Below are positions 1 to 64,000 of a stretch of 64,000 nt of DNA, one piece after another. The notes under the pieces were generated by a model. That model saw nothing but the letters and a program-made list of their open reading frames with translations, did no database searches and was not told the DNA's origin. This DNA comes from the human T2T-CHM13v2.0 reference genome, Homo sapiens. Numbering within the stretch: the first letter of the stretch is position 1; every line of letters starts with the position of its first letter. The position numbers and the translations under genes are program-made. The DNA is taken from NCBI RefSeq assembly GCF_009914755.1, contig NC_060927.1, one strand, 5' to 3'.

Positions 1-954
1 AGTAAGTATTAGGATTATGAGAACTTACCCAATATAAACTGAAGTTAATTTGCTCCCAATTTGAAAATTGTGTGTAAAACTGATGGCCATTTTGTTCAAA
101 TGATTTTTTACGCTGTACTGAAACTCTCTATTCAAATATACTTCTAATGTCCTTTCGAGCTCCTGTGTCTGGTCATTCTTTAATTCTAGACCTTGTGTAT
201 ATAAACAGAATGGCCTTTATTATTTGGGCCACAGACCTTCGTTTTTGATCATTGCAGCCTTCCACACATGAGTTTTCAGAGTCACCAAGCCTAACATTAT
301 TCGTTTACCTGCAAAACTGAGCCTTGCTGATTCTTGCACAGGAATCTCGGGAAATCAACCAAATTTAAGATAAAGAATGGACTTGTTTCACTGATTCATG
401 TTTCAACATCATGGGACAAACAAGAGACATAATCTATGGGTGACCTGCATGTCTCAACACAGAACAGTGGTGCAATTGCACAGTGAACTCTCTGATCGCT
501 ACAACCACCTGCGTGTTTTATTGCATATTAGGTGTCCTAAGGACACTTTCATGACAACAAACCAGAAAAAGGCCATAAGCAGTTCAAGTATGAACTTGAA
601 ATGAGGTTATCAGAGTATGACTGTAAAAGGCTCTCCCCATTTCAGAATTTAAGAGAGGAGTCATCCTGAACTGATAATGAATGACACCTCTGAGGAAGGG
701 AAAGGAGGCGTATTTCCAGGGAATGCTTTTTATGTCACAGTCATTTTGTTTGAGCAGAAAGGGATTTGCTGTCGGTCTTTAAATAAACAGTTCTTTGTTC
801 TCTGCCTCTGTGTGCGACTCTTCTTTCTCTAACTCTAAAGCAAAAGGCTAGGATTTATTAGGATACAACTTTACGCTAAATCTGTGGAAGAATAATGCAT
901 TTGTATTCACTCCATGTTTGAATTGCAGCGAAAAGGACAATTATAGTCAGAGTT

Positions 955-1280
955 GACATTTTAGTGAGTGCTTTGTACCTGGTATTGTTAGAAGCACTTA
1001 CAGGTAGAGTGGTCTACTCTTTCTGGTTTGCTCAGGACAGTCTCAGTTTTACCATGTAAGTCCTACATCCTGGGAAACTCTTAAGTAGCAGGCAAACTAG
1101 GCCTCCCGTTACAAGTATTATTTCATTTAATTATCAACCCCTCCAATTCCCAATGAGGTAACCTTATATTCTTTTGCAACTAACAGAACTGAGGCACTAA
1201 GAGGTTAAACAATTTCTGAAGTTTTAATACTTACTGACATTTACTGCAAGTGACTGAATGAGAACTCAAACCCAGACATT
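955..1280 (-). mobile_element. MIR SINE (degenerate), interrupted by a small hAT MITE (MER81-like, ~1005-1110)
   Basis: MIR core in reverse (gaactgaggcactaagaggttaa; gagtgctttgtacctgg). The inserted segment ctggtttgctcaggacagtctcagtttt...cctgggaaac resembles MER81. Confidence 0.55.
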
Positions 1281-3242
1281 ACAGCTTACTCTGTTTCTCC
1301 CTACCTGGGAGTAACTATTGTAATAAACACTTAAGTTGTTGAACTAGACCTTACTCACTAGAACTCTGGACTTGGGTACTTCAGTCTTGGTGGATGTAAG
1401 GAGAGAAGAAAAATTATTTCCACATCATTTGTGGATGACACCAAACCATAATGCTAACTTGTCTCAAAAATGCTTGTCAGTGGCTACAAAGGATTGTCTT
1501 TCCGAACCACTAATTAATCTGTAATCAATTAAGTACAGAATTCTAACAATACAACATACCTATAATTTGCAGGTTGTGTAGTACCTTGCGTAGCAGCTAC
1601 TTAAGAAATAGTGTTATGTCTAGTTTGGGGAAAAAAACTCTTCAGCAAAAATGTGTTTTGTTTGTGTTATATCCTTTCTTACTTTCAAAAAAAGAGCAAG
1701 AAAATCTACTCAGACAAGTCACGATAAAATATCTGCAAATATAAAACCACATTTCAAATGGAACTTACTATTTATTATTTACCAATGTGATATAAATGCC
1801 CATTGATGCAGTTTAAATCTTTCTATCACTTACTGCCTATGTAAACAACCAAATGTTCTTACTATAGTAGTATAATAATTCTCAGACTTTGGGATTTAGA
1901 AAACCAATAAAATAACAAAATAAGAAGAGGAGGTCAGCATAGTGTTACCACTTTTTAATTCTATTAAGCAATGTTAATTAAACAAAACACTTACTATTAT
2001 TTACTGGCCCTCAGATTGACTTTAAATTTACCATCACTGGCACACTTCTCTTAAAAGTTCGTTTTAACGCTAAAAGAGCCATCATTTTAGTGTCATGGTT
2101 GAAAGTTAAATCGTATCCCAACATACTTCAAAAATAGGAGTTATGTTACAAAAAATAATTTGGCCCACACAGTTGTATTACATGCACTTGTTTTTTTGGT
2201 ATTTATATGTTAGTTTGTGACACTAAATTCAGTGCAACATTACATGGGGGTCAGTTTTCCAACTTGCTCCAGAGCTTCCTATTTTTACCACAGTAGATGT
2301 AGAATTCCATTTCACATCTGCATGTTGACAGAAATGGAGCAGCATATTTCATGTTATTTCAATTGAGAGTTTTCTGGGAAAACTGAGAGAAGCAGAGGAA
2401 CCACAGCCCCCAAGCTAGTGCCAAGAAGGAAACAAACTACAGCGGGCCTAATGTCTGTCTAACATGGCCAAGGGGAGAATGGATTCTTGGCTTAGGAGTG
2501 GTTATGCCCACTACATCCAGAGTGTACAACTGCCAGCATGGAGGGAATGAATTTGAAAGACATCCATTGGGTCAGGGAAAATGTGAGCAAGGATTGACCA
2601 CTGGTATAGTGGCTGGGAATGAGTAGAGCTGAAAAGTCCCTTCCCAGGTCAGCCACCAAAGGGCTCCATGGTCTGGCAAGTCCTTTTACCTGCCTAAGTT
2701 TCAGTTGCCCCAATGTTTTTATGGCCTTCCAAACTCCTTTCATTACTCAACACAAAACTGTTTGATTTCCAATTCTCTTAAGATCCCTCCTTTATGCTAA
2801 TGAACAGTGCACACTAAAGTATTAATCAGTTTTATTGAATTAGTAGATTTGTCTTTTCAAGCACACCATTAAGTTTTACCTGGATTTTAGTCACAGTGGT
2901 TTCACCTAAATTCAAAATCCTATGTTGCCTCTTTGCACAGTCCTGCTTGGCATTGATGCTAATTGCTAAAACATTGAAATTACCGCAAGGATATTATTCA
3001 TCTTTTGTTTTTGAATGCCTTATTCATAGGGGTAACTTTTAAACCTGATGAAAGGTATGTATCCTAAGCCTAAACCAGGGTGGTAAATGGAAAACAAACA
3101 AACAAAAAATAGCAGATTATGAAGGAATAAGGGAAGCATATACTTAATGTGTCAAAAATAGTGAGGCAGATTTGAAATCTGTGGTTAGTTTTTCAAAGCA
3201 AGTACTATGCCCAGTACCCACCAGCACGTAACAGTCTACCTC

Positions 3243-3251
3243 AACACACAG

Positions 3252-3285
<34 letters not shown>

Positions 3286-3299
3286 CACACACACACACA
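3243..3299. repeat. (CA)n microsatellite, imperfect
   Basis: Direct reading: acacacagatacacacaca...caccccacacacacacac. Confidence 0.95.
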
Positions 3300-6200
3300 T
3301 GGTGTCTATATGCTTGTCAACACTTTCATATTTGGGAGCTGTAATTTCCTCAAAGGTAGGCACGGTATTGTCTTCATCGACTCCCCCACATTTAGTTCAA
3401 TGCTTACCACATACCAAGTGCCCAGTAACACTTTGTGTCAACAAATGTTAACTGTTGGAATTAATTTCCAGATCCTGCGAATGTTTCTTACATCTTATAC
3501 TCTTATCAATTTCACTCCTAGGACAGAGGGAAAGAAATGCATTCCACAGAACCAACACTTTACAGAAAACTCAATTTGTGTTAGTACATGTTTGTGTATT
3601 AAAATTATAGGACGAAACTTTTTTATAACCTCAAAATGCTGAACCAAATAGTTGAAAGGGTGTAGGTGATGGTGAAGATGAAGAAGCCAAAGATTATTAT
3701 GGGACATTGTCTTAGGTACTTGCAAGAATTAGTGCTAACTGCCCCCTTTCTAGGCTTTTTAAAATAAAGATAGTAAAGGTAAAATTTGGGGACATCAGGA
3801 AATGGTCCACAGAAAAAAGACCACTCAACCAGCATCTTAGTGTCTCCCTAATATATAATTAAGCAAAATTCAATATTATCTACAATATCCTCAGCTTTCC
3901 CTTCTACTTATGAGGATTTTGTGGTTGTTTTTTTTTTTCAGATATTTAAGTAGATCAGGATCCTTTACTTTTTGAGAGGGCAGGCATGGCAGGTTTTGCA
4001 CAAAACCACTGGGGAAGGAAGGATGCTGTCACTTTTTTTCATCTTGGATCAGAACTGATTGGCAGTGTGCTTATTCATTTATGCCTGCAGTGCTTCATTT
4101 GAGATGGGCTAATGGACAGGTACCTGGATATTCTTTGCTAGCCAGCTTAGATAGTAAATATGCAACTGTTTTTCAGGAAAGTTTCCAAGCATACCACGTT
4201 CATGTTGTTGCAGCATATCCTGTGTGAATCGTGTGAACAAATCATGGTGTAACTCACCTTAAATTCAATAACACAATTTGCTAATCCCCTTTGTTTCCTC
4301 TGAGAAGAGGAGGAAAAATCAAAGTTGCATAGTGAGTGTTATGAGGGATATTTTGCATGAACAAACACAAATTAGGCCATGGACTTTCAGAGCAGTTGTT
4401 TTCTGGATCTAGATGTGTCCATTATGCTTGAAGGATGTCAAGTTATACATTTAGGCATGACGTCAGATAACAGGGATTTTCCTGTGTAAGAAGCTCGTAG
4501 TCTCTGGCTGTGATATGTACAATATATGGCTCCCTCTCAATAGGAAATGTCCCTCCCAGTTGATTCTCAACTTATTTAACTCTCTGTTGTACCTCCTATT
4601 TTCAACAATCCTCAGGGTGTGTGGACGAGTTTTAAACAGAGCATAGATATACAGCCTTGCCATCTGGATCAATGGAAACAAAAATGAGAAAACCCATGGC
4701 TTATTACCTGCCTCCTTTTTTTGGAGGCTTTGACCTGGTTCTATTTAAGAGCATTCTCATATATTTTACTCTGTGAGCTAGAATCAACAAATTTCTGCAA
4801 AATCTATACCAAAAGCAAGGTTTCTTGAAATAATTGGGAAAAAAAGAGAGATTTAGGATTTCAAATGTCAATAATTACATTATTCTGACACCTAGAATGC
4901 CCGTAAGCCAACTTCAAGTGTTGTTTGGTATATTTTGCGAAAAGAATTGAAACCAGTCCAGGAAAGCTGGAGATAAGAAAGAGTTTCAGCTGTTGAGCCA
5001 CAGGAATCAGTTATTATTAATGTCCCATCAAATTATTTGACATTTATTTGCTTGATTTTATGTAGGGGACCTAGGTTATAGTTTATGAAAACAGGTAAAA
5101 ACTTGCAATAAAATGGAAAGAAACATACATTGTCACTATCCTTCCTGAGTAGCTCAAACCAGGAATTTTATAGTAAACAGAATAAGTTAAGGTAAAGCTG
5201 GGTCCTCAACAAGGGTTCTAAGAGGTCACTAAAATTGCATGCAAAATTTTGAAAGTATGCTTGAATATACATTTTTCAGGGTCAAGTTTACATAGCCTGA
5301 AAATGTTTTAAAAATTGGTGTAAATTTTAATGCATTCTGGACGTATAGAACCTAATACTTGTAATCTTGCTATTAATATGTTGATACATTGGAGAAAATC
5401 TACATATTCACAGAGTTTACACTGAAAGCTCTTTGAATCCCCGCTGCTTCCCTTGCTTGCTAAGACAGAAGCCTCAGGGACAAGGGCAGCTGCTTCCAGG
5501 ATGTGAAATTTAGCTAATCTCAAATGTTTGACTTTGAACTCATTTGGAAGATATGTTTTAGTATGTAGCATTTGCTTTTCAGCCATTTTCTCTGGAATGC
5601 TTTTACTCCACTTAGGTAAAGAAAACTGGGACTTAGGGCTTCCACAGGAAGTAGATACCACTGGATTGGATTTTAGACAAGGAAGTGTTCTGTGTCTCTG
5701 GTTTGGCACAGCCTGGTGAAAATTGTTGAACTGCAGCATTTCAGACCTGGTGCCAGCCTAATGGCTACATGCCAAGATTACTATTTGGCGACAAGCAGCC
5801 AGACAAGCAGCTGGTTATTGCAGCGAATCCGAGCAGTGTGCCTGAGGCCATGTCTCTGTTGCCAGATCCCCCAACCCAGTTAGTAACCAAACCCTTGAGG
5901 CTTTCTCTGGGTTTGTTCTCTTCCAGCCTCATGGTGGGCTTTGGCCTGGCAAGGGTCGTCTCCAGCAGGTTGTCCTGCATGCGTCCTGAGCTGTGGTGTC
6001 TGGCTGGAATTAGGATGCTTATAGACCACGTAAAGTTAAGAGATTTCTTGGCAGCTGTGGCTGACACTGTGGGGGCACTGGCCAGAGCATGCTTGCACTA
6101 GAGGCTGGCTGGAAGAGGGCAGAATCAATATGAGCTGCTGGCATTCCACGCTAGCCACGGGTGATGAAGTGACAGCCTGCTGGCATCTCCCTTTGGCCCT

Positions 6201-7739
6201 GCTGGCATCTATTTTGCACTGTTCTTTGTGAAAAGTGCTAAGACTGAGGGACCTGGTGAGCAAACTTGTCAGAGGAAATGAACTGGAGGAGGTGAGGGAA
6301 GAGAAACTGGCCCACAAGATAGAGCCACAACCAGTGACTGTAATGATAGTAGCAATAGGTGATCACAGTCTTAAGTAAATTTTCTCTGTATTTCCAAAGT
6401 GGAAAAAAAATTTCTTCCCTAGGCATTTCAACTCCCTTTTTCTGCCAGAACTTCTGGACCTTGAGAATAGTTTGATGTTAAGCTTTTGGAAGGGAGAAAG
6501 TATAGCTTTCCAGGAGGCCCCAGCTCCCTGTAGGTATTCCCCTCCTGGGATCTGGCACCATCTGTAAGTTTGCTGCAGCTGCTGATGAATTTAAACTGAG
6601 TTAGCAGGAGTTGGGCACAGCATATTTAGAAAGCACTCATCCCTCTTCTTTTGTTGGGGTGGGAGTGAGGAGAAGGGACTCTGGCAAGATTAGTTTCCCT
6701 CTGTTCACTCACAGACACCGTAATACTGTTTGCAGCACTGTGTCCTCCATGTTGATTCCTGGGTAATTCTCAACATCTTTGAAAGGATCTGGTAATTTCT
6801 CCCAGGGAAAGTTGAAGTATACTACAATGGTGGATCTATTAAAAATATTGGCATGGAAGAACAAGAGCTCTATTGTCTCTAATCCGCGTCACCACCCAGG
6901 ACAAGCACCAACAGGACGCTTTCTATGAATCGTGTCTTTTATTCCACATATGTAATCACTTTCTGGAACTAAGTTTATGACTAGAATATCCAGCACTTAA
7001 CATAAATGAAGTAAGTAGAATGAGAGTATAGTTTCAATGGTATTCTGCCATGGTAAAAATTTTCTGTTGCCTTTTCTTTGATTCGATACAGTGATAACTC
7101 TTTTACTTATTTGAACATTTATCCAAGAAACCTTAATGTTGTAGCCCAACATATAAAACAACCCTCAGGGCTATCTAGGTCACAGACAAAGCAGAGTCAC
7201 ATACATAGTTTCAGGAAAAATTCTATTAGTAGTTTAATGAATACTTCATTTCCAAATAATTTTATAATATTAGATCTGAGTGTTTTTTAAAATGTAGCTA
7301 TGCATTTCAACGTCAAAATAGCACATTGGTATTTGGCATTTTTGTTCATGAAGTCATAGTTGAATAATTTGTGTTTGAGCCTCTATTTACTCCATCTCCC
7401 TCCCTATCTATCTGTTGAACACTCACTCATACCTAAGAAACTCACATGCATTTCATAATGCACTCTACATTTTGTCTCCAATTTTTGCAGGATCGTTCGC
7501 CACAACATACATGTATGTTCCCGTTTCACTTTGCCTATATCTCGATCATCACAGTTTTCACCCTGTGTTCTAGTTCTTTAATACATTTTCATCTCTTCTG
7601 TTAGCCTGAGGATTCTGAAAGCAGGAATTGTCTTATCCTTTATTGTATACATTATGATTTTAGGGAAATTAAATTGTATAGTAAATAAAAATTAACACCA
7701 TTTACAGCAAGTACATTTAAAGTTTGAAATACAGAGGTA

Positions 7740-8435
7740 GAGTCGATTCTTGTTATTCACAGAATGTTTTTCTATGAAGTCACCGCAAACACTGGATTAT
7801 CAAATATTGAACCAGAGCTCCTGTGGAAAGTGTAGGGTAAGATTCCCACAAGCCTCTGATCACAACTTTCTCATCAACCAGTTAATGTGTAACTGTTTTG
7901 CATGTTTCTGTTTAAAGACACCTACTTAATAGATATTGTTAATTCATTGACATTTGTCAATCAAATCAAAATTAAGTTTATAATTTACAAACTCAAGGCC
8001 AAAGCACTGTAACTGATACCTGAACAAAGCTTATCTAATACACATACTTTCTCAGGAAGGTGCATCCTAGCTTCCTGGCACTTAGGAACACACTAGAGAG
8101 CACTTTACCACTACACTTGGGGACCATTTTAAACAGCAAAATCACACACACGCACAAAAAAAAAAAAATCACAAAAATGTGAAAAACATGGCAGTAAATA
8201 GATCCCAAAAAGGATACTTGTTTACGATAAGAGAGCTGAAACAAGAAGGCAGACCATCACCTTGTTCTATCTCAGATAAGAATGTGCATATCAGGCTGTC
8301 AAATTTTTCACCACACTGTACATGTCGTCAAGTGACCTCAAAACTGCTGTGAGTACTGATTTGGGGATTACAAATAAATGTTAGCAAGTAGGCAAATTTG
8401 CAAATACAGAATCAGTGAATAATGAGGATCAACTC
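7740..8435. mobile_element. TcMar-Tigger non-autonomous DNA transposon (MER82-like)
   Basis: Terminal inverted repeats gagtcgattcttgttattcac / gtgaataatgaggatcaactc flanked by TA on both sides (7738-39, 8436-37). The internal sequence resembles MER82. Confidence 0.8.
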
Positions 8436-9479
8436 TATTATGTATCGCTAATATTTAATATGATAGTCACCATTTTATTTAATCCAAATTAAGTGTGTCA
8501 TGGAAATAGGCTTAGTTTCTGTGGAGTATTTTATAAATAGTAATTAAAAAATTTTATTTGAAGTAGAGTTTACTTTAAAATTATGTGATATCCAAAGTAT
8601 CCTTTATTTGTCTTGAGTGTTTAATTCAGAAGAGTGAGAAAATTTTAAAACATGTGTTTTCCACTCTCCCTGTAATTTGCTCTAATACAGAAGTTAATAC
8701 CATATTATACTAAAAATAAAGTATAGAATGCATAAAGGCACATCACGAGCACAAATATCTGCACAATGGATTCACAGCAGCAGCGATGAGCTTGGCTCAG
8801 AATAGAATATGGATACGCATCTTAGTGATGATAATTCACTCCGGAGAACGATCCTCTGCAATTTATCTAATCCACTGTGTGCCACTGGATATATTATGTA
8901 CAACTTTTTATTCATACTATGTGGGATTATGAACAATATCAGGATTCATTAAGATGCCTAGGAAAGTAAAGACCATTTTCACAGTAATAGTATTTTTTAT
9001 AATAGGAAAAAATGGATATTGTATTTCTAAGATATTATTCAAAAATATTTGCCTACATGAGTACTTGTGGGAACTAAAAAAATTAAACTCTCATCTTTAA
9101 GTAAGTGTGTTCAATGTAAAAATCAAGTGTTTGCATGTGAGGGTGATATAAGAAATACATGGTAGGGCATAAGTCCTGACAATACACAGGTGAAGAAAGG
9201 CATAGCATAGGAATTTTAAAAGTATATAACTAACTTTTACACAAGGAGGCTGGACATAAAGTACTGTGATAAAGATTGAATCAGAATGAGAAGATATGGA
9301 TAGGATCTTTTGAAATGGTTCTTGTAGGACAGGTTGTATTATGATGGTTATGGTGAGCCACAGGAAAAAAGCACACCCATGGGACAGCACAGGCATGCTC
9401 AGAGTCACACTTCATCCCAGGTAGAATAGTGTATGTGAGCCTGTGGCATGAGTTGACACAGTCAGGTTTGACTCACTCA

Positions 9480-10620
9480 AATCAGTAATCTGGCAGACAT
9501 CTTTTACACCTCCCTTCTTCTCCACCTCCATAGTCAACCAGTTGCCACGTCCTAACATGTCTATCTTCTAGATGTCTCTCGAGTTTGTTCATCCCTTTCT
9601 CCTCATCCTTCCTTTGACTTCCTCCACCTAGGTCTCTGCAGTCTCTTACTCCAAAAGCCTCTTGACTATTCTCCTTGTCTCTAATAAAGGCCCATCAATC
9701 TGTTCTTCACACTGCAGTTAGAACCAACTTCTCATGTTGTCAACCATATAATTTTACCGGTAAGCCCAGAACCCTTTAAAGATTCTCACATGGCCTGAAG
9801 CAGTGGCTCACACCTGTAATCCCAGCACTTTGGGAGGCCGAGGCAGGTGGATGGCTTGATGTCAGGAGTTCGAGACTAGCCTGGTCAACGTAGTGAAACC
9901 TTGTCTCTACTAAATAATACAAAAATCAGCTGGGCGTAGTGGTGCATGCTTGTAGTCCCTGCTACTCAGGAAGCTGAGGCATGAGAATCATTTGAACCCA
10001 GGAGGCGAAGGTTGCAGTGAGCTGAGATCTTGCCCCTGCACTCCACCCTGGGTGACAGAGTGAGATCAGTAACAACAAAAAAGATTCTTACAGTTCTTGC
10101 ATGTTATAAAGACAATTAAATACAGGTTGCTTCCCCATTTCCTTCTCCAACCTTAGCTCTTACCATTTCTCACTTTGCACTTTTTTTTTTTTTTTTTGAC
10201 ATTAAGCCCTCACCTCAAATAACTATGATTGCCAGGTTGTCTTTTGCCTACAGGCTTTTATAACTGCTGTTTCCTTTGCTTAGAGCTTTTTATCTTCCCC
10301 ACCACTCTCCTATCTAAGTAACTTCCACTTACCTGTTCAGATATTAATCTACATGCCAATTCCTTTAAGAAGCTCTTCCTGACTCAGAAATTTGATCAGA
10401 TAGCCTTCTGAATCTTTCACATAGCACCTTGTCCTTAGTCCCTATAGAATTAATTCACAGTTCATTATGATTATATATTTAAATTATTGACTCCCTTCCA
10501 ACCAGACTGTAAGTTTCTTGCAGATGAAGAGTATGTCTTATTTATTACTGAGTACTTTCCAGTATAAATTGAAATAACACAGTGACTGGCAAATGGGCTA
10601 GTGAAGATTTCTGATGGAAA
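9480..10620 (+). mobile_element. L2 LINE 3' region (degenerate), interrupted by an Alu
   Basis: Pyrimidine-rich L2-like body ending in accagactgtaagtttcttgcag...acacagtgactggc, the typical L2 3' terminus. Confidence 0.6.
9792..10082 (+). mobile_element. Alu (AluS-like), full length
   Basis: Dimeric Alu sequence. TSD aaagattctcaca / aaagattcttaca. Confidence 0.95.
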
Positions 10621-10737
10621 GAGAGTGCTACACATAGATATATAGCCAGAGATGCACAGTATTTATCTGTATATTATATGTTAATACTCAGATGGTTCGT
10701 AATGACTCATGGTTTATTCTTTAAATTAGATAGTAAT

Positions 10738-11060
10738 TATAATCATCTCTGGGTATCCAGAGGGAATTGGTTCTAAGATCACCCCCTTGGATAACAAAAT
10801 TTTAAGATACTCCAGTCCCTTATATAAAATTGCACAGTATTGGCATATAACCTAAACACATCCTCCTGTATGCTTTAAATAATCTCTAGATTACTTGTAA
10901 TACCTAATAAGATGTAAATGCTATTCAACAGTTGTTATGCTGGGTTTTTAAAAATTCAAGTTATTGTTGTATTGTTATTTTTTATTGTTTTGGGTTTATT
11001 CCAAATATTTTCAATCTATGGTTGATTAAATACAGGGATGGGATACAGAGGGCCAACTGT
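10738..11060. mobile_element. MER2 (Tigger family) DNA transposon
   Basis: ctctgggtatccagagggaattggttc...cagtcccttatataaaat...ggatacagagggccaactgta resembles the MER2 consensus and its TIRs. Confidence 0.75.
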
Positions 11061-12579
11061 ACAGAAAAAAGACCTATTATAAATCTTGATAGGACTAATG
11101 GAAGAGCATTTAAATTGTTTTTCTCAACATATACATTGAATTTGCAAGTTACTTATGCCTTTGTTGAGTGGTCAGATGTAAGCAGGATGAATATTACCAC
11201 CACACTGTCAGCTAAGCATATTATCTTACACTACTTCTTACAAACATTTAGTGTTATATCTTCTTTTATTCAATTTATCTAATATTTTTCTCTACAATTA
11301 ATGCATTTTCCTATTACATCATGATGTGAGAGAAACTGGATAGAGAAATCAAATGAAACAGCAATCAGGAGATCTTGTTCTTACTCTCTTACCTTGGGAA
11401 GGTTAATCTGACTGTCTGCTGAAGAAGCTGCTGGGATGAGTGTATCAGAACTTGCAAGTCATTTGTTCCTTTGGACAACTGTGTTATTACCACCCTATTA
11501 TGTGCAAGGCACTTTCCAAGATTCATTGATAAACATACATCATATTTTCTTAATTATCATTAAGAAGTGATTGATAAGTTTTCTTCGTTTGAAATTTCAC
11601 TCCCTCCCCTGTGGTTTTACAGTTTAATAGCATACGATTTCATGATAAACTATTAGAGGTAAGGGTTCTCTTCATCAGTAGTCTCATCATGTAGAACTTG
11701 ACTAGCATTTAAGAACTTGATTTCTGTTCTCTTTTTGTCCCTTTGTCAGCTGAATAATTTCATAAGCATATAACAATCATCTAAAATATAAAGAATGGCA
11801 TTATTTATTATCCACCTGTTTAAGATTCCATAAGGACAAATTATACTCTTCTTAAACTGTCTTCTGCTTCCTAGGTATGGGTATTTATCATCATGAGAAA
11901 TATTCATTCATTCAGTCTTTCACTCATTTAGAAAACTTGCTAATCATCAGCTTGTTTAAGCCTCTGTCATAGGTGCTGAAACAAAAAGTGATTAGAGTAA
12001 AGGCCCAGCCCATGAGGACCCTAGAGGTGAGTGGGGGAACCAAGGGAAGGACATAATCACAAGAGTGTGCTAACTGCAAAATGCATGATTTCGAACTTAA
12101 AACAATTTTGCCTTAGATGCACTTCTGTAATATAGGCCCTTTGGGTAAGTACAGTAGAGAATTTAGAGCCGCAATTTGCTAACATGAAGCAAGAACTTAG
12201 AACTGAGGGAACCATAGAATCCTAGAGTTAGAGTGTGCATTGAAACATCCAGTTCAAACAATTTGCTAAAGCTTGAGTTTACTCAAGTGCCAAATGGTCC
12301 ACTAGCTTGGCTTGAATACTTCTAATAAGACACACTCCCCACCTCCTTTCATGTGGGTCTTGATCAACTCTTGTTGTTTATGAATTATTTTCTTGTAATG
12401 AATCAAAATACATCTTGCCACACAGAACAAAGTTAATTCTTCTTCAGCATAACAGCCTTGCAAATATAACAAGGTAATTGTTAGTGACTTTGAGCCCTTT
12501 CTCCAGGCTAAATAAAATCGATACACCATTGGTAGAAATATGTTCACCATCCCAAAGTCTTTTCTGAATATACACAATA

Positions 12580-12935
12580 GTACAGAGTTTTTCAAAGTGC
12601 CAGTTGCAATCAGTGGGTAGTGATTTCAGTGCAGTGGATGAGATTTAGAACTGAATAAAATAAAATACAAAATGTTTGTGTGTTTTCCACATAGTAAGCA
12701 TAGATATTGTTTCATGAAATATTAATTTGTTTCAGATATGTGTTCATGGTGGTGTTTCTGTGTAAACTGACTCCCAAAGTAAAATGTATTTTTTAATGTG
12801 GGTCACAAGAGATAATATAAAGTAAAATAAAATGCCACTGATGTATCTGGGGTGAGGTCTATGAATTGCATTTTTAATAAGCCCCCAAGTTCTGATGATG
12901 ATGATCTATAGAGTCCACTCTGAGCACTGTTGCAC
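12580..12935. mobile_element. hAT-Charlie remnants (Charlie4a-like followed by a MER5-like fragment)
   Basis: acagagtttttcaaagtg...tgtgggtcac and tctggggtgaggtctatgaattgcatttttaataagccccca are motifs typical of these families. Confidence 0.45.
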
Positions 12936-14092
12936 TAAGTGACAACATGAAGAGCTTACATAAGAGCTGAGCTGAGTAAGGACAAAGGTGTCAACCTACA
13001 TAACAAATTTTATTAATGCTTAGTAAGTGTATTAGTAATGCTTAATTTCTTTTGTATTTTTAAGTGAAACTAAATACTTGTAGAAATTGTAATAATGTGC
13101 TTCGCAGCCCTCTTTGGAGACAATGGAGATGTGGGAACAGTGCTAGAGAGGGAGGCTGGGTTAGAGATACAAACACTAGGACTCTCAGAGAACAGTGTCT
13201 GATTCTCAGGAGTTATTAATTTAGGTTTGCTGACCTCAGAGAGAGTATGAACCATCTTAGTTTTCTAATATATCTTCCCTAAACTGCCCTTAATTCATCT
13301 GGCGGACAATGTATACTGAATGGTTTGCTTTGTTTTATGATCTCACCATTGGTTTCATCTAACTGCTCCAGTCCAAAGTTGATTTTCCTTAACAGAAAAT
13401 GTCAATGCAAAATAGTTCACAAATTTTACTCACTATTTGTCATTTTCCAACTTGATTTTCTCATTTCCTTGTTAATGATTTACCATAACATTTCATTTTC
13501 TCCTCTTCTTCCTTTCTTGTGCGCTTCATTTTATCTTAGAATCATCCAAGGGCTGCTTTTGGGAACACCTTCAGTGTGCAATATGCTTACAGTTTTGAGG
13601 GATTTCCCCAGCTTCTAAAGTTGGCTTTCCTTTCAAAGATGTATGCTTGGCCTTATGCCTATGCTTCTTTCCTCACTGTTTTCTCTTCTCCATTCCTGAA
13701 ATTCAGAACCTTGCTCACCCTTACCTTTGCAAGTCTTCACAACTCTCTATGCCATAGTTCCTCTCTCCAGGACTCTTCTGTTGTTCAGACAACAAAAACA
13801 AAGTGCCAATTTTGGTTTCACACAATTCCAAAAACTGTTTACAAACTGTTAACAATTGCAGAAAGAAGCTTTGATACACACAAATTGAAATGGCCTGCAT
13901 CTTGGTAATATTACAACACCGTATAGGACTGAGCTCTTGAAATGTGTCCAAGAGTAGGAAGTGGTTTTTCGTTTGTGAGATATTTGTGAACTTTTAATAT
14001 TTTGGAGTATAGCAAGAGGAAGTCTAAACTTATGAGTTTATACCTGCCACTTATGAGCTTGTAAATTTTGGGTAAGATACTTAATTTTCTGA

Positions 14093-14424
<332 letters not shown>

Positions 14425-17400
14425 TCTACTTCTTTCTCTTTAAAATGGGGTGATAATACATGATGAGATTGAGTGGTTTAAATACATGATAAAATGTGAA
14501 GAATTATACTCATGGAAGGTTCTGTGCTAATTACCAATGTTCGATTCCTGAATTACAGGTTCATTTGTTAAGTTAAATCTAATTTCTCTACAGACCCTTT
14601 GTCAATGTCGTTTTCATCAACTTCAGGCTGCATGCCCCCTTTTAGGAGAGGCTGTCTTCAGTCTGTGCTATGTATTGATTTAATCTTGCTGTGAATTCCA
14701 AATATTTAATGATAAATCACTGGCTGCTTTCTTGCATGTACATTATCATATGTTGCCTCCTAATTCAATGATGTATCATATTCTCATTTACTTCTGTTGT
14801 CCATGTATTTATTAAGTATTCTGAGCAGTCTAGGCTAAATTGTTGGCAGTTGCCTGGCTGTGGACTTGGAGCTGATCCTTCTCAGTTTTCTTGACTGTTT
14901 CTTAAATATCAGTTCTGGGATAATGCTACCCACTCTCTCTGTGTTTCCCAGTGTTACTCAGACCTTAGAATGGATATAATACTTACTTTACCCCTGTTTC
15001 TCTTTTTTAATTTAACAATAACAATAAAGCTATATTTGATGTATGACAAATGTATATTCATAGATTGCTACCACAGCTGAGTTGTTGAGAATGATAACTC
15101 TATAACCCAGAGGGATGGAGTTTGTAAATTAGAGCTCTTTAATTATTGGTTTTGACTTAAGAGACAAATGACACAATGACTTAAGAAAATGAAGTGGCAA
15201 TTATAAATTAAACCTATCTTTCAGATAGCTTCAGTTTTTTAGAGATGATATTCAGTCATTCAACAAGTTGGTATTAAATGTATATGACTAGTGTTTTGTT
15301 AAGTGTTAAAAACATAGAGGGAAACTATAGATATAATGCTATTGTTAGGAATTTTTAAATCTCATGAAGGGAAAGGCACATGAACTACTAAAATCTGTGG
15401 AAGAAAAGTACACAGTATATTTTAAAGAGATCTGATTTAAGCTGGAGAGGAGGGGGACCTCATGGTCAGGCTTCCATGACAAGGTGATATTTAGACAATA
15501 TGTGTCTCCAGAGCTTCTATTCAGCACAATCACATATTTGTTAACATTTAACCTATTTTTAGGTAAATTTGAGGGCATTGTTGGTGCTCAGATGAACAAC
15601 CAATGAGTACTTGTACCTATATCAATGTAGCTTTAGATTAGCAAATAAAAAAATTGCAATTTTGCATTTCACAGCCCTACCCTAATGGGAAATACCATTC
15701 AAACATTTGGTTTAACTATGTATGAATCTAGCTTTTGAGAAGGTTGAGGTAAATATGTTGAAATCCAGAGCTACATGTGTGGTTTTTGAATCATTCTTCA
15801 GAGACAAGGTATGTTCCTTCCCAGGCATAGAATCTCGCCATTGCTCCCTTTCCAGCCAATCCCAGTTCTGTCAGCAACGATTACTCATGGTCCTTCGGTT
15901 ACAAAAAATACAGGGCCACTTGTCAAGATATCAGAATACTAGGATTATGTATTTCTGGTTAGTTGAAAAAAAAAAAAAAAAGCAGTATGGAAGCAGAAAT
16001 GCCTTAAAGAGAGAGGGCTCTATAGCACTACTCTGGGTCCTGGCAGCTGGAACCCTTAGCATTAGTCCAAGGTAACATCAGTGGAGTGGACATCCTCATT
16101 ACTTAAAAATACACTACAGTCGACACTCCCTGTTTCTTCCTTCTTTACCCCCTAACCTAACCCCACACTACATACTACATTAAACTATCTTGTGGAAATA
16201 GGTAAACACAATAAGAAAATAGAGTGTTATCCTGTTGCCTTTTCTATTCCTGGATAACTGGATGCTGCCCTGCCTTCCATTGTACATATGAAGATACAAT
16301 TCAGAATTGACAGCCACCTAAGCCTGTCAAATACATTGTTTAGTGAAACGTGGACCAATGAAAAATTTTCTACACAATGCATAATTGAGGTCTTTGAGAC
16401 CTTCAAGATCTTTAGTGATCTTGTTTTTTCTCGGGCACCTGCAACCCTTAACTTGTGTACAAATTGACCACAATTTAATGAAAAATCAGCCTGACCACTA
16501 CCCAGGGCTCTAGGGGTTTCTAAAATATAAAGAAATATAAGAAGATTAGAAAAACTATGCGTAAGTCTGTGGTTGCAGCCAGTAAGACTGGGAGGTAGGA
16601 GGCAAGGCCCTTCATGGTCTTGAGAAATGATAGGTGGTTGGTTTGTAAACCACCTTCTAAGGAAGCTGAATAGCCGACTGCAGGGTGTTTAGTTTGGTTC
16701 AAGATTGTCAAAAGAGCCATTTGCTTAATACAGCAGAGGATAGACTGAGGCTCACTCTCCTTCTTTTTTCCCTAGTACCTCAAGCCTTTCCTTTAAAATA
16801 TCAAATTTGAGTTTGAAGGGAACCAGATTATTAGTTGACTAGGGCTTTCAAATGCATTGTTAAACCATAGTTACTCACAAGTAAACTAGAAATAATCTAA
16901 AGCCAGGACTTTGTCTTGAAATCTTTTTTAAAAAATTTCTGTGGCATTTGGTATACCTTATAGGTATCAAAGAAATATTTGGCAGAGGATTGAACTCTCT
17001 ATGACTGTCAGGGGATACAGGTGATTGATGAACATCACAGGTTGAATGTTATTCATCATTCAGGAAAAAAATACACTGAGATCAAGCGCTACTTTCTCTG
17101 GGAGGCCTTTCAGACTTGTCCTCCTCTGTTCACCCCCACCTTATTCCTAGCTTCCAGCATAGATGTATCCATGACTGCCTTTGTTCCCTCGTGATGTCTT
17201 ATCTCATGTATTTCAATCATGGCCACTCTGTATCAATAACAGAATATTGGACTGATTTATTTTCATGTCTGTGAACCTGAATTCACCTATAAGCATTTCA
17301 GGGACAGAACTCACATCTGATTCATCTCAGTATTACAAGGACAATGATTGGAACAGAGAAGGTACCAGATATGTAGTTTAAAATACGTAAATGAAGAGTA

Positions 17401-17768
17401 AATAATAAACATGATAACAATAAAGACATTAATTTATCTAGTGCAATCTCATTTCTCTGAAGGAATGTACAGTATCCACAATGAACGATGATGATAACAC
17501 AAGGGCCTTTGAAGATAGAAAGTGGAAAATGTGAATCTGGATGCTTTTTAATTTTTTTCCTGTGTTCTAAAAAGCCACAGAAGAAGTCATGTGAATAAAA
17601 GACATAAATGTTAGTGAATGGATTTATCATTTTTAACTGTGCCAGCTTCTTGGTGTAATGCTTGAGCATTAGTAGTTAGGCAATACATTTTAATGAGTGT
17701 TTCTAACTTACAAGTGCATATTTAGAGGTGAGAACACTGTAGCACTTAAATAATTAATAATAAATAGT

Positions 17769-17818
17769 TAATATGTTCCTCCAGAGTAATATGTTCCTCC
17801 AGAGTAATATGTTCCTCC
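17769..17818. repeat. 18-bp tandem repeat, 2.8 copies (taatatgttcctccagag)
   Basis: Direct reading; the copies are perfect. Confidence 0.95.
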
Positions 17819-19240
17819 TTCTATTATCTCTGGCCTATTGGACGGTCTTCATTTATCTTTTAAAGAAGGCTTTAGGGTTTGGGACCCAAACAGATGGGAA
17901 TGTGCCCTTATTTTTTTTTTTTTTTCTGTAAATCTAGTGAGCCCCTGAGCTGAGGGGTCTTTCAGAACGCGTACTTTGTATTTGTAGGCTCTGGTATCTA
18001 TATACTGAAAAATACTTTCAGTTGCAATACTTTATGTAATGTCCTAAAAAATGTGTTTTCAAAGACAGAAATCACTGCTATTTAGATGGTTTATTTTTCT
18101 AGAGCAAATAGTTCATAGTATTGACTTTCTAAAGCTATGTTTCTGTAAGTGTTCTTTTAGTCATGCAAATTCTAAAGTCATTTGAAGGGGATCTTACAGA
18201 TGTGCTTCGTTATTTTATTTTCTTAAATTCCATCCTAAATTGGGTCTGAGCATATTATGGTGGAATGGACTAGGAGTGAAAGATTGGTCGTTCTGGTTTG
18301 CCCTGGGCCATCCAAACAGCTGTGTAAGCAGCAGGTCCTGGAAATACTGGGCTCACGATTTTTGGATATGATTCAGTGATCAGCATGACTCCACTGCAGG
18401 ACCTCACTCACTGCTTGTAGCTGTTTCTCTGTGGTCATTCTGGAAGTCAAAATTCAATATGAATGCCTTGTGAGAAATGCTTTTAATGAACTATAAAAAT
18501 CAGCAGTCTGAAGAGAAGGTCATTTCTGATACAGTGATTATAGTCATTTCTGCACACCAATGCCAATTAAAGACTATAGATATGTAACAAGCAGGAGACA
18601 CACACTATTGCAACGGCAGCTGAATTATGACAACTGACAAAGCACATACCTGGAAGTTGGTGATTTCGCTATGAAAAGCAGGGTTCAGCCTCCTGTGTTT
18701 CACACTCGTCTTTCAAGTGCCCTCACAGTGAACTCTCCAAAATGCTTTAATTTTAAAAAATCATTTTGAATTCATGGACCTAGTGATTGTTTATATATTT
18801 TGTTAGCTCCTTCAGAAGATTAAATATTTAAGATTTTTTTTTAGATCATGGATTCGTGCAGCTTTTGAATTCTTTTGAAATAAAATTGCTCTTAATGAGA
18901 CATCTGAAAACATGAACAAACACTGAAGAAACAGAGTTCTCCAGAATAATGATGCTATTGTTAAGTGATTGAATAGTTGGGAGATTAATATCATGGTGTA
19001 CTGGCATGTTGGTTAATTCTAGCCATAATTTAACTGTAAAACCTACTTAAGGAAGCAGGAGGCTGAACGGCATGTCAAACACAAGGCACCCACACATAGA
19101 GCTCAACACAATAACAAATTAAGCACTGTTTATGTACAGACATAGTTGGCCTTATGTTTTTTTTCTTAATCTGTGATTTAGGTAATAATTGCACTATAAT
19201 TTTAACTCTCTATGCAGTTTGAATGTCTGCTTAATTGTTT

Positions 19241-19500
19241 TATTACCATTGTATTCAGTGATACTAATTGATGGTGCCAGTGAAATTTAGCTGTGTGTCC
19301 CTAAGTCTTTATGCACATAAGACTGGCATTGATTTAGTCTTGATAGCATATATCCTGTTTCTACTAGATTACTCTAAAATTGTTTGACCAAAGGCTACGG
19401 GGAAATTTTGGCCCAAGTGAAAATGTATAATTTAATTTGTGAAGAGTTTTCATATACTCTAAGCTTGGCTTTTCTTTTCCTTGAACATTTTGCCAAATTC
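19241..19500 (+). repeat. Left arm of a 260-bp inverted repeat
   Basis: Its reverse complement aligns without gaps to 19977-20236 with 10 mismatches (manual alignment). Confidence 0.97.
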
Positions 19501-19844
19501 CCTAAATGAGACCAAAGTGCCTTTTGCTTAAATTTTGGCATACCATGAAATGTCTTTCTGTATTAGCTATAGATTATGTGAACCTGTTGCTGTACAAAAT
19601 CATGCAAAAGGGAAAGAAAACAAGAGTCTCATGTAAAGTTCAAATGTACCATTTAGCTACTTCAGTTTTAGTAATTGCAGGGTTTTACTAACCTGAAAAG
19701 TTATCTTGACTCTTAACACAAAATTAATTTCTCCTTGTACCTAAGTTCAACAAAAATGCATGGAATTTCATGAGTTTGCGTTTATGTGCTTACATACATA
19801 TGTGTGTCATGAAGCTGTGTTTCAGACAGTGATAAGAAAATATC

Positions 19845-19970
19845 CTTAGTGATCTAATTAAAATGCAGATTCTGGTTCAGTATGTTTGGGATGGTGCTTT
19901 ATAACCTGCATTTTTAAGAAGCTCAAGGTGATGCCAAAGCTGTTGTTCCACAGACCACACTTTGAACACC
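19845..19970. mobile_element. MER5A fragment within the inverted-repeat spacer
   Basis: aaaatgcagattctggttcagta...cctgcatttttaagaagctcaaggtgatgcc...cagaccacactttga matches MER5A. Confidence 0.75.
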
Positions 19971-19976
19971 AAATGT

Positions 19977-20236
19977 GAATTTGGTAAAATGTTCAAGGAA
20001 AAGAAAAGCCAAGCTTAGAGTATATGAAAACTCTTCACAAATTAAATTATACATTTTCACTTGGGCCAAAATTTCCCCATAGCCTTTGGTCAAACAATTT
20101 TAGAGTAATCTAGTAGAAATAGGATATGTGCTATCAAGACTAAATCAATGCCAGTCTTATGTGCATAAAGACTTAGGCACACAGAGCTAAATTTCACTGG
20201 CACCATGTATTAGTATCAGTGAATACAATGGAAATA
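19977..20236 (-). repeat. Right arm of the 260-bp inverted repeat
   Basis: Reverse-complement copy of 19241-19500. Confidence 0.97.
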
Positions 20237-21609
20237 CAAAGCTAAATTTCCATAATTTGGAAATATTAGCTTTCCAAAAATATGTAAAAATATGATACTA
20301 TTCACTTGAATAAGTGAGAATCTATTAAGAACTTTTTTCTTGGTAGAGGACTAAATAATGCTTTACCTCTTTGCCTGTTGGCTACAGTTTAATCTTTCAA
20401 GGAATGCTATTGACACTTTCAGCAACTTGGTTTCTCCCCATTACTGTGGTCTCATCTATATAAATGTATATATGTGACAATGAAAATGGCTTCAGGACCA
20501 TGAAAAATTCCATAAATTTGGTTGCTTTTATACATTTTATGGTTTTTAAGTGAACTTAGGAGTCTACCGGCACTCTACATGCTGAAATTGTTGATGTGCT
20601 TGAAACATTCCATTCATCAAAAAGAAACAGTGGACCAGAAGATCTCTATGTCCTCTGGCTTCTGTGGTGGCAGATTCCCCAGAAGGCTTGCGGTTTGATG
20701 GGACTTAAGCTTGTTTAGATAACTGCACACAATACCCATATGTACCTCCAGAAAGGCTCAGCTTTAAATGCAGCCATTACACTTAGAAAAACATCATGTG
20801 GCATTAACCTAATCTGGAATAAGTTAAGTAGCTTACCCTAAGTACGTGGTAGAATACCGTAACTTTGTAGGACTGGGCTTTGGGGCTTTCCAGTACAGAA
20901 AGCCTTATAATATGTAATCTTTGAGAAATAACTTAAGATGGACACTTAATTGTATCTTCTAATTTTGTCTCTGTATTAACACCGAAAACATGGTTTTATT
21001 TGTACTGTTAAATATTTATTGCTTGGATTATTTCATACTCTCCTAACTAGTTTATTTCACATAAAATTGGCTTCCTTTTTCTTTTTTCTTTTTGTTTTTT
21101 TTACTGATGTTTGCTTGACAGTCTCATGAATTTGGTTTTCTAAGCTAGAAAAATCTTCTTCAGACCTAATGTAAATAAGCTACCTGAAATTAACAAAAAT
21201 CTTATGGAGACAGAACCATCTAAAGAAAAAGTGTTTGAAAACGAGGATGCTCTCTAGATAAAGTCATTTTCTAGTTGCTATTTTTGTGTGTATATTATAA
21301 CCAAACACACACACAAACTCAAGATGTTCCTCCAAAAGCATGGTGAATTATAGAGAAATGGTGGGACATAATATTACAAACATTTGTTCTTTCTAAAAAT
21401 CAGACCACATATTGGAACTAGTTTATGACTCAATAAGGTTACAGTTCAGCATTCTCGTAAATAGCAGGGAGGCCTATCTTGAAATGCCTAATTTAGATTT
21501 GTCCATCAAGTTTCATTAATGCATTATTTATTATTCTGTAAAGCCTAGAAATCTTACAAATAGTGATAACATTTTAACTCATAGTATGGGAAATATTAAA
21601 GAATTCTGC

Positions 21610-22270
21610 ATCATTAAACATTGGTAAGGCTGTGGAGAAACTATTATTCTGTTGGTAAGACAACTACTTTGGGAAATGTGTTCTGCATGCTTCAATGATC
21701 CCACTCCTGAGCAGATACCCTAGTAAAACTTCTGCACATTTTTACCAGTAGATAGATATGAGAATGTTAATAACAGCAATGTTTATAAGGACAAAAATAA
21801 AGGGAAGGTGTTTGGATAAACCTAAGTGAAAACAGATGGGAGATAGGATAAATAAGTTGTGAATTATTTGTTTAATGGGACTCTATAAACCATTGAAAAT
21901 AACAGAATTGCAGTCTCTTACACCATCATGATTGAATTCATGATTAAAAATGTTAAGTAAAAAAAAAGTTGTAGTAAAATATGTAAGCTATGGCTCATTT
22001 AAATAGACAACTAACATGGGAAAAACTAAACCATATATATATATATATACATACGTATAAGAAAACAATAAGAAAGACAAGGGATATTTTGTTGCAGAGG
22101 GATATTTTATTACAGAACACAGGGAAGCAGATAAAATGTCTGTGGGGAAAAGTGGAAGAAATGAGGTTGGACAGAGGCAAGCAAGAAAGTTCACAACTAA
22201 GCCATGTATTCTTTAAATTCTGTCATGTGTTAATTTTTAATTTTTTACATCTTTTATATATTTATAAAAA
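21610..22270 (+). mobile_element. Old L1 (L1ME/MD-like) 3' fragment followed by AT-rich low-complexity DNA (to ~22520)
   Basis: cattggtaaggctgtggagaaa, atcccactcctgagcagataccctag and gagaatgttaataacagcaatgtttata resemble the L1M ORF2 end/3'UTR. Confidence 0.6.
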
Positions 22271-22683
22271 GCCTTTCACATATTTAATACTCATGTATAT
22301 ATAAATATATACATACATATTTAAATAATTTATATGAAATTATATAATATATAACCTATATTATATAAAATTATATAATATGTAATTCAATGATTAAAAT
22401 ATATAAAAGAATAATATACTGATTATATTTAATTTAAACTTCAATAATTAAATATACTGAAATATAATAAATTATAACACAAATAAACAAGGTAGTATTT
22501 GTATATAAATAAACTAAAATTTAAAGATATCCATGACTAACCCCAACTTTTACCTTTTGCCTGTAATGATGCGGAAAATGCATGTTTTAAGTTTTTTGAA
22601 TGTCTGTTTTAAAATTGCAATTTGACAGTAAATACTTTAAAATACCCAGCAATTATCTAACATGCAATTGAAATTCTATAGTT

Positions 22684-22738
22684 TCAAAGATCAAAAGAAG
22701 TCTTCAGAAGTCAAAGACTCAAAAGAAGTCTTCAGAAG
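22684..22738. repeat. 27/28-bp tandem duplication (tcaaaga(c)tcaaaagaagtcttcagaag x2)
   Basis: Direct reading. Confidence 0.9.
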
Positions 22739-24836
22739 ACATGTCACTTCTTACATGTAGTGAATGAATTCTTTCATTGTATCAACAACTTTAAATAGCT
22801 ATATCAGTTATTCTCTAACAAGATTAAATCTAGTTGCTTATTGACTCCACTGTAGTGTTTGTAGGAAGAAGTCTTTCTATAAGCACACATACATACAAAC
22901 ACCACAGATTTCCATGCTTTCTGATTTTTTTTTCTAGAAACATGTAATTTACAGAAGGAGGCAATATAGGCTAGCTCAAAAGATACTTATGGCAATACTA
23001 ATTATAAAATAACCAGTAGACATGTACATCGGTAAAAATCAGCTGCTGATACTTGCATTAGTTTGAAGTTTATTGGAATGCTTATATACCCTGGAATGAT
23101 GATATACTTGAAATAAAAATGACAGTAAAAATGAATTAAATGAATTGTCACTTATATATTCCTGACATTTTTTGGTATTTAGTAACTTATCACAATCAAT
23201 CAATAAACAAACACACAAATAAATTTAATAACTAATAATAACTACTGATTCCCTCATAAGTGTGTAAATTATAAACCACCCAGTGAATGGCATTAGTTAC
23301 TGCTTACTTAATGCCTGCTTGTTTGTGTGTGTAACTTGCCCTGATAAAATTTTCTAACAGTACTAATAGATATTTATATTAAATACATTGCTTTTGGCAC
23401 TGGTCAAACTTAAAAGTCACGTGGACAGGTATGGAAAGTGTTAACGCCAGATACAAAATAATTTATGTAATAAGATTACCACTGTGTGAAACACACAAAC
23501 AAAAAAATATATAGAAAAGAAAACAACATAGCATATCTGTGTGTGAAGGAGTTATAACTAATTTACATGTTTCTGTTTTTCTGCATTTTCCAACTCTGAG
23601 TTTATGGGATATGTTCCCTCTATATTGGCAAAAATAATCAACTTATGTCAGTACTCAGGTAAGAAGTAAGCTGAAGACAGTTAAGAGAATTTCATTTTTA
23701 TGGGCATGCAATGTAGCTTTTCATTCATTTAATGTTAAGGAAAGTAGAAGCAATTATGTTCCTGTGGCATGTGAAAAGTACACACGACATAAATATATCA
23801 ACTTTTACTTTGGCTTCCCCACGATTAAAGTTAAGACAAGCGAACAAGAGGCCACCTCTTGAGCAGAATATATTTCATTTTGTTGTTAGGTGAATTCCAT
23901 CATGTAATGCACATCTGTAACCACAACCTATAATCCAATTGGGAAAAATCGTGTAGCCTTGAAGGGAACCTACCTGGTAATAGAATCAGGCTTATTTATA
24001 AGAAATAAATATGGGCATACAGCTTATATACTATGCATCTCAAAACTACTATTTTTATTGCTGTAATGAATTTTATATCATGAGGACTTTTTTTTTTTTT
24101 TTTTTTTTGGTAATTACTGTCCTTTGATATGGCTTTCATATTGTGTCTTCTTAGACACAATAAAATCCAATATGTTATCTGATAATTTATTCTCATCTCT
24201 AATGTGTACTTCTGTTTGCATATTTTTTCTTTATTCAGCTTGTGTCAGATGGTTCTAAATTTAAAAAGATTTTAGGAACTTTAAACATAACAGTTAAATT
24301 TCCTGGGAGAATGATGAATAGAAAGCATTTCATACTTCTCCATGTCTATGTATCTCATCCTCACTAGAAAACATTGTTAGCTTCTGCCATCAATGCTACT
24401 ACTTTCCACACATTTTTATTGAAAAGTAACAAGTAGATAGAAAATTGTACTAATCGTCAGTGTATAGTTTGTATTTTCACAAACTGAACACATCCAAGTA
24501 ACCACCAGCCAAATCATGAAACAGAACATGCCCAGCATAGGAAAAACCCTTTATGCCTCTTCTAATTTTTTTTTTTTTTTTTTGAAATGGGGTCTCGCTC
24601 TGTCGACCAGGCTGCTGGAGTGCAATGGCGTGATCTTGGCTCACTGCAACCTCCACTTCCCCGGTTCAAGCGATTCCCGACTCAGCTTCCTCAGTAGCTA
24701 GGATTACAGGCGCCCGCCATCACGCCCAGCTAATTTTTGTATTTTTAGTAGAGATGGCATTTTACCATGTTGATCAGACTGGTCTTGAACTCCTGACTTC
24801 AAGTGATCTGCCCACCTTGGCCTCCCACAGTGCTAG

Positions 24837-26487
24837 TGTGTCCGGAATTGGTGGGTTCTTGGTCTCACTGACTTCGAATGAAGCCGTGGACCCTCGCTGT
24901 GAGTGTTACAACTCTTAAGGCGGCGCGTACCTTCTGATGTTCGGATGTGTTCGGAGTTTCTTCCTTTTGGTGGGTTCGTGGTCTCACTGGCTCAGGAGTG
25001 AAGCTGCAGACCTTTGTGGTGAGTGTTACAGCTCTTAAGGCGGCGCGTCTGGAGTTGTTCGTTCCTCCCAGTGGGTTCGTGGTCTCGCTGGCTTCAGGAG
25101 TGAAGCTGCAGACCTTCGCGGTGAGTGTTACAGCTCATAAAGGCAGTGTGGACCCAAAGAGTGAGCAGCAGCAAGATTTATTGCAAAGAGCGAAAGAACA
25201 AAGCTTTCAAAGTCTGGAAGGGGTCCCAAGCGGTTGCCATGGCTGGCTGGGACAGTCTGCTTTTATTCTCTTATCTGGCCCCACCCACATCCTGCTGATT
25301 GGTAGAGCCGAGTGGTCTGTTTTGACAGGGCGCTGATTGGTGTGTTTACAATCCCTGAGCTAGACACAAAAGTTCTCCACCTCCCCACCAGATTAGCTAG
25401 ATACAGAGTGTCCACACAAAGGTTCTCCACGTCCCCATCAGAGTAGCTAGATACAGAGTGTAGATTGGTGCATTCACAAACCTTGAGCTAGGCACAGGGT
25501 GCTGATTGGTGTGTTTACAAACCTTGAGCTAGATAGAGAGTGCCGATTGGTGTATTTACAATCCCTTAGCTAGACATAAAGGTTCTCCAAGTCCCCACCA
25601 GAGTAGCTAGATACAGAGTGTCGATTGGTGCATTCACAAACCCTGAGCTAGACACAGGGTGCTGATTGGTGTGTTTACAAACCTTGAGCTAGAGACAGAG
25701 TGCTGATTGGTGTATTTACAATCCCTTAGCTAGACATAAAGGTTCTCCAAGTCCCCACCAGAGTAGCTAGATACAGAGTGTCGATTGGTGCATTCACAAA
25801 CCCTGAGCTAGACATAAAGGTTCTCCAAGTTCCCACTAGACTCAGGAGCCCAGCTGGCTTCACCCAGTGGATCCCACACGGAGGCCGCAGGTGGAGCTGC
25901 CTGCCAGTCCGGCGCCGTGCACCTGCACTCCTCAGCCCTTGGGTGGTTGATGGGACTGGGCGCCATGGAACCAGGGGTGGCGCTCGTTGGGGAGGCTCGG
26001 GCGCACAGGAGCCCACGGAGGAGGGGAGGCTCAGGCATGGCGGGCTGCAGGTCCCGAGCCCTGCCCCTCGGGGAGGCAGCTAAGGCACGGTGAGAAATCG
26101 AGTGCAGCGCCAGTGGGCCGGCACTGCTGGGGGACCCAGTACACCCTCCGCAGCTGCTGGCCCAGGTACTAAGCCGCTCATTGCCCGGGGCCGGCAGGGC
26201 CGGCCAGCCCCTCCAAGTGTGGGGCCCACCAAGCCCACGCCCACCTGGAAGTCCAGCTGTCCCGCAAGCGCCGCGCGCAGCCCCGGTTCCCGCTCGCGCC
26301 TCTCCCTCCATACCTCTCTGCAAGCTGAGGGAGCCAGCTCTGGCCTTGGCCAGACCAGAAAGGGGCTCCCACAGTGCAGTGGTGGGCTGAAGAGCTCCTC
26401 AAGCGCCACCAAAGTGGGAGTCCAGGCAGAGGAGAGGCCGAGAGCGAGCAAGGGCTGCGAGGGCTGCCAGCACGCTGTCACCTCTCA
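24837..26487 (-). mobile_element. Solo LTR12C (ERV9/HERV9 LTR), full length 1651 bp
   Basis: The minus strand begins TGAGAGGTGACAGCGTGCTGGCAG and ends CAATTCCGGACACA. 4-bp TSD CTAG (24833-36, 26488-91), CpG-rich U3, and tandem CCAAT repeats. Confidence 0.96.
25177..25790 (-). promoter_or_regulatory. LTR12C promoter/enhancer: nine CCAAT (NF-Y) boxes, CACCC/GT box, GATA site, TATA-like AATAAA and R-region poly(A) signal
   Basis: ATTGG occurs 9 times on + between 25298 and 25788. ttatct (AGATAA on -) is at 25271, tttatt at 25262-67 (TATA-like) and 25177-82 (poly(A) signal). This matches established ERV9 LTR architecture. Confidence 0.8.
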
Positions 26488-26979
26488 CTAGGATTACAGG
26501 CATGAACTACCGCGCCCAGCGCCTCTTCTAATTTTTCATCTCTGCCAAGGATAACCACGATCCTGACTTCTAATACATTAGTTTACATAAATGCAATTGT
26601 AGACCATACACTTTTGTTTATCTGGTGTCTTTTGCTCCGCATTGTTTGAGGATTCACCCACAATTGTTGCTTGTAGCTCCAGTTTGTTATTCTCATAGTG
26701 GTATGGTATTCCATTGTTTGAATAAACCTAATATATTTATCTGTTCTATTATTAATAAGCATTTGGGTAGTTTCCAGTTTTAGGCTGCTGATGAATATTC
26801 TTATATTTGTAAACAGTTTATGTTTAGTACAAGGGATTACTACAAGAAAAAAGAAACACAGCTTCCCTAATAATTTTATCTGATGTGGATGTAGCAGAAA
26901 AAAGATTCAAGTTTAACTTTTCTTTTAAGTTGATTGTTTACATAGGATTAACATCCTCATTTTTGCCTATTTTACAACT

Positions 26980-27480
26980 TATGTTGAACACCTATTTTGT
27001 GCTGTGTTTTGTGTGATGACTGGGTGACACAGACAAGGAAGGCACAATTTATGTTTTCAAGTAACTCTCAGAAATAAGTATGCGCTTACCATATAGTAGG
27101 GACAGTGCTACGAAGAGGCGTACTGGTCTAGAAGAAGCTTTTAATTCAGCTAAAAGAAAGATGGTGAGTGAAATATTTATAGAGGAGACCATTAAACTAA
27201 AATTAGACAAAGCAAGTTGTGAGTAGAGAGGCAGGAGGAAAGGAAGAAAATTCTTGGCTGTTGGAATTGCAACATAGCAGGGAACATTTTAGATACTTCC
27301 CATGATTGAATTTGGTTGTATTTAAGGGTTCACACTGGGGAGTGATGGAAATATAAAGAATAGAAAGAGAATCTGAGCTTAGTGGGGAAAAACTGATATA
27401 GTATAAATAAGATATATAAAGCATTGTGAAGGGCTAAAGAATTATTAAAACACAAGAAGCTTCTTGCATAATTCACTGAG
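26980..27480 (-). mobile_element. L2 fragment (degenerate)
   Basis: atgttgaacacctattttgtgctgtg...gacacagacaagg...gaagatggtgagtg is a purine-rich reverse L2 pattern. Confidence 0.45.
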
Positions 27481-27640
27481 ATAATATTGCAACCCAGCTG
27501 AGCAAAGTGATACATATGGTAATGAAAGGTTTATTAAGGTTTATTATGGTATAAATAGTGTCTGTAACGGATGCTTAAGGCATAATTAAATACCAAAATT
27601 AAGAGGAATAATTAGTCAAGTACAATGCATTTGTCAGTAA

Positions 27641-28000
<360 letters not shown>

Positions 28001-30171
28001 TAAGAGTGGTTGGTCTTATCTTTCCTCCAGGAACATTACCAAATCATGAAACATTTACCGTATATCTACTAGACATAAATATCCTTTGCATCATAAACGT
28101 ATAAAGCACGGGGTATCTCCTAAAGGATTATGGGATGTGATAGGTGCCTAAGTACAAAGATTCATAGTCATAGATATTTCAAGAAAGTATGAAAGCAGTG
28201 CTTTGGATTGTGAGAGTACAGAAATCAGGTCATATTGAGAGCATTATGTGGGGCCATGTGTTGGAAGTTAGATAAATATATTTAAGCTTATTAAAAAAAA
28301 GAGTTGATCTGGTAAAAAGATCTATAAGACAACATTACATCCTTCCTGGCATGCAGAGAGTGGCTGAATTTTTCTTGCATTTTTCCTTCAGCCCATGACC
28401 CTCCTAAATGGCACAAACAAAAAGGCATCCTAGGTGTGTTCTTTGTCATGTAAAACATCCCCCACTGACTCCCTGTGGAATGAAAGGCATGCACTCAGGG
28501 GAGTGTGCACACCTGCAGTAATGAGAAGGATTAAGGCAAACAAGTGAACCAGAAGTCACTGATACTTCACTTGAGACAGCACTACACAAACTTCACAGTC
28601 TACTCTGTTTCTTGATTATGCTTTATGGAATCTAATTATAACATAAGCCTGAAATTTCTGACCAATAGGCAATTAAAAGATTGTGCATGACCCCATGAAC
28701 TATTGTTTTTGAGTATCTACTATAAGCCTATTATTGAGCTAGAAGACTTTACATACTCTTTTAGGTCTTCTCACCTACCTCACCACCAGTGAGGTAGTTA
28801 TATACATTTTACATAGAATTTTTAAAGTTCTCTGGATTATACAGAATCTATAAAGCCAATAATTTTCACATAGGTAGTTGAACTACACCATCGATTTATG
28901 CGATTATGAATTATTTAGCTAAAGACTGGACAATGGGCTCCCTAGTATAGTTCCACAAGGATTGATCTTTTGGAGTGACAAATAACAGCTTTACCTAGCA
29001 TGCATCTCAAAATTTAATACAAGGAGATTAACGTATTGACAAAATAGCTGTGGTCTCTTTCACTTGGGTACTTCGTCTTATACATTTTTAGAAATAAGAA
29101 AAACAGAGTTATTTTGAATTAAAGCTGGCCTTGATTTTATCTTTTCTGCTTTTTCTATGTATGTAATTTTTAAAAAAAAATAAAAATCACCTTCATGGAA
29201 CTAGTTATTTCTGCATTATATGGCTTTGTGTATTTTGCCTTTTGTGGGTTCTGAATCTTTAAATGAAGCATGCATTCTTGTATTACTTAATCACAGAAAT
29301 GCAATTTGAGTGTTACGAAGCTCAGAAAGATTCTACAGACATCTCAAAACTGTCATTCTTTTACAGACAAACCTCCCTGAGAAATACATCATTGAGTTAT
29401 TTGTATTAGGTACTTATTCATAGTAATACTCAAAACTGCGTATCTATTAAAAAGCTTACAGCAGCTGCTACAGTACACGGAATTTCTCTTTTAGCATTTT
29501 AACTCATTTTTTTTCCTTTGAGTGTCCTTGAAGTTTTAAAAATAATACAAATTTCATAAAGTATTTTACAGTCAGTATTTTTAAACTCTGTTTTCGTTTG
29601 ACCCTTGAGTGATATTATAGCTCACTCTCTTAGTGGATGAAATGAAGGAAATGCGCTCAATATAATGTATAAAAAGCAATGTATCTTTATCAGCAGAGTA
29701 TGCACTTTGTCACTTTGCAAAATAGGAGGCATATCACTGTACCTGGACATACTTGACTCCCATAGCCATCCTAATCATCTTGTTTCATGTTCAAGGTGTA
29801 ATATATGGTATCCACTAATCTATTCACTCATTTAATGGGCATGTATTGATCCCTGTGTGTAGGGTCAGGGATATAACAAACAAACAAACAAACAAACAAA
29901 ATTATGCTCTGCTCTTGAAGAACTCATCCTCATTGTTAGGATAAGAAAAGATACAATATAGTACAATACAATACAGTACTAATAAAATACAGCATTTTAT
30001 CATTGATACAATTAATGATCCAATTGCCATCTCTAATAATAAAGATATGCCCAAAATCCTATTGGATCATAACCACAATTAAAATTAGCTACTTGGGGAT
30101 GAGAAAAAAAAAATGAGAGATATGTCAGTTGAGTAGGGATGAGGAGAATGAGGTTAGTGATATAGATAATG

Positions 30172-30484
30172 TTTATTTTTTCTTTTTCTTTTTCTTTTTT
30201 GAGACAGGGTCTCACTCTGTCACCTAGGCTGGAGTGCAGTCGTGCAATCTCAGTTCACTGCAACCTCTGCCTCCTGGGCTCAAGTGATCCTCCCACCTCA
30301 CCCTCCTAAGTAGCTGGGACCACAGGAATGCACCACGATGCCTGGTTAAGTTTTGTATTTTTTTCTGTAGAGATGGGATTTCACCATGTTGCCCAGGCTG
30401 GTCTGAAACTCCTGAGCTCATGCCATCCACTGACCTTGGCCTCCCAAAGTGCTGGGATTACAGGTGTGAGCCACCACACCCAGC
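30172..30484 (-). mobile_element. AluJ, full length
   Basis: AluJ diagnostics cctgggctcaagtgatcctcccacctca and catgttgcccaggctgg. Confidence 0.92.
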
Positions 30485-30628
30485 GCAAAGACAATTTGGA
30501 GGAGGTTAGAATGAAACTAAGTGACCCATGCCAGGCTTGGGAGCTACCACCTCATTAGCAACATATAACTTCTTTGAAAACCTAATATGTGGTTTGGAAC
30601 TGTGCTTGCAGATACAGTGAGAATCAAT

Positions 30629-30992
30629 TGTCAGTCTATTTGGGCTACTATAGCAAAATGCTACAAACCTGGTGGCTTATATAATATAAAAATTTATATT
30701 TCACAGTGCTGGAGGCTGAGAAGTTCAAGATGAAGGCAGCAGCAGGTTCATTGTCTAATGAGGGCCCCATTTTCTGGTTCCTAAATGGTGCCTTCCAGCT
30801 TTGTCCTCACATGATGGAAGTGACAAGGTAGCTTGCTGGGCCCTCTTTCGTAAGGGGACTAATCACATTCTTGAGAGCTCCACCCTCATGACCTAATCAC
30901 CTCCCAAAGGCCCCATCTCCTAACACCATCATATTAGTGATTGGGTTTCAACAGATGAATTTTGGGAAAATACAAACATTCATACTGTAGCA
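30629..30992 (-). mobile_element. MaLR solo LTR (MSTD/MLT1A-like)
   Basis: tgtcagtctatttgggctactatagcaaaat...ctggaggctgagaagttcaagatgaagg...ccctcatgacctaatcacctcccaaaggcccc...tagca. Confidence 0.8.
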
Positions 30993-31459
30993 CCAAGAAT
31001 GTGCTATAAACAGCTGACTTCCACTCTACTGAAATGTGGCTCTGAAAATGGTTACATATGTTGCAGATTTAATGGAGTTTTCTCTTAAAACTGAGACTGT
31101 AGATGATGTCAGGATTTTCAGAATCAGATTTGATGTCTTCTCAAATAGCAGATGTAAAATCTGCTGTGAAGCTATGTTTTCCATTACGTATTCGGTTGAT
31201 GTTGGATACACAGTTGTACTAGAATGTGCTACATATTGTGAAGCCATAAGCTGCTTCAAGGAACAAGTTTCTTTAGAAGGAAGTTCTAACAAGCAGTGGT
31301 AAATATGCAGCTATGTTATTTCCAAGGAATGTTGGTAATTTTTCTGCGTTTTAAAGGACTAGTCATGTCCAAAATTTGCAAACCTTACACATGTTTTTTT
31401 GTGGCATCTTGACTGGCCAGAGGACTGAATTTTATCTGAGCTTATTCACTATACATAGG

Positions 31460-31690
31460 GGCAGCATGAAATCAAAGAAAGAGTAAGATTTTGAAGCCAA
31501 ATGTAATTGAATTTAAATATAAGCAATATAACTTAAGTGCTGCATGAACTTAGTCAAGTAACTTAATATACCTAAATTTAATTATTTCACGTTAAATAAA
31601 TGAAAATAATATCAACTAATTATGTAGGCATGAGAATTTGCAATAAATATGTATACTGCTCTCTGTCACATAGCAGGTGTTCAGTTAATA
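31460..31690 (+). mobile_element. MIR SINE (degenerate)
   Basis: tgcatgaacttagtcaagtaacttaat...aaaataatatcaact...cacatagcaggtgttcagttaat. Confidence 0.55.
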
Positions 31691-32619
31691 GCATATGTAA
31701 TGTATATGTGTATGTGTATATATATTATATATATAATATACAATGTATATATACATGTAATCCAATCATTAGTGGGTGTTTCTGATATGGAAAATGTTAT
31801 CAGGTCCATAAAAATTACTGAGAAATTTAAAGATGTTCATGGAGGCTTATTATGCATCAAGCTCTATACTGATCTGGGCCTCTTTAAAATGAAGGTCTCA
31901 TTGAAGAGAAAATCTCATGGGGGAATCAACAAACAACATATAAAATAATAAATATATAAATAAAGTACTGGGTGCTTTCATACAGGCTGTGAGCACAGCA
32001 GCTATTCAGATTTGAGAGAAATAATTGGTGATCAAATAAGTCAAAACATGGAATTTAGTTTTGAAGGACCTGTATTATTTAGCAAGAAAAGGGGAAATTA
32101 GACAATAGTTCCAAGATCACAAACAGATTCTTCAGGCTCAGTCAGCTTGGAAATTTTTTTATTTTTCCTTTGCATTGCTTTGTAAAATCTCTAAGCCAAC
32201 CTTAAAAAATTGGGAAATATTGCCTAAAAATCAAGGTCTTTCAAAAAAATCAGAAGGCCTGGAAATGCTGAGATTATATTTGTTTATGGTAATACTGGTT
32301 GAGCTGACAAGCAGATGTCACATCAGTTGAAGCGTAAGTTCTCCAGGTCCTCATGGTCTCTATCCAGTATCCATTTCAATACCTGACTAGTTTCTGCCCT
32401 AAAAATACTTTCAGAGAAAAGAAAAAGGCGAAGATGGTGAGTTGAACTTTGTTGTGTCATTTGAGATGATCATTCAGCATACAAGGAGAAATATCTAATA
32501 ACTCTAACTGGAGATTCAGGACTGAGGATTGAGGGCGAAGGCAGATCTGGAGAGGAAATTTTGAGAGTGAAACACAAAGAAATGGGAATTCAAAGCATGA
32601 TAATAAAGAAGATTTGTAA

Positions 32620-32765
32620 TACAGTTGTTCTTAAAGTGTGGTCCTGGGATCAGCTCATGCCCAGTCTCAGACAAACTGAATCAGAAACTCGGGGGTTGAG
32701 GCCCCAGATTTATAAGAAGCCACCCAGATGTTCCAATGCACATTACATTTTGAGAATTATTACTG
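32620..32765. mobile_element. MER5A-like hAT MITE within an antisense L2 region (~32400-33150)
   Basis: agttgttcttaaagtgtggtcctggga...aaactgaatcagaaactcggggg...ttttgagaatt. Confidence 0.65.
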
Positions 32766-33394
32766 TAGTGGATATTGTAGCACCAAAACTCAACTGGACT
32801 GAGGATTCAGCTTGTCTACACACACTTTCTGGAACATGATGGAAGAGAAGGGGTAAGTGATGGAGATAAGGGAAAAAGTACAGGCAAGAAAAAAAGAACC
32901 AGATGAAGGTAATGCATGGATCCCAGGGAAAGGATATTTCAAGAGGAAGCTATTTAGGAGGTCAAATGGTGCCAAGAAGTCAATGCTAGTAACTGAATAT
33001 TTTTACCAATTAGAAAGTTACTGTTCACTTTTCAAAGTATTGTTCCAACAGAAGTCAGTGTTTAGGAATTAAGCAGAAACTGGATAATACAAAGAAAGAA
33101 GTAGCTTGAGTAGAGCAATCATTCAAGAAAAGTCTGGCAGTAAATGAAAAGAGAGACACCCTATGATAACCAGTGTATGGATGGAAAGGATTTGCACATG
33201 TTTAAGGGCAGGCAGAGGGGAAAGAGCCCTGGCATTTGGGAAAAAGCATGTACATTTCAGAGAAATATAGGTGATAGATAGGGGAACAGGTCACAGACAT
33301 CACAGGGATGAATACCAATTGGGGAGAAAAGGAGAAGCAGGTCTTCTTTTGAGACAGGAGAATGGCAGGTGGCACTAGAGCTGAGAGGCAACAA

Positions 33395-33630
33395 GTGTTG
33401 GCAGAGCCTGGACTCTGTAGCTGGTCTGTCTGAGATTGGATCCTGCTTTTGCTACTTCCTAGTCATGTGACCCTGGGAAAGTTACTTACCCTGTGGCTGG
33501 CTCAGTGTCCTCATTTGTAAAATGTAGTTAGACATAGTGCCTCCCTCATGGGTTTGTTGCAATGACTAACATGAGTTGAAAAATGTAGAGAACTTAGAAA
33601 AAGGGCTAGTGTCTAGGAAGTGTTATAAAA
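33395..33630 (+). mobile_element. MIR SINE
   Basis: gctacttcctagtcatgtgaccctgggaaagttacttacc...ctcagtgtcctcatttgtaaaatg...cctccctcatgggtttgttg. Confidence 0.8.
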
Positions 33631-35057
33631 GTAGGTGCCAGCTAAATGAAACACAGTGGGGTGGAGATGAGAGGCTTTGAAAGGGATACCCATGAATTCC
33701 TGAGAGACCTTTAAAACCTCCAAAATCTGAAAGCCACTTACATAAGAACTTGAGAATTGATACTACATGGTTAGGTTCTAGAAGGCAAATGGTTCTGGAG
33801 ATGGGGTACTGTTCAAGATCAACTATGCATGAACAAATGAGAAGTTGATGGCAGTGAGAACCAAGAAATGGTCAAGATGTGGTCAACCAGGTATAATGGC
33901 TTTCTTGGGTGATGGCCAGGAAAGGAGACAATAGAAAACAGGGTTGAATAGAGGTACTGAAGTAGAGCGGTGGATCCTGGTGGAAAGATTAGGAGGGACA
34001 AGCATATGGGAAGGTAGTGGAGACAGCATTCAAGTGGCCTGGAGAACAGTCTGAGCAAGTAACTAGGTATTGGCAGAAGGAGACTGAGTGAGTGAAGAAG
34101 AAACTGTGAATTGACTTGGAGTACAAATTAGAAAGCATAAATGCTAAATCATGTGCTTCCTTGGGGCCTCTAGAAGCATTGAACGGGGACATACTGGCTC
34201 TATCAAATGGTCATTAGATACTAGTGTCTGAGTTATTATTTTATGCTATACAGTAAATGTATAGGTAATAAGGGAGGGTTTAATAAGAGAAAGGAATCAA
34301 TTTTAACATGTCACACATTGTGCTAGGAGTTTTAATACATACTATTTTATTTCATTTTTACAGTTGCTATAGAAAACAGAACATAGTAATCATACAGATC
34401 AAGGAACAGGTGCTGAGGGGTTGAGTAATTTGCCCTAGGTCATGTGGGTGGGAGAGTTCAGATTCAAGTCTATATTAATTGATTCTAAACCTCATCCTCT
34501 TTCTATATTAGTTGGCCAAATATTAAAGAATGTTAAATATGCTGAAATGCATTGGAATCAGTTGTAGAAGGTACTCAGATGCATGTGAGGTTTCTGACTC
34601 TATTGGTATGGAAATCCCTTTCTCATAAACTTTCGCTAAGGTGACAGGTTATATATATCCCCAAATTACATAACCCAACTATATAACCTAAAGCATAACC
34701 CAAGAGTTACTAATTCTGAGAACCAGCAAATAAGTGATTTTCTTTTGATTTTAGAACTTGAAAGTATGCATTTTTGGTCTGCTATTTTTGTGCCAGATTT
34801 ACATCTATTTCTAATTAAAGAACAAGGAAAGGCACAAACCAGTTACTAATCATTATCTGCTTGCCATTTTTCCTCACAAGATTTTCACTGTAATTCAGTC
34901 AAACTACTACTTAGCAACTAGTTATTTCAAGTGGCAGAAGAGATTTACATAGGCATTGCCAATGTTTTCTTTGGACTTTGTTTCTAGAAGGTATCTGAAA
35001 GCAAATTTCAAAACAGCTATACTTGAGTTGTAAGTTGTTACTATATTGGCTAAATGA

Positions 35058-35426
<369 letters not shown>

Positions 35427-35513
35427 TACCATTTTCAATTTAAAGTATTATATGAAGGAAAATTTATTTGAAGTTTTAAAAGTAGTTCTCCATATCGACA
35501 GAAAGTTCCCTTA

Positions 35514-35763
<250 letters not shown>

Positions 35764-35840
35764 AGAAAGTTCCCTTAGTCTCTGGAGTATTGCAAATAAC
35801 AAACCACATTCTTTGCTGTTTGTGTGTTAGTCTTTTGGAG

Positions 35841-36017
35841 CAGTGGTTCTCAAAGCACCATCAGCAGTATCAACCTTACCTGGGATCCTGTTAGAAATGC
35901 AAACTCTCCAGGCCCACCTCTTTATCTACTGAGTCAGATTTCTGGGGGTGGAGTCTAGCAACCTGTGTTGATAAGCCTCCTAAGAGGTTCTGCTGCCCAT
36001 TAAACATGGAGAACCAC
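35841..36017. mobile_element. MER5A hAT MITE
   Basis: Termini cagtggttctcaaa ... gagaaccact; internal ttagaaatgcaaactctccaggcccacc. Confidence 0.8.
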
Positions 36018-36659
36018 TTACTTTGAGTATATCAAACTCGAAATGCTGTTTGTAGCCCTAGGTTCCTGGTGAAGCTCTTTGTAGCATGAAAATAGAAATT
36101 TGCTAAGTAGTAATACACTGACGTGAAAAAAGACTCATTTTTTTAACAATTGTTTTTCTAATCTCTAAGACATATAAAAATCATTCCTCATTGACAAAAT
36201 ATTGCCCCTTCTTCAAACACTTCCTCTTCTAGGAACTTTTCTCCAAATCTCCCAGCTAGATAATCTTATTTTGTGTTCTTTGTAAGGTATTAGCCCGAAA
36301 TAGTATGTTAATAAAAGACGTTTTAGTTTGCACAATAGACATGTAAAGTTTACTTGGTGTGGATGCATGATCACAGTTTGATTATCTCTCCGGGGAAAGA
36401 AACACTGCCCAGATTACAAGACCAAGGACCAGGTTCTGGATTATTTGTTGTCTGCTCTTTGTAACACTGTGAGACTTCTAGGCTTCTGTTATCATACACA
36501 AATGTTAGATGAGAAAGAGCTTGAAGGTCTTAGGTAAGAGCTTGGAAGGGACAAGTGCAAAATCATTGAGCAAAGCATTTTAGAAAGGTGTCTTGTCTGA
36601 TGAATCCTCTCACCTCTGTTCTTTTTGCAAAGCTCAGGAGGCCTTGGAGAGAAGATTAT

Positions 36660-37024
36660 TGTGTTAGTTTGTTAGAACTGCCATAACAAAGTACCACAGA
36701 CTGGGTGGCTTCATGAAAATATATTTTCTCACAGTTTTGAAGTGGGAAATACAAGATCAAGGTATTGGCACCATTGCTGCTTCTAAAGCCTTTCTCTTTT
36801 TCTTGTAAATGGCTGCCTTCTCTCTACGACTTCATATGGTCTTTTTGTGCCTGTCTCTGCTTATAAGGACAACAATCATATTGGATTCGGGCCTATCGTA
36901 TAACCTTATTTTACCTTAATTACCTCTTTAAAGGCTCTGTCTCCAAATACAGTCACATTCTGAGGTAGTGAGGATTACAATTTTAACATATTAATTTTGA
37001 GGGGACAAAATTCAGTCCATAACA
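36660..37024 (-). mobile_element. MaLR solo LTR (MLT1B/C-like)
   Basis: tgtgttagtttg...ccataacaaagtaccacagactgggtggctt...aattcagtccataaca, with a 5-bp TSD attat on both sides. Confidence 0.85.
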
Positions 37025-37806
37025 ATTATGCATGACTTTGATGACCCATTTGTAGATTGAACTTGTTAAAACTTCAGAATATAAATGGGTTGTAAACTTG
37101 TAGGTGAAACGTGGCTGATGTATTCCATCAGAGAGATAGCCCTACAACATTCCAACTGGGTCCCTAAAGCTACAGATATGCTCCATTACCATCCTCAAAT
37201 GCCAAAGAATGAATGAGCCATCTAGAAGTAGGCAAACAACCACATTTGCTAAAAGGCTAATGTTTCATCCATTAAATAAATGTGATACCTTTTTCTAGTC
37301 TGGTATCAATATAGAAGGCATGTGAAAAATGAGTTAGCTGAGAGTTAATTGACTGCGGAGACTCTATTTTCAGTCTCTGCCTGTATTTTTTGAATTAATA
37401 TACACAGTGGGTGATTCAGCAAAAGGGTTTAAAAATAAATTCTTTATTGAAGGATCCCACCAATTTGATGTCTTCATAATTCATGAAGAGTAGACCCATA
37501 ATAACTCTATTTTCTCTTCAGCTTTGAAAATAAAAGATGCCATTAGTTTAAATTAGGCTTGTATGTGGAATAATCAAGTGTATCAACAAATATAGTTTGA
37601 CTCAGATGCTGTTTAAGAATAAATGCCAGAAAAGAACTGGCTATTTCTCTTAAAAAATTAAATATGAAAATTGTATTGACAAGCTAGGGTGAAAGTGTTT
37701 TAAAAAGTTGATAGACAATATATACATTTATAAAATTATGAAAACTCAAAAATGTAATAAGCAAATAGTTACTGTAGACTAGCTACTCTTTTAAAGCATA
37801 CTCTTT

Positions 37807-37907
37807 AGAATATAAAGAAAATAGAATATAAGAAATATCATTAGAGACCTGGCTGTATTTGAATATAAAGAAAATGTCATTAGAGACCTGGCTATATTTG
37901 TAGAATA
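37807..37907. repeat. Imperfect ~39-bp tandem duplication (gaatataaagaaaatgtcattagagacctggctatattt)
   Basis: Direct reading: tcattagagacctggct occurs twice and gaatata three to four times. Confidence 0.85.
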
Positions 37908-40862
37908 CATGAGCACTCAGGATAGTTGGTGAATATGTAGGTATGGGGTTGCCAAAAAGCATCTTTGCAATGCTGTATTAGGGAGTTCCTACTTTGGCTA
38001 GAGAAGGCCCACATAGAAAGAACTATAGTGTAAAATATATTTACTTCATTTATTTATTTCCCTTGAAAAGTTCAAACCCCCAAGGAAGTAGACTGTGGAT
38101 AGTATTTTATCTCCTCTAGCTGTAAGAAATGAAAGGATAGATAAGTGAATTGGATTTGTCTGAAAGCTTCTGGAGTCAGGAGGCACATGGGACTTGTGCT
38201 CAGGTGTCTATTTCCAGGCATTATTCAGCAATTTGGTCACATAATTTTCTCTAATATTAGATTTCTGCTTCCAATGGTGGGTGGCATAGTTGAAGAAAGA
38301 ACTTTATGAAGACATAAGGTCTTGATCTAAACCCTAAGAAGGGAAAGAGTAAGTAAATGAGGTTATATACCTGAAGGCATACTTTTTTACTTCAGAAATT
38401 TTTATTTTCCTTCGGAGTGTATAAAATCATGTACTTTTAATCTGCAGAGTAGTTTTCATTCTAATCTACTAGTATACTTTGATAAAAGCATAATTTCACA
38501 GGTATATTACATTCGTGGGTCTCGTGTTTATGGTGGTTACGTCTTTAAAAAAAATCTAAACCTTATTTATCTACATCAGTTGTTGACTTTGCAGATCACA
38601 GAGAATACAGAGCCAGTCATGCAGAAAGTACCTGTTTGTCATCCTGAGAGTTCAGACATGAACTGTAACCAGTGGCCCATTAAGTACCTTCTCTTGTTGT
38701 TTAAAGCATATCCTAGCTTTGCAAATTAATTGTTAATGCAGAATGTTGTAACGGAGCCATGGAATGAAATTCCTGTTACTCCAGTCATAGTAGATGTTGC
38801 GTCAAGTACTCTGAGTTGTGTTCCATTGTTTTGTGATTCTGTGCTGTCGGAAAGTCTGGCCTAGAGAGTGTTTAGAAATAAGGAAATCAAGAAATAGTAT
38901 GGTTTGCTTTTTTGGACTCTGTGTGTGATTTTCCATTGATAGTAATATTGTAATAATTTCTGAGAAATAAAATTCTTTTTCTTTGTTTATAAAAAAGTTA
39001 CTTGTCAAAATACTCACAAATGCTTTCCATAAGAAAACATTTAACATTTTTTGCTGTAAAAGTGATTACATATACTACATTTAATGCAGTAGAGGACATT
39101 CTTGTAATATTGATACAGTAGGACAATATGCATGCCATTGACTATTGTTAACAGTCCAGTTGTGAGATGAAATCCACTATGAAACACAGTAATGTTTAAT
39201 TTCATATTTAAGACAGAGCTAAATTTCAGTTTAGAAGGTTCTTATATAAAAATTTCAGGAACACCTTTATAAACCAATTAAGAAGGATTTTTGTCTTAAG
39301 GGTTTATGTGCCTGGTGTAAGATAGTTATACCTGATCTAATTTTTCTTTCTTTTTCTGATTTTTACTTCTCACATATTGTATTAATGGTGCTTGGTGTGG
39401 AAAAAAAAGATGCAGTGACATTTTCTTCTCTTATCCCTTATTTTCTACTCTAAGATACATATAATTTTGCAAATATTTATTTACCTTAATAGCTCAAACC
39501 TAGCTAACATTACAGCTAGTTAATGGGTATGATTGTAGGTACGATGAATCATTGTCTAGTAAAGAGACTGTTCAAATATGATTTTATTTTACTGGTTATT
39601 TTCCCAACAGAGAGACTCTTGGGGTGAAATAGAGCTCCAAAAAGAGTGTTTTGGGGGAGATGGGAAAGGGAGGATTGGGAGTTTTTAAAGGGAATAATCT
39701 CGTGTGGTAATAGGCATGAGGTAATAGTCATTTTGATAATATGAAACAAACAAAAAAGCTTCGAACAGGTGAGTATCTGTACAACTAGGTAGAGTGAGAA
39801 CATAATGAAATCCCTAACATTTAAAACTAACGATGTAAACTGTAAATGTAATTATCTTTTAGCAAATAACTTTACATGTCAATTTTCTCAGTGGAATTTT
39901 TTGACAGTCTAAGTAGTAATGTTTGAAGCTTTGGGGACAGAATCTTTACCCCCTTCCACTTCTCATCATTCTCAGAGAATGCCGAGGGCTGGAGACATTT
40001 TTATATAGCTGATAGCAGGGAGAGCATCATTGGAAGAAGAGCTAACATTAATAATACTTACTCTGTGTCGGCCACTGTCCTCAGCACGTTAGGTAAACCC
40101 CATTTTACCTTCACAAAAAGCCTATAAAGAAGACAATATTATCCTCATCTTATATACTTACAAAAATATTTATATCATTACAAATAATTCAAATCATTAT
40201 TTAAATAAATGTATTTATATTATTATAGATGATCAAATGATGCAAAAAGCACATATTACTTACTTAGCCAACCAAATATACCCAGGCTAAATTAGGATTT
40301 GAACCATGATAGTTTGGTGTCTCCGTATATTCTTTTAACTACTATATTACATTGCTCCTGGAGCCTAATATAGTGGATTCCCAAAGACATAAATGTTGAT
40401 TGAACTAGGAGATTTGACATATTTAGCTTCTCATTTTTGCAGATGAAGAAACTGTGTCTTAGTGAAGTTGGGTTAAACTCTGCAGTGTTACAACACAAGG
40501 TGAGAGTCAGAGCTGGATGCAAACCCTGTTCAGTCTAGCACCAAGGTCCATGCTTTCTTCCATGAATCCACAGAGTGCGATTTACTGTGATCACAATCAC
40601 ATGTGATCCTCTTTTGGCTGCCTGTGACAGCCTGACAAGTTTATTTTTGAAGCTCAACCCATTGCTTACATAGGGAAGAACATTCCTAAGTTATAAAGAA
40701 GAACTGGTGAAAGGACATCATCCAGGTGTGAAATGGGAATCCAGAGCTTGTTTTCTTGGTTTATGCATGCTCAGTTGTGTGTGCCCCGATGTTCATTAGA
40801 GTGTTTTAAGTGTCTTCAATGGGTTACAATAACATGGGTTTTTTTCTCTCTCTCTCTTTCAG

Positions 40863-40921
40863 GTATGGAAAAATTGTATCTACAAAGGCAATTCTTGACA
40901 AAAACACAAATCAGTGCAAAG
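40863..40921 (+). CDS. RBMS3: RBMS3 internal coding exon (59 nt, probably exon 3), part of RRM1
   Basis: Polypyrimidine tract ...tttttctctctctctctttcAG at 40839-40862 and donor AAG|GTATGT at 40921/40922. The translation (g) TAT GGA AAA... = YGKIVSTKAILDKNTNQCK-G matches the RBMS family RRM1 just before RNP1 (KGYGFVDF). The NTNQCK residues match RBMS3 rather than RBMS1 (TTNKCK) as I recall them. Confidence 0.95.
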
Positions 40922-42185
40922 GTATGTGTAAGGGCATCCGTACCCTGAAATCTTGCCTATGCTATCTGATTAATGGTTCTTCCATTGTGGAGGTCCAGGT
41001 ACCAGCTGCACAATGATCACAATGCATAGTATGGAAAACCTCTTTAATGATGCCAATGTTTTGATAAGTTGTATTTCTAGTAACATTGCTCATTCATTTT
41101 TTTCATTAACAAACAAAATGAAAATCACAAATCAGAACAAGTATCAAATTGCTTCAGCATAAAACTAAATTACCTCCTAACAACTTTGGGGTGTCTGATG
41201 TGAATGATATCATCAGTGATGCAAATTGATTTCCTATATAAAAATGAGGAACTCTGGGGAAAACTTCCCCATGCAAAACACATTTTAATTTCTCTGTTCT
41301 TTAAAGCTTTAGCAACATTGGTTGACTATGAATAAATTTACTGATGGGCCTATTGTATTAAGCTTCAGCTATAAGCATCTCAGGGATTTCAGAGTTGGTA
41401 TCTTATTAAGACAGGCTTTTGGTTTTCCTGGAAATACTTCTGAAGTCATTGGACTATATCTGTGGCTCATGTTTCTTCATGTCTGGGAGTCCTATATTCT
41501 TTTAAAATTTGCATTAGATTAATTGTGGAACCTGTATGGTCTCTCTTGCATGACTCAGTTCTTACTGGAAAATTGGAATGCTTCTTGTAACATGCTGTTT
41601 GTTGTTCCTTTAATCTAATCTTTGTTGTAACACTGAAATCAAGAAGTATAGCACAGCCACGTTCATTCTAAACACTGCCTCTATTTCATATACAAACATA
41701 ATGTGCACAAGTTTTAGGAAAGAACACTCAGAAACTCCTGTATATGTATCTCCTCACCTACTTGCATAATGGTAGTCAGATTCAATTCAGCAATTAAAAA
41801 AATAAAAACATTCCACGTCTTCTATAAACTCAGAAATGAACTACATATTACAAGACAAAGAATAATATGACATGATTTCTTCCACCTCATAGATTCAAGT
41901 CCTAGTTAAAAAGACACCAAGAAAACCAAGAAACTAATTCTAATATCCTTATTAGGATTACTATATCACCTTAATATATGTGAGGGTGTAACAGCGGTAT
42001 CTAAAACAGAATTATCGACAAACCACTGTTAGAGGAGAACATAGAGATTTCTTTTTGGGAAATGAAGTTTATAAAGTCAAGGTAGAATGGGTGAGCTTGG
42101 GACAGGTGGATGTTCAGGAGAGAGAATTTCAGAATGTAATTGAGTAGACCCACGTAGCTGTAAAAAAAAAAAAAAAAAAAGTACT

Positions 42186-42487
<302 letters not shown>

Positions 42488-42699
42488 GTACCAGTGAGGA
42501 CAGAAACAAGAAAGGGGTTAAAATTGTGTAGGTTTTTAAATGATATCCTGGATATTTTAAATTTAAAATTTAATTTAAAATTAAATTTAATTTAAAATTA
42601 AAATTTAAAATTTTGAGCAGACAAAATATGATTCTGCAGGTGTTTCGTAATGTTATTTCAGCAAAGGTGTGTGAAATTGAAATATAAAGGGAGGGAGTG

Positions 42700-43150
42700 G
42701 AAACAAAAAAAAATGTAGGCTTTAAAGCCATAGTACAATAGAGAAATTAGAAAAAAATCAGCTTAACTATTACTATTAGGGTAATAGGAAGGGGTTCACC
42801 ATGAAAGTTTTTAAAGGTAGAGTTGGCTATTGACTCTAACAGTGAAAGAGAGGAATGTATGAAACAAACCCTACATACATGTTGAGTCTTCTGATTGGGA
42901 AAGATGCCTGTGCCTCTTGGTGAGGTAAGAAGTCCAGAAGTAGTAGTAGTAGGTTTTGGGGAGAAGGTGTTGGACATGCTGAGTTAGAGTCTCTGGCATG
43001 GCAACCATGTGGAAGATGTCAAAGAGGAAATTGTAAGAAAGCCCAGGGCTACAGATGCTGACTGAAGTCAAAGGAATAGATAAGATTACCAAAGAATAAT
43101 GTGTAGAAGGGGAAATGGAGTGGAGTGAATTAGGGTGGGCAGTTGAGAAC
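42700..43150 (-). mobile_element. L2 fragment
   Basis: aggttttggggagaagg...ttggacatgctgagttagagt...catgtggaagatgtcaa is a typical reverse L2 motif. Confidence 0.55.
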
Positions 43151-44133
43151 TTGGAGAACATTTGAGAAGAAAGCTGGGCCATGGCCAAGGGATGTTCTGT
43201 CACTCTTGGCCTGTGGGAAGCATGTGGCATGTTAGAAGCATTAGAATGCGAATTATAGTGCATCTAGACCTGCCCAACCCATATACAAAGTCTTGGGTCA
43301 GACAGTTAATAATATTAATCAAGCACCAATCAGAAGCACAAATACTGCACAGGTAAGCAACACCTGGAAACCTCAATAGATAGACTCATAACCGGAGCGG
43401 TCAATATGAAGGGATACTTCCTTATGCAGAGTTTTGCTCAAGCATGCTGATATCTGTTGTCACAGTACAACTCTGAAGACCACGAAAATGTAAATTGCCA
43501 ACATGCAAAAACTGTACCCTTCTATAACTGTGAAGGTTTGAAGAAAAAGGGATGTAACTAAAAATGGGCGGTCAGGGTCTCCATAAGCAAATTATATAGT
43601 GGGAGCGTGGGTGCTTATCAGGACAAATTATACTATGGGTATCCTTATCCTTACATCAGCTCCTAAAATCCCTATCCACGCTATTTTGCAACAGCTTATT
43701 TAATTTTCTGTTTCTGTAGAGAGATTCCTAAAATCAGTGGAAACAGGGCCTGTGTGCTATAGAAAACTTACCTCCAAAGTGGGATGTGTGAAGGGTGATA
43801 CAAGACTGTTTATTGGAGAGGCTAAAAGAAAATATTAGAATTTACATCTCTCTTTGTTTTTTATATCAACTTTTTGTGAACATTACATATTAATATAATC
43901 TTACAAATACATAGATTTTAAATAAATATGAAAATGTTGAGTTTGCTGCTTCAAAATACTTTTATCTCTAGTGATATGAATACTGGTCTCACCAATAAAT
44001 ATGGAAGAAGAAAAGGAGTAAGAGAAGGAGGTAAAAAAGGAAGGAAGAGAGGGAAGGAGGAAAGACGGGGCTGTGGAACAGCCTAGGAAAATCACTTAAA
44101 GAAAGGCATCTGTAAGAAATTGGACAGCGGTTA

Positions 44134-44617
<484 letters not shown>

Positions 44618-45717
44618 TCAGCAAATCATGATCAAAAATATACTACTATCCCTTTCATGTTTTTAGAAAAATACTATTTTAATGATATGCCGATGTATAT
44701 TAGAGTATTTTCCTTTCAAAAAATAGACCTTGACATAGATATGAGAAGATATGATTAGAAAGACAGCAATTATAGAAAATTGTGTATAATTGTTCATGAT
44801 GACCAAGGGAATAATAGGAGAAAGATATGAGGTCATGGAAAGGTTCAAGGAACTGATAAGAACGAGTATTGAAACAATCGTCTAAATGTTTATTGGAATT
44901 GCCAAGAAATGAAACAGGAGTTGTATTAGAAAAAGTGACTAATCCAGAAAGTATCTGCGGAGAAATAATGGGATGGGAAATGATACTAGGGATCTGTAGA
45001 CCATGATGAAAATGAAGACTAGTTGGTTATAAAATTTGATGATGTGAGATTCTAAATGGGAGATTTTAGGTAGGGGAGAAACCATACTGAGAAAGGAGGA
45101 AAGTGGACTACCACTTACAGGTCCAGTGGGAGGAAGGATATGGGAGAAAAAAAAAGAAACAAAACTCAAACTTGAGAGGGCTACAAAGGAAGTAGTGTCC
45201 TCAGGGTAAGTTAGGTAGTGATGGGAAACATGCAAATTAAAGCAATATGCAGTGATAGTTTATAACCCCTGAAGTAGCAAACATTATAACATGTAGGCCA
45301 TTCATGCTGTTCACTCTGAAACTGGTTCATCCATTCTTCATTGGTACCATGCTAAATCGGTACAGCTTTTTTAAAGTCAGTATGGAAACAGCAATAAAGA
45401 GCATACAGTTGAAACTAGTTAGTCTGTTGAGAATATTTATTCAAATATGTTATCTAAACATATGTTTTAAATTATGTATCTATGTACAACTTTGAGCACT
45501 CTCATTTTCCTTACTAGGAAAAAATATAGGAAGCATCCAAATTCTAGCTTATGGAGCATATACAACTGTTATGTAGCTGTTAAAATGGTAGTCATAAAGA
45601 CTAGATTATGCCAAGCCTAGAAAAATGTTTATTATATGAAGTTAAATCAATATAAAAGGATATAAAATAATGTGTACACTGAACATGGAGCTATGTAAAT
45701 ATTTGAGAGTCAGGATC

Positions 45718-45915
45718 AGTGTGGTTATGACTGTGGTAGATCCAGGCTGCCTGGGTTGAACGCTGCCTCTTCGCTTAGTAGCTGTGTGACCTGTGGTAAA
45801 TTAGTCAACTGCACTGTGCCTTCTGCAAGGTAAGAACATCAGCAAAGTAATAACAGAGCCTCACTCACAGTGTGTTGTGATGATTAACAAAGTTAATACA
45901 TGGAAAATGTTTGAC
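45718..45915 (+). mobile_element. MIR SINE
   Basis: agtgtggttatgactgtgg...ggctgcctgggttgaa...gcttagtagctgtgtgacc...gttgtgatgattaa. Confidence 0.7.
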
Positions 45916-47831
45916 GATATCTCCTGTTACTTTTGTATAAAATACTGGCAATATCAAGCAAGACAAAAATGTTTGTTTTAACATGGTGGGCTTATGGGTG
46001 ATATATTATTATTATTATTATCTTAACATTTCTCCAAATCTGTTCTGTTTTTTTGGGCAAGAAAAAAATACAGCTCTTGGAAAAATTAAGCTGGTTTTAA
46101 TTATGTTTATATTTTGATTGTTCTTTCTATGGAACCTGAGTAACTCATGACTGTATGGTTCTTCGTTTTTGTAAAATAATTCCAGATGAAAATAGTGAAG
46201 AATTAGGAGAGAATAACATGTTTTGCTTTTTAAAATAATAGGCAGAGGTTGAGTACTTCTTGACCATTGCTTTATTTAGGAAAGAAATTACAGGATGTGT
46301 GAGGTGCCTTTTTCAAACAAAATCATTAAGAGCATCAAGACTGTCGTCATTAGAGGACACAAATTGGATTTGGTCTTCTCTGTGACACTTGGTTTTGAAT
46401 CCTTTGCAACTTTATCTCCAGGCAAAGGCTATACAATTAAATCTAAACATTATGAACTGAAGGATTTGTTTATTTTTATTTTTAAAGACATGATAGTAAT
46501 TCAATTCTTCATTAGCTGTTACACGTACAGCATATTGTGTGTAAGTTAGTCTTTACCAAGGTATGAGAAAGTCCATGAACTTGTCTCCTTAGAGATAAAA
46601 AGAAAAGGTATAAAAATTAACCTAATGCATTAAACCAACAGAATTGAATCCTATTTTAGCATTTAAAAGAAAAGCTTTTATGCTCTCCTGAATCCCACCC
46701 ACACCCTGTAAGTTAGGGACAGTAGTCAGGCCTAGGTAAGCTTACTCACTTTTTTATTCCGGAAGGGGTTATCAGGAACTTTCAACATAACCTCTCGTTT
46801 TCAAGATTATTCTTTCTTGGGTGGTGGCTGCATCAGCTTTCATTCCGTATAATATGACAACATACAACAAAGCAGTCACCATCAAGCCAAAATGACCAGA
46901 AATTGCTGAACAAAGCGAGTAACAGCTCCAGATGGGGAGTAATGAAAAACAGACCACAGTTCTCATTCAGATATTCAAACACAAGGACTAAATAAGAGCT
47001 ATTGTACAAGACACAGAGATTTGCACTGCATTTTTTGCTTGTTTGGCTTTTGTTTTCCCCCATGTGTTTTCCTTCTGGATCAGTGTATTTGCTAAATTAA
47101 AAAGTCAGGGAAAATTAAATGAAAGCTATTGGAAACAAGGTGTAAATCTTAAAAGAATTCACTTGTCTATGCCTTCCTGCTTTTGAAGGTTGGTTTCCCT
47201 TTTCTCCCTGCACCCACCAGCCTTACCACCATCATATTTCCGACAGGCTATATGTTTAGAGTAGAGGGAATGAGTAATGGATATTCCGTAGAAAGTTTCC
47301 ATGCCTATTAACCATAGGATATAAGAGTAGATAGAGTGTGCCAAACATACCAGCTCACTTCTGAGGGTTTGAAATACTCTCTTTTGCCTTTGTTGTCACA
47401 GGCTGGTTAAATTATATTTATGGAGCTTATGTTACCTTTGACATAACATTGAGCCCTTAAAATCAAAATTGGAGACAAGTATCCAAAAGTTCTGAAATCA
47501 TCCATGAAGGATATTCATTCATTCATTCATTATTAAATAAAATCATAAATTGTTATTTCTTCTATAAGAGAAATAATTCTGCATATGACACTTATTTTAT
47601 AGAGAGGATTTAGAGCCCATCTAGATTGTCTCAGAGAGTGGTGTGACTTTGTTACTGGACTGAATCCATTTAGCAGTTCTAAACTCACAATCATGTTATA
47701 CATTTTGAAAGTATTTCTAGGTGAATAAATATTAGGCCATACACTTGGATGACTTTGGAATTCATCAATTTTATTTTACTTTTCTTGTTTATGCACTGAT
47801 GGAATATTTATACATGTGAGGGAAATACATA

Positions 47832-48138
47832 TTTCTTTCTTTCTTTTTTTTTTTTTTTTGAGACATAGTCTTCTTCTGTCACCCAGGCTGGAGTGCAGTG
47901 GTGCGATCTTGGCTCACTGTAACCTCCACCTCCAGCAATTATTCTCCTGCCTCAGCCTCCCGAGTAGCTGGGATTACAGGTGCGCGCCACCATGCCCCAT
48001 TAATTTTTTTTTGTATTTTTATTAGAGACAAGGTTTCACCATGTGGGCCAGGCTGGTTGAACTCCTGACCTCAAGTGATCCACTTGCCTCGGCCTCCCAA
48101 AATGCTGGGATTACAGGTGTGAGCCACTGCGCCCGGTC
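47832..48138 (-). mobile_element. AluSx-like with a small internal deletion
   Basis: Full antisense Alu. TSD gaaataca(t/g)atttct. Confidence 0.93.
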
Positions 48139-49389
48139 AGAAATACAGATTTCTGTGTTGAACCCCCTGAATCTGGAAGGAGGGCAGGATATTATATTTT
48201 GTTATATGTTTAGGTAGAGTAATTACAGGACATGAGGTATCCTTTACCTATGGATTAGTTTTAACAAGTGACACTGACATGCATTTGTGGTGAAATGTTT
48301 AAGTGGAACTATTTAACTCTGGCGGATAACAGACATTTCCAGGGCTGGTCCACATGGAAATCAAGCAAGTAAAGGAAGAAACCAACACCATGGAAAGCCT
48401 CTTTTCTAGTACCTTTATTTCTTGAAAGCAGTGGAAACTAAAATAAATGTTCTGTGAAATTTATGAGTGTGAGGAATTACATTTTGAGAAGAATAATCAC
48501 CTCCACCAGGTGGGCTCACAGTCTATTGAGCAAGAAGCTCATGAGAAGCAAAATGGCTTGAAAAACACATTTATTCAATTTTCATATAATGGGATTAGGT
48601 ATACCCCGCCCACATCAAAAAAAAAAAAAAAGAAAAAAAGAAAAGACAAAAAAAAGTTATATTTTAAATTATATTTCTCTTTGGAATATGAAGTGTGTAA
48701 TATTTCCCTAGCCTTTTTTTGTGAATTTTACTCTAATCTACTCTAGTATTAAGTTTACCACCAGTCATAGGTCATCAATATATAAACTTGAAGGTTTGCT
48801 TTATTTGATTTTGATATTGGCTTTTGTTTTCATTTCAGAAAAGGTTAGCATATGCAGGAACTTTGGAACCTTCATTAGTGCATCAAGTTTACTCAGAATT
48901 GTCCTGTAGGTACATTTTACGTAGAATTTTTATCCTGTGACTCTTTTAAGAAAATACCAATTTTTCTTGTCTTACAGCCAAGTTCGGAAAGAATATCCAC
49001 TTTGATGGTAAATGGTCTTTATTTGTTGTCTACAACCCAACCAGACAACTACAACTAAAGGCAATACTTCTGCCAAAAATTAGCTTTCCAAACTTATTAT
49101 TTCCAATATCAGGATATTAATTATGTTATGATTATTTAGTGTTAACTTTGAGAAGTCCTTGATATAAATGTAAAACAAAATAGGTATTTATGTTTTGGAA
49201 GTCATACAGCTACACGTTTTTCAGCAGGTTTTATAGCTATATATTTACTCAGCATTTGCTTGTAATCACTTAATATACATATTAGACAAAAGTAAAATTA
49301 TCCACTAACATGAAATATAACATCAGCATTGCTGTTTTAAGCATCAACTTGTGTTCAATAGCCTTTAGTACTGTAACCTACTTCCCTAA

Positions 49390-49726
<337 letters not shown>

Positions 49727-50200
49727 TGGGAAAACATTTTTAAAATAATTGTTGAGGAATATAAAACAGCTTAAAAATAAAATGATAGAGTTACATTACT
49801 TTCACCCGTAAACCGAATGTTACTTTTACTAATCCATGTTATCTGACTAAACAGAAACTGTCGTCCAGGTATTCTGTTTGCTTCCTTGCTCCTGTCTTTC
49901 ACTTCCCTATTTTAAGAATTTGACTCATGTCGATAAACATAAAATGCTCTCTCTTCCTACCTCTAGTAGTCTATGTAAATTATTGCTTCCAAAAGTCACC
50001 TTCTCAAAAAGTCCTCCAAGACTCTACTCATCCTATCTAAACACCTTTACAAAACCACTTCCTTTGGGCACCATCTGTGTGCAAAGATCTAAGGATACCC
50101 CATCTCTCATCTCTCATGCTTTTATGATTAGTTTGTGTCCTTCCTCTAGATTATAAACTCCCTGGGACCCAGGTAGTTAGGATTATTGCCGAAGTATTGA

Positions 50201-50716
<516 letters not shown>

Positions 50717-52897
50717 AAAAGTATTCATTCTTAATTCAGAGTACTTATTTTGTTAATGTGGAGTTATTCTTTTTAATGGTTTAAAGCTATTTTTGTTCAT
50801 TAATGATTTTATTAATACATGGCAAATTGTATATACTAATGTATATTTAAAATGATATACAAAATATAATAATGTATAATGCACAAATATGATATATGTG
50901 TGTATTCAGTTCACTAAAATTTATGTAAACTTGTAATACTATGTAAATAACCTTTTAAATATAAAAAAGACACAGTTCTTCAAAAATTTTCTAATTGAAG
51001 TCTATACCAAGAAATTCTCTAAGTTATGATCTTAGTTTCCTTGGACAAGGCACATAACATCTCTGAACATCTGTTTTTCAACTGTCAAGTGAGGTTATCT
51101 ACACCTGCAATACAAAGGTATTTTCAGAACTACATGGAACCATGTTTGTTATATGCCGGGCACATACATCAGGCAAATGTTTCTATGGCCTTGGACTTGG
51201 ATACCTTCTAGGAACCAACTTGTTTAGAGCTTGTATGTAACTTACATAATTTAATGCCATTCTGAGTACATTTTAACTGTAAGAAATGTGTGTTTTATGA
51301 ATTGACTTGTGTTTATTGAGATTAGCTTCGTTAATAGCAAAAAGTATAAGTACTTAAAGGATGTCTTAAAGGTATGAAAGATACCTTTTGGTGTTGGCTA
51401 TATGATAGCTTCAAGATTTTTTAGGGCCTATAAACCTGGTGTGTTTGAGATAAAGCAAATTCCATCGCAGTGACAGGTGATGGAATTCATTCTAGTTGAG
51501 TTGTATAGGTTCTGGGAAAAAAATTTTCTTTGTTCACTCCTTTGTTATGCTATTCACTCTGTAATATTGTTTTACAAGTTTAAAGGAAAAAAATGCCTAA
51601 AGATTCTTGACTCCTTAGTTTTTTAAACTATGGTAAAAGCATCTAACATTTAAGGCATGGTCAATCATCATTTGCTTTGGTGCTAGCCATTGTTCTTATT
51701 ATTAGTTAATCATATTGATTCTAAATAGCTATTCTTTTTCCTTCCCTTTAGTAAAGAAAAGAGAACTCTGGGGTATGAAAGAGAAAAACTCATGTACATA
51801 GCTGCAAAACAAAACAAAACAAAACAAGCTACAAAAACCTAAATAGAGTTTGAAAGGTGAATGTACCACTTGATATGCTTCTTCAAAGGACTATAAGTGA
51901 GCTCAGATGCCTGCTTATCTATAAAATATTGGCAATATAAGTACTTTAATATGATCATTTTAGAAACAGGTATAATTTTCTCCTTGAGTTGTGGAATAAG
52001 AGAAAATTACAAAGTTTTCATTTAATTTCTACTTCTCTTAAGAAAAGGGCAGTTTATTTTCACTGCTAGGCATACAGATAGACCTATTGGTCATTCAGCG
52101 GACACCAGCCCTGAATTAGCAGAAACCTGTATCATAAAGCATATTTGGAACACTTTTTCTATGCCACTTTTAAAAACACAATTTCTTTCGATAAACAATA
52201 GGAAGCTTAAGCTGCAGATATCACAGCTGTTCATATTCTCAGATCTCGTCCACAATTCAAACAGCAGCAGCTGAAACAAACGATTTTAGGGAAGCAACTG
52301 TCAAAAAACACACTGGGCCTTGGGCTTAAGGGTAGTGTGAAAAATAACCATATTTGAGATATACTGAATGAAATCATGTGGTGAAATTCCACGGGAAATA
52401 TAAAGCACATTGGAATTTATGTCTTTGGGACACATGCTGCAATAGATAAACCAAAAACTGTAGCTTTTAATCAATGAGAAGGATTTTCTTTTTTTTTTTT
52501 TGTAAAAAAGAAGAATTACATAAGGTAGAATTTGTAGGCTCATTAAAAAAAATAGTATTAAGACACTGTGGCATAAAATTTTCTCAATCTTCCCATACAT
52601 TCTTTTGAATGACGAGGGGTTCAAAGTGAGAAAATTCCTAATTTCACATCTAAGATATAAGGAAATTATTGGTAATACTATTTCTTTTTATAGGGAAGCA
52701 GATGATAAAATTGAGAATATGACAAGAGGACAACTTAACAAGTCAAAGATTCCCGTATAGAAAATAGAAATTTTCTCAGTCTATCTCAATTTCTGGCTAT
52801 TGTTTTGAACCAAATAAGAATAACTCCAAGTGAAATATAAATATATATATATAATTTTATTATATATACATATATTTACATATTTATTCTACATATA

Positions 52898-53230
52898 TAG
52901 TCATGTATTACATAATGATGTTTTGGTCATCGACAAAACTCATATATGACAGTTGTCCCATAGGATTATACCATGTTTTTACTGTACCTTTTCTATGTTT
53001 AGATATACAAATACTTATGATTGTGTTACCATTGCCTACAGTATTCAGTATTGCAATATGCGGTACAGGTTTGTAGCCTAGGAGTAATATGCTATACCAT
53101 ACAGCCTAGGTGTATAGTAGGCTATACCATCTACATTTGTGTAAGTAAACTGTGGTGTTTGCACAATAATTAAATCACCTAAGGACACATTTCTCAGAAT
53201 GTATTCCCATTGTTAAGTGATGCATGACTG
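52898..53230. mobile_element. MER47A-like Tigger MITE
   Basis: Termini tagtcatgtattacataatgatg / cattgttaagtgatgcatgactg, and internal cagcctaggtgtatagtaggctataccatcta. Confidence 0.75.
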
Positions 53231-53259
53231 TATATAATTACATGTGTATGTCAGTACAT

Positions 53260-53285
53260 CTGTGTGTGTGTGTGTGTGTGTGTGT
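53260..53285. repeat. (TG)n microsatellite
   Basis: Direct reading. Confidence 0.95.
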
Positions 53286-56200
53286 ATCACAGGGACAAAA
53301 CATTTATGAGGTATTTTTATTCAAAGAGAGTTTAAAAATTGTTATATAAAGATTTACCTAAAAGTTTATATTTTAGTTTAATAAAATGTAAAAAGGAATC
53401 TTGAAATGAAATCCCCATAGTTCTTTGTAATTAAGCATCTGCTATGTTACATAAACCGAAAAGTCCTGGGGAAGTTGTTCTGCCTTAGGGAGTTGTCAGG
53501 TTCTTTGTGGTTGTCTGCTGTTGTGAGAAGTAATTTAAGATAAGTAAGAACAAGTTAACACTGCATATACAATTATCTAATAAAAGCTTGTTCAAGCATT
53601 GATATCATGTGTATATGTTTAAAATCTCCATGAAAGTTTAACACGTCCACTTTGTATTTGCCACATATTATGTCTTATTAATATGGACTATTAGTACAAC
53701 TAAGTACATTCCTTTATGGTGTCCAGGTCAGTCTATATTTCCACTCTGTGCGTCTTTCAAAAGTTACTAGTTTAGAGCCAACCCTTTGTCTCTGTTTACT
53801 GTTGCAGACATTTTAAAAAATTCATATAAAATATATCTTTCCAGATAAGATGGTTCCAGTTTACAAGTGATCTTCTGTAGACAATAGAAAGCCAGTATCA
53901 CACGTAAATTTGTGAAAACATCCGACGCTGTTGCAAGCCCGAGGTTAATGTATCCGTTTTAGGAGGAAGACTTACGGTGCTTCTGTTAACCGCAGCCATT
54001 TGTTGCATCAAGGGTCAGCCCTATCTGCATTAGCATTTACCAACATCTCTATCTTTTGTTTCCTGTCTGAGTTTACTTAAATATGGAAGGTAAACTCTTC
54101 AACCTATCTCCCATCAGCCTATCAACCAACCAATCAGTGGACCAAATAAAACAGACTAAAGAACCAATACCCAAACTCAAAACATAAACATAAAAATACT
54201 CAAAAAAGAGGGGAAAGTCAATCCTAAGGGGAGGGATCATGAATGGTGTCTTTGGCTTGCTTGCCCAGGAGAGACGCCCTACTTAACAGTGAGCAGAAAA
54301 TGAGTAAACGAAGAGCTGTGTAGTCCTCAGAAAAATGGTTCGCGGTAGTTATGGTGTCAGAGATATATTTATACTAACATACTCTGCAGCTCAGCCCCAT
54401 GAGCATACTGAGTCTAGAAGTCTCTTAGAACATTCCTGTAATTCATCAGAAGGGCAAATTTGTCTAGGGAAGGAATTTTGTTTGGCTACAATACTGTTAA
54501 AAGTATTTAAATTAGAATGCCTTTTAGCGGGACCTAAACTATCCTTTATTTTCTTAAAACCAGCCCGCTTCACTCATTTGTATACCTGCTTGGCCATTGA
54601 AGACATGTGCATCTTCAACTTTCAATAGCCTATACCATTGTTGAATGGACATCAAGTAACTAACAAAATTATTATTATTCGCATTTTACTCATGAGGAAA
54701 CAAACCAGGAGATGCTGTGAAATGTGTCAAACATCAAATGGTCATCCAAACCTAAGTCTGTCTAACTCCCAAAGCATAGGTCTCTCCACTGTTTCACTCT
54801 TTCTCCCATAAAATAATCCCAATAAGTAAGACTAGAAGTAAATGATCCTGGATGTTTTTAATGACAATTAGACACAAGCACAATGTTTTGAGTTCGCATA
54901 AAGGCAGACAATTTGATAGAAACATGTAGTAGTTCTTATTCTCCCACTTCCATCCCACTATAAACAGTATCGATTAGGGGTTCTAGTTCTGTTTGTCACT
55001 GAATATAGATATAAAAACATGGAGATGGCACTATGAAAGCACATGTTCCTTTTGAAAATATTTTGATCATTTTGTTCCATTTAAAATCATTTTCCTTTTT
55101 TATATTTTGAGAATGGTTTTCTGCTAACTTCAATTTTGCACTTATGTTGGCAAATGTCTAGCTTTCTATCTAGGTTAACTTTAAAGTGAGCTGCAGTTAA
55201 ATAAATTTTAAGTGGGAAAATAGCCTCAGAATTATTGTGGTAGAAAGACAAGGTGCAGCTGATACTTTCTCTTACTCTCAGGACTCAGAATGAGCCATGT
55301 GCTTCTTTAAAGGGCCTATGTGGTCGTTTCAGAGCAAATGCTCTCTTTCATCTTATTTAAGTTCTGTTTGGCTTGCCTCCCATATTTGCTCAGTGGGGAT
55401 AAGGTTAAGACCTCTGAGGAGGCCACTCTATCCCAATTACTTACCCAGTCTCTTTTCTTTTCTTCAAATAGCTTGCGTGTAGTTGTGGAGAATGTTTGGG
55501 GGTCATTATCTTCTTGATGGATGAATCCAGAGATAAACAAACATTTTCTATTTGAATTCTAAAGGTATGATAAAGTTTAATCCAAAGACTTTTATGTTTT
55601 GAATTCATCCAGGCACCAATTCTTGCAGCAAAACATCCAAACGCCTGCTAAGGCCAATTATTTCTTTTGAAATCTGGTTTTTCTCAGAAAGTTCTTCCCC
55701 CATCCACGTAGTTTCCTATTGTCTCAAGTTGCCCTCCAGCCTCTAATTCTTACCGAGATTTACCTTGTCATTCATTCCCTTCTGTCCTTTACGGAAATGT
55801 TAAGCATCTGTGCTCAGTTTTTTTCAACAGCTATATTCAAGCACATGCTTTATTTCCTCGTACTCACTCTAGATTCCCCTGTCCAAGTTTGAGTCTGAAT
55901 TTTTACAGTGTTTAGATTCTAACTACATTTCTTTCTTGCCTAGTTCCTGAGTGGTCTTTCTCTGGCCTGACATTCTACTTCCAGGCACCAATCCTAATAT
56001 AACTGGATCCTGCTTTGGGAACTGTAAGGAGGATTGTTTTACTTCTCCAACACCATTGTCTGTGTTAATTTTGCTGATAGGATTTTTATAGGAAGCAGCA
56101 TAACAGCAAGGCAGTCATTTCATATTTGTAACCAAAATCAAGTAATTCTCAGGTAGACCACAGATGTATTTTTTCCTGCTTCTTTGAAGCTGAAGATCGT

Positions 56201-56869
56201 TTGCAATAGGTGCCTATAAAGTACCTCTGCAGTGGAAAAAATAACATCCTATGTGGCATGGCATCCCTGTTCCTCCATGGAAACCACAGTTAGTTTTGAC
56301 ATTGCCAGAATTTTTGAATTTTGGGGAGAAGCTATGGGGAAAAAATGTAAAGGCTTTCTCATCTGGATTTAACTCGAGTTAAAGCATTACCTGAAGCTCT
56401 GTGCGGCCTTGTTTGGGCTTTGTTCTCTAAACAGTTTGTAGATGATTGTGTTCAGAATTCCCAGCCCACATTAGCTAACTGCACACATGTGGAAACACAG
56501 AGAGGCTATGACCTTTAGATCCACTCCAGAAATACAAACTTGGTCTCTAAGTTTAGAGAGGAAATTCTTCCCTCTCACTAGCCAGGATCTGGGACTGATG
56601 TTTTGCCCAGGTCACACATATGTCTGAGCCGTGCCAGTTAGTAGGGGAAAAAAATGACCTCTTGGGTAATTTGTACGTCATGAAGACTTGGCTCTGTCTT
56701 GGTCCAGGGAGCAGCAGCTCATTTAAAGTGCACAGGACCTTATGAGTTTTAGGGGGCCACAAAACATGAACCCAAATAAAGTGGAAATTTGTGATGATTG
56801 GTCTATGAGAAGGCAACCATAAAAATAATTTAAGAGGCAGTGAGCAGGCCTCTTGCCTTTTTTTCTGTC

Positions 56870-59595
56870 TGATTTATTTATTTATAAAATTTTAATTGGA
56901 AAATTAAAAATTAAAAAAGGTTCTGAAGGTAGATTCCATTTCTTGGCTATTGTGAATAATTACTACTATGAACAAGCAAGTGCAGATATCTCTTTGGCAT
57001 ACTGATTCTATTCCCTTCAGATGTGTACCCAGTAGTGGGATTGCTGGATGATATGGTAGTTCTATTTTTAATTTTTTGAGAAACCTCTATACTGTTTTCT
57101 CTAATGGCTATACTAATTTACATTCCCACCAAGAATGTGCAAGGATTCCCTTTTCTCCACATCCTCATCAACATTTATCTTTCATCTTTTTCCTAATAGC
57201 CATTCTAACAGGTGTGAGTTGATAGCTCATTGTGGATTTAATTTGTGTTTCTCTGATGACTAGTCATGGTGAGCATGTTTTCATATACCTGTCGGCTCTT
57301 TGTATGTCTTCTTTTGAGAAATATCTATTCAGGTCCTTTGCCTATTTTTAAAATTAGGATATTGAATTGATATATGTTAACCCCTTATTAGATCTATGGT
57401 TTGCAAATACTTCCTCCCGTATCAGACATATGTTATGTCTTCACCATGTTGATTGTTTCCTTGGCTGTGTTTTTCAGTTTGATGTAGTCCCATTCATCCA
57501 TTTTCACTTTTGTTTCCTGTGCTTTTAGTGTCATGTCCAATAAATAAGTGACCAGACCAATGTCACAGAGCTTTTCGGCTGTGTTTTCTTCTAGTAGTTT
57601 TATAGTTTCAGGTCTTATATTTACATTTTTAATCCCTTTTGAGTTGATTTTTGTATGTAGTATGAAATAAAGGTCTAATTTCATTCTTCTGCTTGTGGAC
57701 ATCTAGCTGTCCCAACAATATTTATTGAATAGACTGTCCTTTTGCTCTTGTGTATTCTCAGTACCTTTGTCAAAACTCAATTGACTGTAATCACATGGAT
57801 TTGTTTCTGGGATCTCTATTCTGTTCCACTGATCTATGTAATAGTTTTTATGCCAGTACCATACTCTGTTTATTATTGTAGCTTTGTAGTGTATTTTGAA
57901 GTCATGTAGTGTGATGCCTTCAATTTTGTTTTTTTTTTTTGTTTGTTTGTTTGTTTGTTTTTACTCAAGATAGCTTTGGCTGTTTGAGGAATACTGTGGT
58001 TCCATATGAATTTTAGGACTTTTTTTTATTTCTGTGAAAAATGTTATTGGAATTTTTATATCAATCACATTTAATCTGTAGATTGCTTTGGGTAGTATGG
58101 GCATCTTAATAGTATTCTTCTAATCAATGAACGTGAGACATGTTTCCATTTATTTGTGTATTCTTCAATTTCTTTTATCAATTTTGGATCTTTTTTTAAT
58201 GTACAGGCCTTTCATCTCCTTGGTTAAATTTAATTTTAAGTATTTGATATTTTTGTAGTGATGGTAAATGGGATTTTAAAAATTGCATTTTTGGCTATTC
58301 ATTGTTAAGTGTACTTAACATACATTACTATATTGTATGTTGATTTTTTATCCAGCAATTTTACTGAATTTGTTTATTAGTTCCAATAGTTTTTTGGTGG
58401 AATTTTTTAGGCTACATTATAGATAAAATCATGTTACTTACAAACAAGGATAATTTAACTTCTTCCTTTCCATTTTGAATGCCCTTTATTTCTTTTTCTT
58501 GCTTAATTGTTCTCGCTAGGGGACGTCCAGTAATATGTTCAATAGAAGTGGTAAGAGTGGGAATCCTTGTCTTGTTCCTAATCTCAGAAAAGAAAAATTT
58601 CAACTTTCCCTCATTGAATGAGATATTAGCTATGGTCCATCATATATGTCCTTTCAGGTATTGAGATACATTCCTTCTATACCTAATTTGTTGAGATTTT
58701 TTATCATGAAAGGGGATTGGATTTTGTAAAATAATTTTTCTGCAACTATTGAGATTATCATATGGTTTTTGTCCTTCATTCTGTTAAGGTGATTTATCAT
58801 ATTTATAGATTTATGTATGTTGAACCACCTTTACATCACTGGAATAAATCGCACTTGATCATGGTGAATGCTTCTTTTAATGTGCTGTTAAATTTGACTT
58901 GCTAGTATTTTGTTGAGGTTATTTACATCTATGTTCATCAGGGATATTCGCCTGTAATATTCTTCTCTTGCAGTGTTCTTGTCAGGCTTTGATGACAGGA
59001 AAATGCTGGCCCTATAAAATGTATTTAAAAGTATTCCCTCTGCTGCAATTTTTTGGAAGTCTTGTTTGAAAAGTATTAGTATCGGTTCTTCTTTAAATGT
59101 TTGTTAACAGTGAAATCATCAGGTCCCGGACTTTTCTTTCATGGGAAAAATGTTATTACTGTTTCAATCTCCTTGTTATTGGTCTGTTCAGATTTTCCAT
59201 TACTTCATGGTTTAGTCTTGGTTTTTATGTTTTAGTTTTATGTGTCTAAGAATGTATCCATTTTTTCTAAGTTATCCAATTTGTTGGTATATAATTGTTC
59301 ATAGAAGTCTCCTATGATCCTTTGTATTTTTGGTATCAGCTATAATATCTCCTCTTTCATTTCTGATATTATTTGAGTCTTCTTTCTTTTTGTTCTTTGT
59401 TGGTCTAGCTAAAGGTTTGTCAATTTTGTTTGTTTAAAAAAAAAAAAAAAACTCTTGGTTTTGTTGACCTTTTCTATTGTTTTTCTAGTTCTACTTCACT
59501 TATTTCTGCTCTGATCTTTGTTTTTTTTTTATTCTGCTAACTTTGGCCTTAATTTCTCTTTCTTTTTCTGATTCCTTGAAGTTTAACATTAGGAT
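56870..59595 (-). mobile_element. Old L1 (L1MA-like) ORF2/3' region, ~2.7 kb, degenerate
   Basis: Minus-strand ORF fragments translate to L1 ORF2-like peptides (KLDLYFILHTKINSKGIKNVNIRPETIKLLEEN; LARTIKQEKEIKGIQNGKEEVKLSLF). Confidence 0.9.
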
Positions 59596-60629
59596 ATCTC
59601 TTTACTATCAGCTGTATTTAAAAAAAAATGAGGTTCTTTTATGACCTCATTTCAAGAGTCAATAAACTTTCCATACTCTTTAGGTACATACACTAGATTA
59701 TGTAATTTTTTTCTACAGAAATAATGTTTTAGGTATAGAAAAATTATACACATGAATGCAACCTTTGCTTTGTATTCCTGAAAACTTGGAAATAACCTAA
59801 TATGCACAAATAGAAATGGCTAAACTCTGGTTAAAACTATAGAGTATTTTATAATTATGTAAAGGAAAAATTGTTAAGACTCTGAGGCAGCATGGAAACC
59901 TAGCTATAGTATGATATTAATTGCGAAAAAAAAAGACAAATCTATGTATGCTCTGCTAATAACTAGGTCAAAATGTGAAGTATGATGGCTTCTGACAATG
60001 TTTTTACTTGATATGTGTAATTATCAGTTGACATGTCTCTCTCCTCTGCACTGTGACTTCTTTGATGGGGAGAGCATATTTTGCCATATGTGCAAAAACA
60101 AGACCTAGCACATAATATGAGCTAATAAATATTTCTGAATTAACCCTTGAAAAGGTAGCAAAAAAATAAAATTATATAATTGTATCCATGATCTGACCAC
60201 AATTCTCTAAACATAATGCATTTAGAAGGCAAAGGTCTAAAGGAATTGTATAGAAGTGATTACAAGGGTTCTTGTGTGGTGAGGTATTGATTTTTCAATG
60301 TTCATTATATGTTTAAAAAATTCTCCTATCTATAATAGAAAACAACAATAATGACTAAAGTAGTATTAGCACAATTTAGCAATACTGAGATGCAAGAAAA
60401 ACTCATTTTTTCAATAATGAGAAAATATGAAGATTCATATTGTCATTAAAATTCAATTATATATGTGAAATTTTGAATCTCTGTTATTTGGAATGAGATG
60501 TCAAGAAAGAGAAACTTCTAACTACTAATCATAATATAAGGCCTCTCGTCATCTGGCTTGTTCTCTCCTCTCTAACACCAGAAATAGTGTACATTTGTAT
60601 AATATAATCTATTTTTTCCCCATATCTCC

Positions 60630-61882
<1,253 letters not shown>

Positions 61883-62099
61883 TATAACTCTTGAGTGTAG
61901 GGAGTATTCACATTCTACTCCATGTGAATAGCATCTCTAGAATTATACAATGAGCAACCTATGTGGCCATAGTGATGGCTCTGGTCAATTCTTATCTCTT
62001 ACCACATATCCAACCAACCATACCTAATTATTTACATGCCACATGGAAAAATACTTTGGTGCCTGTTCTCTTTGCCTGTAACGTAACAAGCACCCCACA

Positions 62100-62320
62100 T
62101 TTACTAATAATGACTAATATATAGTAAGCATTTTCTATGTACATAAATTATTCTAAGAGTTTTACATATATGATAGCAGTTTTTTCAAATTGATATAATT
62201 ATTGTCTTCATTTTCTAGGTGAAAGAGACAAGGAACTTGCCTAAGTTGCCATAACATGAAATAGCAGATTTGGGATATAAATTCAGGTCTGCTTTGTTTT
62301 AAAGCCTGGGTATTTAATGT
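62100..62320 (-). mobile_element. MIR SINE (degenerate)
   Basis: attattgtcttcattttctaggtgaa...gaacttgcctaagttgccata...gatttgggatataaattcaggtctg. Confidence 0.55.
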
Positions 62321-63268
62321 CTCACATGTCATCCCTCTTTTATGCTGCCTGTGTGCTCTTCCTTGACTTGCGAGACTCAGCTGATAAATTCCTCAAAGCT
62401 TTCCCTGTGCCTTCCACGCTAGCCCAAGCTGCCTTAGGTATCCTTCCTCTATATCCCTTAATACAAGTCTGTTCTCCCAAAAGTATACCCAGAATTTAGC
62501 AAGCTGTGTATAATCAGTGATTTTTCTTTATTCATGTTTCACTTAAACTATGGGCTTATCAAGAGTGAGAATTGTACACCTATTCAGAACAACAACAAAG
62601 GACTGTATCGTATTCATTTCTTGTTCACTCATGCTTAGCACATGCTTTGCACGTGAAGTAGTTGTCCAATGCATGTCTAAAAGAATAAAATGATGAATGG
62701 CTTAACCACATCTCAGATTCTCAATTCATGGTTATAGCACAAAAAAATGATCATGCATGTGATTTTGGCTGTGATTAGAAACTGGGATAAAATTGCAGCC
62801 ATTTATCACAGAGATGGAATAAGCACAATTTCTTATTAAGTACCTGTGGACTCCATACTTTTGCAGATACACTGCTTCTTTAAACAATGCTTTAATCACA
62901 ACATTTGGCTGCTTCAAACCTGTATGTGACTTGTTATTTCATTCTTTATCAAGTTTGAATTCCTCAGTATAGATTTAAAGAGCACTCATATCATAGATCA
63001 ACCCATAGTGATTTTCACCTTGTTCTAATATGTATCTTTGACACCAAGAAGACCAGTCACTTTACTCTCCCAACGCGCTATACTTATACCACCATTCAGT
63101 CTTTACTCAGCTCATACTCCAGCTCATTATTCTTCTTCCATTCTAAACCTGACTTAGATTATTAGGCAAATTTAAATTCTACTTACTTTATAGAGGGTTC
63201 CCTGTCTAGGTTAGCTCTTGGTAAAGTCCCTTTTCTATTGCCTATGTCAAATAATGTACCATATGATA

Positions 63269-63514
63269 CAGGTTGAGTATCCCTTTTCTGAAATGCTTGA
63301 GACCAGAAGTATTTCAGATTTCAGATTTTTTTTTTCAAATCATGGAATATTTGCATTCTAATTGAGCATCTCAAATCCAAAAACTCAAAACCCAAAATGC
63401 TCCAATAAGCATTTTCTTGGAGCATGAATTTTGAGCATCATATAAGCAACTCAAAACATTTCAAATTTTAGAGCTTTTGGATTTCAGATTTTTGGATTAG
63501 GGATGCTCAATTTG
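63269..63514. mobile_element. Tigger4a/MER46-like MITE
   Basis: Termini caggttgagtatccct ... agggatgctcaatttg with internal tttcagattt repeats, flanked by TA. Confidence 0.8.
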
Positions 63515-63774
63515 TAATATTGTTGACTATTTGCAGCATTGCTTTAGTTATGTTAGCATTGTTTATTTTTTCCTATAAAGATATGAGCAGATGCTATGCA
63601 TTTCTCTTGTTTAAAATTACAAGTTATTGTGTGCCCACTCTGTGCTAAAATCTATTCTGCATGTTTTACAAATATTTTATTATGAAAAGATTTGAGTTTC
63701 CTTTTGGTTAGTGATAAAGGAGAAAATCTTTCAACAGATGCCATGAGAACTGATTAAAATAAAAAGTTAATTTT

Positions 63775-64000
63775 GGCCGGGCGTGGTGGCTCACGCCTGT
63801 AATCCCAACACTTTGGGAGGCCAAGGTGGGTGGATCACGAGGTGAGGAGATCAAGACCTATTGGCTAACATGGTGAAACTCCGCCTCTACTAAAAATACA
63901 AAAAATTAGTGGGACATGGCGGCATGCACCTGTAATCCCAGCTACTTGGGAGGCTGAGGCGGGAGAATCACTTGAATCCAGGAGCAGAGGTTACAGTGAG
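63775..64000 (+). mobile_element. Alu (S-type), cut by the window end
   Basis: ggccgggcgtggtggctcacgcctgtaatccc... Confidence 0.95.

What the first reader, a model, noticed from the sequence alone, without database searches (positions are those of the whole stretch)
19241..20236. 260-bp near-perfect inverted duplication of unique intronic DNA: a predicted long dsRNA stem in RBMS3 pre-mRNA
Seen: 19241-19500 and the reverse complement of 19977-20236 align with no gaps and 10 mismatches (~96%), around a 476-bp spacer. I do not recognise the arms as any transposon, so this is not an ordinary inverted Alu or MITE hairpin. Six mismatches fall in the outer 60 bp and only four in the inner 200 bp. 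On the sense transcript three of those four become G-U wobbles and one is an A-C mismatch, so the inner 200 bp are almost continuously paired (3 of 4 is too few to be statistically meaningful). Established: stems of this length and identity are substrates for ADAR and potentially for Drosha/Dicer or dsRNA sensors, and DNA inverted repeats promote spacer inversion and arm-to-arm conversion. Inference: this could be a non-repeat editing or small-RNA-producing hairpin, or a recurrently inverting 476-bp segment. The identity gradient hints at homogenisation by gene conversion.
Basis: partly seen in the sequence, partly recalled or inferred. Interest (0 to 1): 0.8.

Follow-up and report, generated by a model that had tools for sequence, protein, structure and literature searches.

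The report
Inverted duplication hairpin in RBMS3 intron
A 263-base stretch of single-copy intron DNA in the human RBMS3 gene was copied in reverse orientation about 480 bases away, so the pre-mRNA can fold into a long double-stranded stem; it looks like a fairly recent, probably harmless copying accident, not a functional element.

Summary
19241-19500 pairs without gaps with the reverse complement of 19977-20236, with 10 mismatches. The homology runs to 19238/20239 and stops sharply on all four sides. The arms, both flanks and most of the spacer are single-copy in the T2T genome, so this is not an Alu pair or a detectable transposon family. Only the right end of the spacer (about 19814-19974) is an old MER5A1-like MITE. 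The sense RNA folds into the predicted stem: 250 Watson-Crick pairs, 3 G-U and 7 mismatches of 260, MFE -528 kcal/mol.

The gene-conversion-gradient reading is not supported. All outer mismatches are transversions (6 of 6, or 8 of 8 if extended) and all 4 inner ones are transitions (Fisher p=0.005/0.002; control repeats have 45 transitions of 66).

Best reading: one local inverted duplication by template switching or break repair, roughly 10-20 My old, with an error-prone patch at one end, probably neutral.

Left unexplained: a CYWAAT-like motif at all four arm boundaries and a 7/8 direct repeat flanking the unit.

Editing, small RNAs, spacer inversion and the ancestral state could not be tested. 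Interest is low to moderate.

The parts
19229..19236 (+). 8-mer GCTTAATT, one nt outside the left arm. It is a 7/8 direct repeat of 20241-20248.
   Evidence: 7 of 8 match at symmetric offset 1. Empirical null in this window is 0.35% (4 symmetric offsets) or 0.99% (16 offset pairs), N=20000. Unexplained.
19238..19500 (+).
   Evidence: Single copy in the genome apart from the other arm.
19237..19299 (+). Outer zone of the left arm (partner 20178-20240): 8 mismatches in 63-64 nt, all transversions (4 C/G, 2 A/T, 2 G/T; one tandem pair at 19269-19270).
   Evidence: The control inverted repeats in the window have 45 transitions of 66 mismatches.
19300..19500 (+). Inner zone of the left arm (partner 19977-20177): 4 mismatches in 201 nt, all transitions (one at a CpG). 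Longest uninterrupted duplex is 102 bp counting G-U, or 93 bp Watson-Crick only.
19501..19976 (+). Spacer (476 nt). 19501-19841 is single copy, with no internal inverted symmetry.
19814..19974 (+). Old MER5A1-like hAT MITE at the right end of the spacer. Its 3' terminus lies 2-3 nt from the inner edge of the right arm.
   Evidence: at least 134 first-look candidates genome-wide, 39 scored non-self hits at 73-82% identity to 19842-19973; alignment of 14 copies places the family's ends; weak Rfam mir-544 match (36.8 bits, gathering 66.5). PMC7345915 lists miR-544a/b as MER5A1-derived.
19968..19985 (+). 7-bp inverted micro-repeat (ACCAAAT / ATTTGGT, 4-nt loop) straddling the spacer/right-arm junction.
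   Evidence: Read. Its significance was not tested.
19977..20239 (-). Right arm (263 nt), reverse complement of the left arm.
20240..20250 (+). 11-mer AGCTAAATTTC that starts the right flank. It is identical to 20185-20195 inside the right arm (and to the reverse complement of 19282-19292), and contains the 8-mer 20241-20248.
   Evidence: 5 exact matches in the window against 0.08 expected; no longer direct homology between flank and arm (p=0.13).

Best explanation
A single local structural mutation copied about 263 bp of ordinary, single-copy RBMS3 intron DNA in reverse orientation 476 bp away. The likely mechanism is a replicative template switch or fold-back repair of a break, the small-scale counterpart of 'inverted duplication with a single-copy spacer'. 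The new DNA nearest one junction (the outer ~60 bp) was made or repaired by an error-prone process, probably translesion bypass on exposed single-stranded DNA, which left a cluster of transversions. The rest has since gained only ordinary transitions. The 4 differences in 201 nt place the event very roughly 10-20 My ago (95% range about 3-50 My), within the primate lineage. It has no demonstrated function. Its direct consequence is that the RBMS3 pre-mRNA can form a 260-bp, 97%-paired intramolecular duplex. As a long nuclear dsRNA this would be expected to be bound and promiscuously edited by ADAR and removed with the intron. Shown here: the repeat, its uniqueness, sharp edges, two-zone mismatch spectrum and predicted fold. 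Inferred: the mechanism, the age, neutrality and editing.
For: (1) Architecture: two arms in inverted orientation around a non-duplicated 476-nt spacer, with abrupt ends on all four sides. Human fold-back inverted duplications have this layout, with a normal-copy spacer of 766-70,466 bp in 21 of 21 sequenced junctions (PMC3907307, passages). Short-range template switches are documented to create inverted repeats and hairpins in great-ape genomes (PMC7954356, passages). (2) Not a mobile family: the arms, the outer 64 nt of each arm and both flanks hit only themselves in the 3.1-Gb genome. The same tool readily found at least 134 candidates at 73-82% identity for the MER5-like piece. GC content is about 0.33, like the surroundings, and there are no frames above 61 codons. 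(3) Two mutational regimes: outer 0 transitions of 6 (0 of 8 extended), inner 4 transitions of 4; Fisher p=0.0048 / 0.0020. Density is 6/60 against 4/200 (binomial 0.013). The four other inverted repeats in the window show 45 transitions, 12 complement-type and 9 other transversions of 66. C>G transversions occur in clusters, near de novo CNV breakpoints, and are attributed to imperfect double-strand-break repair (PMC6511033, passages). Four of the outer mismatches are C/G and one is part of a tandem pair. (4) Fold: sense RNA MFE is -528 kcal/mol with the full stem. Single-stranded DNA gives -324.8 kcal/mol with the same stem. Pairing is 250 WC + 3 G-U of 260.
Against: No other species or other human assembly could be examined. 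The ancestral state, which arm is the copy, and the age are therefore all inferred. My junction reading found no clear inverted microhomology under either polarity (0-4 nt, read by eye, not a formal test). Thirteen of 21 fold-back junctions in PMC3907307 had 2-8 bp. A template switch does not predict the 7/8 direct repeat that flanks the whole unit. It also does not predict the similar CYWAAT-type 6-9-mers next to all four arm boundaries (S=33 against a null of 19.8±2.9; 1 of 5000 random placements reach it; 0 of 2500 for k=6, 7, 8). Nor does it predict the 11-mer shared by the right flank and the arm interior. The transversion cluster lies at only one of the two junctions of the copy. The statistics on spectrum and motifs were devised after seeing the data. 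Arm identity could partly reflect gene conversion, which would make the age an underestimate.
Confidence: 0.6

Rival explanations
1. The 1,004-bp unit 19237-20240 is, or was inserted like, a mobile element. It would be a long-TIR non-autonomous DNA transposon, or a one-off mobilised segment, with an 8-bp target-site duplication and a preference for CYWAAT-like sites.
For: A 7/8 direct repeat lies exactly one nt outside each arm end (null 0.35-1%). The inverted repeat reaches the ends of the unit. Similar 6-9-mers sit at all four arm boundaries. An 8-bp duplication is typical of hAT elements (recalled), and a hAT MITE lies inside the unit.
Against: No other copy of any part of the arms exists in the genome, whereas a family would have copies. 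The termini do not look like the CAG/TAG-type hAT ends seen in the MER5-like copies (general hAT motif recalled). The interior is ordinary single-copy DNA plus an old resident MITE. If the whole unit had been inserted, a donor copy should exist unless it was excised. Human DNA transposons are thought to have been inactive for about 37 My or more (recalled), while the inner arms differ by only 2%.
Confidence: 0.08
2. An old palindrome kept similar by arm-to-arm gene conversion or by selection on the RNA or DNA hairpin. This would be a functional editing, small-RNA or structural element.
For: The inner 200 bp are 98% identical with runs of 93-102 paired bases. Three of the 4 inner mismatches are G-U on the sense strand (P=0.31 by chance, so no weight). 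The MITE terminus coincides with the inner arm edge, as it might if an old insertion had bounded a conversion tract.
Against: There is no graded decay of homology beyond the arms. The outer zone has 0 transitions of 6-8, unlike ordinary long-term divergence. No compensatory pairs can be assessed from a single sequence. No Rfam family matches the arms. No paper found mentions the locus. Long near-perfect dsRNAs are reported as selected against even in pre-mRNA (PMC7006430).
Confidence: 0.12
3. Two-step origin. A pre-existing short inverted repeat (the outer ~60 bp, about 87% alike) served as homology for a later template switch that extended the repeat inward by about 200 bp.
For: There are two identity tiers: 8/64 against 4/201 mismatches. 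Homeologous 60-nt pairing would be a far better primer than microhomology (inference).
Against: An older repeat should carry mostly transitions, but it has none. The outer 64 nt are unique in the genome, so their own origin would still need an inverted duplication.
Confidence: 0.12
4. Assembly or sequencing artefact (a palindromic chimera).
For: None specific. Palindromic chimeric reads are a known artefact class (recalled).
Against: The arms differ at 10-12 positions, including a CpG transition and a structured spectrum. Artefactual fold-back copies would be identical (inference). The source is a T2T assembly according to the hub's note.
Confidence: 0.02

Closest known systems
Fold-back inverted duplications with a single-copy spacer (Hermetz et al. 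2014, PMC3907307; passages read)
   Same: Non-inverted copy, normal-copy spacer, inverted copy. The spacer here (476 bp) is just below their range of 766-70,466 bp.
   Different: Those are megabase duplications next to terminal deletions, formed through dicentric chromosomes. This one is 263 bp, interstitial and fixed in a reference genome. The 2-8 bp inverted microhomology at the spacer edge that they report could not be shown here.
Short-range template-switch mutations in great apes (Walker et al. 2021, PMC7954356; passages read)
   Same: A local replication error that writes a reverse-complement copy of nearby sequence and creates a hairpin-forming inverted repeat.
   Different: The paper describes events templated from regions within tens to hundreds of nucleotides. 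Here 263 nt were copied across a 476-nt gap. I did not read that paper's event-length distribution.
Inverted Alu pairs as intronic dsRNA and ADAR substrates
   Same: A long intramolecular duplex of about 260-300 bp in a pre-mRNA intron, with a loop of a few hundred nt.
   Different: The arms are single-copy DNA, not Alu. Pairing is 97%, against the 84-91% of the inverted repeat pairs in this window.
Catalogued 'long, nearly perfect' human dsRNAs (Barak et al. 2020, PMC7006430; dsRNAscan preprint, PMC11838218)
   Same: Same kind of object. There are 197 human inverted duplicated sequences >300 bp and >96% in RefSeq transcripts. dsRNAscan predicts 31,017 dsRNAs >96% paired and 2,018 also >300 bp, mostly inverted LINEs and 88% intergenic.
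   Different: This stem is 260-263 bp, under both >300 bp cut-offs, and is non-repetitive. That class has medians of only 75-144 bp in dsRNAscan. I could not see either paper's tables, so I do not know whether this locus is listed. RBMS3 does not occur in the dsRNAscan main text.
hAT-type MITEs such as MER5A1
   Same: Terminal inverted repeats and an 8-bp flanking direct repeat. One such MITE sits in the spacer.
   Different: There is no family (single copy), the arms are ten times longer than usual hAT TIRs (recalled), and the terminal motif is different.

Membership tests
Transposable element with terminal inverted repeats (MITE / hAT-like) | Multiple dispersed copies in the genome | tested here: not met
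   only the two arms match; the flanks are unique. Positive control: the MER5-like segment gave at least 134 candidates. Very old or very small families could escape this search, and Dfam was not available.
Transposable element with terminal inverted repeats (MITE / hAT-like) | Target-site duplication flanking the inverted repeats | tested here: inconclusive
   A 7/8 direct 8-mer lies one nt outside each arm (null 0.35-1%). It is part of a motif also found at the inner boundaries.
Transposable element with terminal inverted repeats (MITE / hAT-like) | Family-typical terminal motif | tested here: not met
   The unit's ends do not resemble the CAGTG-type start seen in the 14 MER5-like copies. 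The general hAT motif is recalled.
Inverted Alu pair | Arms are Alu elements | tested here: not met
   The arm is single copy. An Alu would be a very common sequence. The arm does not appear among the hub's listed masked stretches (the longest ones only).
Template-switch / fold-back inverted duplication | Inverted copy next to the original with a non-duplicated spacer and sharp junctions | tested here: met
Template-switch / fold-back inverted duplication | Inverted microhomology at the spacer/duplication junction | tested here: inconclusive
   Read by eye: 0-4 nt depending on the polarity assumed. A 7-bp inverted micro-repeat straddles the junction at 19968-19985 but is not in the register the model predicts.
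Template-switch / fold-back inverted duplication | Derived state: one arm absent in outgroup species | not testable with these tools
   No primate or mammalian genomes are held. The genome search states that the own genome has no relatives.
Known structured RNA / miRNA family (Rfam 15) | Covariance-model match in the arms | tested here: not met
   (E up to 1): no match in the arms. The only nearby match is a sub-threshold mir-544 hit inside the MITE (36.8 bits against a gathering score of 66.5).
'Long and nearly perfect' dsRNA class (>300 bp and >96%) | Stem longer than 300 bp | tested here: not met
   260-263 bp.
'Long and nearly perfect' dsRNA class (>300 bp and >96%) | More than 96% identity or pairing | tested here: met
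   96.2% identity. 97.3% paired on the sense strand counting G-U.
ADAR-edited hairpin / endo-siRNA hairpin locus | A-to-G clusters or 21-23-nt reads mapping to both arms | not testable with these tools
   No RNA data are held. Literature searches found no paper on this locus.

The most novel reading that the evidence does not exclude
The unit is not a simple replication slip. It would be the footprint of an undescribed, site-preferring insertion/duplication process active in recent primate evolution. Each arm is bounded on both sides by the same CYWAAT-type motif in direct orientation, and the whole 1,004-bp unit is flanked by an 8-bp near-duplicate. This would mean staggered cuts at a recognised motif, made by a transposase-like or nuclease activity that mobilised single-copy DNA. 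The result would be a lineage-specific, non-repeat hairpin-RNA locus inside RBMS3.
Probability: 0.06. Interest if true: 0.7.

Novelty: new member of a known kind. Interest (0 to 1): 0.3.

Why it matters
This is a clean, datable example of how a long, near-perfect RNA hairpin can arise de novo from unique sequence rather than from paired transposons. It also carries an internal record of the event, a transversion-only patch at one end, which bears on how error-prone small replicative rearrangements are in the germline. For dsRNA biology it is one more candidate nuclear ADAR substrate without the mapping ambiguity of Alu. That makes it a convenient test locus for editing, dsRNA-binding-protein or duplex-mapping assays in RBMS3-expressing cells. 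At the DNA level, a 263-bp, 96% inverted repeat with a sub-kilobase spacer could mediate spacer inversion or fork stalling. Closely spaced inverted Alu pairs are reported to be under-represented (PMC3215922, search listing only). None of this makes it exceptional: thousands of comparable predicted duplexes are already catalogued.

Tried and rejected
1. Extension of the palindrome. Gapped local alignments of the outer flanks and of the spacer halves against shuffles gave p=0.60, 0.08 and 0.54, so there is no graded homology.

2. Direct homology between flanks, arms and spacer ends. Seven comparisons gave p=0.13-0.97, so nothing beyond the short motifs.

3. Polarising the event with the MITE's own target-site duplication. 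The 8-mers before and after the MITE (19806-13, 19975-82) match only at GT..GAA with a 3-nt gap. This is too weak to say which arm is ancestral.

4. Microhomology models for both polarities and both strands, worked through by eye. None fitted convincingly.

5. The G-U excess on the sense strand is 3 of 4, P=0.31, and carries no weight.

6. The Rfam mir-544 hit is explained by the MER5A1 origin of that miRNA family. It is sub-threshold and not a miRNA call.

7. The 16-mer shared with window 39213-39228 occurs only 5 times in the genome, but there is no extended similarity. Left as a curiosity.

9. A random-sample base rate of such repeats in the genome was considered and dropped. The roughly 2 Mb obtainable would contain about 0-1 cases, so published counts were used instead.

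10. Coding potential: only stop-to-stop frames of 52-61 codons.

Full report
**The observation.** The repeat finder returns one inverted pair, 19238-19519 / 19958-20239 (282 nt, 93%). Homology runs three nt further out, to 19238/20239. The spacer is 476 nt. Within the 64-kb window it is the longest and most similar of the 5 inverted pairs of 80 nt or more within 5 kb. The other four are 87-152 nt at 84-91% and lie in stretches the hub lists as masked repeats.

**What the pieces are.** The window's own genome (3.1 Gb, 24 contigs) was searched with the 260-nt arm and with the outer 64 nt of each arm. Only the two arms came back, and the first look produced just 2 candidates each time. The 600 nt on either side are also single copy.

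The spacer is single copy except for its right end. Window 19842-19973 matches an interspersed family: at least 134 candidates, 40 scored, 39 non-self at 73-82% identity (repeated). This serves as a positive control for the search's sensitivity. Rfam gives a sub-threshold mir-544 match at 19842-19937 (36.8 bits, gathering 66.5). miR-544a/b are listed as MER5A1-derived (PMC7345915, table passage). I therefore call it a MER5A1-like hAT MITE; Dfam was not available to confirm the name.

Aligning 14 copies with their flanks places the family's ends at about 19814 and 19974. The MITE's 3' terminus is therefore 2-3 nt from the inner edge of the right arm. Rfam has nothing in the arms. There are no frames above 61 codons, and GC is about 0.33 as in the surroundings. 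The arms are thus ordinary unique intron DNA, not an Alu pair and not a detectable transposon family.

**Edges.** Gapped local alignments find no inverted similarity beyond the arms. The outer flanks give p=0.60 and the spacer parts p=0.08 and 0.54. The homology stops abruptly on all four sides.

**Mismatch pattern.** The six outer mismatches (19245-19299) are all transversions between complementary bases: four C/G and two A/T, including a tandem pair at 19269-70. If the arms are taken to 19237/20240, two G/T transversions are added. The four inner mismatches (19349-19492) are all transitions, one at a CpG.
- Fisher's test on zone against class gives p=0.0048 (0.0020 extended).
- Density is 6/60 against 4/200 (binomial 0.013).
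- The other four inverted repeats of the window, used as an internal control, have 45 transitions, 12 complement-type and 9 other transversions of 66 (all).

An outer zone that was simply older, or that escaped gene conversion, should be dominated by transitions; it has none. These tests were chosen after seeing the data.

**Structure.** The 1,018-nt sense RNA folds with the complete stem at -528 kcal/mol (no shuffles above 1000 nt). The 1,004-nt DNA strand gives -324.8 kcal/mol with the same stem. On the sense strand 250 of 260 positions are Watson-Crick, 3 are G-U and 7 are unpaired. The longest uninterrupted run is 102 bp (93 bp without G-U). On the antisense strand the counts are 250, 1 and 9. 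Three G-U of four has a chance probability of 0.31.

**Most likely origin.** The layout of copy, single-copy spacer and inverted copy with sharp junctions is that of fold-back or template-switch inverted duplications. Hermetz et al. found a normal-copy spacer of 766-70,466 bp in all 21 sequenced junctions (PMC3907307, passages). Walker et al. describe short-range template switches that create inverted repeats in great-ape genomes (PMC7954356, passages).

A transversion-only patch at one end fits error-prone synthesis or lesion bypass on single-stranded DNA during such an event. Gao et al. summarise that C>G transversions occur in clusters, near de novo CNV breakpoints, and point to imperfect double-strand-break repair (PMC6511033, passages). 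The link to abasic-site bypass is my inference from general knowledge.

The inner zone has 4 differences in 201 nt (1.99%). With recalled rates of 0.5-1.0e-9 per site per year, this gives about 10-20 My (Poisson 95% range 2.7-51 My), assuming no conversion. I put this explanation at about 0.6.

**What it does not explain.**
- *Flanking direct repeat.* One nt outside each arm end lies an 8-mer direct repeat, 19229-36 and 20241-48, matching 7 of 8. The empirical null is 0.35% for symmetric offsets and 0.99% for 16 offset pairs.
- *Boundary motif.* All four arm boundaries are adjoined, in direct orientation, by similar CYWAAT-type words. The summed pairwise identity of the four 8-mers is 33 of 48, against a null of 19.8±2.9. 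One of 5000 random placements reaches it, and 1 of 3000 GC-matched placements.
- *Word-length dependence.* The signal holds for k=6, 7 and 8 (0 of 2500 each) and k=9 (2 of 2500). It is weaker at k=5 (0.016) and disappears at k=10 and 12 (0.47, 0.88), where the registers no longer align.
- *Shared 11-mer.* The right flank begins with an 11-mer identical to one inside the arm, 55 nt upstream. There are 5 exact matches in the window against 0.08 expected, three of them in this structure.
- *Micro-repeat.* A 7-bp inverted micro-repeat straddles the spacer/right-arm junction (19968-19985).

I could not fit these to a microhomology model under either polarity (by eye). They keep alive a transposon-like or staggered-cut insertion reading (about 0.06-0.08). 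That reading is otherwise contradicted by the absence of any other copy. A two-step origin, with a short older repeat extended inward, and an old palindrome kept alike by conversion or selection each get about 0.12. Both founder on the transition-free outer zone.

**Function.** Nothing here shows one. The repeat lies about 20.6 kb upstream of the only RBMS3 exon in the window (40863-40921, hub table). An effect on splicing or back-splicing of that exon is therefore not expected (inference). Long, nearly perfect duplexes are reported to be rare and selected against, weakly so in pre-mRNA (PMC7006430, abstract and passages: 197 human cases >300 bp and >96% in RefSeq transcripts). dsRNAscan predicts 5,134,754 human dsRNAs. 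Of these, 31,017 are >96% paired and 2,018 are also >300 bp, mostly between inverted LINEs. Non-repetitive ones have a median of only 75-144 bp (PMC11838218, passages).

This stem is unusually long and tight for a non-repeat duplex, but it falls under both 300-bp cut-offs. It belongs to a class that is already catalogued. I could not see either paper's supplementary tables, so it may be listed there. That it would be edited by ADAR follows from established substrate preferences, not from data.

**Literature on the locus.** Searches for RBMS3 with 'inverted repeat' (5 papers) and with 'A-to-I' and 'intron' (6 papers) gave nothing on this structure. I read passages of two of them, and both concern RBMS3 as an RNA-binding protein. 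Only open-access full text was searched.

**Verdict.** This is a real feature. It is a new member of a known kind: a small, lineage-specific inverted duplication that creates a long intronic hairpin. It is probably neutral. It has two details worth a specialist's glance, the two-regime mismatch spectrum and the shared boundary motif. Primate alignments would settle the origin in an afternoon.

Noticed in passing
window 19814-19974: Old MER5A1-like hAT MITE at the right end of the spacer. It has a sub-threshold Rfam mir-544 match at 19842-19937. Its 3' end lies 2-3 nt from the inner edge of the right arm.
   Followed up: yes
window 19229-19236 and 20241-20248: An 8-mer direct repeat (7 of 8) lies one nt outside each end of the inverted repeat, resembling a target-site duplication.
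   Followed up: partly
window 19230, 19493, 19502, 19969, 20187, 20242 (motif starts): There are six CYWAATK motifs in 1.3 kb where about 1.2 are expected (0.89 per kb in the window). Five of them abut arm boundaries.
   Followed up: partly
window 20181-20196 and 39213-39228: A 16-mer from the right arm occurs only 5 times in the whole genome, yet twice within this window, 19 kb apart. There is no extended similarity around the second copy.
   Followed up: partly
window 19385-19415 and 19509-19540: The left arm and the start of the spacer share two exact blocks (8 and 10 nt) in direct orientation, separated by 10-12 unrelated nt. This is not significant by local alignment (p=0.24).
   Followed up: partly
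window 35157-35308 / 35569-35720; 61425-61637 / 63772-63983; 44341-44430 / 47844-47933: Other inverted repeat pairs (84-91%, 87-152 nt) lie in stretches listed as masked repeats. They are presumably inverted SINE or LINE pairs that would also form intronic duplexes. They were used only as a mismatch-spectrum control.
   Followed up: partly
window 18693-18780 and 20772-20802: Two chance-level Rfam matches: FTX_2 at E=0.87 and SNORD83 at E=0.83.
   Followed up: no
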